Source of the DNA: Eledone cirrhosa
Taxonomy: Eukaryota
Length of the DNA stretch: 64,000 nt
Direction of reading: 5' to 3'
NCBI GenBank assembly: GCA_964016885.1
Contig: OZ024751.1
Span: forward strand, 8,742,001 to 8,806,000
A program made the translations under genes and the position numbers. The notes under the pieces were generated by a model that worked only from the letters and a program-made list of their open reading frames with translations, made no database searches and was not told the origin of the DNA. Each line of letters begins with the position of its first letter. Within the stretch, counting starts at the first letter, position 1. Positions 1-64,000 of the stretch are shown one piece after another.

Positions 1-1837
1 AAATCAATATATATATATATAAATATATATATGAGCCGCCTTCTTCGTAAAATGGGAAGAACCATCTCAAACCTTCAGATTCATGACACGTCAAAACGTA
101 GCCACACATCTCTCCACCTAAGTTAACTTTTGAAATTCCTGCACACGTGAAATCAGTATGGTAATTATTGATAAATCTTCTTAAATACTCCAATTGCATT
201 TCAAACTTCTTTTTCATTTGTGTACGTGTTCACACACGTATTGAACGTATTGACCGTGTTTCCTCGTGTAAGAAGTCTTTATATCGTATTGAAGTAGTCT
301 TTATTATCTTCTGTATGAGAGTAGCCGTTAATGCATATTATATGGAAGTAATGTTTACTATTTGGGGTAGGCTTTAAAGTATAATGTATAGATATCGGTT
401 TTAATGTTTAGTGTATAGGAGAAAGCTTTACAGTAACGTTTATTGAATAAATTGTTATGATATAGTGTATGGGCATTAACACAAAGTGTATGAGTATAGG
501 ATATTTAGTATATAGTGTGTGGTTTCATGTTGAATATGGAAATAGGTCTTTATTTATTTCTTGAAATCGTAGTGGGGACATTCTTATACATCGTTCAGGA
601 ACAGTATAATCTTTTGCTGTGGATTTGAATTACCAAGATTTCACTTCTGAAGTTCCAGCTAGTTTTCAAGAATGTCTCTTTTTTTTTAGTTTTTTAGTTA
701 ATCTCATATACAATCCGATTACCAGGAAACCTTAAATTTAATAACAATAAACGCTTTCTGAAAAACAAGAAATAAGATAAATTTGAAAACCAATTACGTA
801 TTTTTTTTCAAAAAAGTTCTGAATCTTACAGGAAAACTTATTAACAAAGTATTTTCCTCGTTTTACAAATTGAATTGATTTTATTTAAATAATTTCTTCT
901 GTCAAATTATTCCTATATTTCTATGTTTTTTTTTTTTTAGTTTCTTTCAAAATCATTAATCTTGTATCCTTGAAATACTTAGTCCTGGAGATATGAGTGA
1001 ATTTTCGAAAATATCTTGGAAATTCCGAGAGAAAAATAATCAATATATTTTTTATTTCATTTATATTTTTGTCAACACACGTTTTCAATTTTTACGTAAT
1101 TAGCGTTTCTGCCGTAGTTTCATGACAAATATAAAACGGTGTGTGTGCGTATGTACATGTGTGGTTTTGCGTGCGTATTCATGCGTGTGCGTTTTTGTGT
1201 GTGCTTGTGCTTGTGTATGAATGCGTGTGCTTGTTTGTGTGTATGTATGTGCGTACAAATTGGTGGATCATGAATAAAAGACATCTGTTTCTTCGAGATT
1301 TTCTATGGCTTTGTTAATATTCGGTTTATGATTAGCTGGCAAGAGAACCATCAAAAACAACGGCTCATTCGTATCAAAAAGAAGATTATAATAGGGAAAG
1401 TTGTTCAAATTTCATCCCAGGAAATTAAAAATCTCTGATGTCACAAATCCCATTGAAGTACATAAATTACTCTTATTGCATTACTTTTATAATTTTCATA
1501 CAAATATAAATTGTTTCTTTTTAACTACACTTTCATATTAAGCTAAACATATTCCTATTCTCATATGTACAAGGCATTTTCTTCTTCCAAGTATTTCACA
1601 AAGGTTGGCCTAGACGTTTCATTAACAGCTTTACAGCATTTCTTTTGCGTGATTATTGAATTTCAACATCTTACAGAAAAACAAAAAACAGATTTTACTG
1701 GATACCATTCACTAACACTGCATGAAATCCTTCACACCAAAATACACATCTGCATAAAATTAATCATTACACATTTACTCTTTTCTTCTTTGCTGCTTCG
1801 ATTTTATATTGATTGAGGCCTTCATGTCTTATCCTAC

Positions 1838-2319
<482 letters not shown>

Positions 2320-4009
2320 TGAGTGTGTGTGGTACTGTGTGTGATTTGTTGTTGTTAGGTCTTTTACTCAGTCTAGAAATATCATAAAAGGAGGATCAGA
2401 ATTATTCTGCTGCTCGAACTTTGTAATATTAAAACGGAATTAATTATCAAAGCAAAGATCTACCACTTATTCGCATTAAAGATTTCTTAATAATAGTTTA
2501 TTTTTACAATATTCCACACTACGCTAAAAGTAGCGCAAAGATTAGTTATTTGGTCTTACCTTTGATGTAACATATACTGAAAATTTCAAAACTCATCTCA
2601 CAACAAACCAATTGTTTGCCAATAACTTTCATCAATACTGTTGCCTTATAATGAATCAAGTCATTGTTTTTTCCCCTAATGAATTACTATATTGAAGATT
2701 CAGTTTTCTGCGTTGAACTTATAGAAAGAATATACAGCTGTATTTCAAAATTCAATTATCTCCTCGGTGTATTATATTGAACCAAAGAAATATATATTTC
2801 CATTGGTGAGAACATTGAAAGCCATTGTTCTTCGAACGAATTCATAGGAGATATTTTTCTGCCCCAAGTTTATGTTACTTCTTTGTGATTGACGTCAAGT
2901 TTGATACCAATTAATTACTAATTAGCAGAATTAATTAGTAATTAAAGGTCTGTACAAACCACCGCTATGTTTGCCCAAATGCAATATAACATGACATTAG
3001 CATGGCATGATATTTACATAGAGGCAAGAGTTATACCCTGCAATTATGCAAGCTGTCGTGACGAAAATGAATATGTTATTTTCAAATAATTAGAAGACAA
3101 TAATTTCAGGCCATATTAATTGGGAATATCCCGCAGTGAGTGTATTTTACTATGTTTTTGGCAATATTAGGAAAACATGACCCTCCCCTCCACATATATG
3201 ACAATATTCCGCATAAATAAACCATAATACACGTGTGACTATTACAGAAGGGACGGCAAATTTAACACTATCAGGTTTGAACTGTGAACGTGTCGGTCAA
3301 AATAATATCATGTAATTGATGGTAGAATTAATGAGCATTAAGATTATTCATGTTATATTAACTGAAGATGTTAGATATCCTTTTAGTGTGGAATAGCATG
3401 TAATGTTGATGTGGATCCTTCCAGAGATTTGTCACAATGTACATTTCAACTCTTCTGTTTAAATAACCAAGTCACAACGTTAGAAATAGAGAATATTTTA
3501 ATTGAATTTGATATTTGTTGCTTTCGGAACATTTTCAAAGCAACAGAGCATTGTATGTCATCTTCCCCTTTGCACACATTTCCGAACGAAGACACGTGAT
3601 TTCTTACTGCGTGTAGGATTACGTCGGAGTCGTATAGTTATAGAATACAGAGAAATCAGTTATTTACAGATACAACTGACTTGCATTCACACTAGAACAG
3701 CAGATATACTTATATACACTCTACTACCATACACACAATCATCTCTCTCGATGTGAATAAAATAAACTGACAGAAGCAACGAAACCAGAACACAATGAGA
3801 TTAAGTTTTATTCAAATAGATTATAGGGACATCCAATTTTTAGTGTTGTACAGTAATTCCCAAAAGAAGACTGGAATCGCTATTAGAAGATATTATTTTG
3901 TTATTTTCTTTCATTTTTATTTTACTTCACACATTTAATTGTTGTTACAAGTATGAGAAAGAGCCGAGAGGAATATAGATAGTTAAATACAATAATAGTA
4001 AGATAGAGA

Positions 4010-4155
<146 letters not shown>

Positions 4156-5939
4156 GTAAGAGACTTAGATATATAGATGAGATATGAGTTTAAGATAGAT
4201 AGAGTGAGGGTGAAAAAAAGAGGTAGATAATGGTGAATTGAGAGTGGATGACGAATGGGTAAAACCGGAGAAAGAAATAAAGAGAGACCAGGGAGAATAA
4301 GCTCTTTTAGGGAGTGAATGAGAGATGGTTGATATGAGACAAGGAGATAATAACGAAACAAAATAACGATAGTGTTTCAATAATTATACTCGTGTTATTG
4401 ATTTAAAGAATAACAAAGTGTTGCCCATTTAGTTGTATTTGGCTCAGTAAACACGTGTCTAGTGATAAGTTTCTTCTGATAAATAAATTCTTTCTCGAGT
4501 ATTACAACTATAATGCGTCTTTTGAATTTTCTAGACCTCATTATGAGTAAACTGAACTTTGATTTAGAATAATTTAAATCCCACTATTTGTTTATATAAG
4601 GTATGTTCTTTATATTTTATCTCTTTGTTTTCAACTAGGTTTTATCAAAAGGAATATTTAAGTAAAGTTATGTAACTGTTAATAAAAATAAGCCTTAGTG
4701 CAAACGTGAAAGTATCCTACGCATATATGCATATATTTAAAAGTGTGTCTAGAGCTACAGAGGAAATGTTATCAGTATACCATTAACGTGAACATTACAG
4801 AATTTGTGTATACATTAATCTAAAGATACTTAAATCACTGCAGATTTTTTTTTATTTTGATGGACGGGTAAACAGTGAAAAATAATCTATGATTCTTTTG
4901 CACATAAAAAATAGAGACACACACACGCACACGCATACATACACACAAACAAACATGTATACATGCATTCATAAATACAAACATACATACACATATACAT
5001 ACACACATACGCACATACATAGGCACACGCACACGTGCACACATACACACACATACACAGAATCTCACACACGTAAACATAAAAACAGACAGTTAAACAC
5101 ACACTCACGCACAACAAATGCTACAATGTCTCAAAGAAGTTTAAATAATTACAATTAATTACAATTAATCAAATTTAGGTTGTATTGGCAAGGGATAATT
5201 TTTTTAAACCATGTAATGACAACAGCGAAATTATTTACCTACAATTAACAGAATATTGTCTAACATTTAATGTGAGTCATTATAATGCTACTAAAAGGCA
5301 TAGTATGCATATGAGTGAACACTGAGTGGCTTTATAACACCGCACAACGAAAAGAGGAAAATATGGCCATTGCAGAATAAAATAAAAAAATATTTAATTC
5401 CAGTTAAGAACATTTTTCTCATGAAGGAAAACAGACCATGACAAAATGGCAATCGATATTATTTTAAATAGCTATATCAATTATTATGTGTTTGTTTTTC
5501 TGATAAAATATGTATCCTCTCTGGATCATAATGTGTAGTATGTATGGGGACAATAACATCAATGAATTGTTCTAATAAACTTATTAAGGACTGGCGTCCG
5601 AAACGTTAAAACCCTCTTCCTGTTATATCAAGCGTTAACCTAATATATCCCTTCGATATACTGTACCGATTGTGTTGTTATTTCTTGTACATACACACAT
5701 ATATATATATATATTGTGATATATAATTGTGTGTGTGTGTGTGTGTATGTTTGTGTGTCTGTGTGAGTGTGTGTTTGTGTGTGTGTGCGTGCGTGCGTGT
5801 GTGTGTGGGGGGTGAGATACATATTATAGGAAAGTAGACAACGCAATATAACTACATTACCAAAATTTTCAGAACCCTAGACATTATTATCTTACGTCTA
5901 GTTCGCTCATCACGTGATATGTTTTCAAATATATATATA

Positions 5940-6271
5940 TATATGAGAAAAAGGAATATTTAATTTGCTGGTAATTCAACGAATATATATATTCAACAAT
6001 ATATATAACTGATTCGAAGCAGTCGACAGGTTTTCTGGAGTATAATATCAATGATATTAATAAATGGAAACTATATTTATAAAACCATATTTATTCTATC
6101 CAGGGAAAACTTGAATATTTAAGATCTCCTTCCTGGATGTGTCAATATTTATGAAACAAATTTTGTATTTTATCTGATGAGTGCGTACGTACAAAAGTTT
6201 TCGTATCCTTGAAATAAATGTAATAGAATAAATATGGGTTCAAAAATACAGTTTCCATTTATTAATATCAT

Positions 6272-6275
<4 letters not shown>
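5940..6275. mobile_element. HHR-bearing PLE terminal-repeat-like fragment with inverted arms
   Basis: About 6046-6098 is the reverse complement of about 6222-6275; homologous to 42290-42520; flanked by (TA)n. Confidence 0.65.
6167..6229 (+). ncRNA. Minimal type I hammerhead ribozyme
   Basis: attttat-CTGATGA-stem II-GAAA-taaatg-TA-atagaat; stem I attttat/atagaat; stem II imperfect. Confidence 0.65.
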
Positions 6276-6340
<65 letters not shown>

Positions 6341-6506
6341 GTATATTTATAATATATATTGTTATACTGTGGGAGGGTCATGTTGCCAATAAGAAACACA
6401 CGCACCATGTTTCATTTCAATTTATTATAATAAATTTATAAATTTAGGAATTTATAAATTTCCGGTTGGTTGGTTGGTTCCACAACCAGATGGTTGTGTA
6501 TATATT

Positions 6507-6549
6507 GTCAAAGTTCTTTCGTCACACATTCTGTGCACTCTTCAGTGAC
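6507..6549 (-). ncRNA. Minimal hammerhead ribozyme in PLE terminal repeat
   Basis: Minus strand: gtca-CTGAAGA-gtgcacagaatgtgtgac-GAAA-gaac-TT-tgac. Confidence 0.7.
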
Positions 6550-6751
6550 TGGGGGTTCTTTTCTTTGTTTTTCGTGCCTCTCCTTTGTTCTGTCCTACGT
6601 CATCTTGTTTTTGTGTATGTGTTGTGTGCTTAGTTTGCGCATGTGTTACATCCGGGTGTCTGTGTGTGTTTATATTCGTTTATTTATTTGCTTATTTACA
6701 TGATACTGGTTGGTTGTTTGTTCTATGTGCGTGTGTGTTTTCATTTTGTCC

Positions 6752-7112
6752 TTAATTGTAAGTTGTGATGTTGCTGTTCCACTCATGTTTTCTATTTAAT
6801 TTTGGTTGTAATTCATTTATGTTTATTGCCTCTGTGATTTGTCTAAACATTGCGTCTTTTCTGTGTGTAGATTCTATTTTTATTTCTATGTTCTCTAATT
6901 TACCCTTATGTTCTATTTTAGCATGTTGGTAGAGTACAGATGATTCTTTACTATCTTGAAGGTTTCGTCGGTGTTCATTTATCCGTTCCTCTATACTACG
7001 AGCTGTCTCACCTATGTACACTATATTTTTATCTCTACATTGTCCTTCAGTACATCTTATGCTATATACTACATTTCTAGTTTTACAATTTATATGTGGG
7101 CTTAATTTACAG
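6752..7112 (-). pseudogene. PLE GIY-YIG endonuclease domain
   Basis: CKTRNVVYSIRC..C..YIGETARSIEERINEH..EA..I..LNRKHEW. Confidence 0.88.
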
Positions 7113-7113
7113 A

Positions 7114-8493
7114 TTATACATTTCGGGACACGTTTCTCATCACCCGTACCAAATCCGCAATCAGTATGTTGATTTTGGTATGGTCCGAAACAGCTGAGTT
7201 TCGGTGTGTCAGATATTTGGAAGTCATGGCTTTGGCATAATGGGAATGGAGGATTTGTTTTTTGTTATTAATGGTATCTAACCAGAGCTCTGTGTCTAGT
7301 ACAGGTAATCGATGTTTGGGGTGTTTGTTTAGGTAGTCTATAGTAACTCTAATACTCTGGTGGATGGAGTTAGCTATTTGCTGGATGCTTTCCATTGAGT
7401 TTTTCTCTAATTCCTAACTGTTCTCTAGTGGGGGTGTTTTAACTACGATGTTTATATCATCAACGTAGCGGGAGTACATTATCAGGGTTAAGGGGTCTTC
7501 TAATTGTTCTTTAAGTTTAAGTTTAAGTCTACTGTCCCACCATACCATGAACAAGTTAGCTGTGTCGCCTGCAATGCTAACACCAATGGCTGCTCCCTCC
7601 TCATGGGCATATGTTTTTCCATTAAATTTGAACATATGTTCCTTAAGGGCTAATTTTATGCTGGCCCCTACCGCATGTGCAATCATTTTCTTTAGTTCAT
7701 CGTGGTTTTCGGGGGTCCGTATGGCTCTGGTCCACCCGTTCCATCTATCTGTGTGGGTTTTCTTGGCCATTGAGGTAATGGTAGGTGGTCTGCCTGTTGC
7801 TGGTCTTGTAGGGCACAGGTTGCTAAGGTCATATGTGTCTAGATAATTATTACTATAGGTAAGTTTAAGTAGGAGTCCCAGCTCACTGGTATCAATCCCA
7901 CGGAATTCAACATTGCTCTCACTGATCATTTCTGCGCATTTCTCCACGGCAAAATCCACATCAATAGATGGATACAGGGAGACAACATCCATATTACCTA
8001 TTATGCAGTTTGCTAGGTCCCTTGATCGGTTACTCTCGCCGATTCTGCTGAGGAGGTCCTCCGTGCTGTCACATACATATGGGCACATTTCAATGATGGG
8101 GCGTATGATCAGGTCGGGGAAGTAGGACAGTCTGTAGTTACTAGCAATGTTAGCTCCACAGACTGGCCGCGTTGGTTGTCCCGTGACAGGGTCACTGCTC
8201 GTTTTATGGTCTTTTCGAAGCCCATACAACGCTGGCACGTCATTGTTCCAGGTCTGGAAGTTGTTGGCAGTCCTTTTGTTGGGCTGCATTATATTCGTCC
8301 ACATCACCATATGGGCATTGAGGGCTTTTTCTCTATCCTCATGCTCTTGTGGTGTTACTTCTCTTGTGTTAGTGATGTGGGGTTGCATTGCCTGGATGTA
8401 GTTTGGCAGACTGTCAACCGACATTCTGCCAGACTTGTCTGTTGGAAAGCATGCTATCTCTCCATTACGCGAGCGCTGCATGAGCTTACGCAA
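7114..8493 (-). pseudogene. PLE reverse transcriptase (frameshifted, with an internal deletion before the endonuclease)
   Basis: TDKSG, KDHK..RPV, DVVSLYPSI, GAAIG..A..ANLFM, RYVDD, LPVLD motifs. Confidence 0.9.
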
Positions 8494-9022
8494 GCCATCT
8501 GCAGATTTTTATCCCATTCTATTATGCTTCTTGCTATACTGTTCTATAATATTTCTAAGTTTAGATCTAGCTATACTAAATTGTGATTCTGTTTGTTCAT
8601 CGACCTGCGACGGCATTTGCGTGCGTTTGTTAAAAGCTAAAGTCGTGGCGTGAACTCGTCGCAGGTCGAACGACTTATCGGAGGGATTATAAAAAGTAGA
8701 GTTCCCGGCTGCTGCTTTATGTGTACTTGTGCTATTGTTATTGTTAGTTGTGTTGTTTCTATTTCTATTTCCACCAACAGCCTCATGGTTTTTTCTGTGT
8801 CTCTCATTATTAATCCTGTCTCTTTCCTCTGGCTCATTGTTATTATCTACTCTATTTTGTGTGTCTGTGTGTTCGTCTTGGTTATTTTCTCTGTCCATAG
8901 TCTCCCTCCTCCTTTCAATCCTATTACCTTCCTTTATTTCTGTGCTACTGTAAATTACCTGTTTTCTGTGTCTGTGTGTTTGTTAAGATTTGGGTGGTGG
9001 GGAGAGGCATTGAATGTGTGTG

Positions 9023-9054
<32 letters not shown>

Positions 9055-10906
9055 CGTGTGTGCTGTTTTTGCTGTGTGTTGTTGTTGTTGTCTCCGTGTA
9101 TGTTATTATTGTTGTGTGTATTGTTATTGTTGTTTGTGTCTGCGTGTCTGTTGTTGTTTCTGAGTATGTTATTATTGTTGATGTGTGTGTTTTTGTTATT
9201 GTTGTTTGTGTCTGTGTGTCTGTTGTTGTTGGGATGTGTGTTGTATATGTGTGTGCGTATGTTGTTACTTTTGGTTTTTGTTTTTGTTTTTGAGGCTCCA
9301 ACGTAATTTTGTAAATGATTTTTCTATTTCTGACAAGCATCTAATCATATCTACCTTATTGAATGTGGCATACTTAGGCGGCAGTTGTAATACAGATAAT
9401 TCATCAGAGTCGACGGTAGTGTTGCCGTATATATTTGTGTTGTTGTTGTTGAATTCATCTGTTAATGAGATGTCGGCCATGTTTATACCGTCAAATTTGT
9501 CGGGATATCTATTGATATTCTCTAAAGTATCTTGCTTTAGTTTTATCTGTTTAAGCCACTTTAGTTTCTTGTTAAAGTGCTTGTGACATTCTTGAACAAT
9601 GTACTGTTCTTCAGGACGTATAAGGTTTATAAATATTAGTTTTTCTCTTGGTGTGGGGATCTTAGTTATTTCTTGTATTAGGTTACGCTTATATTTTCTT
9701 GATGACTTAATTCTCTATAAATCTTTTTTTATGTTTAGAATCAGTGTTCGTTTTAGCCTATCTGCTTGCGTTTTGGTGAGCTGTAATCTTCTTACATCGG
9801 TGTTGATGGTGTTGGTGCAAATTCGGGATGAGGCACATTCTTTCATGAAGTGTAGTTGTCGAGATGTTATTGTTTTTCGTAGACAACATATCATGGTGTT
9901 TTTCTGTATCTTGTTAGCCTGGCTAAGGCTTACGATATTTCGTTTCTGAATTTGTTTAGCAAGATTCTTTATCTGAAAACGCGTGTTGAAACCGATATTG
10001 TTATACTTTGAGAGGGTCATGTTGCCAATAAGAAATACACGCACCAGTTGATTTCACTTCAATTTATTATAATAAATTTATAAATTTAGGAATTTATAAA
10101 GTTCCGGGGGTTCTTTTCTTTGTTATTTGTGCCTCTCCTTTGTTCTGTCATACGCCATCTTGTTTTTGTGTGTTGTGTGCTTAGTTTGCGCATGTGTTAC
10201 ATCTGGGTGTCTGTGTGTGTTTATATTCGTTTATTTATTTGTTTATTTACATGTTACTGGTTGGTTGTTTGTTCTATGTGCGTGTGTGTTTTCATTTTGT
10301 CCTTAATTGTAAGTTGTGATGTTGCTGTTCCACTCGTGTTTTCTATTTACTTTGGTTGTAATTCATTTATGTTTATTGCCTCTGTGATTTGTCTAAACAT
10401 TGCGACTTTTCCGTGTGTAGATTCAAGTTTTTATTTCTATGTTCTCTAATTTACCCTCATGTTCTATTTGTGCATCTCGGTAGAGTACAGATGATTCTTT
10501 ACTATCTTGAAGGTCTCGCCAGTGTTCATTTATCCGTTCCCCTATTCTACGAGCTGTCTCACCTATGTACACTATATTTTTATCTCTACATTGTCCTTCA
10601 GTACATCTTATGCTATATACTACATTTCTAGTTTTACAATTTATATGGGGGATTAATTTACAGATTATACATTTCTTATCTATACAGGGAGGTCTTTGAA
10701 AAGGGTATGTCTTGCTAATACGTGTTTTTATGGGGGTACCTGGTCTTTCTACTATCTTAATATTGAGTTTATGTTTATCTATGCCCTTCTAAATTTGTAA
10801 GCTAATTCACCTCTAGGGGTTGTATCGATGAACATTACACCCTGGTATTTATTGCTATCATACCACGATTTTATTATATATTATATATAAATATCATATA
10901 TATATA

Positions 10907-10954
<48 letters not shown>

Positions 10955-11169
10955 GTGAGGTTTTTTTTTACAAAATGAAAAATAACCGAGGTGTCCTACA
11001 CAAGTGAAAGTTTAAAGAAAAAGAAATGTGAGAAAAAAAAACAGATCCTCCATCTCAACTCACCTTTTGAGAAGCAGAAGAACTGCGAAACCGGTAAAGG
11101 AAACAAATAAATATATGTATTTAAACAAAAAAAAATAAGACTCCAGTTGCATTTTCGATTTCATCTCTT

Positions 11170-13140
<1,971 letters not shown>

Positions 13141-13823
13141 GTGTACGATAAACACGAAATGTGTTTACATTGCAACAGACAAAGTTAGCTATTAATGAAA
13201 TAAACTAATAAAAGTGAATACAATTTGTCTGTCTCGATATAAGTCAATAAAGACAATATTATATTGGCAACTGCCATGATTCCTGGACATATTTAAATTT
13301 CAAAATTCAAACCTGTTCTGTAGACGAATTTGAATCTCGAAACCCAAATAAGTTTCGCAACGGTGGAATGTGAATTGAAAAATAAAGAGAATCGAAATGG
13401 AATAGAAATAAAAGAGTGAAATACCCAAATCTTCTGTGCTTATCAACAGGAATCCAGTAAGATTAGTCTATATCACATCAAAAATTTTGCAGGACTGACT
13501 ACACGTGGGTAGGCAAGCCAAAACTAGCTATCCCACATTCACGGTGCTAGAAATAACAGCCGCTTATGCAGGATTAAGGATCAGCTTTTACAACAAAGGA
13601 GCAATACATTATATTATATTTTGAGAATAAACTCTCAGTCGTTTACAATAATTAAGCTCATATATATACATTTTTCCATATCATATATGTTTCTCATTTA
13701 TATATATTGTATATATGCATATAATGTATATATAATATATAATTATGCATATCATATATACACAATATATATATATATATATATATATATCATATATATA
13801 TTATAAATATACATATCATATAT

Positions 13824-14640
13824 ATATATGAAAGACGTAAAATAAGAAAATTTTAAAAATTAAAAATTAACTTACTTACTAAAATTTTCACTCCAACTAA
13901 TTACTTTCTGTAATGGGATAAAGATACTTACACAATGTAACCATCGAGAATTCATTACGTCATCAGGGAGTCTATTGTCAGCTAAGTCCCCAGGCAATGC
14001 GCGGACACTAGGGACTCATATAAAAATAATAATTCGGTGGATGGAACAGCTAGCGGGGACTGATTTCCATAGCACTGAAAAAGTTCACTGTCTCTGTTCA
14101 AGTGGCAGATTCTAAAGAATCAATCACGTGACACTGAGGCTAGTCAGTAGGAGTGGGATGGTATTATGACAAGAGACTACTACCACTACAATGAATTAGC
14201 AGTGGATTTGGCAAGTTTGCTCAACAAATAAATAATTTTGAGATAAATATAGAGAATTAGTATATTTACCAACATATGCGTACAGATGTACACTAATGCT
14301 AGCAAATACATAAGTTATGTCATAGTACCTAGGTGGTTCTATGCAGGGAGATGCAGAACAATTATATGAAAGACGTAAAATAAGAAAATATTGACGTAAT
14401 GAATTCTCGATGGTTACATTGCGTAACTATCTTTATCCCATTACAGGAACTAATTAGTTGGAGTGAAAATTTTAGTAAGTTAATTTTTAATTTTTAAAAT
14501 TTTCATATTTTACGTCTTTCATATAATTGTTCTGCATCTCCCTGCATAGAACCACCTAGGTACTATGACATAAATTATGTATTTGCTAGCATTAGTGTAC
14601 ATCTGTACGCATATGTGGGTAAATATACTAATTCTCTATA
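13824..14640. mobile_element. About 540-bp non-coding HHR-bearing unit (just over one copy, minus strand) plus inverted plus-strand arm 14392-14640
   Basis: atatgaaagacgtaaaataagaaaat recurs at about 13826 and 14365; 14392-14640 is reverse complementary to unit sequence; sits within (TA)n. Confidence 0.8.
13890..13971 (-). ncRNA. Type I hammerhead ribozyme with long stem II
   Basis: Minus strand: actcc-CTGATGA-cgtaatg...cattaca-GAAA-gtaattag-TT-ggagt; the second copy has palindromic ctaattag. Confidence 0.72.
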
Positions 14641-14642
14641 TC

Positions 14643-15971
<1,329 letters not shown>

Positions 15972-16820
15972 TTCTCCATCTCTATTAATAACAATATTCC
16001 TAAATTATTTTTTAGTGCCTTAAATAAATGCTTCCCTCCCTCACATATCTATAGTAAAATATTTAACAAACACACCATCAAATTTTCGTATTCTACATCC
16101 TCCAATATTTCCAACATCATCTCTAAACACAACAACAAAATATTAAATACTAAATCTCTTCCTTCCAATATTGAATTTCATAATAACAGTAATAGTACTC
16201 CCGACGTCATTGTAAACCCTAGGCTAACTTCTGTAAACCCAAATACAACGTCAAACACAACTTCGCTAAATGTTCATAATCCAACTCTAAATCAAGAAAC
16301 TATTATTCCTATTATTCCTATCGCAAACAACTTCTCCAATCCAATTCCTTCTATAGATAACACTAGATCACTCATTAATAATCTCTCTAATTGCAACTGC
16401 CGCATTAAAAATAAATGTCCTCTCAACAACCATTGCCTCGATAAAAACTTAATTTATGAATGTAAAATTATAACTAGCACCAATTCCTTCACCTATTTTG
16501 GCTCCACTTCCACCTCTTTTAAAGCTCGTCTCTATAATCATCATTCATCTTTCAAATACAAACTTAAAAGAACTAACACTGCTCTCTCAGAACTCATATG
16601 GTCCTTAAAAGACAAAAACATTAAATATAACATCTTTTGGAAAAAGATTTCTTCTGCATCCTCATACTTGAACAGCTCTCTATCTAAAATCTGTAATCTC
16701 TGCCTAAATGAAAAATTTACCATTATCTCTAACCTAGAATCTATAATAAATAGACGCTCAGATTTGTTTTCTATCTGCCTGCATAAATTCCATAGAACTT
16801 TTCACAAAGTATACACTTAA
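15972..16820 (+). pseudogene. 5'-truncated PLE ORF (thumb, linker, GIY-YIG; Naiad-like), 282 open codons with no start
   Basis: Manual translation: KCFPPSHIYSKIFNKHTIKFSYS...NCNCRIKNKCPLNNHCLDKNLIY..TYFGSTSTSFKARLYNH..CNLCLNEK..INRRSDLFSICLH*; absent from the ORF track. Confidence 0.88.
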
Positions 16821-17817
16821 TATTCAATTCTTTATCAATTTAGAATCTTTTCTCAAAGGCACATATACATACACCTCTTTAAAATATACCCATCTACCTT
16901 ACTTTAAAGGGCATTATACACTCTATAATACTTGTTTACTCATTACCCTCATTCTATCTTCTCGTAAAATAATAACATTTTGTTTTTGACATTTTGAATA
17001 TTCATCCACAATCATTATTATTTTTTCTCTCTATCATAAATCTTTTTAATCTCAATTTTATCCTTAATTTATTATTATTTTTTTCTCCCCATCAACGAAC
17101 TCATTATTAATACATATCAATTCAATATACAAACTTTAACTTCACATTATTTTTCTCAAATCCTTCTACACTTCTCAAATCCTTCTACCTTAACAATTTT
17201 TCTCTTCGCTAATTTTGAAATTGCCACAATACATACATTTCTTCTTTTGACGTTAGAATATTCACCCACAATTATTATTTTTTTCTCTCTATCTTCATAC
17301 ATAATTTCCCTTCGTTAATTTTCAAATTCCTTTAATTTATACATTATCTTCCAACGGTTCCCAACCTCTCTATATTAAAACAATATATCTTTTTCTCAGT
17401 TATAAAAACTATCTCTTTCTCTCTATCACCCATCTCTCCCTCTCCACCTTCACTCTCATCTCCTCCTCCCTTTTTTTCATCCTTTCCACCCCACCCTCCC
17501 TAAATAAAATATTTTTTCCTCGCACATATCCTCCCTTCGCTAATTTTCAAAATTTTTAATTTATACAGTATCTTCCAACGGTTTTCAACCCCTCTATGTA
17601 AAAAATATATCTCCTCTCAGTTATAAAAACTATCTCTTTCTCTCTATCACCCATCTCTCCCTCTCATCTCCTTCCCTTTTCATCCTTCCCCCCCCCTCTC
17701 TCTAAATAAAATATTTTTCCCAATATCACACATCAATCTAAAACCACTTTTCATATGTTGATTTAAAACTGCACTATCAACAAGTGTTTTTTTTTAGCCT
17801 TCATATCATGTTCTCCT

Positions 17818-17886
17818 GTTTTATCTGATGAAAACACAAATATTATTGCTTGATGATGTTTGTTTTTGAAATGCGCATAATAAAAT
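17818..17886 (+). ncRNA. Type I hammerhead ribozyme downstream of PLE ORF
   Basis: gttttat-CTGATGA-long stem II-GAAA-tgcgca-TA-ataaaat; palindromic atgcgcat stem III. Confidence 0.85.
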
Positions 17887-18082
17887 ATATGGAACTCCTT
17901 TAACCATCTTTTGATCTTATATTATGCATACTCCAGTCCCACAAACTGTAGAGTGCTTCTTATCCGATATCTGCATTGCTTTATTGTACTACAATAAAAC
18001 TCACCTCCTACATTATATATAAATATATATATCCTATATGTATATATCATATGTATATCATATATATATTATATATATACAT

Positions 18083-18140
<58 letters not shown>

Positions 18141-18899
18141 CATTTGGTTATATGTATACACGTGTTTGCGTCTGTCTGAGTATGGGGGTTCTTACGGATG
18201 TAGTGTTTGTGTATATGTGTACTTTGTGTTTTGGTTGACATGCGTCCGCGAACATTTCTATATTTACATGTAGGTATGTGTGTGCGCATGTTATATACGT
18301 ATTTAGGTGTGTATATTTATATATATATTATGTATACACGCACACACACACAAATATATATATATATATTTTTTTAAATATATATTTTTATGTGTATTTG
18401 GTGTATACGTTCGTATGTGTGCGGGTACAGGCGTTGCATGGGTTCTGTATGTGCGTGTGTGTGTTTTTTTGTGTACGTGCTTGTATTTGCATACCCAATG
18501 CGAGTGTTTTGGCGTATGATTGTGTATGTACGTATATGGATTCCTGTATGTATATATTTAATTTCAATTACCTCTGTATTTTATTTACTTTATTCTTAAC
18601 TCTGAAGCCGAGAATCATTCAGTTTCCTAAATAGAATGTTCGTCTACGACTTCAGTTATACCATTTACGTGGTTTTGTCTTTGCGTGTAATTGTTCCCTT
18701 CGCTCCACATAATGTGGTATTTTCTTCGGTTTTTCTGTTCATTACCAGAGAACGTCTCTATGAACCACCTCATAGAATATTAGTCTACGACTTCATTAAA
18801 TCTGCAAATTGTGTGCGAGAGGTGTAAGGGATATAACTGCGAAAGTCCGAAAGTTTCTAGTTGATAAGAAAATTAGGATGTTCTTGCAATTCAATCCGG

Positions 18900-20945
18900 A
18901 GCTTTGTAGTTATGTAAGGGGTGTTCTCAGACGTGGGGACACCGTGTGAATAATTCATTTCTCGAGTTTAGTCAATCGCTAGTGCGTAATCTCTTTAGAA
19001 TATTTAGTCGTTTATCAATACATAGTCCACACAACGGATTTCCCCTTGCGTATAGCTTGGGCTTCGTGATGGCTTTCTATTGAATGGAGTAGTCTATACT
19101 TGAGTCTTTGAGGGACCATATGTTCAGGAAGCGTTCCTTAAATCGGCCCTCCGTCATACGCACATAGTGTTTGACCTCTTGATGTTGATTTGTTGTGTTG
19201 GAAGTGATCACCGCTTCATAAACTACAGTGGGTGTGTTGCATTGCTGTTGAAGGGGACAAGCCTCGGGCTTACGGCAAGAGCACCCTGCTGGGGTTTGCT
19301 CTTAGGGCTGTTCTTGATGTGGGCCTTCATGTTCTTAGCGCAGCATTATCCTAGTTTTACTTTGTGTCGGTTAAAATGGAGCGGTATTTATGACCTATGG
19401 GAAAGTGTCTATCTAAGAGGGCTAGACATGTTTTGCCTACATAGGTTTTAACGTTGAGTGAGAAGGGAGGAGAGACCCAGATAGTTTGTCTATTGTTAGG
19501 CTTTCTTTTCCTATTGCTGTTGTTGTTATTGGGAGAGTAAGTGATAGGTTGCGAGAAGCCGCTGTTAGCTGACGCCGTGTCATAGTAGTGGTGCTGCTCT
19601 GTCAAATATAGCCTTATTAGAGGAGAGGTTAGAGTTCTAGTACTCATATTATTTACGAAGTTTCTAAAAAACAGTGGGAAGGTGGCATGAGTCCTTGTGA
19701 ATGTAATTGAGTTTTTCGTTAAGCTTATGGACGGGTCTGCAGATATATGTGTGAATGTCTAAATTTATTTCTAAGAAATCTACGCTAGAGAGGTTGGTAG
19801 CTACCATTATCCTAAGTCCTAACTCATTAAAGGTAGAAACTAAGTCTTTTTTAAACCGGTGGAGGTCGTGACCACTTTTATGGCTCGATAAGGTCAGTCC
19901 ATCGTCACGGTAATATTCCCGTGTGAAAGTCCTGGGATCTAACACGTAATATGTCTAAAATAAATAGGCCAACCAAGTCGCATACCTCAGTACTGTCAAA
20001 CGATCCCATGGAGACATCGAACAGATCTGAAGTTGTTGACTTCTTTGCCCACGCTACCCCGTTGTTGAAGAGGAGGTTTTTCCGGCAGTGAGCGATGCTT
20101 TCCCTCTCTAAACCATGGACGGTAGTGTAAGTGGTAGTAAAGTCCAACGCTTTGTTTAACAGGGTCTCTGAGATCGACGGGTAAAAATCTACAATGTCAA
20201 ACTGTGTGAACTTCGCTTCTTTGGATTAGAAGGAGTTGAACCACTTAATTACGGAGTCACTGTTCTCCCACTGGGTTAGGTTGGACTTGATCCAAATGGT
20301 CTTAACTATGTTTCTAAGTATGGCCTTACTGACTAGTTCCATATCTGTGCGTGCCGGGTTTAATAGTCTACATGTGGGGCTAGAAGTAAAGTCTACCTTA
20401 TGATCTTTCAGGGTGAGGAACGCCTAGAGATTGTAGCTTCTTATCTACTTTAAGGGCGGCGGCAAGTTCTTTGGCTTCTGTATTTATGTCGTGCTAGGCC
20501 ATAGTGTTAGCTTTCTTATATTTGGAAGTAATAGCGTTATGGGCCAAGTGGCTGTAAGTGGTGTTGTCGACTTTGTAAATATTATTAGTTTTGTCGGAAA
20601 GAACGAAAGTGTTATTAGAAGACCTAAATTTCTTAATATCTTTCTAAGATTAGTTTGAAAGGTGTTATGGTGTTTGCAAAAGGAAATATTAGCGACTAAG
20701 TCAACAAGGTCCGCCTCGAAAGGAGCAAGTTCAGTTAACTTAGGAGGGTTGGATTTCGATTTCAGGTTGGAGGTGTTACTGGTGCCTGTAATTTTGCCGT
20801 CAAAAGCTAGGGCTAGCCATCATAAGTGTCAACGACATCTTCCGCTTTTTGTAGGAGAAGTTTTGGTTAACAGGGTTGGAGGGAGTGAGAATGTTCTTCA
20901 GGGAGTAATCCAGTTCGTATAAATCCATACTGAAGTTGATGAGAT
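18900..20945 (-). mobile_element. Decayed Naiad-like Penelope element (RT + GIY-YIG)
   Basis: FDVSMGSFDSTEVCDLVGLFIL, YRDDGL, VDFLEINLD, WVSPPFSLNVKT, CSCRKPEACPLQQQC, CGLC..LNSRNELFTRCPH. Confidence 0.88.
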
Positions 20946-21515
20946 ACACAATTGTGTAGGATACGAGGATATAGAGAGCGCTCGCAGGGAAGGAAGCCAA
21001 ACTCGCCCGTGGTGAAGAATCTGCTAAAAGCCAAACTTCTACGTGGTGAAAAGAATCTGCTGACCGTTGCTCGAGATGTATATAGTGGTAGAACACTGGA
21101 AGGTAATATCCGTAATGCTAGAGCACTCAGTCCATGGGACGAGTTATGTAGAAGTGGTTACACAACAGTTAGTTCGCCATACCGAGAACAATTGTTTCAT
21201 CTTAGCGGATCCTCAGCTCATAATGGACATGGTTATACGGAACAGGAAGGACAGTTAAACCACTGGGAGTGAAGGACCCCTAGCCCTTTTCTGGGCATAC
21301 TTCTAGGAGAAGGCATCTCAGGAAACTGGGTTAATTCCGACATAAAATCTGCGGCTCTCAAGTTACCGAGGGTGATGATATTTTCTTCTTTTCGGGATTT
21401 GGATCTGCTAATATGCAGACCTGAGTGATCGGCCTGTCTGCTAATATGCAAATCAGGCCGATCAGTCACTGTATATTTTAGAGAATAGCATATATTTTCA
21501 CTAGCCGACAGTTGG

Positions 21516-21587
21516 CATGTGAACAGTGAGCTGTACTGATGAAGTTTGATACCCAGAAACGTTAGTGTATGCAGTTCTGTTTACATG
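21516..21587 (+). ncRNA. Type I hammerhead ribozyme with extended stem I (stem II decayed)
   Basis: catgtgaaca..gagctgta-CTGATGA-agtttgataccca-GAAA-cgttagtg-TA-tgcagttc-tgtttacatg. Confidence 0.65.
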
Positions 21588-21733
21588 ACAACACAATAGC
21601 AAGAATGAAGCGTTCATTCTACTGACATGGGTTTAAAAATAAGGCTTGTTGGCATAATTACAAACGAATCGAATGTTATTATTAATATTGCATTCAGCCA
21701 TGTTGAGCGAACATTTTTTTTAAATAATATATA

Positions 21734-23021
21734 CGAGGTGTGTCAGAAAAGTTCCAGGACTGGTGTCACAAAAGATTTATTTCAAAACCAAACTTCACAC
21801 TAAGATGTTTCTTCTTCAAAGTAATCCCCCTGGAGTATGAAACTGTAATCTTAGCTCTCTGCAGCGATCAAACTTTTTTCATAATTTTATATACATGTCC
21901 TCTGTTTCAGGTCGTCAAGCAATGAGCTCAGAGCAACGAACAAACTTGAAGTTTCTGGTACGGTTGGGGACAACTCCGTCAGAAGCATTGGGATTACTGC
22001 AGCAAGTGTATGGAGATGAGGCGATGTCACGATCACGTGTTTTTGAGTGGTGCAAGAGGTTTAAAGAAGGTTGCGAGGACGTGGAAGATGAACCCCAGGA
22101 GCGGAAGGCCCTCAACAACCAGGACTGAGGTCAACGTTGAGGGCGTCAGGCAGATGATGCGTAGCGATCGTCGGTTGACTGTTCGACGGACGGTAAATGA
22201 GCTGGTCATGAATCGGGACAGCCTCTGGAAGATTCTCACTGAAGATTTGGACATGCAGAAAGCTGCGCGAAGATGGGGCCAACACTGCTGAACGATGACC
22301 AGAAAGGTCGACACATGCAAGTGTGCCAGGATATCCTCGAGCGTCTTGAAACCGAACCAGACTTGCTAGGGAGAGTCATCACCGGTGATGAGTCATGCAT
22401 CTTCGAGTACGACCCGGAAACAAAACGCCAGAGTCTTCAGTGGAAGAGTCCGTCGTCGCCAAGGCCGAAGAAAGCACGACTGTCGTAGTCCAAATTCAAG
22501 GTCATGTTGATCACATACTTCGATGTGAGGGGGATCGTCCACCGCGAGTTCTTGCCACAGGGCCAGACGATCAACCAACATGTCTACAAAGTGATACTGC
22601 AGCGTTTGCTTCGTTCAATGCGTGAGAAGCGGCGAGGGTTTTGGCAGGACAACACGTGGCTGCTCACAATGCTCTGAGCATCCGACAGTTCCTGGCCGAG
22701 AAGAACATCGCCGTGCGTGAGCAACCTCCCTACTGGTCCGACCTGGCTGCGTGTGATTTTTTCCTATTCCCCAAGCTCAAGAGGATCATCAAGGGGACCC
22801 GTTTTGAAGACGTGGACGACATCAAAAAGGCCGTGACGACGGAACCGCGGACGATCCCGGAAGAATCCTTCCAGGAGTGCATGCAAGCGTGGCAGAAAAG
22901 GATGGAAAATTGCATTAGACTCCAGGGGGATTAATTTGAAGTAGAAAACTCTTAGTGTAAAGTTTGGGATTGAAATAAATCTTTTGTGACATCAGTCCTG
23001 GAACTTTTCTGACACACCTCG
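21734..23021 (+). mobile_element. Mariner DNA transposon, full length, TA target-site duplication, TIR of about 100 bp
   Basis: TA-CGAGGTGTGTCAGAAAAGTTCC...GGAACTTTTCTGACACACCTCG-TA. Confidence 0.95.
21922..22934 (+). pseudogene. Mariner transposase (frameshifts and stop codon)
   Basis: HTH N-terminus, RSGRP, ITGDES, PPYWSDLAACDFFLFPKLK. Confidence 0.92.
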
Positions 23022-23023
23022 TA

Positions 23024-24132
<1,109 letters not shown>

Positions 24133-24459
24133 ATATATATGTATGTGTATATATAGGTATGTACGGTTAAGATGTGTCTTTGTTCTCGTCAAAATTCGCC
24201 CGTTCTTATGTTCGAAATGAATTATTGAGTTCATTTTTTCATTTTTTCCTCCTTTACGTTGCCTCCCCATTCGTGTCTGTGTACATATCTTTCAATTTCT
24301 CCACCCAACTCTTTTTGTCCCAATAACATATCTTAGTTATTGTATCGCCCTAGGCGGAGGTATATTGTCTGTAATGTGGAGAAATACTTATGAAGCCTAG
24401 TAGACAACTGATGATGGATATTCCTAACTTCTATTTCTAATTCTTCATTTTTTATTATG

Positions 24460-24504
<45 letters not shown>

Positions 24505-24744
24505 GTGCATATATCTATGTATATATATATATATACGTACATATATATATATGTGTGCATGTATGTATATATATATACATACTACTGTACGTCTGTATAC
24601 ATATATGTATGTACGTATACATACATACATACATACTTACATTTAAGTAAGTGCCGTACTAAGAGTGAGAAATGAAATTTCGTTTCATTCTATTCTATAT
24701 ATATATATGTATATATATATGTAAATATATATGTATATATATAC

Positions 24745-25290
24745 TGGTAACATGTAACCCACTACAGCCTGTCGCATGGTCGGGTCGTCGGCGACTAAAA
24801 CAGCAACCTCACCAAGTTGACTTGGTGAGGGGGTGAATTTGGACACACTGCAGGTCAAAAGCCAAAACCTGACAAAAGGCGGAAGAATCCATAAGAGTCA
24901 ACGGCCATTCAAAAGTGTGTAAATATGTATATACACATGTACATATGTATGCATATGTATATGTGTATCTACATGGGTGCATGTGTATGTATATGCGCGG
25001 ACATAGAAATGGTAGGGCTAGAAATGGTAGGGCTGGACACCCAATCACGCGGTTAAACAAGTGGGAGTGAAGGACCCCTAGCCTTTGTCAGGGCATTCTT
25101 CTAGGAGAAGGCAACTCTGGAAACTGGCATAATACCGATATAGAACCTGCGGCTCAGTAGCTACTGATGATGTTGATCTTTTATTCTTTTCGGGTTATAG
25201 CTTCTGTCGCTCAGAGAATGGGATTGGCTCAGTGCACAGTCTTTCCTCACTTGAAAAAATATCTTCATGCACAGGCATTGCACGATAGAA
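24745..25290 (+). repeat. Dispersed repeat related to 39352-39965 and 44049-44656, interrupted
   Basis: Shared actggtaacatgta..catggtcgggtcg..cacc and ccctagccttt..ctaggagaagg blocks; also at 21263-21400. Confidence 0.6.
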
Positions 25291-25372
25291 ATAATTAATA
25301 TTTATTAATAATCGTATATGGTGCAATTGCCATACTCTATAACGAGGGGGCAGCCAACATATATATATGTAC

Positions 25373-25411
<39 letters not shown>

Positions 25412-25425
25412 TATATATATATATG

Positions 25426-25475
<50 letters not shown>

Positions 25476-26223
25476 ACCACATGCTCCTACATACCGGAGT
25501 GGGATGAAAACGTGCCCGTTGTGTAATAATGAGCTCTTCCATATTCTAAGCTCAAACCACCAACTACTCAACAACAAAATTGAAAGGTCAATTTTTTGCC
25601 AGCATAAACTGAAAGCGAAATTCTCACACTTCAAACCTTCAACCAAATCCTAACACTACCTATCTTTCTACCCTAAATAACAATTCTACACCCCTAAAAA
25701 TAGACTATATATGAAATTTAATACTTTCTTCCTTCATCTGTTCTCTGGTAAGACTTTCGCCTGTCCACTTCCAAATGCCTCTTAAAATTCTATCTTCCTT
25801 CTCCCTCCCTCTACTCATCACAACTTTTAGCACACATCCCTCCTCCCCCTCCCTATACAAATCCTCTCACACCACACTACCTCTTTCTCTTTCTCTCCCT
25901 TCCTCTATCCCTTTTCTCTCTCTCTCGCTCTCTCTCTTTTGCCCCTCTCTCTCTCTCTGTTCCTCTATCTTACACTACTCCCCCTTATTTCATTTCCTAA
26001 GGTCATTCCAACTTTGTATTTTGAAAATTCGGATGCCACAGTATCTTTCTTGTTTGCCTATTATAACATAGTGTAGCAATAAAGGACTGAAATTCTGATG
26101 AAACAATTGTAAATACGTGGATTAAATTCTTTTGTAATTGTTTACCTTCGTCCTATTTCTCTTCTTTGATTACACTCCTCGATTGTTCGTGTTTCCACTA
26201 CAGAATCCCTACCAACCTGTCGA

Positions 26224-28200
26224 GTCACCTTAACGTATGTTGAGAACTTTCCTCACAACTTGTTCTACCAAGCTTTGGAATACTCCTAAAAACTGAAGTA
26301 TATATATATATATATATAACACAGTCCTCTATGCTGATAAGACCTCTTCCATCTTCAGATCTCCTTAAGTAGAGTATATCGACATCACTCCTCTTGTGGA
26401 ACATGTTGTAGATAGTCAATAGCTTCCTAGTCTTCCTATCCATTTATTTTTGTTCAGCAACATTCCATCTCAGAATTCCCGCACTGTACCTAATAATAGA
26501 CTCAGCTCGGGAATTTACTGCACTGCATTCCTACTGTTCAGATGTGACTTTCGTACGCTCCTTACTCTTCTCCGATTGTATTCAGATCTTATAAATTCCT
26601 TCATTTTTTTGTTCTTGATGTCATCAGACTCCAGAATACCTAAATATTTGTATCCATCTTCAGCATCAATTTCCTTTATCATCTCACCTGTTGGTACCTG
26701 GATTCCCTTGCTTCTGCTCAATTTACCGCTCTTCATCACAAGGACTCAACACTTACCAATACCAAATTGCATACGCATATCATTCCTGAAAATACGGACA
26801 GTGTCAACAAGTACATCCATCTCATTCTCACTCTTCCCGAAGAGCTTAAGACCGTCCATGAAGAGGAGGTGATTTATGGTAAACCCTCCATTTCCCAACC
26901 TGTATCCTGCTCTCACTTTTCGCAGTACACTGGTCAGGGGCATCAAGGCAAGGACCAACAACAGAGGGGACAGACTATCTCCCTGGAAGATACCTCTCTT
27001 GATCCTCACGCCTCGTAAGGATTCTCTGCCCGATGTTAACTCGGTTTTCCAGGACTTCATACTTTTGCTCAACAACTGTCTGATGTTATCTGTCACCCTG
27101 AAGATCTCTTTTGGTTATCCAAGAATGAGGTACCATGTCAAATGCCTTTTTGTGGTCTATCCATCCCATGGTAAGACCAGTGTGTCTCCTCCTGCAATTC
27201 CTCATTACCATCTTATCAATAAGTAACTGGTCCTTTGTCCCACAGGACTTCTTTCGGCATCCTTTCTGTTCGTCCGGTAACAAGTTGTTTGTGTGGAGCT
27301 GATGGTAGATTTCCTCAGACATAATGCTTGTGAACAGTTTCCACATTACGGACATACATGTGATAGGTCTATAGTTGGTAACATCATTACCCTTGATTCG
27401 GTCCTTCATTACCAGAACTGTGGTACCTTTTGTCAACAACTCTGGTACCTCACCTGACATCAAGCAGTCATTAAACATTGTTGTCAGTTTCGGGTGGAGG
27501 GATGTTATATTTCTAATCCAATACCCCTGCACACCATCTGGGCCTGGTGATTTCCAGTTGGTTAGTTTTATGGCCTGCCCATAAAGAGTTTCAACTGTGA
27601 TATTCAAGTCAGTTTGTTGGTGTGCCTGTTCACTAATCTCCTTCTGTACTGTTTCAATCCACACTGCCTGGTCATTATGTTTAACATCCTGCTCCCATAT
27701 TCCTCTCCAGAATATTTTAGTATGTTCCGCCACAGGGATCAAGTCGTTGCCTCTTTCTTTCCCCTCAAGCTGTCCAAACAGCATATTCTGGTTGTTGTCA
27801 AACATGCGGTTCTATCTATACTGACTGACTCTGCTCTCGTATCGCCTAATTTTTGCGCTCTTTGCTACAATGCGTTGCTTCAGTTCCTCTATGATAATAT
27901 TTAGCTTTTTCCTCCTAATTTTGTACTTTATTTCCAGTCTATTTTTAGTGTCTATGTTTTTTAGTGTCCCATTCAGTAGGGATTCAAGCTTTCCAATGTC
28001 AGTTCTCATTTCCCTGATTTGACCACTCAGTCGTTTCTTCCACCAAGGCTCTGATCTTTCTTGTTTGCTGTTTCCTCTCGCTTTTATACCAAGTAATTTC
28101 CTCACCGCATTTGCTGTTGCTTTGAGGATATTGTTGCACTGGTGAAGGCTCCTCTCCTCAAGGTATGGGATGACTTTGTTTACTTTAGCTCTTGTTTCTT
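26224..28200 (-). mobile_element. R4/Dong-like RLE non-LTR retrotransposon, RT region, decayed
   Basis: NWKSPGPDG, NYRPITC, EQKGC, DHKKAFD, GIFQGDSLSPLL, HLLFMDGLK, YKYLG, GRGL. Confidence 0.9.
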
Positions 28201-28222
28201 TTCACTTTTTTGTCTACAAATC

Positions 28223-28269
<47 letters not shown>

Positions 28270-28279
28270 GTTATTATTC

Positions 28280-29340
28280 TTTGAGTCTCAGTCATTGATG
28301 TTAGTTAACTGGAAAGTTTGTTGAGATGAATATCAAGCCACTACCTGCAGCCTCAGATATACAGGACGTATCGGAGGGTTTTGCTGTTCCCAGCAAGCAT
28401 GCTTTTTGAAGCGTTCCAAAAAGCGTGAAGGCGCCAATTTTCTTTAACCATCCCTGGAAACTTTTTGAGATAGTCCCTATTGCGCCTATGACAATCGGGA
28501 TCACTTTGACTTCATGGCAGTTCCGAATGCTTTTTACCTCCCACCTTAAGTCCTAGTATCGGTTAATTTTCTCCCTCTCCTTCTCTTGCACTCTCGTGTC
28601 GAATGGGCAGGCCACATCCACAATCAGGCACGATCTTTTTTCTTTGTCCAAAACCACCAGGTCAGGTCTATTGTGTTCCAGTTTATTGTCCGTCTGTATC
28701 CTAAGATCCCACAGCACCTTCACCTGATCGTTTTCTATCACCGCCTCTGGCTTATGCTCATACCACTTCTCAGAATGTGGTAAATTGTTTACTTTGCATA
28801 GGTGCCAGTGGATCACCCTGCCCATCACATCATGTCTCCAGCCCTTATAGTGAGTCTGGGCTAGGTGTTTACTCTCGGATACAATGTGAGCCACAGTCTC
28901 CTCTCTCTCTCCACAGATCCTGCACAGTGGGCTAGCCTCCTCCTTCTGTAGCCTTTTTAAGGTCTACTCTTTTCAACCAGCTCCATGTCTGTGGATCTCT
29001 AAATTCAGTTTTCTCAACGAAGGTAGTATGAAGGGATTTTTCCTGAAGTCTGCTCTTCCTCCTTGATTTTTCCTGAAGTCTGCTCTTTCTCCTTCCTGAA
29101 GTCTGCTCTTTCTCCTTGACATCCCCTGGCCTATTGTCCCCTCCTTCAGTACAGTTCTGACTTCAATACGCTCCTTACTCTCCGAAGGTATTCAGTTCTT
29201 ATCAATTCCTTCATTTTTTTGTTCTAGATGTCATAAGCCTCCAGAACGCCCAAATACTTGTATCCTTCCTCAGAGTCAATTTCTTTTATCATCTCACCTG
29301 TTGGTATCTGGATTCCGTTACTTCTGCTCAACTTGTCCCA
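28280..29340 (-). mobile_element. Dong-like 3' end (zinc knuckle + RLE) with rearranged RT scraps
   Basis: CRICG..ETVAHIVS, RHD, NRPDLVV..IVDVACP, IPIVIGAIG; (TAA)n tail at about 28222-28277. Confidence 0.85.
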
Positions 29341-30330
29341 TTCAGTAGGGACTCAAGCTTTCCAATGTCATTTCTCATTTCCCTGATTTGACCACTCAGT
29401 CGTTTCTTCCACCAAGGCTCTGCTCTTTCTTGTCTGTTTTTTCCTCTCGCTTTTATACCAAGTAGTTTCCTCACCGTATTTGCTGTTGCTTGAGGATATT
29501 GTTGCACTGGTGAAGGTTCCTCGCCTCAAGGTATGGGATGACTTTGTTTACCTTAGCTGTTGTTTCTTTTAACTTTTTCCTGTCTACAAATCTTAGGTTC
29601 ATAGGTCTCCCACTATCATTATTCAATTCATCTACCACTACGTTTAGGATATCTACCAAATATTGTCCTAGCCCGTCAGCATTCATCTCCTCAGTGGCCG
29701 TATCTCTGTTCCAGGTATTATTCATCTCAGCATTCAGATCATTGTCTGTTTCGGGTGGTTCCTACGTTCTCTCGACCTCTTCACCTTCATTTCCCACTGG
29801 CTCGTTTGCCTGGCATACTCCACCCTCCATCTTCAAGCTAATCTCTCTGCCCAGTTCCTCCAGTTCCAGCTCGCTTATCCACCCATTAGTTCTTATTACC
29901 CGAGCCTGCTCGGCCAGTTTTGGTTCATCTAATTTAAATGGACCAATCTCGTTCCAGATGTTATGCATCCTTTTCCTATAGCCTTTCTCCTTGGGGTTAC
30001 TCTTCAGGTAACATTGCATAACAGTTCTATTCAATTCTTTCATCCAGTTGGTTCTGGTCCCTTTCCTTCTTCTTCTTCCTCCGACACCAGCAGTATTTGC
30101 TTGACAGCCAGGTCCCTGCTGCTGAGCCAGGGAGCACCTGTTGGGTGAGAGTCTGTCACATGACATTCTAGTCTCCATTTCACCGTTATTCGAACTGTTT
30201 AGGTTCGACATTTAAACACTCTTATCGAGGATTGGCGAATGTATGGTTACATAACCACCGGTGAATTACTTGTCTCCGGTGGTTTCGTCACTCCACGTCA
30301 CTTTTGTGTGGCATCATCACGCTGTAGACG
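29340..30330 (-). mobile_element. Dong-like 5' end (ORF start at 30211) and 5' UTR
   Basis: WMKELNRTVMQCY..GYRKRMHNIW..LAEQARVIR N-terminal motif; 29340-29560 duplicates 27970-28180. Confidence 0.8.
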
Positions 30331-30760
30331 AACCCAAACAAACAAACAAACAGGCAGAAAAAACCCCAAAAATGAATAAGCATAAGTTTCATTGTAATGT
30401 AGTGTTTGAATGTCTGACTTAGTTTTTCCCTTCCCTTCTCTGTCCGTCCGTTTGTTTTTCTCTTCATTTTTATTTCCTTTACGTTTTTCGGTGTTGCTGT
30501 GCTGCTTTGATTTTGATTTTTTTTTTTTTTTTTTTAATTTTGACCGGGTCATCAATTCAGTCTATATATATATTTCGATGTTTTCCTCTTTTAGTGAGAA
30601 TTCTACAATGTAGCAGGGGGTAGCGGGAGAGAATAGCGGCGGTAGTGATATTGAGGCAGCGGCGGCGGTGGCGGTGCTGTGCTAGCAGGAACTAGCAGGA
30701 GGTAGTGGGAGAGAATAGCGGCGGTAGCGATAGTGAGGCAGCGGTGGCGGTGATGTGGTC

Positions 30761-30805
<45 letters not shown>

Positions 30806-30814
30806 GTTATTGTT

Positions 30815-31048
30815 ATTCCTTGAATCTCAGTCATTGATGTTGGCTAACTGGAAAGTCCGTTGGATTGAATATCAAGCCACTACCTGCAGCCTCAGATATT
30901 CAGGACGTATCGGAGGGTTCTTGCTGTTCCAAGCAAGCATGCCTTTTGAAGCGTTCCAAAAAGCGTGAAGGGGCCGATTTTCTTTAACCATCCCTGGAAA
31001 CTTTTGGAGATAGTCCCCAGTGCGCCTATGACAATCGGGATCACTTTG

Positions 31049-31099
<51 letters not shown>

Positions 31100-31868
31100 G
31101 TTCTTTGAGTCTCAGTCATTGATGTTAGTTAACTGTAAAGTTTGTTGAAATGAATATCAAGCCACTACCTGCAGCCTCAGATATTCAGGACATATCGGAG
31201 GGTTCTTGCTGTTTCCAGCAATCATGCCTTTTGAAGCGTTCCAAAAAGCGTGAAGGGGACAATTTTCTTTAACCATCCCTGGAAACGTTTTGAGATAGTA
31301 CCTAGTGCGCCCATGACAGTCGGGATCACTTAGACTTCATGGCAGTTCCAAATCCTTTTTACCTCCCAGTTTAAGTCCTGGTATCGGTTAATTTTCTCCC
31401 TCTCCTTCTCTTGCACTCTCGTGTCGAATGGGCAGGCCACATCCACAATCAGGCACGATCTTTTTTCCTTGTATAAAACCACCAGGTCAGGTCTATTGTG
31501 TTCCAGTTTCTTGTCCGTCTGTATCCTAAAATCCCACAGCACCTTCACCTGATCGTTTTCTATCACCGACTCTGGCTTATGCTCATACCACTTCTCAGAA
31601 TGTGGTAAATTGTTTACTTTGCATAGGTGCCAGTGGATCACCCTGCCCATCACATCATGTCTCCAGCCCTTATAGTGAGTCTGGGCTAGGTGTTTACAGT
31701 CGGATACAATGTGAGCTACAGTCTCCTCTCTCTCTCCACAGATCCTGCACAGCGGGTTAGCCTCCTCCTTGTAAATATGGTGTTTCCACCACTTCGTTTT
31801 GAGGGCCTGCTCTTGCGCAGCCGTTAACATTCCTTCTGTAGCATTTTTAAGGTCTCCTCTTTTCAATA
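30815..31868 (-). mobile_element. Two further stacked Dong-like 3' ends separated by (TAA)n
   Basis: 30815-31047 and 31100-31868 are near-identical to 28280-28950; AAQEQAL, CRICG, NRPD motifs. Confidence 0.88.
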
Positions 31869-31869
31869 T

Positions 31870-32120
<251 letters not shown>

Positions 32121-32149
32121 TTGTTGTTACTATTTAACATCAATCATAA

Positions 32150-33100
32150 TAGACCTCTTGTATGCAGATCATTGCGATCTTGTAGAGTACACTGAGTGTT
32201 ATATGCAGCACATTTTGAATGCATTTTCTGATGCTTGCACTGCCCTAGGATTGGCTGTCAGTCTCAAGAAAACCGTCTTCATGTACCACTCTGCCCCTGA
32301 TAAGCAGTACAGTGAACCAAATGTCTATGTGTATGGTAAACGACTTGGATTGGTTGATCAGTTTGTCTACCTGGGAAGCACTGTCAATTGATACAGCAAT
32401 CTTGATAATTAAATCCCATTCAGGATTAGGAAAGCAAGTGACGCTTTCGGAAAGCTAGAAAGGCGACTCTGGGGTTAGCGAGACATATGCAAGAAGACAA
32501 AGGTAAAGGTGTACAAGGCATGTGTGCTATTTCTCTTCTTTATGTCTGCGAGACCTGGGTCACATATCGACACCACCTTAACCAATTGGAGCGTTTCCAT
32601 CAGATTTGTCTCAGACGGATCCATGGCGTTCACTGGAGGGACCACATCGGTGATGTCGAGATTTTGGAAATCTCTCTGTGTGACAGAATAGAAGCTCATG
32701 TGCTTAAGCAACGACTCCATGGGAGTGGTCACCTTGACAGGATGAAGGATTCTAGAATACCAAAACAACTCTTTAAAGGAAAACGACCGCCATATTAACA
32801 AAAAAATAGGTATAAGGTTTCGTTGAAAACTTTTTGAAAGACGCTAACATCTTTGCTTATACATGGGAAAATGTTGCTTCTGATCGTAATAAATGGAGTA
32901 AGGCTGTATATGAAGGGAAACTTGCCTTTGGGGTATCTCGACTCGCATACGAAAAAGTAAAACAGGATGTAAGGAGGGGCATAGCTGTTGCATTTCCAGA
33001 CGGTGAGGGTCTCCCTATGGCGCTGACATCCAGCGTCTGTGCGAGACTCTGCCTAAGCAAAACTGGACTCGAAAGTCATCTTCGCAGTCATAAAGGAAGA
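32150..33100 (+). pseudogene. RTE-clade LINE 3' fragment (RT end + C2H2-like tail)
   Basis: LLYADHC, GLAVSLKKT, FVYLGS, KASDAFGKL, LLYVCETW, RIPKQL, GLESHLRSH. Confidence 0.85.
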
Positions 33101-33159
33101 CCAGTGGTTGACTACCGGACTGCTGTTGGAGATGCTACTCATCATGCTTGCCTAGAGGT

Positions 33160-34041
33160 GAATTAGCTTACAAATTTAAATGGCCCTAGATAAACATAAA
33201 CTCAATATTAAGATAGTAGAAAGACCAGGTACCTCCGTAAAAACAATTATTAGCAATACATACCCTTTTAAAAGACCTCCCTGTATAGATAAGAAATGTA
33301 TAATCTGTAAATTAACCACCCATATTAACTGTAAAACTAGAAAAGTAATATATAGTATAATATGTAGCGAAGGACAATGTAGAGATAAGAATATAGTGTA
33401 CATAGCTGAGACAGCTCGTAATATAAGGGAACGGATAAATAAACACTGGCGAGAGCTTCAAGATAGTAAACAATCATCTGTACTCCACCACTATGCTAAA
33501 ATAGAACATAAGGGTAAATTAGAGAACATAGAAATAAAAATAGAATCAGAAAAGACGCAATGTTTAGACAAATCACAAAGGCAATAAACATAAATGAACT
33601 CCAACCAAAATTAAATAGTAAACATGAATGGAACAGCAACATCACAACTTACAATTAAGGACAAAATGAAAACACACACACATAGAACAAGCAACCAACT
33701 AGTAACATGTAAATAAACAAATAAATAAACAAATATAAATACACACAGACACCCGGATGTAACACATGCGCAAACTAAGCACACAACACACACTAACACA
33801 AGATGGCGTAGGACAAAAAAATGGAGAGGCACAAAAACAAAGAAAATAATCCCCAGTCACTGAAGAGGTCACACAATGTGTGACAAAATACTTTGACAAT
33901 ATATGAACAAGCATCTGCTTGTGTAACCAACCAACCGGAAATTTATAAATTAAAACATGTATAAATTTAATTTATAATAAATTGAAGTGGAAGAAACTGG
34001 TGCGTGTGTTTCTTATTGGCAACATGACCCTCCCAAAGTAT

Positions 34042-34046
<5 letters not shown>
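33160..34046 (+). mobile_element. PLE 3' end (GIY-YIG + terminal repeat), same family as 6355-10870; its HHR at 33856-33897 has GAAA>AAAA
   Basis: ORF 33180-33587 KIVERPG..C..CIIC..CKTRKVIY..YIAETAR; DNA match to 6355-7110. Confidence 0.9.
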
Positions 34047-34112
<66 letters not shown>

Positions 34113-34135
34113 TATATACATATATATATATATGC

Positions 34136-34174
<39 letters not shown>

Positions 34175-34177
34175 TAA

Positions 34178-34248
<71 letters not shown>

Positions 34249-34252
34249 TATA

Positions 34253-34322
<70 letters not shown>

Positions 34323-34326
34323 TATA

Positions 34327-34395
<69 letters not shown>

Positions 34396-34422
34396 GTATA
34401 TGTATATATATATAGATATATG

Positions 34423-34479
<57 letters not shown>

Positions 34480-34589
34480 ATGTATAGAAATTTCGTATTT
34501 CGAAAGAAATACGATTTTAGGAACCCGTAGCTATCTGAACCGTGGGGCTAACGCCCTCTGGTGTTATCCAGCTGAATCAAGGGGGACAA

Positions 34590-34631
34590 CCGTCTATGCA
34601 TTTCAGGCGTGACCGGCCATCGTCAGGACGA
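34590..34631 (-). ncRNA. Type I hammerhead ribozyme
   Basis: Minus strand: tcgtc-CTGACGA-t-ggc-cggtcac-gcc-t-GAAA-tgca-TA-gacgg; palindromic atgcat. Confidence 0.85.
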
Positions 34632-35097
34632 TCCCTCCCACTGCTCTCCGACTGCTGGACTTCAACACAGCCGAGAACCTATAGTTTTCTTGTCTGTGTA
34701 AATGAGGTGATTAATCCCATTTGCATATGAAGCTGCATAAGTTGGCTCAGCTTATAATAAAAAAGAAATACGATTTCGCTTCAATCAGAGCTTTATACAA
34801 TATGTATAGAAATTTCGTATTTCGAAAGAAATACGATTTTAGGAAGCCGTAGCTATGCGAACACCGAGGTGCTAACGCCCTCTGGTGTTGTCCAGCTTTA
34901 TACATATTGTTTTCCAGCTTTATACATATTGTATGAACCTATGCTTGGAGCGAAATCCAATATCTGTTCTATTATATGTTGAGCTAACTTATGCAGCTTC
35001 ATGTGCAAATGGCATTAATCACCTCATTTACACTAACGAGAAAGCTATATGTTCTCGACTGTTTTCAAGTCCAGCAGTCGCACACCAGTGGAAGGGA

Positions 35098-35139
35098 CCG
35101 TCCTGATGATGGCCAGTCAAGCCTAAAATGCATAGATGA
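35098..35139 (+). ncRNA. Hammerhead ribozyme copy with G12A substitution (probably inactive)
   Basis: ccgtc-CTGATGA-tggccagtcaagcct-AAAA-tgca-TA-gatga. Confidence 0.65.
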
Positions 35140-35175
35140 GTGTCCCCCTTGCTTCTGCTGGACAACACCATGTAC

Positions 35176-35209
<34 letters not shown>

Positions 35210-35211
<2 letters not shown>

Positions 35212-35490
35212 CGTTTCTGAATTTGTTTAGCAAGATTCTTTATCTGAAATCGTGTGTTGAAACAGAAACAAAGAAAGGAATCCCCAGTCACTGAAGAGGT
35301 CACAGAGTCTGTGACGAAAGGACTATGACTATATATAAACAACTATCTGGTTGTGGAACCAACCAACCAACCAGAAATTTATAAATTTGTAGATTTGTAA
35401 ATATAAATTTATAAATATATAATAAATTGAAGTGAAAGCAACTGGTGCGTGTGTTTCTTATTGGCAACATGACCCTCCCAAAGTATAACA

Positions 35491-35492
<2 letters not shown>
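35210..35492. mobile_element. Short inverted PLE terminal fragment of the 6355-10870 family
   Basis: 35210-35262 matches 9937-9992; 35263-35492 is the terminal repeat in the opposite orientation. Confidence 0.8.
35286..35330 (+). ncRNA. Minimal hammerhead ribozyme in PLE terminal repeat
   Basis: agtca-CTGAAGA-g-gtcacag-agt-ctgtgac-GAAA-ggac-TA-tgact. Confidence 0.8.
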
Positions 35493-35544
<52 letters not shown>

Positions 35545-35548
<4 letters not shown>

Positions 35549-38109
35549 ACATGGAGATCCGAAGGCAAGGTCAAATTCCAATCAATTAATCTCGACACAT
35601 GTTTCAATAAGAGATAGATCGATAGTGATGCCATGATCGATTATCACTAAACTAATCAGTTTAAAATGAATTGTCTTCAAATTCTTGATATCAGGGAGAA
35701 AAAATAACGATGTTCTCTCACAGAATTTATTCCCTCATATGGAGACACACCAGTCAGAAACACGGCGACTGCTATTAGCTTCAGTTGAGGTCATAAAAGT
35801 TCTCATATTTCTATCACTGCAAAAGACGCTGGACATCAATCAAATCTGTAGGGATACAGTCAGTCACAGTTAAAGTTAGTGGCTACACACACACTCCACA
35901 CCCACATACATCGGCTCGAGGTCAAAGAAAATTGTATACATATATATATATATATACACACATCAACACAATATTAAACCTGTAGAGTTAGTGTAGGTAG
36001 GTACACACACACTTTCACACACACCGAAGCGATGTCCGTCAAAAAAACAAATATAAGAAAACAAATATAATAAAACAAATATAAGAATGTACCAACACAG
36101 CACTCACCGAAAGTTAGTTCACAAAGCAACAGAAGCTATGTTGGTCAAATCTCAATTTGACGATGTAAATTGGAAATATTGGGTTAACCAACGCCCCCCC
36201 CCCCCCCCCACACACACACTGTAGTAAGTTCAGTTCAGTGTTCTGCTATACGTGTATAGATCGAAATGTAACATCCATATCTTCAAGTGTATGTTATGGT
36301 ATATACACATCCGAATCGTCCAAAATAGGGTATGACCGAGTATATACGCATCCATGTGAAGAACAAGCAATCAGCTCATGTCAAACTCCGTGTGTACCGT
36401 TGTTCCATTGAGAATCCGTGTCACCAAATTCGTGCGTGCAAGCAACCGCAATTGTAGGCCAGCAAAGGGCTTCGTGTAGGGTTGAGTATTGGGTAAATGC
36501 GTCCGCAAGTGCGATTTCCCGTCATATGGGCCAATGAGCTTTTAAGATAGTTGTGTGCGTGGTGGAGGTGTGTTATCCAATACCGAAGGTGAAGTAAGAA
36601 AACACAGGATATTAAAATCCAAAGGATGTGTGTAGGACCATTAATGGTGTGTCAGTATTATTGTTCAATGCGTAACAGTGAGTCCTCCATGGTTAGATGA
36701 TCACGCATCAAAACCTGGTGTAGTGTTCAGTCGGTAGGAACGTGACAGTCGTAATTGTGGGAGCTCAATATCTAAAGGAAACGGGTACTGTGTGTAGAGC
36801 TATGTGTAGAGAGCGTAATCGGTCCTAACTAAGTGTGTAATCAATCTAACTATTTACTAGCTAGGTATTCTAAAAGAGAGCACTCAGCTGTGAGAACTCC
36901 GTGGAAACAGGCCGAGTATCGTTTGTAAATGCACAAGTTTTTTCCTCACCCTCTCTACCATACAATTATTATAGAACGACACAGTATACAAGACGTCGTC
37001 ACGGTAAGCGCCGCCTCCCAGGTGGGGCATTTCCGCTCCGAAAATGTTTGCTCAGCCCAACCTTATTTCCGCTCCGAAAATGTTTGCTTAACCCAACCTT
37101 ATAACGGCAGCACTGGCGTCTGCAATTTATGTATAGCTGAAACTTTTAACATTATTAGAGGCGGCCCCCTATTAATTAATTAATAGAAGAGCAGATTTTT
37201 TCAGCAACTGCCAACATAGAACCTCGAAAACCTTCCGCAGGATTTTTGGCAGGTAATCTACCAATAACTCCTCCCTCTCTACTTTAGACATAGAGTTCTC
37301 TCAATAAATGGACAGTCACACACTTAGGTAGTTAGACGGCTAAGATTGTTTGCGCACTTACAAATGATACTCGGCCTGTTTCCACGGAGTTCTCACAGCT
37401 GAGTGCTCTCTTTTAGAATACTTAGCTAGTAAATAGTTAGATTGATTGCACACTTAGTTAGGACCGATTACGCTCTCTATACATAGCTCTACACACAGTA
37501 CCCGTTTCCTTTAGACATTGAACTCCCACAATTACGACTCTAACCTGCCTACCGACTGAACACTACACCAGGTTTTGATGCGTGATCATCTAACCGTGGA
37601 GGACTCACTGTTACGGATTTAACAATAATAATGACACGCCATTAATGGGCCTACACACATTCTTTGGATTTTACTATCCTGTGTTTTCTTACTTCACCTT
37701 CTGTGTTGGATAACACACCTTCACCACTCAAACAACTATCTTACGGGCTCATTGGCCCTTATGACGGGAAATCGCACTTGCGGGTGCATTTACCCAATAG
37801 GAAACCCTACACGAAGCCCTTTGCTGGTCTACATTGCGGTTGTTTGCACGCACGGATTTGGTGACACGGATTCTCAAGGGGACAGTGGTACACACGGAGT
37901 TCGATATGAGCTGATTGCTTGCTCTTCACATGGATGTGTATATACCCGGACATTCCCTTTTTTGCAGGATTCGGATGTGTATATACCATAATATACACTG
38001 GAAGATATGAATGTTACAATTCGATCTATACACGTATAGCAGAACAATGAACTGAACTTACTTGCGCGTGCGCGCCCGCGCGCGCGTGTGTGTGTGTGTA
38101 TGTGTGTGT

Positions 38110-38153
<44 letters not shown>

Positions 38154-38800
38154 GTGGGGCGTTGGTTAACCCAATATTTCCAATTTACATCGTCAAATTG
38201 AGATTTGACCAACATAGCTTCTGTTGCTTTGTGAACTAACTTTCGGTGAGTGCTGTGTTGGTACATTCTTATATTTGTTTTATTATATTTGTTTTCTTAT
38301 ATTTGTTTTTTCTCGGACATCGCTCCGGTGTGTGTGAAATTGTGTGTGTACACACCCACACTAACTCTACAGGTTTAATACTGTGTTGATATGTGTATAT
38401 ATATATGTATACATTTTTCTTTGACCTCGAGCTGATGTATGTGGGTGTGGAGTGTGTGTGTAGCCACTAACTTTAACTGTGACTGACTGTATCCCTACAG
38501 ATTTGATTGATGTCCAGCGTCTTTTGCAGCGATAGAAATCTGAGAGCTTTTATGACCTCAACTGAAGCTAATAGCAGTCGCCGTGTTTCTGACTGGTGTG
38601 TCTCCATATGGGGAAATGAATTCTATGAGAGAACATCGTTATTTTTCTCCCTCATATCAATAATTTGAAGACAATTCATTTTAAACTGATTAGTTTAGTG
38701 ATAATCGATCATGGCTTCACAATCGATCTATCTCTTATTGAAATATGTGTCGTGATTAAATGATTGGAATTTTACCTTGCCGTCAGATCTTCATTTTGAT
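35545..38800. mobile_element. Inverted repeat with arms of about 1.4 kb (35545-36938 / 37350-38800); PLE 3' end with inverted copy
   Basis: Arms are reverse complementary throughout; the spacer encodes a PLE C-terminus on the plus strand. Confidence 0.85.
37078..37256 (+). pseudogene. C-terminus of a Naiad-like PLE endonuclease
   Basis: QPYNGSTGVCNLCIAETFNII..LIN / RRADFFSNCQH; same motif as the end of 15972-16820. Confidence 0.75.
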
Positions 38801-38933
38801 ACTTATACTCCGTTTTACATCATCTAGCTGTTAAATGGAATTGGAGATATACAATATTGCGGAGAACTTAATATTGCTAACATAAAGTTATTGGATCATT
38901 TTACGCAAGCAATAATGCACCTTACTATATAAC

Positions 38934-39165
<232 letters not shown>

Positions 39166-39351
39166 ACATATGTATATATATATGTGTATATATATGTATA
39201 CATATGTATATATATATGTGTATATATATGTATACATATGTATATATATATGTGTATATATATGTATGTATATGTATGTATATATATGTATACATATGTA
39301 TGTATATATATATATGTATAAATATGTATATATATATATGTATATATATGT

Positions 39352-39965
39352 TTGGTGGTCAAGCCACCAGTTGGTGCTACTGGTAACATGTATCCCAGTA
39401 CAACCTGTCTCATGGTCGGGTCGTTGGCGACTAAACTGGCAACCCCACCAAGGTTTCTTGGTGAGGAGGGTGACTTTGGACATCTAGCAGGACTAAAAAC
39501 AAAACCTGTCAAAGGGCAAAGGAGCTTGAGAGTCAATGGCCATCCAAAATCACCGGGAGAGATGACCCCTTAGCCTTTGTCAAGGCAGAATTCTAGGAGA
39601 AGGAACACTCTGATATAACACCTGCAACCCTGATGGTATCCAATGATGTTGACTTGTACTTCTTTTTGGTAAATATCATCTTGGTTAAGAGAGTGGGATT
39701 GGCTTTGTGCAGTGCCTTTGCTCACTATAAAAGCTTCACGGCACAGGCATTACTTTATATTTGGAGATCTCTCTGCACTTGTCATCACATGGTACCATGG
39801 GCCCAGCACTATGTGTCAATAATTGTCACAAGTGTAGTGTTTGTACCAGGGTTTCAAGTCGCTGGGTGGACTAAAATGTCATACTCATTCAGCGCATCGT
39901 GAGGGGTTCTCCTACATGGATATATATTTAGTAGCCGTACTCGAAAACGAGTTGGCAGCCACCAT
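39352..39965 (+). repeat. About 600-bp dispersed element in (TA)n; partial copy at 40218-40316
   Basis: Highly similar to 44049-44656. Confidence 0.85.
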
Positions 39966-39986
39966 ATATATGTATATATATTTTTG

Positions 39987-40075
<89 letters not shown>

Positions 40076-40107
40076 GTGTGTGTGCGTGTGTGTGTGTATA
40101 TATATAA

Positions 40108-40167
<60 letters not shown>

Positions 40168-40791
40168 GTATATATATATATGTGTGTGTATATATATATG
40201 TATGTATATATATATATGTCAGGTCACCAGTTGGTGCTACTGGTAACATGTATTCCAGTACAACCTGTCTCATGGTCGGGTCGTTGGTGACTAAGCTGGC
40301 AACCCCACCAAGGTTTCTATATATAGCAGTTGCTATTCCGGGCGGCCGCCTTCCACTGGGGAATCTATTAAATTTCATCTTGTATATCACTACTATCGTG
40401 TCATGGAGAGGTCGCTAAGATTTAAAACATACTAACTATGGACAATAGGGTTGCCAGACTTATCTTTAATCGGAATTTCTAACTCTACATTAAAAAATGT
40501 ATTGTCCATCCGTCAACTATATTTTTTATATTTCTTAGTACTTTTACCACATCTGACTAACTTCTTCTATGTAACCTGATCTCATCGCTAGTTTCTAACA
40601 CAATATATTACCTTTGATATATTCGGCTTCGTTAATTTCTTCAGCTAATTTAAATGTTGAGTAAACTTGGCTGCTATGTTTAGTGGTATGAGTTTGGGAA
40701 ACACGCTAGTTTCTGATGCCATGTGTGTTAGTTTATATAAGCACACTCTTCAGTTTTCTGATATACTTAGAAGTAAAGAGTTTACTAATTT

Positions 40792-40874
40792 ACACCCACT
40801 GATGAGCAATATTAATTGGTAATTCTCTTCAGAATTGGATTGCGAAATAGCTTCACCAAACGCAGTCCGGGTGT
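40792..40874 (+). ncRNA. Type I hammerhead ribozyme
   Basis: acaccca-CTGATGA-gcaat...attgc-GAAA-tagc...gcag-TC-cgggtgt; single mismatches in stems I and III. Confidence 0.72.
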
Positions 40875-41135
40875 CTGGTAGTTACCACAATTCTGGTTTG
40901 TATTTATTTTCTTGATTTATTCTTAAATTGAGTCTGGCAATCCATAGTTAGTATCTTTTTCACCTTAGCGAATCTGGCCCCTTACGATTTGAACACATAT
41001 ATATGTTATTTATCTCTCTTTTATATTTAATTATAATATACGGCTCGGAAAAAAATCTCTTTCCTTGAGGTATTTTATTTTAAGAGACTCTTTTGAGTTT
41101 CTAACTCAATATATATCTTTGAATATATATGTATG

Positions 41136-41260
<125 letters not shown>

Positions 41261-41299
41261 CAGAGTAAAAAACAAAAACAATAAAAAGGAGTGCAGATA

Positions 41300-42520
41300 C
41301 GAACAGTATTGGTATTTACGAATATTAGTTGTTTAAAATGTGTTTATAATATATTTTCCTTCTGTTATATGTATATAAATAAATACATAAATAAATAAAT
41401 AGATGGGTATATCATGTTATAGATCATTGTTTTAATGAGTTATGAGGGATATTGGTTTTGTATTTTATTGAAAAAATATTGAAAAAATATTGAGAAAGTA
41501 TTGAAAAAAATATTGAAAATGTATTGAAAAAAATGTTTATTTTAATAATTTTTATTTCTTTAATATTTATTTCTTTAAAAATTACTTATCTCTTATAAAT
41601 TATTATTTTTTTCGTTCTCTCAAATTTTTCAATATGTTTTCAATATTTTTTCAATAGATTTATAACCACTATCTGGTTCTGGCTAAATGTATCTTCAACA
41701 TCTATACTTATTTTGAATAAATAGTCTCACACTAACGAATAAATAAATTAAACCCGAGTTTTTTCAGTATCTCCCCATTTTCAATCATATAAATATAAAT
41801 ATTCATCTTAACTCAGTTAATTTAATTTAACTTAATATTTATTTACATAAAATACAAAACCAATATACCCCATAACTCATTAGAACAATGATCTATAACA
41901 TGATATATCCATCTATTTATTTATTTATTTATTTATGTATTTATCTACTTATAACAGAAGGAAAATATTATATTAAAAACAAATTTTAAACAACTAATAA
42001 TCGTAAATACACGTACTATTAAGATATATACTTAGAATATATTTCCCTTAAATTAACATTATATGAGGTTTTACTCATCTTCCCTTTTTTTTTTCTTCTC
42101 TCTCTTTCTATCGCACTACTTTATCCTTCTTTTCTTCTCTCTCCCTCTCCATAGTCGTTTAAATAAACGGTTGTTTTTCAATTATTTACATATTCATTTG
42201 CATATTCACCCATAAGTTTGAAAAATCCCTAATATATTTCAACTATCTAGAGAATATCCAACCGATAAGGTATGATTTTCATGAGTATGTCTCTATTTAT
42301 AAAACAAACTTTGTATTTTATCTGAGGAAAGCGTACCAATGTGTTTTTGTAGCCTTGAAATATTTATAATAAAATAAATATGGTTTTATATATATAGTTT
42401 CCATCTATTTAATATCATTGAACATTTACTCCAGTAACTGTTGAGTGCTCTAAATCAGTTATAAACATTTATATTTGTCGGACTTCCAACAAATTAAATA
42501 CCCTTCCACTTATATGAATA
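41300..42520. mobile_element. PLE terminal-repeat-like element with inverted left arm (about 41300-41475 vs 41850-42018)
   Basis: Reverse-complement match; same family as 5940-6275. Confidence 0.7.
42315..42375 (+). ncRNA. Minimal hammerhead ribozyme
   Basis: attttat-CTGAGGA-...-GAAA-tattta-TA-ataaaat; stem II weak. Confidence 0.6.
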
Positions 42521-42530
42521 TATATATATG

Positions 42531-42610
<80 letters not shown>

Positions 42611-42714
42611 TGTATATATAGTGTATTTTGCAATACACTGTATGCTTAATTAAAAGCATTTCGAAGACCTTATGCTATTGTTTTATAGTAGTGACATACT
42701 CACTTACTTTAATT

Positions 42715-42804
42715 TTCAGCAAACAGGGGGAGACAAAGCTGACAATGCCTTGTTTCGCATTTATTGATGCTTATCAAAGCCAACTACTCCTCATGTTTGC
42801 TGAA
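42715..42804 (-). ncRNA. Hammerhead ribozyme, U3-A8 core variant
   Basis: Minus strand: ggct-TTGATAA-gcat-caataa-atgc-GAAA-caaggcattg-TC-agct; distal stem ttcagcaaaca/tgtttgctgaa. Confidence 0.8.
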
Positions 42805-42950
42805 ATCATGCTGAAATATATACATTCATATATATATATCTATTTCAGAGCACCAATTCTAATTTTCAATTTCTGCTTGACCGGCAACCGTTCTGTATAA
42901 TCAGTTCCTGATTATTTACTGGAATTCTATAAGAACCAAATATCCATGAT

Positions 42951-43040
42951 TTCAGCAAACAGGAGGAATAGTTGGCTTTGATAAGCATCAATGAATGCGA
43001 AACAAGGCCATGTCAGCTTTATCTCCCCCTGTTTGCTGAA
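42951..43040 (+). ncRNA. Hammerhead ribozyme, U3-A8 core variant
   Basis: ggct-TTGATAA-gcat-caatga-atgc-GAAA-ca-aggcca-tg-TC-agct; 13-bp distal stem 42951-42963/43028-43040. Confidence 0.82.
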
Positions 43041-43289
43041 AATTAAAGTAGGTGAGTCTGTCACTACTCTAAAACAATAGCATAAATCCTGCCAGAAATA
43101 GATTTAAAAAATGGCTAAGAATCGTGACATGGCAGTGGTCAAGTTAGAAAGAATGTGATTAGTTGCTTACGGCTAGTAGGCTGGTTGCTAGAAAGCGCAG
43201 CCCAATATCGCCCAAATTGCATCTCAACCCAACGGGAGATTATTAAATATAAAGATTTAAATATACATAAAGTCATATATATATATGTG

Positions 43290-43575
43290 GCAACCGTTCA
43301 CGATGTGGCTCAATGAATAATTAATAAATTAAATAATCAGAGCAATATATCATAAATCATGTTCCTAGAATCAGAGATAAAATATATTTAACTAATTCTT
43401 CTCCCAATTTGCATAATTAACCATATAAAAAATCAATTAGACAAGGCTATAAGAATAAAGGCTCCTATGGAGAAATATTTGATAAATAACTAATTCTACT
43501 AATTGGGAGAGGAAATAGTATATATATTTTATCTATGATTCTGGGGACATGATTTATGATGTATTGCTCTGATTA
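43290..43575. repeat. Short inverted-arm element, same family as 57532-57920
   Basis: 43335-43415 is reverse complementary to 43495-43575. Confidence 0.7.
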
Positions 43576-43580
43576 TACAT

Positions 43581-43630
<50 letters not shown>

Positions 43631-43672
43631 ATGTAAATGTATATGCGTAAATGTATATATCTATATCTATAT

Positions 43673-43766
<94 letters not shown>

Positions 43767-43833
43767 GTATGAATATGTATATATATATATTTATGTATAT
43801 GTATATATTTATATATTTGTATATATATATGTG

Positions 43834-43866
<33 letters not shown>

Positions 43867-43999
43867 GGGTGTGTGTGTGTATGTATATATATGCATGTAT
43901 ATATATATATATATATGTATGTATATATATGTATATATATTTATATATACATATATATGTATCTATATGTGTGTATATATATATGTATATATAAATATG

Positions 44000-44031
<32 letters not shown>

Positions 44032-44048
44032 TATATGTATGTATATAT

Positions 44049-44656
44049 GTCAGGTCACCAGTTGGTGCTACTGGTAACATGTATCCCAGTACAACCTGTC
44101 TCATGGTCGGGTCGTTGGCGACTAAACTGGCAACCTCACCAAGGTTTCTTGGTGAGGAGGGTGACTTTGGACATCCTGCAGAACTAAAAACAAAACCTGT
44201 CAAATGGCAAAGGAGCTCGTAAGAGTCAATGGCCATCCAAAATCACCGGGAGAGATGACCCCTTAGCCTTTGTCAAGGCAGAATTCTAGGAGAAGGAAAA
44301 CTCTGATATAACACCTGCAACCCTGATGGTATCCAATGATGTTGACTTCTTCTTCTTTTTTGTAAATATCATCTTGGCTAAGAGAGTGGGACTGGCTTTG
44401 TGCAGTGTCTTTGCTCACTATAAAAGCTTCATGGCACAGGCATTGCTTTATATCTGGAGATCTCTCTGCACTTGTCATGACATGGTACCATGTGCCCAGC
44501 ACTATGTGTCAATAATTGTCAGAAGTGTAGTGTTTTTACCAGAGTTTTCAAGACACTGGCTGGACTAAATAGTCACACTCGTTTAGCGCATCGGTAGGGG
44601 TTCTCCTACATGGATATAAAGTAGTGGCCGTACTCGAAAACGAGTTGGCAGCCACC
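44049..44656 (+). repeat. About 600-bp dispersed element in (TA)n
   Basis: Copy of 39352-39965. Confidence 0.85.
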
Positions 44657-44794
44657 ATATATATATATATATATGTATATATATATGTATATATATCCAA
44701 AATTAAATTAAGGGTTGTCATGTCTGAGAGACATGCGCCATATCCACTGTAGAATAAGCTCGAAGATTCTAATGAATAGATCCAAGCATTTTAT

Positions 44795-45155
44795 AACAAC
44801 TAGAATTAGATTGACATATTTATAGATAAGATAAACATATGAAACAATCACAGGGAATAGTTTGTAAAGTGTGTAAGCACACATAGCTAGGTAGGTAACC
44901 AATTAGAGTTTAGCTAGAACTTCAAATATAGATTTAAAATGATTAATGGTGAAATATATGTTTTATTTAAAGAGATTAATCATTTTATTTAAAGGAGATT
45001 AATCATCTTAAAAGGTATCTATATTTGAAGTTCTAGTTAAACTTTAATTAGTTACCTACCTAGCTATGTGTGCTTACACACTTTACAAATTATTCGGTGT
45101 GATTTTTTTTTTATAAGTTAATTTTATATATCTATATGTCAATCTATTTCTAGTT
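44795..45155. repeat. Fold-back inverted repeat with arms of about 135 bp
   Basis: gtaaagtgtgtaagcacacatagctaggtaggtaac..gaacttcaaatatagat versus its reverse complement at 45017-45155. Confidence 0.8.
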
Positions 45156-45205
45156 AATATATGTATATATATATGTATATATATACATATATATATGTAT
45201 GTATG

Positions 45206-45270
<65 letters not shown>

Positions 45271-45274
<4 letters not shown>

Positions 45275-47550
45275 ATAAATGCTCTGAAATAGCGATATAT
45301 ATGTGAATATAGACATAGAATATTCGAAAATATTCTGTATGTTTATAATAAACATTTTGAAGACCTAATCGCTATAGAATAGAATACGTCACGTATTACA
45401 ATTAGATTCTCGATAAAAGCAAGGGAAGTAATCTACGCGTTTCATTCTCGTTAGAAATCATCAGGACTACATATCCAGTGCTTTTATCGAGAATGACACA
45501 GCTAGAGACTTATAGAATACTTAGCTGTGTACAGGAACTGGTTTGAAAGAGCGGTTGCCGGTCCGGCAGAAATTAGAAATTGGAATAAATGCTCTGAAAT
45601 AGCGATATATATGTGAATATAGACATAGAATATTCGAAAATATTCTGTATGTTTATAATAAACATTTTGAAGACCTAATCGCTATAGAATAGAATACGTC
45701 ACGTATTACAATTAGATTCTCGATAAAAGCAAGGGAAGTAATCTACGCGTTTCATTCTCGTTAGAAATCATCAGGACTACATATCCAGTGCTTTTATCGA
45801 GAATGACACAGCTAGAGACTTATAGAATACTTAGCTGTGTACAGGAACTGGTTTGAAAGAGCGGTTGCCGGTCCGGCAGAAATTAGGAATTGGAATAAAT
45901 GCTCTGAAATAGCGATATATATGTGAATATAGACATAGAATATTCGAAAATATTCTGTATGTTTATAATAAACATTTTGAAGACCTAATCGCTATAGAAT
46001 AGAATACGTCACGTATTACAATTAGATTCTCGATAAAAGCAAGGGAAGTAATCTACGCGTTTCATTCTCGTTAGAAATCATCAGGACTACATATCCAGTG
46101 CTTTTATCGAGAATGACACAGCTAGAGACTTATAGAATACTTAGCTGTGTACAGGAACTGGTTTGAAAGAGCGGTTGCCGGTCCGGCAGAAATTAGAAAT
46201 TGGAATAAATGCTCTGAAATAGCGATATATATGTGAATATAGACATAGAATATTCGAAAATATTCTGTATGTTTATAATAAACATTTTGAAGACCTAATC
46301 GCTATAGAATAGAATACGTCACGTATTACAATTAGATTCTCGATAAAAGCAAGGGAAGTAATCTACGCGTTTCATTCTCGTTAGAAATCATCAGGACTAC
46401 ATATCCAGTGCTTTTATCGAGAATGACACAGCTAGAGACTTATAGAATACTTAGCTGTGTACAGGAACTGGTTTGAAAGAGCGGTTGCCGGTCCGGCAGA
46501 AATTAGAAATTGGAATAAATGCTCTGAAATAGCGATATATATGTGAATATAGACATAGAATATTCGAAAATATTCTGTATGTTTATAATAAACATTTTGA
46601 AGACCTAATCGCTATAGAAAAGAATACGTCACGTATTACAATTAGATTCTCGATAAAAGCAAGGGAAGTAATCTACGCGTTTCATTCTCGTTAGAAATCA
46701 TCAGGACTACATATCCAGTGCTTTTATCGAGAATGACACAGCTAGAGACTTATAGAATACTTAGCTGTGTACAGGAACTGGTTTGAAAGAGCGGTTGCCG
46801 GTCCGGCAGAAATTAGAAATTGGAATAAATGCTCTGAAATAGCGATATATATGTGAATATAGACATAGAATATTCGAAAATATTCTGTATGTTTATAATA
46901 AACATTTTGAAGACCTAATCGCTATAGAATAGAATACGTCACGTATTACAATTAGATTCTCGATAAAAGCAAGGGAAGTAATCTACGCGTTTCATTCTCG
47001 TTAGAAATCATCAGGACTACATATCCAGTGCTTTTATCGAGAATGACACAGCTAGAGACTTATAGAATACTTAGCTGTGTACAGGAACTGGTTTGAAAGA
47101 GCGGTTGCCGGTCCGGCAGAAATTAGAAATTGGAATAAATGCTCTGAAATAGCGATATATATGTGAATATAGACATAGAATATTCGAAAATATTCTGTAT
47201 GTTTATAATAAACATTTTGAAGACCTAATCGCTATAGAATAGAATACGTCACGTATTACAATTAGATTCTCGATAAAAGCAAGGGAAGTAATCTACGCGT
47301 TTCATTCTCGTTAGAAATCATCAGGACTACATATCCAGTGCTTTTATCGAGAATGACACAGCTAGAGACTTATAGAATACTTAGCTGTGTACAGGAACTG
47401 GTTTGAAAGAGCGGTTGCCGGTCCGGCAGAAATTAGAAATTGGAATAAATGCTCTGAAATAGCGATATATATGTGAATATAGACATAGAATATTCGAAAA
47501 TATTCTGTATGTTTATAATAAACATTTTGAAGACCTAATCGCTATAGAAT
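45271..47550 (-). repeat. 310-bp tandem array, left arm (7.35 units, 7 complete HHRs); retrozyme-like
   Basis: tggaataaat recurs at 45271, 45581, 45891 ... 47441. Confidence 0.97.
45406..45494 (-). ncRNA. Type I hammerhead ribozyme (first of 7 in the left arm, every 310 bp)
   Basis: Reverse complement of 47828-47916. Confidence 0.92.
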
Positions 47551-50500
47551 ATGATTTCTAACGAGAATGAAACGCGTAGATTACTTCCCTTGCTTTTATC
47601 GAGAATCTAATTGTAATACGTGACGTATTCTATTCTATAGCGATTAGGTCTTCAAAATGTTTATTATAAACATACAGAATATTTTCGAATATTCTATGTC
47701 TATATTCACATATATATCGCTATTTCAGAGCATTTATTCCAATTTCTAATTTCTGCCGGACCGGCAACCGCTCTTTCAAACCAGTTCCTGTACACAGCTA
47801 AGTATTCTATAAGTCTCTAGCTGTGTCATTCTCGATAAAAGCACTGGATATGTAGTCCTGATGATTTCTAACGAGAATGAAACGCGTAGATTACTTCCCT
47901 TGCTTTTATCGAGAATCTAATTGTAATACGTGACGTATTCTATTCTATAGCGATTAGGTCTTCAAAATGTTTATTATAAACATACAGAATATTTTCGAAT
48001 ATTCTATGTCTATATTCACATATATATCGCTATTTCAGAGCATTTATTCCAATTTCTAATTTCTGCCGGACCGGCAACCGCTCTTTCAAACCAGTTCCTG
48101 TACACAGCTAAGTATTCTATAAGTCTCTAGCTGTGTCATTCTCGATAAAAGCACTGGATATGTAGTCCTGATGATTTCTAACGAGAATGAAACGCGTAGA
48201 TTACTTCCCTTGCTTTTATCGAGAATCTAATTGTAATACGTGACGTATTCTATTCTATAGCGATTAGGTCTTCAAAATGTTTATTATAAACATACAGAAT
48301 ATTTTCGAATATTCTATGTCTATATTCACATATATATCGCTACTTCTGAGCATTTATTCCAATTTCTAATTTCTGCCGGACCGGCAACCGCTCTTTCAAA
48401 CCAGTTCCTGTACACAGCTAAGTATTCTATAAGTCTCTAGCTGTGTCATTCTCGATAAAAGCACTGGATATGTAGTCCTGATGATTTCTAACGAGAATGA
48501 AACGCGTAGATTACTTCCCTTGCTTTTATCGAGAATCTAATTGTAATACGTGACGTATTCTATTCTATAGCGATTAGGTCTTCAAAATGTTTATTATAAA
48601 CATACAGAATATTTTCGAATATTCTATGTCTATATTCACATATATATCGCTATTTCAGAGCATTTATTCCAATTTCTAATTTCTGCCGGACCGGCAACCG
48701 CTCTTTCAAACCAGTTCCTGTACACAGCTAAGTATTCTATAAGTCTCTAGCTGTGTCATTCTCGATAAAAGCACTGGATATGTAGTCCTGATGATTTCTA
48801 ACGAGAATGAAACGCGTAGATTACTTCCCTTGCTTTTATCGAGAATCTAATTGTAATACGTGACGTATTCTATTCTATAGCGATTAGGTCTTCAAAATGT
48901 TTATTATAAACATACAGAATATTTTCGAATATTCTATGTCTATATTCACATATATATCGCTATTTCAGAGCATTTATTCCAATTTCTAATTTCTGCCGGA
49001 CCGGCAACCGCTCTTTCAAACCAGTTCCTGTACACAGCTAAGTATTCTATAAGTCTCTAGCTGTGTCATTCTCGATAAAAGCACTGGATATGTAGTCCTG
49101 ATGATTTCTAACGAGAATGAAACGCGTAGATTACTTCCCTTGCTTTTATCGAGAATCTAATTGTAATACGTGACGTATTCTATTCTATAGCGATTAGGTC
49201 TTCAAAATGTTTATTATAAACATACAGAATATTTTCGAATATTCTATGTCTATATTCACATATATATCGCTATTTCAGAGCATTTATTCCAATTTCTAAT
49301 TTCTGCCGGACCGGCAACCGCTCTTTCAAACCAGTTCCTGTACACAGCTAAGTATTCTATAAGTCTCTAGCTGTGTCATTCTCGATAAAAGCACTGGATA
49401 TGTAGTCCTGATGATTTCTAACGAGAATGAAACGCGTAGATTACTTCCCTTGCTTTTATCGAGAATCTAATTGTAATACGTGACGTATTCTATTCTATAG
49501 CGATTAGGTCTTCAAAATGTTTATTATAAACATACAGAATATTTTCGAATATTCTATGTCTATATTCACATATATATCGCTATTTCAGAGCATTTATTCC
49601 AATTTCTAATTTCTGCCGGACCGGCAACCGCTCTTTCAAACCAGTTCCTGTACACAGCTAAGTATTCTATAAGTCTCTAGCTGTGTCATTCTCGATAAAA
49701 GCACTGGATATGTAGTCCTGATGATTTCTAACGAGAATGAAACGCGTAGATTACTTCCCTTGCTTTTATCGAGAATCTAATTGTAATACGTGACGTATTC
49801 TATTCTATAGCGATTAGGTCTTCAAAATGTTTATTATAAACATACAGAATATTTTCGAATATTCTATGTCTATATTCACATATATATCGCTATTTCAGAG
49901 CATTTATTCCAATTTCTAATTTCTGCCGGACCGGCAACCGCTCTTTCAAACCAGTTCCTGTACACAGCTAAGTATTCTATAAGTCTCTAGCTGTGTCATT
50001 CTCGATAAAAGCACTGGATATGTAGTCCTGATGATTTCTAACGAGAATGAAACGCGTAGATTACTTCCCTTGCTTTTATCGAGAATCTAATTGTAATACG
50101 TGACGTATTCTATTCTATAGCGATTAGGTCTTCAAAATGTTTATTATAAACATACAGAATATTTTCGAATATTCTATGTCTATATTCACATATATATCGC
50201 TATTTCAGAGCATTTATTCCAATTTCTAATTTCTGCCGGACCGGCAACCGCTCTTTCAAACCAGTTCCTGTACACAGCTAAGTATTCTATAAGTCTCTAG
50301 CTGTGTCATTCTCGATAAAAGCACTGGATATGTAGTCCTGATGATTTCTAACGAGAATGAAACGCGTAGATTACTTCCCTTGCTTTTATCGAGAATCTAA
50401 TTGTAATACGTGACGTATTCTATTCTATAGCGATTAGGTCTTCAAAATGTTTATTATAAACATACAGAATATTTTCGAATATTCTATGTCTATATTCACA

Positions 50501-52352
50501 TATATATCGCTATTTCAGAGCATTTATTCCAATTTCTAATTTCTGCCGGACCGGCAACCGCTCTTTCAAACCAGTTCCTGTACACAGCTAAGTATTCTAT
50601 AAGTCTCTAGCTGTGTCATTCTCGATAAAAGCACTGGATATGTAGTCCTGATGATTTCTAACGAGAATGAAACGCGTAGATTACTTCCCTTGCTTTTATC
50701 GAGAATCTAATTGTAATACGTGACGTATTCTATTCTATAGCGATTAGGTCTTCAAAATGTTTATTATAAACATACAGAATATTTTCGAATATTCTATGTC
50801 TATATTCACATATATATCGCTATTTCAGAGCATTTATTCCAATTTCTAATTTCTGCCGGACCGGCAACCGCTCTTTCAAACCAGTTCCTGTACACAGCTA
50901 AGTATTCTATAAGTCTCTAGCTGTGTCATTCTCGATAAAAGCACTGGATATGTAGTCCTGATGATTTCTAACGAGAATGAAACGCGTAGATTACTTCCCT
51001 TGCTTTTATCGAGAATCTAATTGTAATACGTGACGTATTCTATTCTATAGCGATTAGGTCTTCAAAATGTTTATTATAAACATACAGAATATTTTCGAAT
51101 ATTCTATGTCTATATTCACATATATATCGCTATTTCAGAGCATTTATTCCAATTTCTAATTTCTGCCGGACCGGCAACCGCTCTTTCAAACCAGTTCCTG
51201 TACACAGCTAAGTATTCTATAAGTCTCTAGCTGTGTCATTCTCGATAAAAGCACTGGATATGTAGTCCTGATGATTTCTAACGAGAATGAAACGCGTAGA
51301 TTACTTCCCTTGCTTTTATCGAGAATCTAATTGTAATACGTGACGTATTCTATTCTATAGCGATTAGGTCTTCAAAATGTTTATTATAAACATACAGAAT
51401 ATTTTCGAATATTCTATGTCTATATTCACATATATATCGCTATTTCAGAGCATTTATTCCAATTTCTAATTTCTGCCGGACCGGCAACCGCTCTTTCAAA
51501 CCAGTTCCTGTACACAGCTAAGTATTCTATAAGTCTCTAGCTGTGTCATTCTCGATAAAAGCACTGGATATGTAGTCCTGATGATTTCTAACGAGAATGA
51601 AACGCGTAGATTACTTCCCTTGCTTTTATCGAGAATCTAATTGTAATACGTGACGTATTCTATTCTATAGCGATTAGGTCTTCAAAATGTTTATTATAAA
51701 CATACAGAATATTTTCGAATATTCTATGTCTATATTCACATATATATCGCTATTTCAGAGCATTTATTCCAATTTCTAATTTCTGCCGGACCGGCAAGCG
51801 CTCTTTCAAACCAGTTCCTGTACACAGCTAAGTATTCTATAAGTCTCTAGCTGTGTCATTCTCGATAAAAGCACTGGATATGTAGTCCTGATGATTTCTA
51901 ACGAGAATGAAACGCGTAGATTACTTCCCTTGCTTTTATCGAGAATCTAATTGTAATACGTGACGTATTCTATTTTATAGCGATTAGGTCTTCAAAATGT
52001 TTATTATAAACATACAGAATATTTTCGAATATTCTATGTCTATATTCACATATATATCGCTATTTCAGAGCATTTATTCCAATTTCTAATTTCTGCCGGA
52101 CCGGCAACCGCTCTTTCAAACCAGTTCCTGTACACAGCTAAGTATTCTATAAGTCTCTAGCTGTGTCATTCTCGATAAAAGCACTGGATATGTAGTCCTG
52201 ATGATTTCTAACGAGAATGAAACGCGTAGATTACTTCCCTTGCTTTTATCGAGAATCTAATTGTAATACGTGACGTATTCTATTCTATAGCGATTAGGTC
52301 TTCAAAATGTTTATTATAAACATACAGAATATTTTCGAATATTCTATGTCTA

Positions 52353-52356
<4 letters not shown>
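47551..52356 (+). repeat. 310-bp tandem array, inverted right arm (15.5 units, 15 complete HHRs plus 1 truncated)
   Basis: atgatttcta recurs at 47551, 47861 ... 52201; ends in (TA)n. Confidence 0.97.
47828..47916 (+). ncRNA. Type I hammerhead ribozyme (first complete of 15 in the right arm); predicted cleavage after A47888 (GUA)
   Basis: attctcgataaaagca..gtagtc-CTGATGA-t-ttct-aacg-agaa-t-GAAA-cgcg-TA-gattac..tgcttttatcgagaat; perfect 16-bp distal stem I; palindromic acgcgt. Confidence 0.93.
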
Positions 52357-52415
<59 letters not shown>

Positions 52416-52539
52416 AGGATAAATATTGATGCAATTCAATTCAAGCACTCAACGTACTTTTCCACATAGGAGTGACGGAGTAAATATCGAATAAGGAAAA
52501 GCGAAGTAGTTTCAGATGTTCAAGTCCTTTAATGATAAT

Positions 52540-52613
52540 GCTGTGATATATATTTCAATGACGACACTGGCCACACTGTTCTGTGTGCGAGTGTCGTGTC
52601 ATCATCAGACAGC
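52540..52613 (-). ncRNA. Type I hammerhead ribozyme with long stem II
   Basis: Minus strand: gctgt-CTGATGA-tgacacgacact...agtgtcgtca-tt-GAAA-tatata-TC-acagc. Confidence 0.85.
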
Positions 52614-53815
52614 TTGTTACATAATAAGGTTGTTTCCGAGGCAATCCAAATTGAATCGACATGGGAACGGATGAAGTTCGTGCTTTTGGGTTTTTCATCC
52701 GTTCCCTTGTGAGTAACAATTCACCCCCACCGGTCTGCGCAAGCTCATGTCCGTAGGAAGTGGACCATTAGCCACCGCATATTTCAACGCAATTCGCTGT
52801 CAGTTCACCCTCTCAGCCAAAACGATAGCCCACCTATGCCCTACCAAAGTTAACTGCTACCCATCACTACTGTGGCAGTCAGCCGAAAGCCAGAGGGGAT
52901 GGGAGTGTGTTAGTTTTTATAGCGTTGACAGTAAGACTGACCATCAACTTATACCGGAAAATAAACTTAATTCTAGGTACTAGGGTTTTACATTGTAGGT
53001 TAAGAGTGAGAGTTGGAAATAAAAATTAAAAAGTAAAAATCCTAAATCAAATATCAGAGATTATAAATTAACCAATTAAAAATTAAAAAATTCTAAATTC
53101 AAAAATGTTTCAAGTGATAATTCGGATTGAGTGAAAATATAGATTGAAGTGAGTAAATAATATGGAGAGAGATGTTTAAGTAATAAGTTCTGAGAGGGAT
53201 TCTAGTGTCACAGTTACTCTATCCACATATTGAGCGACAGTGCCGTACATTATAACGGAGGGCAAACTACATGGTTCAAGGCATTAGTCAATCTGTTACA
53301 CGGTCATAATTTCCATCACATGGAACAAAATCTAAGAAAAACAGACATACAGTACACAAAAGAAAAGAACCGAACCGATAGTGAATAAATGCAAAAACAC
53401 AGAGTACATATATACAAAATGATGCATATGATTGTCCATCTGTCCATGTATAGATTGAATTGAGGGGGCTTCTGTTCAAATGTGATTTGGTGCAGAAAAA
53501 TATGGGTTTATCTTATTTTTTGTTTCCGCGTATTATTTAACCTGCCGAAAGTTACTATTACGCCCGTCCAGTGTCAGGTGTTTTCATCCCCATGGTAGAG
53601 GGAATTTCCGAGGTAGATCTTGGTTGGTTCCTCTCTTCTCCACCATATCGGTTACATCATAGAGCGCTCAACTAATCGGAGCTAAATTATTAGGGTAAAT
53701 ATTGATGCAATTCAATTCAAGCACTCAACGTACTTTTCCACATAGGAGTGACGGAGTAAATATCGAATAAAGAAAAGCGAAGTAGTTTCAGATGTTCAAG
53801 TCCTTTAATAATAAT

Positions 53816-53889
53816 GCTGTGATATATATTTCAATGACGACACTGGCCACACTGTTCTGTGGGCGAGTGTCGTGTCATCATCAGACAGC
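53816..53889 (-). ncRNA. Hammerhead ribozyme, second unit
   Basis: Same fold as 52540-52613; core intact. Confidence 0.85.
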
Positions 53890-55114
53890 TTGTTACATAA
53901 TAAGGTTGTTTCCGAGGCAATCCAAATTGAATCGACATAGGAACGGATGAAATTTGTGCTTTTGGGTTTTTCATCCGTTCCCTTGTGAGTAACAATTCAC
54001 CCCCACCGGTCTGCGCAAGCTCATGTCCGTAGGAAGTTGACCATTAGCCACCGCATATTTCAACGAAATTCGCTGTCAGTTCACCCTCTCAGCCAAAACG
54101 ATGGCCCACCTATGCCCTACCAAAGTTGACTGCTACCCATCACTACTGTGGCAGTCAGCCGAAAGCCAAAGGGGATGGGAGGGTGTTAGTTTTTATAGGT
54201 CATAATACTACTCTTCACTAAGCGTTGACAGTAAGACTGACCATCAACTCATGAGAGAAAATACACTTAATTCTAGGTACTATGGATTTACATTGTAAGT
54301 TAAAAGTGAGAGTTGGAAATAAAAATTAAAAATTAAAATTCTAAATCAAATATCAGAGATTATAAATTAAACAATTAAAAATCAAAAAATTCTAAATTCA
54401 AAAATGTTTCAAGTGATAATTCGGATTGAGTGAAAATATAGTTTGAAGTGAGTAAATAATATGGAGAGAGATGTTTAAGTAATAAGTTCTGAGAGGGATT
54501 CTAGTGTCACAGTTACTCTATCCACATATTGAACGACAGTGCCGTACATTATAACGGAGGTGAAACTACATGGTTCAAGGCATTAGTCAATCTGTTACAC
54601 GGTCATAATTTCCATCACATGGAACAAAATCTAAGAAAAACAGACATACAGTCCACAAAAGAAAAGAAAAGAACAGAACCAATAGTGAATAAATGCAAAA
54701 ACACAGAGTACATATATGCAAAATAATACATATGATTGTCCATCTGTCCATGTGTAGATTGAATTGAGGGGGCTTCTGTTCAAATGTGATTTGGCGCAGG
54801 AAAATAGGGGTTTATCTTATTTTTTGTTTCCGCGTATTTAACCTGCCGAAAGTTACTATTACGCCCGTCCAGTGTCAGGTGTTTCCATCCGCATGGTAGA
54901 GGGAATTTCCGGGGTAGCTCTTGGTTGGTTCCTCTCTTCTCCACCATATCGGTTACATCATAGAGCGCTCAACTAATCGGAGCTAAATTATTAGGGTAAA
55001 CATTGATGCAATTCAATTCAAGCACTCAACGTACTTTTCCACATAGGAGTGACGGAGTAAATATCGAATAAAAAAAAGCGAAGTAGTTTCAGATGTTCAA
55101 GTCCTTTAATAATA

Positions 55115-55302
55115 ATTGTTTCTACGTTTGGCACAAGGCCAGCAATTATCCAGTGCATTACTGGTACTTTATTTTATCGACCCCGTAAGGATGAAAGGCA
55201 AAGTTAACCTCGGCGGGATTTGAACTCAGATCGTAAAGGGACGTAACTATGCTGGAAAGCATGGCGTCCGACCTTCTACCGATACTGCCAAATCACCGCC
55301 AT
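55115..55302 (-). mobile_element. tRNA-derived SINE inserted in the third 1.3-kb unit with a TSD of about 16 bp
   Basis: aagtcctttaataata / aagttctttaataata flank it; absent from units 1 and 2. Confidence 0.9.
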
Positions 55303-55320
55303 AAGTTCTTTAATAATACT

Positions 55321-55394
55321 GCTGTGATATATATTTCAATGACGACACTGGCCACACTGTTCTGTGTGCGAGTGTCGTGTCATCATTAGACAGC
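55321..55394 (-). ncRNA. Hammerhead ribozyme, third unit, G5A substitution (probably inactive)
   Basis: Core reads CTAATGA on the minus strand. Confidence 0.7.
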
Positions 55395-56649
55395 TTGTTA
55401 CATAATAAGGTTGTTTCCGAGGCAATCCAAATTGAATCGACATGGGAACGGATGAAGTTCGTGCTTTTGGGTTTTTCATCCGTTCCCTTGTGATTCCCAA
55501 TTCACCCCCACCGGTCTGCGCAAGCGCATGTCAGAACGAAGTTGACCATTAGCAACTGCATATTTCAACGAAATTCGCTGTCAGTTCACCCTCTCAGTCA
55601 AAACAATGGCCCAGCTATGCACTACCAAAGTTTATTGCTACCCATCACTAATGTGGCAGTCAGCCGAAAGCCAGAGGGGATGGGAGGGTGTTAGTTTTTA
55701 TAGGTCATAGTACTACCCTTCACTAAGCGTTGACAGTAAGACTGACCACCAACTGATAAGGGAAAATAAACTTAATTCTAGGTACTATGGTTTTACGTTG
55801 TAGGGTAAGAGTGAGTGTTGGAAATAAAAATTAAAAATTAAAATCCTAAATCAATTATCAGAGATTATAAATTAATCAATTAAAAATTAAAAAATTCTAA
55901 ATTCAAAAATTTTTCAAGTGATAATTCGGATTGAGTGAAAATATAGATTGAAGTGAGTAAATAATATGGAGAGAGATGTTTAAGTAATAAGTTCTGAGAG
56001 GGATTCTAGTGTCACAGTTACTCTATCCACATTTTGAACGACAGTGCCGTACATTATAAGGGAGGGCAAACTACATGGTTCAAGGCATTAGTAATCTGTT
56101 ACACGGTCATAATTTCAATCACATGGAACAAAATCAAAGTAAAACAGACATATAGTACACAAAAGAAAAGAAAAGAACAGAACCAATAGTGAATAAATGT
56201 GGAAAAGTACGTTGAGTGCTTGAATTGAATTGCATCAATGTTTACCCTAATAATTTAGCTCCGATTAGTTGAGCGCTCTATGATGTAACCGATATGGTGG
56301 AGAAGAGAGGAACCAACCAAGAGCTACCCCGGAAATTCCCTCTACCATGGGGATGAAAACCCCTGACACTGGACGGGCGTAATAGTAACTTTCGGCAGGA
56401 TAAATACGCGGAAACAAAAAATAAGATAAACCCATATTTTCCTGCACCAAATCACATTTGAACAGAAACCCCCTCAATTCAATCTATACATGGACAGATG
56501 GACAATCATATGTATCATTTTGCATATATGTACTCCGTGTTTTTGCATTTATTCACTATTGGTTCTGTTCTTTTCTTTTCTTTTGTGTACTGTATGTCTG
56601 TTTTTCTTTGATTTTGTTCCATGTGATGAAATTATGACCGTGTAACAGA

Positions 56650-57280
56650 GACCCTGACACCATGTTGACACTATGGAGGACATTTGTCCTAAGCCGCCTG
56701 GACTATTGCTCCCAGTTGTGGTCACCCCATAGTGTAAAACTAACCTACGGAGCTCTAGGCAATCCAGCGAAGCTACACAAAGAGGATTGCCACGATGAAG
56801 GAGATAAGCTACTGGGAGAGGCTAAAAGAACTGAACCTCTACTCCTTGGAACGAAGACGTGAGAGATACGCAGTGATCTACATGAGGAAAATCCTGGAGG
56901 GACTAGCACCAAACTTTGGCATTGGGAGCTGGACCGACCATCGAACAGGATGTCACTGTGTGGTCCCAAAGGTCCAGTCTTCCCCATCTAGAAATAGTCT
57001 GGGATTCAAGGGCCCTCAACACTTCAACAAGCTGACGAGGGATCTGAGAGATCTGCATGGTGTGGAGGTGGATGTCTTCAAGAAACATCTCGACACCTTG
57101 CTATCCAGGATCCCGGATGAGCCCATAGCAAGGCATGAGGGAAACCTAAGGGCAGGAGCAACAAACTCCCTCTTACACCAGTGGCCAACCAATACAGGCT
57201 GAAGATAAAATGTGTAGCAACAAGGGCAGTTCCCCAGCATGGCCTCAGTCCGATGGCTGGAACAGGTAAAAGAGTAAAAG
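56650..57280 (+). pseudogene. CR1/L2-group LINE 3' fragment
   Basis: TFVLSRLDYCSQLWSP, YWERLKELNLYSLERRRERY, FNKL..FKKHLD..L..IPDEP. Confidence 0.85.
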
Positions 57281-57301
57281 AGTATATATATATAAACAGA
57301 C

Positions 57302-57386
<85 letters not shown>

Positions 57387-57531
57387 TACATATATATACA
57401 CATACATATATATATATTATATATATATATACATACAGATACATACATACATATATATATACATACATATATACATATATGTATATACATATATATATAC
57501 ATATGTATATACATATATATATATATATATA

Positions 57532-57920
57532 TCATGAAATATGTCTATAGAATAACAAGATACAATATATACTATTTCCTCTCCCAATTAGCATAATTAA
57601 TTCTATTCCTCCTAGTTTATTTTAAACCTAATTCTGTTTAGTTGACTATATCTAGGCGATTACGCTGTCGAAATATTCGATAAATATTCCGCTACGGCCG
57701 ACGCGAAGCGCTAGTTTCGGTATTTGTCGGAGAGTCCTTCATAGAATCCTCATTCGTATAGCCTGGTCTATTTGATTTTTTTATATAGTTAATTATGCTA
57801 ATTGGGAGAGGAAATAGTATATATTTTATCTTGTGATTATATAGACATGTTTTATGATATATAGCTCTGATTGTTTAATTTATTAATTTTTCATTGAGCC
57901 ACAAAATGACCAGTTGCAAA
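57532..57920. repeat. Short inverted-arm element in (TA)n
   Basis: 57532-57600 is reverse complementary to 57790-57860; family shared with 43290-43575. Confidence 0.7.
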
Positions 57921-57955
57921 ACACGTATATGTATGTGTATGTATATATATGTAAA

Positions 57956-58022
<67 letters not shown>

Positions 58023-58131
58023 ATATATATATATACATACATATATATATATACATATATATATATATGAATACTTATATATATACATATATATATATAT
58101 ATGTATGTATATAAATATATATATATGTACG

Positions 58132-58163
<32 letters not shown>

Positions 58164-58173
58164 CATATATATG

Positions 58174-58205
<32 letters not shown>

Positions 58206-58232
58206 TATATGTATGTATATATATGTCTGTAT

Positions 58233-58269
<37 letters not shown>

Positions 58270-58315
58270 AATGAAAGGTATAGAAAATATTGTAGCAAAA
58301 AGCCAACAGTATTAC

Positions 58316-58364
<49 letters not shown>

Positions 58365-58392
58365 ATACAGACATATATATATATATACATAC

Positions 58393-58433
<41 letters not shown>

Positions 58434-58443
58434 CATATATATG

Positions 58444-58564
<121 letters not shown>

Positions 58565-58607
58565 GAAAGGTATAGAAAATATTGTAGCAAAAAGCCAACA
58601 GTATTAC

Positions 58608-58680
<73 letters not shown>

Positions 58681-58710
58681 AAATATATGTGTATGTATAA
58701 AAAATATGTT

Positions 58711-58741
<31 letters not shown>

Positions 58742-59089
58742 GTGTATGTATTAAAAATATTTATATATCTATATATATGTATGTATATATATAGATATAT
58801 ATATGTGTATATATATATATATGTTTAAATATAACAAATATGTATATACCTATATAAATATAATTTATACATATACATATATATTATATTATTCAAGGTA
58901 GCGTACATGTGATTATGTATGTGTGTTTACAAACAGTATTTAATGCATATGTAGATAGTAGCGCATGAGGGCGATTACTTTAGGAAATATTTCTTAATAT
59001 TTTGTTCATAATTTTATTCCCAACGCATTTAATTTTAGTAGCCAAAATAACCTATATATCACATACACCATCAATCATTATATTCGATA

Positions 59090-59369
59090 TCTATATATAT
59101 AAAAGCAAGTCTGTCTGTGTGTGTGTGTGTGTCTGTCTGTCTGTGTAAAAATACTAGGCTCCTTTTAACTTTTGAAGTACTAGGCCGATTTCAACCAAAT
59201 TTGGCACAAATGATGCTTATATGCCAGAGCAGGTTTTAGATAAAAACAAATTTGAGTAAAAATATTGGGGCCGAAAAATCGAATTTGTGTGTGTGTATCT
59301 GTCTGTGTACAAATACTAGGCTCCTTTTAACATTTTCAAACCCCGGGCTACGCCTGGTATATCTGATAG
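59090..59369 (+). mobile_element. Non-autonomous Helitron-like element
   Basis: A|TCTATATATATAAAA 5' end, subterminal GC hairpin cccggg..cctgg, degenerate CTAG|T end. Confidence 0.6.
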
Positions 59370-60444
59370 TTATATATATTATATTTAAAGTGCTTCAAAT
59401 TCGGGAAGGAAATTATTTTCATATCGTGTATTTTGTTGACAGCATTTTTCTGGTTAGCGGATCTTGCCCGTTCTATCACTGTTTCTACTCTTGGTCTACA
59501 TGTATTCATCAACTCAAAATCTTCAGATTGAAGAGCTATATATATATATGGTATAGCTCATCATAGCAAAAATAAAAAGAGATAATATTATGTGTTACTT
59601 ATGCATTAATTATCAACTGACATCGTATGATTTTGGCGATACTCATGGTGTAAGCAATTGAATATCTATCTTTATGTATTCATTGATATTCATTCTATTG
59701 AGGCTAAATCATGAGTACTGTTAATAAAATGAATATAAAATCTCTACTTCTGTATTGAGTACTATTTCTACTCAACCATCAACCTCATACGAATATATAT
59801 ATATATGTGCGCGTGTGTGTGTATGTGTGCGTTTCGTTAGTGTGTGGTAATAACTCGTCAGAAATATTCAAGTTATAGGGCAACTCACGTCCGTAGGATA
59901 AGTTGTAATATATTATGGAAGCAATTACTACAACGACGGTATATCAGGAACGTAAGTGTTGTTAGTTTTGATGGCTAGCATTTGAACCCGTGCCGGAGGA
60001 AAGGAATCGGAAATAGATTATATAAAGGAAGGAGATAGAAGAACGACAAACAATAGACCTTCAAAAACTCGCCTAGAATTCTTTTCACCCAGCTATCAGG
60101 CAGCGAAGCACAATCTAAAGAACTGGCGTACATAATAACTAATTCAAATAACATTTTTTATTTCTAAAATATTTCTCCTGAAATATACTATATTTCTACT
60201 TTACTATATTATTCACTTTTTTTCTTGCGTTGACCTACAGAGCAGCTCTAAGGTTATCCACCTTAGTTCTGGGTCAACATTTTGTTTCGATATGTTTAGT
60301 AATTTTCTCTTTTCTTCCTTTAGTATCACCCTTAGTTTCTCCACATTTATATAACCTATTACTGGTATATATATAATTTGGCACGAGTTGAAAATGTGCT
60401 CCTACAAACCAACGAAACGGACGTTCCTTAATAACAATAATAAT

Positions 60445-60885
60445 AATAATGGCTTCTTTTATAAGCACAAGGCCAGCAATCTCGGGGATGGGGAAAAACG
60501 ATTAAATCGACCCCAGTGCTGGACTTGTGCTTTACTTTATCGACCCCGTAAGGATGAATGGCAAAGCTAACCTCGGTGGCATTTGAACTCAGACCGTAAA
60601 GGACCGTAACTCGATGCTGCAAAGCATGGTGTCCGACTCTCTACCGATACTGCCAATCCACCGCCATAATAATAATAATTGTTTCTACGCTAGGAACAAG
60701 GCCAGCAAATACCCAGTGCATTACTGGTACTTTATTTTATCGACCCCGTAAGGATGATAGGCAAAGTCAACCTCGGCGGGATTTAATAATAATAATAATA
60801 ATTGTTTCTACTTTAGGCACACGGCAAGCAATTACTCAGTGTATTACTGGTACTTTATTTTATCGACCCCGTAAGGATGAAAGGC

Positions 60886-60886
<1 letters not shown>
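60445..60886 (-). mobile_element. Three stacked SINE copies (one full, two 5'-truncated) separated by (TAA)n
   Basis: Reverse complement of the 12657-12845 family. Confidence 0.85.
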
Positions 60887-60925
<39 letters not shown>

Positions 60926-60926
<1 letters not shown>

Positions 60927-63244
60927 GCCAGAAAAGATACCATCATGGCTAGTTAACGGCATTACATTCCTGCTTCCGAAGAATGATGAGACAAACAATC
61001 CCAAAAATTACAGACCGATAACTTGCTTGACCACAACGTATAACATTTTAACATACGTCCTAACTGAGTATACATATGACCACCTGATAACAAATGACCT
61101 ATTTCTCATTGAGCAGAAAGGGTGTAAAAGAGGCTCACATGGCTGTAAGGATCAGCTTTTGGTTAACAAAATGATACTGGAAGATTGTCATAATAGACAC
61201 AAAAATCTATCAATTGCTTGGATAGATTATAAAAAAGCATTCGATAGTTTGTCACACAGTTGGATTGAAAAATGTTTAGAGATTTTCAAAATATCTCCCG
61301 TTGCAGGAGGTTTTTGTCATTCAGTATGAAGACATGGAAAACGACACTCCTTTCGAATAGTGAAACAAAATCACTGGAAGCTGGAGAAGTTAATATTAAT
61401 TGTGGAATTTTTCAGGGTGACTCTTTATCGCTGCTTTTATTCTGCATCGCACTTATACCATTAAGTAAAATGCTCAATGAATCAAAACATGGAGATAAAG
61501 TCTATGACAAAACCATTAATCACTTGTTCTACATGGATGACCTGAAACTATTTGCAAAAAATGATGAACAATTGCAAGGGCTATTATCCACTGTGGAGCA
61601 GTTCAGTGATGACATTAAAATGGAGTTTGGACTAGATAAATGCGCCAAAGCAACGTTCACCAGAGGAAAGCTGCTGAAAAGTTCAGACATTAATCTTGAT
61701 CGAGGGAATGTGATAAGAGAACTTGATCAAGAGGAAACTTACAAATATCTAGGTGTTTGTGAAGGAGACGGAATCAAGCACTCGACAATGAGGGAAAGGA
61801 TAAGGAGGGAATGTAACCGCAGAGTGAGAGCAATCTTAAGAACAGAATTGAATGCAAGGAATAGGATCGATGCCATACACACGCTTGCCATACCAGTAGT
61901 ATCCTACAGTTACAATGTCATCAACTGGTCAAGCACAGAGATCCGTAGGCTCGATAAAAAAATTCGAAAATTCTTAACCATGCATAGAATGCATCACCCT
62001 AATGCAGATATAGATAGAATATATCTCCCTAGGAAAGGAAGAGGACGTGGGTTAATCCAGTTAGACATTGCGTTGAAAACTGCAACAATTGGATTATCTA
62101 CATATCAAAGGGAATCACATAATTGGATGATCAAACTCGTTTTGAAACACGAACGCATCAAAAGAACATACTCCATTACAAAAGATGCACAAAGATACAG
62201 TAATGGACTACACATTTCAGAAGTCCCATTTACTACTGAAATAAAAAACACAGAAAAAGCAAAGCAGGTAAAAGTAACTGCAAAGAACGAACTCCTACAG
62301 AAACTGGCTTAGAAATGGCAAGAAAAGCCTCTGTATGGAAAATACCCAGAACGAACTAACAATCCTGATGTTGACAAAACTTTAACCCATCAGTGGTTGG
62401 CATCCTCTGGACTGAAATCGGAGACTGAAGGACTGATTATATCAGCACAAGATCAGTGTCTGCCAACAAAAAATTATCAAGCCAACATAATAAAAAATGG
62501 ATGCAACCCATTATGCCGTGTATGTAAAAAACAACCAGAGACCATTGATCATATAATTTCAATGGTCAGTCCTATAGCTCCAACAGAATACCTAAACAGG
62601 CATGACAGAGCTGCACAATACATACATTGGATAATGTGTAAGCATTTTGACCTGCCCCATCAAAAGTATTGGTGGGAGCATCAACCACCTCCCATACTTG
62701 AAAAATATCACATCTCAATCTTGTGGAACTTTAGCATCCAAACAGACCGAAAAATAGATGCAAATAGACCTGATATAATATTGAAGGACTTTAAAAAGAG
62801 GGTATGCCTGCTAATTGATATTTCCGTTCCAATAGACAAGAATGTATCTATAAAAACATTTGAAAAATTGAGCAAGTATAAGGACCTGGAGATAGAAATT
62901 GGAAAAATATGGAAATTGAGAACTAAAACAATACCAGTGGTTGTAGGTGCTCTAGGAATGATTCCTAATGGGTCTAATGATTACTTATCGCAAATCCCAG
63001 GAAACCCGCGTATAGGAGAAATACAAAAGATAGTACTAATGGGAACTGCCCATATACTAAGGAAGATTCTGTCAATATAAGTACATCACAAGTCTAAACA
63101 CCTAAAGATGCATGTGTGAGTATGTATGTTCTTTCTTGAACATGGCGGACCTTGTTGTCTCTTGAGGTCACTGGTTGTGACTTGGTGATAACTCGTATGA
63201 ACATAAACCAAGATAAATGCAACTGTAATAATAATAATAATAAT
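60926..63244 (+). mobile_element. 5'-truncated R4/Dong-like LINE (RT, zinc knuckle, RLE) with a frameshift and a stop codon, flanked by (TAA)n
   Basis: NYRPITCL, DYKKAFD, GIFQGDSLS, FYMDDLK, YKYLG, AQDQ, CRVC..H, NRPD..IDISVP; ORF ends at 63080. Confidence 0.93.
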
Positions 63245-63247
63245 GCT

Positions 63248-64000
63248 TTCTTTATTAACCACAAGGGTTTACATAAAGTAGTCATTAAGGACAGTACATG
63301 ACAATACAGGACGGTACAAATGAGCATTTCTGCGTGTAAAAAAAACAGAGGATGTAATAAAAATAACAATTAAAAATTCCTCAATATTGGGGAGACTTCT
63401 GAAGGACATTTGTGGAGAAAGCCCATTAAAAGGCCACAGTGACCCTGACACCAGGGCAAGTGCCCTCTCCCAGTTTTACACCTTTAATTTACAAACACAT
63501 ACTCAGAGTAGACCCATTAACTCGGGCCATACATGCTTCTTTCACCCATCTTTCAACAAAATGCTGGGAAGAGAATACTTCCCTCTCTACCCCGATTTTC
63601 CTTTTCAAATGAAATTTGAAAAAGTTAATCAGGGCATCACCGAAGAGGTAAGTGCTCGTCTTCAGCCCTTTCAAACGTGTCCATCATACTATCTCTTTCG
63701 CCATGGCCACCAGACAAATAAAAACTGCCTGCTCCTCGGTAGCACTGCCAGGCCAGGGATTTCTGGAACTTGTCCATAGGCCCCGGCCCGAAAGTCCTTC
63801 CAAAGAGATTGGCTAGTTGATTTTCGTCGACGCCTAGAGTTTCTCCAAGTACGTCGTCGCTCTTCCCCCTCCACTAATCCTCTATAGAACGCCAAGGTGG
63901 AGTTTTCACCGATCACATTGCCCGATTGGTCGAGGGCTGTGAGCGCCTGAAGACATTCCAGTCTCCAAGCGCTCCCTCTCGGTCGCGCTTGACCCAGGAC
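63248..64000 (-). mobile_element. Probable Tx1/L1-like LINE 3' end
   Basis: Fragmented C-terminal peptide (FYRGLV..LWKDF..LAWQCYRG..AKEIV..R..F..RW); polyA-signal-like tttatt at the 3' end. Confidence 0.55.

Follow-up and report, generated by a model that had tools for sequence, protein, structure and literature searches.

The sequence between positions 42592 and 43085 of the window (the whole 64,000-nt stretch of Eledone cirrhosa DNA analysed here) is a single head-to-head inverted insertion of a 320-bp repeat unit, both arms of which carry a hammerhead ribozyme motif with a U3-A8 pair in its core. We read this insertion, with a probability of about 0.75, as a non-LTR retrozyme, i.e., a non-autonomous derivative of Penelope-like elements (PLEs), whose cycle would include cleavage of dimers. 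The 320-bp repeat is a new family, while the U3-A8 core and the element class have both been published and no new chemistry is proposed. The covariation of C3-G8 to U3-A8 was first reported in nature in several hammerheads (Perreault et al. 2011, PMC3088659), and U3-A8 was also found in PLE hammerheads of Schistosoma mansoni, with ~1,300 matches (Cervera and de la Pena 2014, PMC4209133), so that the novelty of this core implied by the original prediction does not stand. Non-LTR retrozymes were defined, and their circles shown, by Cervera and de la Pena (2020, PMC7229834) and have been argued to be non-autonomous PLE derivatives (Li, Clavereau and Pollet 2026, bioRxiv 10.64898/2026.07.22.740005); U3-A8 retrozymes are unmentioned in the accessible text of these two papers, as are ribozymes in that of an octopus repeat annotation (PMC13282606). 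A keyword search of the literature outside Repbase, supplements and most subscription papers found no description of the 320-bp family or of any U3-A8 retrozyme.

The inverted insertion and its two hammerheads

The window is AT-rich and contains many (TA)n runs, in an assembly of 3.0 Gb. One of them, a (TA)n microsatellite found with TRF at 42518..42620, is of the family's target-site type, and the element's left 3' end extends into it. The left arm (42592..42810, minus strand) is inverted and 5'-truncated, holds ~220 of the 320 nt of the unit with the 3' end outward, and reaches unit position ~149 at about 42592; the element starts there, inside the TA run, and not at 42637 as had been claimed. 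The right arm (42816..43085, plus strand) holds ~270 of the 320 nt, and each arm is 96% identical to an array unit. Both 3' ends of the insertion face outward, and the stretches 42670-42810 and 42945-43085 form an inverted repeat of 141 nt. The two arms, which had been presented as two diverged copies lending independent support to each other, are one inverted duplication, 94% complementary. The right arm breaks off ~78 nt before the usual 3' end of the unit and is joined at 43085/43086 to another repeat family of high copy number (3,282 candidates, best matches 94-97%). This TA-associated family occupies 43086-43580 and 57520-57930, with inverted arms at 43333-43390/43519-43576, and the 320-bp right arm meets the middle of the repeat, by deletion or template switch.

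On the plus strand, folding and alignment place the hammerhead module at 42951..43040. It comprises a 13-bp distal stem (42951-42963/43028-43040), stem I (42974-42977/43015-43018), the core box UUGAUAA (TTGATAA; 42978..42984, with U3 at 42978 and A8 at 42983), a 4-bp stem II with a 6-nt loop (42985-42988/42995-42998), the GAA box (42999-43001), helix III (43002..43013) and C17 of the GUC site at 43014, 3' of which cleavage is predicted from the motif. Helix III is a 12-nt near-palindrome with a mismatch at 43010, and is a perfect palindrome in the main subfamilies. The minus strand carries a second type I hammerhead (42741..42777), with its core at 42777-42771, C17 of its GUC at 42741 and the helix III palindrome broken at 42746. 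Three helices surround the core boxes, helix I closes the structure and the site is GUC (NUH), as in type I hammerheads generally. UUGAUAA, stems I-III and GUC are thus found in both arms where the original prediction had put them. Its further claim of intact stems holds for the presence of the helices, but not in full, since helix III is substituted at 43010 in the plus arm and at 42746 in the minus arm; the plus arm also departs from the family majority at 42968 and at 42993 (loop 2).

The stretch 42951-43040 folds at z = -6.9 (0/200 shuffles as good), a value largely owed to the 13-bp distal stem; the copy on the minus strand folds at z = -3.2 (1/200), and trimmed cores of 61-63 nt reach a z of only about -2. 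At the gathering score, Rfam returned no match in the window and also missed the canonical hammerheads there. In E-value mode, the minus arm matched Hammerhead_HH9 (RF02275; type I clan CL00010) with 19.4 bits and E 0.029, which, at a gathering cut-off of 52, leaves it outside Rfam membership. Topology and stem II length of HH9 match those of the 320-bp hammerhead, whose loop 2 has the HH9 consensus loop length and, in one subfamily, also its letters. The other Rfam E-value matches, mostly of miRNA models to TA repeats and the fold-back, were rejected as chance.

The copy in the window is probably a dead or inert product of its family, since there is one sense hammerhead per strand, each helix III is mutated and the ribozyme in a read-through RNA would pair with the antisense copy of itself. 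When the whole insertion was folded as one RNA, 35 of the 37 bases from U3 to C17 paired with the antisense arm. A sequencing run of another organism gave a contig over 42821-43006 with 29 differences and a depth of ~4, and positions 42978 and 42983 were unchanged among the rows listed, which is only a hint that U3-A8 is older than this species.

U3-A8 in the 320-bp family and in other elements of the genome

Searching the genome with a 241-nt query gave 1,927 candidates, 40 of which, when scored, contained 100 matches, the full-length ones with 93-97% identity. These matches included an array on contig C14, 10 kb of which hold 27 cores spaced 320-321 bp apart. The unit has a period of 320-321 bp and 34% GC, contains a type I hammerhead in each repeat and is too short for a reverse transcriptase (RT); as a circular monomer it folds at z -5.6 relative to mononucleotide shuffles. 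A pattern with positions 3, 7 and 8 left free had 295 genomic matches (0 for the reversed control), of which 291 were U3-A8 and none had the literal C3 and G8 of the hammerhead consensus; the four exceptions were one C3 with A8 and three U3 without A8. With stem II freed in the pattern there were 1,839 matches (100 U3 and 99 A8 among the first 100 listed), and a helix III pattern had 2,102 matches on many contigs, with dispersed monomers, dimers and multimers. These looser patterns put the family at about 1,800-2,100 copies of the unit. A narrow search, with at least 12 matches, all on contigs C1-C4, was used solely to fetch loci.

Our alignment has 59 rows, representing 50 distinct copies, out of 67 extracted. 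Six copies from loci picked as core variants (L031-L034) and two with irregular flanks were left out, and array loci had been set aside beforehand. The 3-8 pair is U-A in 50/50 distinct copies, in agreement with the earlier proposal that the double change C3U+G8A keeps this Watson-Crick pair. The columns of U4, G5, A6 and A9 and of G12, A13 and A14 are invariant or nearly so, and helices I (4 bp proximal), II and III are paired in 94.5-97.5% of cells. The family is fixed for U3-A8, and the pair is not a product of sporadic decay; the genome-wide count speaks against a CTGATGA consensus, the outcome that had been named as fatal to the original prediction. The invariance of the copies is mostly shared ancestry, a few masters having given rise to them. 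Whereas U3-A8 hammerheads were reported as scattered survey examples in PMC3088659, the 320-bp repeat is a retroelement family fixed for this pair. In one 320-bp array (L069; G000:C14:23499240-23508133), unit variants recur with a period of ~12 units, suggesting that blocks of the array were later duplicated at the DNA level.

A 310-bp retrozyme array lies nearby at 45269..52367 (TRF), with 7.4 units on the minus strand and 15.5 on the plus strand, inverted at 47551. All 22 cores found in it read CTGATGA, with a short palindromic helix III and a GUA site. Between the 320-bp and 310-bp units, identity is 79% in one flank (z 14.5) and 69% in the other (z 8.5), while the hammerhead modules reach ~50% with gaps (z 1.7; 16/300 shuffles as good), and in both units the core starts 138 nt past a shared anchor. 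Homologous flanks around unrelated helices had been predicted, and these comparisons bear the prediction out. The conserved upstream flank (42840..42935, plus strand; the 79% segment) includes a ~20-nt tail segment and may be a protein-recognition region; its pattern has 16,481 genomic matches, mostly of the 310-bp type among the matches listed. With collinear flanks and a hammerhead module that does not align significantly, the 320-bp family is sister to the C3-G8 310-bp family.

Several other repeats of the window were noticed in passing. Directly upstream of the 310-bp array lies a TA-flanked element (44650-45160) with inverted arms at ~44860-44945 and 45010-45095, the sequence of which also flanks copies at two other loci (L008 and L067). 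A ~1.3-kb tandem repeat at 52412-56630, inverted near 56190, has a canonical-core hammerhead on the minus strand (52608-52545 and 53884-53821) in which the stem II region spans 45 nt and helix III is an (AT)4 palindrome, and one of the repeat's units contains a SINE-like insert (about 55120-55310). Further canonical-core candidates with palindromic helix III lie in other repeats at 34626-34595 and 13966-13895, both on the minus strand.

Searches for GIY-YIG elements gave 10,596 candidates, of which 150 were scored, and long RT-GIY-YIG frames are present; such ORFs sit in elements other than the 320-bp unit, which is itself no autonomous PLE. One locus (L144; G000:C1:145868000-145877500) is an autonomous RT and GIY-YIG PLE with a 938-codon frame and a CxxxxCxxC linker. 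Its two pseudo-LTR (pLTR) copies lie 4,979 bp apart, and each has a U3-A8 hammerhead unrelated to the 320-bp one, ~150 nt upstream of the TA-joined end. This minimal hammerhead has a 6-nt palindromic helix III and a GUA site, and its motif has 6,288 genomic matches, with U3-A8 in all of the first 100 listed. The window contains one at 11067..11096 (plus strand), within a TA-flanked pLTR fragment of this PLE type (10950-11180). Beyond TA repeats, no similarity to the 320-bp unit was found in 12 hammerhead-centred pLTR stretches, and at 48 GIY-YIG loci (from the 150 of 10,596 candidates scored) there was no pLTR homology to the unit, all matches being separate insertions. The PLE protein gave no relative of solved structure at E 0.01. 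A third unrelated U3-A8 element, seen once (L137:2205-2235, plus strand), has a 6-nt palindromic helix III, ends in TA ~200 nt downstream and lies near a GIY-YIG match. Four other loci (L146, L147, L150 and L153) belong to an autonomous PLE family that has a canonical CUGAAGA hammerhead with a GUU-type (U17) site in its 3' region and ends in TA.

Covariation and the palindromic helix III

In the 50 distinct copies, the proposed helices are paired in 94.7% of cells, compared with 33-47% in slid controls. Four pairs vary with compensation: the second pair of stem II (CG37/UA10), the fourth pair of stem II (UA28/CG19/UG3), the fourth pair of helix III (GC21/AU16, switching between A-U and G-C from one subfamily to another) and the inner pair of helix III (columns 59/62; GC22/AU21/GU4 between subfamilies). 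The compensations total about four events. Pairs changed on both sides number 5 compared with 4.1 in shuffles, 172/500 of which were as good, so there is no excess; cell-based measures of covariation, for which 0/500 shuffles were as good, are inflated by the relatedness of the copies. The inner helix III pair would enclose just two bases in a hairpin, and thus can form only between two hammerheads, on two molecules or two units.

Three perfect 12-nt palindromes make up 53 of the first 100 helix III sequences (33, 16 and 4 by hand count). Their self-duplexes are computed at -19.5 to -24.3 kcal/mol and their hairpins at 0 to -1.8, and on these models the palindromic helix III of the family points to cleavage as a dimer. 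The hammerhead dimer model and the 3-8 pair have been treated previously (PMC6765202, PMC3884650), and the dimeric minimal hammerheads of PLEs were found to cleave slowly and with low activity (PMC4209133). The hammerheads of Cercyon PLEs in S. mansoni resemble the 320-bp family in U3-A8, PLE context, palindromic helix III and a predicted dimer; they are, however, minimal and mostly single, with a long helix II, an extra base after A9 and a poorly defined loop 1 (PMC4209133), whereas the 320-bp hammerhead lacks the extra base, closes its 4-bp stem II with a 6-nt loop and sits in a short tandem unit.

It is unlikely, although one of the two main rival readings and a variant of the same picture, that the hammerhead acts as a monomer, in which 4 bp of helix III and a contact between loop 1 and loop 2 would suffice and the palindrome would have no role or serve as an alternative route. 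A helix III hairpin of 4 bp around a 4-nt loop can form, whereas animal hammerheads typically have 1-2 bp there (PMC4209133), and a monomeric copy of a coral retrozyme cleaved at ~0.8 per min (PMC7229834). Variants in which the fourth pair of helix III is mismatched recur and were amplified as well (14 of the first 100 listed); for one of them the computed self-duplex is only -7.3 kcal/mol. A monomer does not account for the switch from G-C to A-U at an inner pair that no hairpin can form, and the hairpin is far weaker than the dimer duplex (~-20 kcal/mol).

Cleavage as a dimer could in principle be linked to a switch. An alternative monomer helix of 7 bp, which joins U3-U4-G5 and the helix I 5' strand to the first half of helix III, is paired in 94.9% of cells across subfamilies, and energy models favour a core-sequestering fold in 47/50 copies. 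It is a long shot that U3-A8 has been tuned, having become fixed independently in two or more unrelated, highly amplified families of the PLE system, and that in the 320-bp family it makes, together with the long palindrome, a monomer-off, dimer-on switch, the core being freed only by the 12-bp dimer duplex. If so, circles would be protected and only multimers cut. The other hammerheads compared, canonical ones included, are also predicted to favour other folds over the active monomer, by 5-10 kcal/mol (the control took in correctly registered hammerheads, with the row for the 310-bp family left out). That canonical-core families misfold likewise weakens the switch, and a conserved off-switch specific to the 320-bp family was rejected on this ground.

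Quite improbable is the view that the U3-A8 hammerhead is a dead or near-dead relic, the double change having arisen once in an AT-biased genome and spread without cleavage. Both changes would run from G/C to A/T in a unit of 34% GC, and Naiad PLEs proliferate without canonical hammerheads (PMC8557442). In the only PLE reconstituted in vitro, hammerhead cleavage needed the protein, and insertion did not need cleavage, being unimpaired by hammerhead mutants (PMC11167929); for the anole PLE, the protein is reported to stimulate cleavage. Against a relic, the subfamilies told apart by compensations in stems II and III all carry U3-A8 already, which argues that the structure was kept after the core had switched. 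Moreover, U3-A8 recurs in the unrelated autonomous PLE and in the element seen once, and ribozymes with the U3-A8 covariation were active in vitro according to PMC3088659.

Insertion ends and mode of spread

At 45 distinct sites of the family, 35 carry both orientations, 34 of them with the 3' ends outward, and 10 have a single orientation. Arm lengths and inversion points vary among the copies. Among 102 end anchors, 35 continue into the next unit, 28 end at a TA tract of at least 16 nt, 21 end in TA after a ~20-nt tail and 3 end after the tail otherwise; the remaining 15 are unclassified, a class that includes misclassified read-throughs. The 3' ends lie ~149 and ~169 nt past the cut site, and not at the cut site itself. 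Target-site duplications of non-LTR retrozymes, if present, are >4 bp, and the elements end within (TA)n, where such duplications would be hidden.

The 320-bp family thus shows 5' truncation, an inverted 5' copy, an optional 3' tail and TA microsatellite flanks. PLEs are known for 5' truncation, inverted 5' copies, tails and a microsatellite bias (PMC8557442), and their tail corresponds to the distance between two internal start sites of the RT (PMC11167929). Neptune-type PLEs with a C-terminal GIY-YIG domain share all of these features with the 320-bp family, together with a hammerhead upstream of the 3' end; their tail, however, measures 30-40 nt compared with ~20 (PMC8557442), and the 320-bp unit is called non-coding and has no likeness to the autonomous pLTRs examined. 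The minimal hammerheads of S. mansoni likewise occur as opposite-strand pairs, 100-700 bp apart (PMC4209133).

The same observations bear on two explanations that dispense with retrotransposition. That the repeat is a satellite spread by DNA-level recombination, with no RNA step, is very improbable. Long homogeneous arrays with higher-order variant patterns may well grow by unequal exchange, but the short copies, scattered over many contigs, have fixed 3' ends as well as tails and inverted 5' parts, and their covariation is of the RNA type, including G-U pairs; a pure satellite was rejected on the dispersed copies with fixed ends and on this covariation. A MITE or fold-back DNA transposon with a TA preference, whose terminal inverted repeats would be the arms and whose hammerhead likeness would be incidental, has a negligible chance of being correct: the 141-nt complementary arms do lie beside TA repeats, but fixed terminal inverted repeats are absent, the variable 5' truncation contradicts it, arm lengths and inversion points differ, 10 of the 45 sites have a single orientation, head-to-tail arrays exist and the 310-bp sister array inverts alike at 47551.

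The retrozyme reading places the 320-bp family beside the metazoan non-LTR retrozymes, which also have a non-coding tandem unit of 150-450 bp with GC <50% and one type I hammerhead per unit, occur as monomers, dimers and arrays, have a self-paired predicted circle and are proposed to depend on PLEs. The 320-bp family differs from them in having U3-A8 throughout, a 13-bp distal stem and, for helix III, a 12-nt palindrome instead of 1-2 bp and a tetraloop; it also stands out by its (TA)n targeting, its tails and its head-to-head inversions. On this reading, the 320-bp unit would borrow the RT and GIY-YIG endonuclease of a TA-targeting PLE. A tandem array would be transcribed, and two neighbouring hammerheads would form a double hammerhead by pairing of their 12-nt palindromes in helix III, a step that the covariation supports. 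The double hammerhead would cut after GUC and release monomers of ~320 nt, which may be circularised as in the coral, mussel and axolotl retrozymes. By analogy with PLEs, the PLE protein would then nick (TA)n and begin reverse transcription at two internal positions of the RNA, ~149 and ~169 nt downstream of the cut site, giving rise to the 5'-truncated, often more-than-unit and head-to-head inverted insertions that are observed.

As had been anticipated, screens with CUGANGA alone are blind to U3-A8 cores and would miss about 8,000 such motifs in this genome. Since one of the pairs compensated in helix III is possible only between two molecules or units, the changes between subfamilies are an uncommon case of comparative evidence in favour of the double-hammerhead model. 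With sister retrozyme families of C3-G8 and U3-A8 type and an autonomous U3-A8 PLE in one genome, E. cirrhosa offers a natural, high-copy test of the 3-8 pair.

Follow-up and report, generated by a model that had tools for sequence, protein, structure and literature searches.

How a non-coding repeat that bears a ribozyme comes to stand as a long array inside a microsatellite is the question raised by a locus of Eledone cirrhosa, analysed here as a window of 64,000 nucleotides (GCA_964016885.1 OZ024751.1:8742001-8806000). For the return of animal retrozymes to the genome, published work has so far only proposed PLE helpers and circular templates, and PLE transposition itself is understood only in part. 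The array in the window is probably one insertion of a young, protein-free non-LTR retrozyme, which a borrowed PLE enzyme would have copied into a TA repeat, most likely from a 310-nt circular RNA.

The array and its predicted hammerhead ribozyme

The array consists of 22.9 copies of a 310-bp unit, arranged as two divergent arms inside (TA)n. TRF reported the 310-bp period in two stretches, with 7.4 copies at 45269-47551 and 15.5 at 47551-52367 (99% matches), in agreement with the roughly 23 near-identical units of this size that an earlier note on this DNA had described. The same note had read the repeats as one 7-kb array; the repeats are there, but not as a single tandem, as the two arms, with the ribozyme on the minus strand in the left one and on the plus strand in the right one, are inverted and meet at 47551. 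With unit position 1 set at window position 47889, directly 3' of the predicted cut, the features are as follows.

45157..45270, no strand: (TA)n-rich microsatellite, left side of the target
45269..47551, minus strand: left arm, 7.36 units, of which 7 hammerhead cores are intact; it ends outward (RNA 3') at unit position 165 (site B) and inward at 53
45269..45305, minus strand: "tail", unit positions 129-165, at the left outer end only, between the two inferred reverse-transcription start sites
47550..47552, no strand: inversion junction of the arms, with an overlap of 1 nt
47551..52356, plus strand: right arm, 15.5 units, of which 15 hammerhead cores are intact; it ends inward at unit position 283 (in the core) and outward at 128 (site A)
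47828..47916, plus strand: first complete type I hammerhead by motif anatomy, recurring each 310 bp
47889..48198, plus strand: predicted cleaved monomer, 310 nt, 34.5% GC
52351..52411, no strand: (TA)n microsatellite, right side of the target

Base-by-base comparison showed that the array contains exactly six substitutions (45887, 46620, 48343, 48347, 51798, and 51975), so that the approximately six listed by eye were the only ones. The array is also without ORFs, as had been claimed: none of at least 120 aa overlapped it, and the RT and GIY-YIG ORF of an autonomous PLE is accordingly absent. At 310 bp and 34.5% GC, the unit falls within the range of non-LTR retrozymes (150-450 bp, <50% GC). 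The RNA-sense 3' ends of both arms point outward into (TA)n, the right arm passing at its outer end into TA that resembles unit positions 130-139, and no target-site duplication was readable inside the TA flanks. The intact cores number 22 (7 in the left arm on the minus strand and 15 in the right arm on the plus strand), because the first unit of the right arm begins within the core. Metazoan non-LTR retrozymes are recognised by a type I hammerhead in each unit, with at least two complete motifs in succession, and by motif anatomy the array is of this kind.

The anatomy given in the earlier note was found to be present. In the first complete hammerhead, stem I has a distal part of 16 bp (47828-47843/47901-47916) and a proximal part of 6 bp (47852-47857/47889-47894); the core is formed by CUGAUGA (47858-47864) and GAAA (47879-47882) with a GUA site; stem II (47865-47878) has 4 bp over a U-U mismatch at its base; and stem III is the palindrome ACGCGU (47882-47887), with the predicted cut after A47888. 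In the predicted fold, the pair probabilities of stem I were mostly >0.95 (0.5-0.9 at its ends) and stem II was weak (approximately 0.15), with a z score of about -3.9 for the monomer against dinucleotide shuffles and a computed duplex energy of -7.5 kcal/mol for stem III. The Infernal/Rfam scan that the earlier note had proposed gave no hammerhead: the whole window had no match at the gathering score, and at E<=10 there were six weak unrelated matches. Because Rfam detects no hammerhead family, the ribozyme is identified here by its motif anatomy and by the selection test given below. The exact 31-nt core occurs 4,226 times in the genome and its reversed control 0 times, which is not explained by chance.

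The canonical metazoan type I hammerhead has a helix I of 6 bp, a helix II of 4 bp, and a short palindromic helix III, while the min-HHR of PLE type has a helix II of 7-8 bp, a helix I of 4-5 bp, and an extra nucleotide before helix II (PMC4209133). The helices of the window hammerhead measure 4-5 bp (helix II) and 6 bp plus 16 bp (helix I). Judged by these predicted helices, the ribozyme belongs to the canonical type I of metazoans, with a U-U at the base of helix II, and not to the minimal PLE type, so that its earlier likening to a minimal type I hammerhead must be given up.

A dispersed family with a two-ended footprint

Across the 3.0-Gb genome, a looser pattern detected 14,242 hammerhead cores (controls, 0), corresponding to approximately 4.4 Mb, and a pattern for the A end had 1,353 matches (control, 18). 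Capture-recapture with the A-end and B-end lists of the first 97.5 Mb of contig C1, with input counts made by hand, gave an estimate of approximately 1,950 insertions with about 7 cores each. With 63 dispersed loci within these 97.5 Mb alone, the element is, as first supposed, a young dispersed retrozyme-like element and not a single-locus satellite. The arms run straight into TA with no LTR, the element is multi-copy and dispersed, and together with the non-coding unit of 150-450 bp and the type I hammerhead, this places it in the non-LTR retrozyme class, as the earlier note had it.

We analysed 91 insertions including that of the window, all from the first 142 Mb of C1, after one stretch without a copy and one duplicate had been removed and two had been merged; the two copies of locus L065 are probably one duplicated event. 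Private changes amounted to 0.44 per kb, a rate that includes assembly errors. If the host is octopus-like and a divergence of 0.09 is taken as 25 My (PMC13282606), the insertions are approximately 0.1 My old at most. Among public sequencing runs, a unit-length contig identical to the window consensus was found in three and the Hydra PLE was clear in one only; the identical units may come from relatives, trace DNA, or horizontal spread, which are not separable here. No RNA run was among those listed with the unit, which says nothing either way about expression. The study behind the best unit-bearing run also includes a Hi-C run; it had 0 reads on the unit and only 8 partial reads on the Hydra PLE, and provided no test.

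Two divergent arms were present in 78 of the 91 insertions, and all 78 had one end of each type (42 AB and 36 BA, none AA or BB). Site A lies at unit positions 127-139 and site B at 163-172 (one older copy aligned to 156), approximately 35 nt apart; in 48 of the 78 insertions (counted by hand), the second end was unknown at fetching, and all 48 were A/B, while the other 30 were chosen with both ends listed. The inverted arm with a tail of 30-40 nt at one end, as in PLE insertions, thus occurs in 78/78 two-armed insertions. The fixed ends always point outward in the ribozyme sense, and 148/156 outer ends run into TA, in keeping with the (TA)n microsatellite targeting of PLE-mobilised elements, although most loci were selected by one TA-containing end. 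The two arms of an insertion differ in length and junction. Arm lengths had a mean of 5.0 units (approximately 1.5 kb), reached 45 units, fitted an exponential distribution (KS p=0.19), and were only weakly correlated within insertions (rho 0.24). The inner ends were uniform over the unit (chi2 p=0.52). At blunt-joined junctions, which have no inserted bases, an overlap of at least 2 nt was seen in 33/54, compared with 18% by chance, and 20/74 junctions had inserted bases. Shared descent was rejected as the source of the junction common to loci L046 and L114, which is explained by a 16-bp inverted repeat and whose haplotypes differ.

Substitutions that damage the core or helices were seen in 0/33 of the changes fixed within an insertion and in 19/93 of those confined to a single unit (Fisher p=0.003; random expectation, 19%). 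Pairing was kept in 7/7 fixed helix substitutions, five of them as G-U wobbles that are functional only on the ribozyme strand, and the fixed change 287T>A restores a pair at the base of stem II. Purifying selection on the ribozyme fold at the RNA level is supported by these data. When polarised with an older subfamily, A>G accounted for 10/26 fixed and 5/90 private changes (8/26 fixed when unpolarised), an excess that fits wobble tolerance or A-to-I RNA editing, the two not being separable here.

Together, the footprint and selection data largely refute an origin at the DNA level, that is, an ordinary satellite, a Helitron-like or extrachromosomal-circle reinsertion, or an assembly artefact in which the hammerhead is a passenger. 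The missing Rfam match would agree with such an origin, and long-read fold-back artefacts can create inverted arrays; however, the 63 dispersed loci, the A and B ends that are fixed and always outward in the ribozyme sense, the arms unlike in length and junction, and the strand-specific, wobble-preserving selection leave it only the slightest probability.

The probable RNA template and helper enzyme

Among 80 insertions of at least 2 units, we found 32 haplotypes, each of them fixed or absent from at most one unit across both arms. Because they are fixed through both arms, a bottleneck of one unit followed by re-multimerisation is indicated. The linear cleaved monomer is ruled out as the template, because the inner ends are uniform, only 2/150 of them lie within 5 nt of the cut site, and 146/156 arms cross the cut. 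The arrays therefore look as if they were made at insertion on an endless template.

Growth after insertion, by contrast, would have short PLE-type insertions of one to two units enlarged by unequal crossover or by slippage, as suggested in the Discussion of Li et al. 2026 (bioRxiv 2026.07.22.740005). Later tandem expansion is visible as repeating variant blocks in the long arms of L052, L055, L056, and L093; however, as a general explanation, it would need independent expansion of both arms at nearly all of the approximately 1,950 young loci (0.44 private changes per kb). Moreover, most arms have no variants common to their units, and the exponential lengths of the two arms show little correlation (rho 0.24), so that we regard it as distinctly improbable.

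More weight, although still an unlikely status, is given to a PLE two-ended insertion whose main template was a long uncleaved multimer, either a transcript of a parent array or a multimeric product of RNA replication, with circles rare or only seeding the haplotypes. Non-fixed variants occur in both arms at six loci, in equal register from the outer ends in L076, L100, and L118 and with shifted register in L055, L083, and L091, and in L118 a change from one haplotype to another after two units is seen in both arms. Because a single monomer circle cannot yield non-fixed variants in both arms, multimeric or switched templates do occur. In vitro, the anole PLE uses unprocessed RNA and inserts without ribozyme cleavage (PMC11167929), and multimers accumulate from axolotl retrozymes (PMC7229834). 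If all templates were linear and parents as mutated as their copies, approximately 24 cases with both-arm variants would be expected, an expectation that fails if the private changes are mostly assembly errors rather than real and inherited. Against uncleaved templates, a model of read-through in transcripts of typical arrays predicted that 12-100% of arms would run into the parent's junction, whereas extra segments were seen in 3/78 insertions, setting the observed run-through at no more than 3/78. No junction was common to same-haplotype loci elsewhere among the analysed insertions, save in the L065 duplicate. In addition, an average of about 7 cores per insertion leaves little space in the assembly for many giant master arrays, and multimers alone cannot fix 32 haplotypes across whole arrays.

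A circular RNA would account for the exponential arm lengths, the evenly spread inner ends, the rarity of run-through, and the one-unit bottleneck. Given a PLE helper, we favour with some confidence a circle as the main template; multimeric or mixed templates likely gave rise to a minority of insertions, and later expansion affected some long arms. The recent rolling-circle cDNA insertion suggested by the earlier note is borne out in its youth and its signs of an endless template; it needs amending in that two cDNAs from two target ends are indicated and that at least six loci point to multimers.

The helper itself is very probably a PLE, because the two-armed, two-ended footprint and the tail match described PLE insertions and protein behaviour. 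PLE insertions are described as lying in TA targets, with an inverted 5'-truncated arm and a tail of 30-40 bp on one side only (Craig et al. 2021, PMC8557442), and the purified anole PLE protein extends both target strands, beginning internally on the RNA at two positions between which the tail lies (Frangieh et al. 2024, PMC11167929).

Young PLEs with intact ORFs, of the Hydra and Neptune types, are present in the genome. A young Hydra-clade PLE (L152) has an 830 aa frame with RWR, DKT, and CxCx5C motifs as in PMC8557442, and its insertions are also two-armed and unequal-ended, with ends at approximately +70 and +212 from its own cut. It was rejected as the helper on account of these differing ends and of an alignment with the unit that was not above shuffles; an 11-nt word is common to both but lies away from the end of that PLE. 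A young Neptune-type PLE (L232), with an 823-aa frame and a tail of approximately 37 nt in two copies, was likewise rejected: its terminal ends were of one type in 17/17, almost always A-ended, and without homology to the unit. No PLE sequence homologous to the unit, pLTR included, was found in the two young families examined or in the 1.37 Mb of DNA fetched from the 3-Gb genome.

Hammerheads with the ACGCGU palindrome and another stem II gave 39 matches, against 25 in the control, and among the 30 of these that were fetched there was a single weak Hydra-like fragment, with nothing convincing as a PLE ORF within 1.5 kb. The adjacency of a retrozyme and a Neptune element at L051 was discarded as a chimera, as an assembly gap splits the neighbours. 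Sister non-coding repeats share approximately 80% identity with the unit over its 68-212 region and have different ribozymes; because this region is kept across the sister repeats, it is likely a protein-binding module, as far as sequence conservation indicates.

The favoured sequence of events, with a PLE helper and mostly circular templates, would be as follows. Arrays would be transcribed, and neighbouring hammerheads, paired via ACGCGU, would cleave in dimeric form after unit position 310. The monomers would be ligated into circles, by analogy with coral, mussel, and axolotl retrozymes. A PLE RT/GIY-YIG protein would then cut (TA)n, and both DNA ends would serve as primers for reverse transcription from within the RNA, the first starting at site A (127-139), aided by AU-repeat pairing, and the other at site B (163-172) with almost no pairing; the two fixed ends, one per arm, are the observed part of this step. 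Each reverse transcriptase would circle its template until a random drop-off, for which the exponential arm lengths (mean 5 units) and evenly spread inner ends are on record. Finally, the two cDNA 3' ends would join by microhomology, which is in excess at the junctions, and then fill each other in.

A bolder proposal, which we offer tentatively and would not yet expect to hold, is that the approximately 2,000 insertions record double rolling-circle reverse transcription, in which a dimeric Penelope enzyme would use both cut TA ends as primers, at two sites 35 nt apart, on a ribozyme-made, ADAR-edited 310-nt circle that is copied repeatedly and evolves as an RNA-level replicon, with edited variants written back as whole arrays. 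The identical units in runs labelled as other organisms might then mark recent interspecies spread.

The family offers a minimal substrate of 310 nt whose two start sites are mapped and whose target is known, together with a measured run length of approximately 1.5 kb for each arm and recent events in the thousands. These properties make the choice between circle and multimer, the order of priming, and the need for cleavage testable in vitro. The family would also show a route by which satellite-like tandem arrays arise whole at insertion.

Comparison with known retrozymes and PLEs

For animal retrozymes, Cervera and de la Pena proposed in 2020 (PMC7229834) a cycle from circle to tandem cDNA, probably helped by PLEs, and they reported that the axolotl hammerheads cut better as dimers. 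Li, Clavereau and Pollet 2026 tied retrozymes to PLE pLTRs and attributed arrays to local amplification, citing unequal crossover (bioRxiv 10.64898/2026.07.22.740005); of nine Xenopus retrozyme dimers in that study, only one cleaved in vitro. According to the available text of a review, retrozyme repeats show no motif pointing to a helper (PMC7761336), and ribozymes are not mentioned in the available text of the octopus repeat annotation.

The Eledone cirrhosa family resembles metazoan non-LTR retrozymes in its tandem non-coding unit with one type I hammerhead each, its self-paired fold, its thousands of copies, and the PLEs in its genome. In detail, axolotl HHR_Amex1 has a comparable helix III of one pair plus a palindromic tetraloop, and HHR_Amex2 has a U-U at the base of helix II. 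Target-site duplications of metazoan non-LTR retrozymes are >4 bp when present. Xenopus retrozymes have PLE pLTR homology, whereas none was found for the Eledone cirrhosa unit in the families and DNA compared here. A further difference is the pair of inverted arms, each with its fixed end in (TA)n, which is absent from the available text of PMC7229834 and bioRxiv 2026.07.22.740005.

With EN+ PLEs (Hydra/Neptune/Naiad), the family shares the inverted 5'-truncated arm, the one-end tail of 30-40 nt, the TA targets, and two internal starts downstream of the hammerhead cut; it differs in that it has no ORF, the unit is the whole element, and the arms reach 45 units. The anole PLE starts without homology, whereas site A can pair with the target. 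In L1 twin priming, two target ends prime one RNA, giving an inversion with microhomology; here, each priming site has a fixed place in the unit, the inner ends fall independently of both, and there is no poly(A). Strict L1-type twin priming was rejected because the inner ends are uniform. No report of a two-armed A/B footprint for retrozymes was found in the retrozyme literature searched, supplements being outside this scope. The class and the circle/PLE model are already in print, and the two-armed A/B footprint for retrozymes appears to be the new part.

A possible shared module and the arms of the retrozyme

Several loci fetched from the same genome contained sister repeats of the 310-bp unit:

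L245 5213–5630: sister repeat
L033 4816–5152: sister repeat
L174, L175 and L193: sister repeats

Some of these shared approximately 80% identity with the unit over its region 68–212, and others shared 70–83% over 53–148. Despite this common region, their hammerheads differed from that of the unit, suggesting that region 68–212 is a portable module for recognition by the reverse transcriptase (RT).

Among the 13 single-armed retrozyme insertions, the outer end was site A (unit positions 127–139) in 10 and site B (163–172) in 3, one of which adjoins an assembly gap. These counts, drawn from a sampling biased toward A, hint that A-priming precedes B-priming. In the insertion at L056 (2099–2370), the inversion junction holds 272 captured foreign bases, for which no match was found in the remaining fetched DNA. 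At L118, the last two units of each arm carry one haplotype and the units before them a different one; on this pattern, the template was either mosaic or switched in a coordinated way.

The unit in public sequencing runs

Between 59 and 91% of the words of the unit were present in 20 public runs (X1–X20; 17 studies, 18 organism codes), which relatives, horizontal spread, or traces of host DNA could explain. In X1, X2, and X6 alike, a contig of unit length matched the window consensus exactly. The Hydra-type Penelope-like element (PLE) was also present in X1, but not clearly in X2 or X6.

Penelope-like elements and other hammerheads

Young PLE families were found elsewhere in the genome:

L152 617–3106 and 6848–6980: young, intact Hydra-clade PLE
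L232, and L051 1782–4567: young C-rich Neptune-type PLE with a CX4CxxC linker

The Hydra-clade element has an 830-aa reading frame, a 6.7-kb tandem unit rich in microsatellite, and a hammerhead whose stem II region spans approximately 115 nt, and its endonuclease was 100% identical in 150 of the 150 copies scored. The Neptune-type element targets TA, yet is almost always single-ended.

The window itself contained the following:

15970–17900 (+): Hydra-type PLE 3′ relic, then a hammerhead
18930–20600 (−), 25480–25640 (+), 27089–27811 (−), and 61269–62309 (+): further Hydra-type PLE relics and two ORFs matching Pfam RVT_1
34626 (−): hammerhead core of a second element
near 35103 (+): degenerate hammerhead core of the same element

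The hammerhead following the first relic (at 17825) has a long stem II and a palindromic stem III, and the same hammerhead occurs in several fetched loci. The second element (34480–35170) lies within TA and is unrelated to the 310-bp unit; like the retrozyme array, it is apparently two-armed. A short repeat (60666–60926), on which the description of the host as octopus-like partly rests, ends in (AAT)n and may resemble an octopus SINE.
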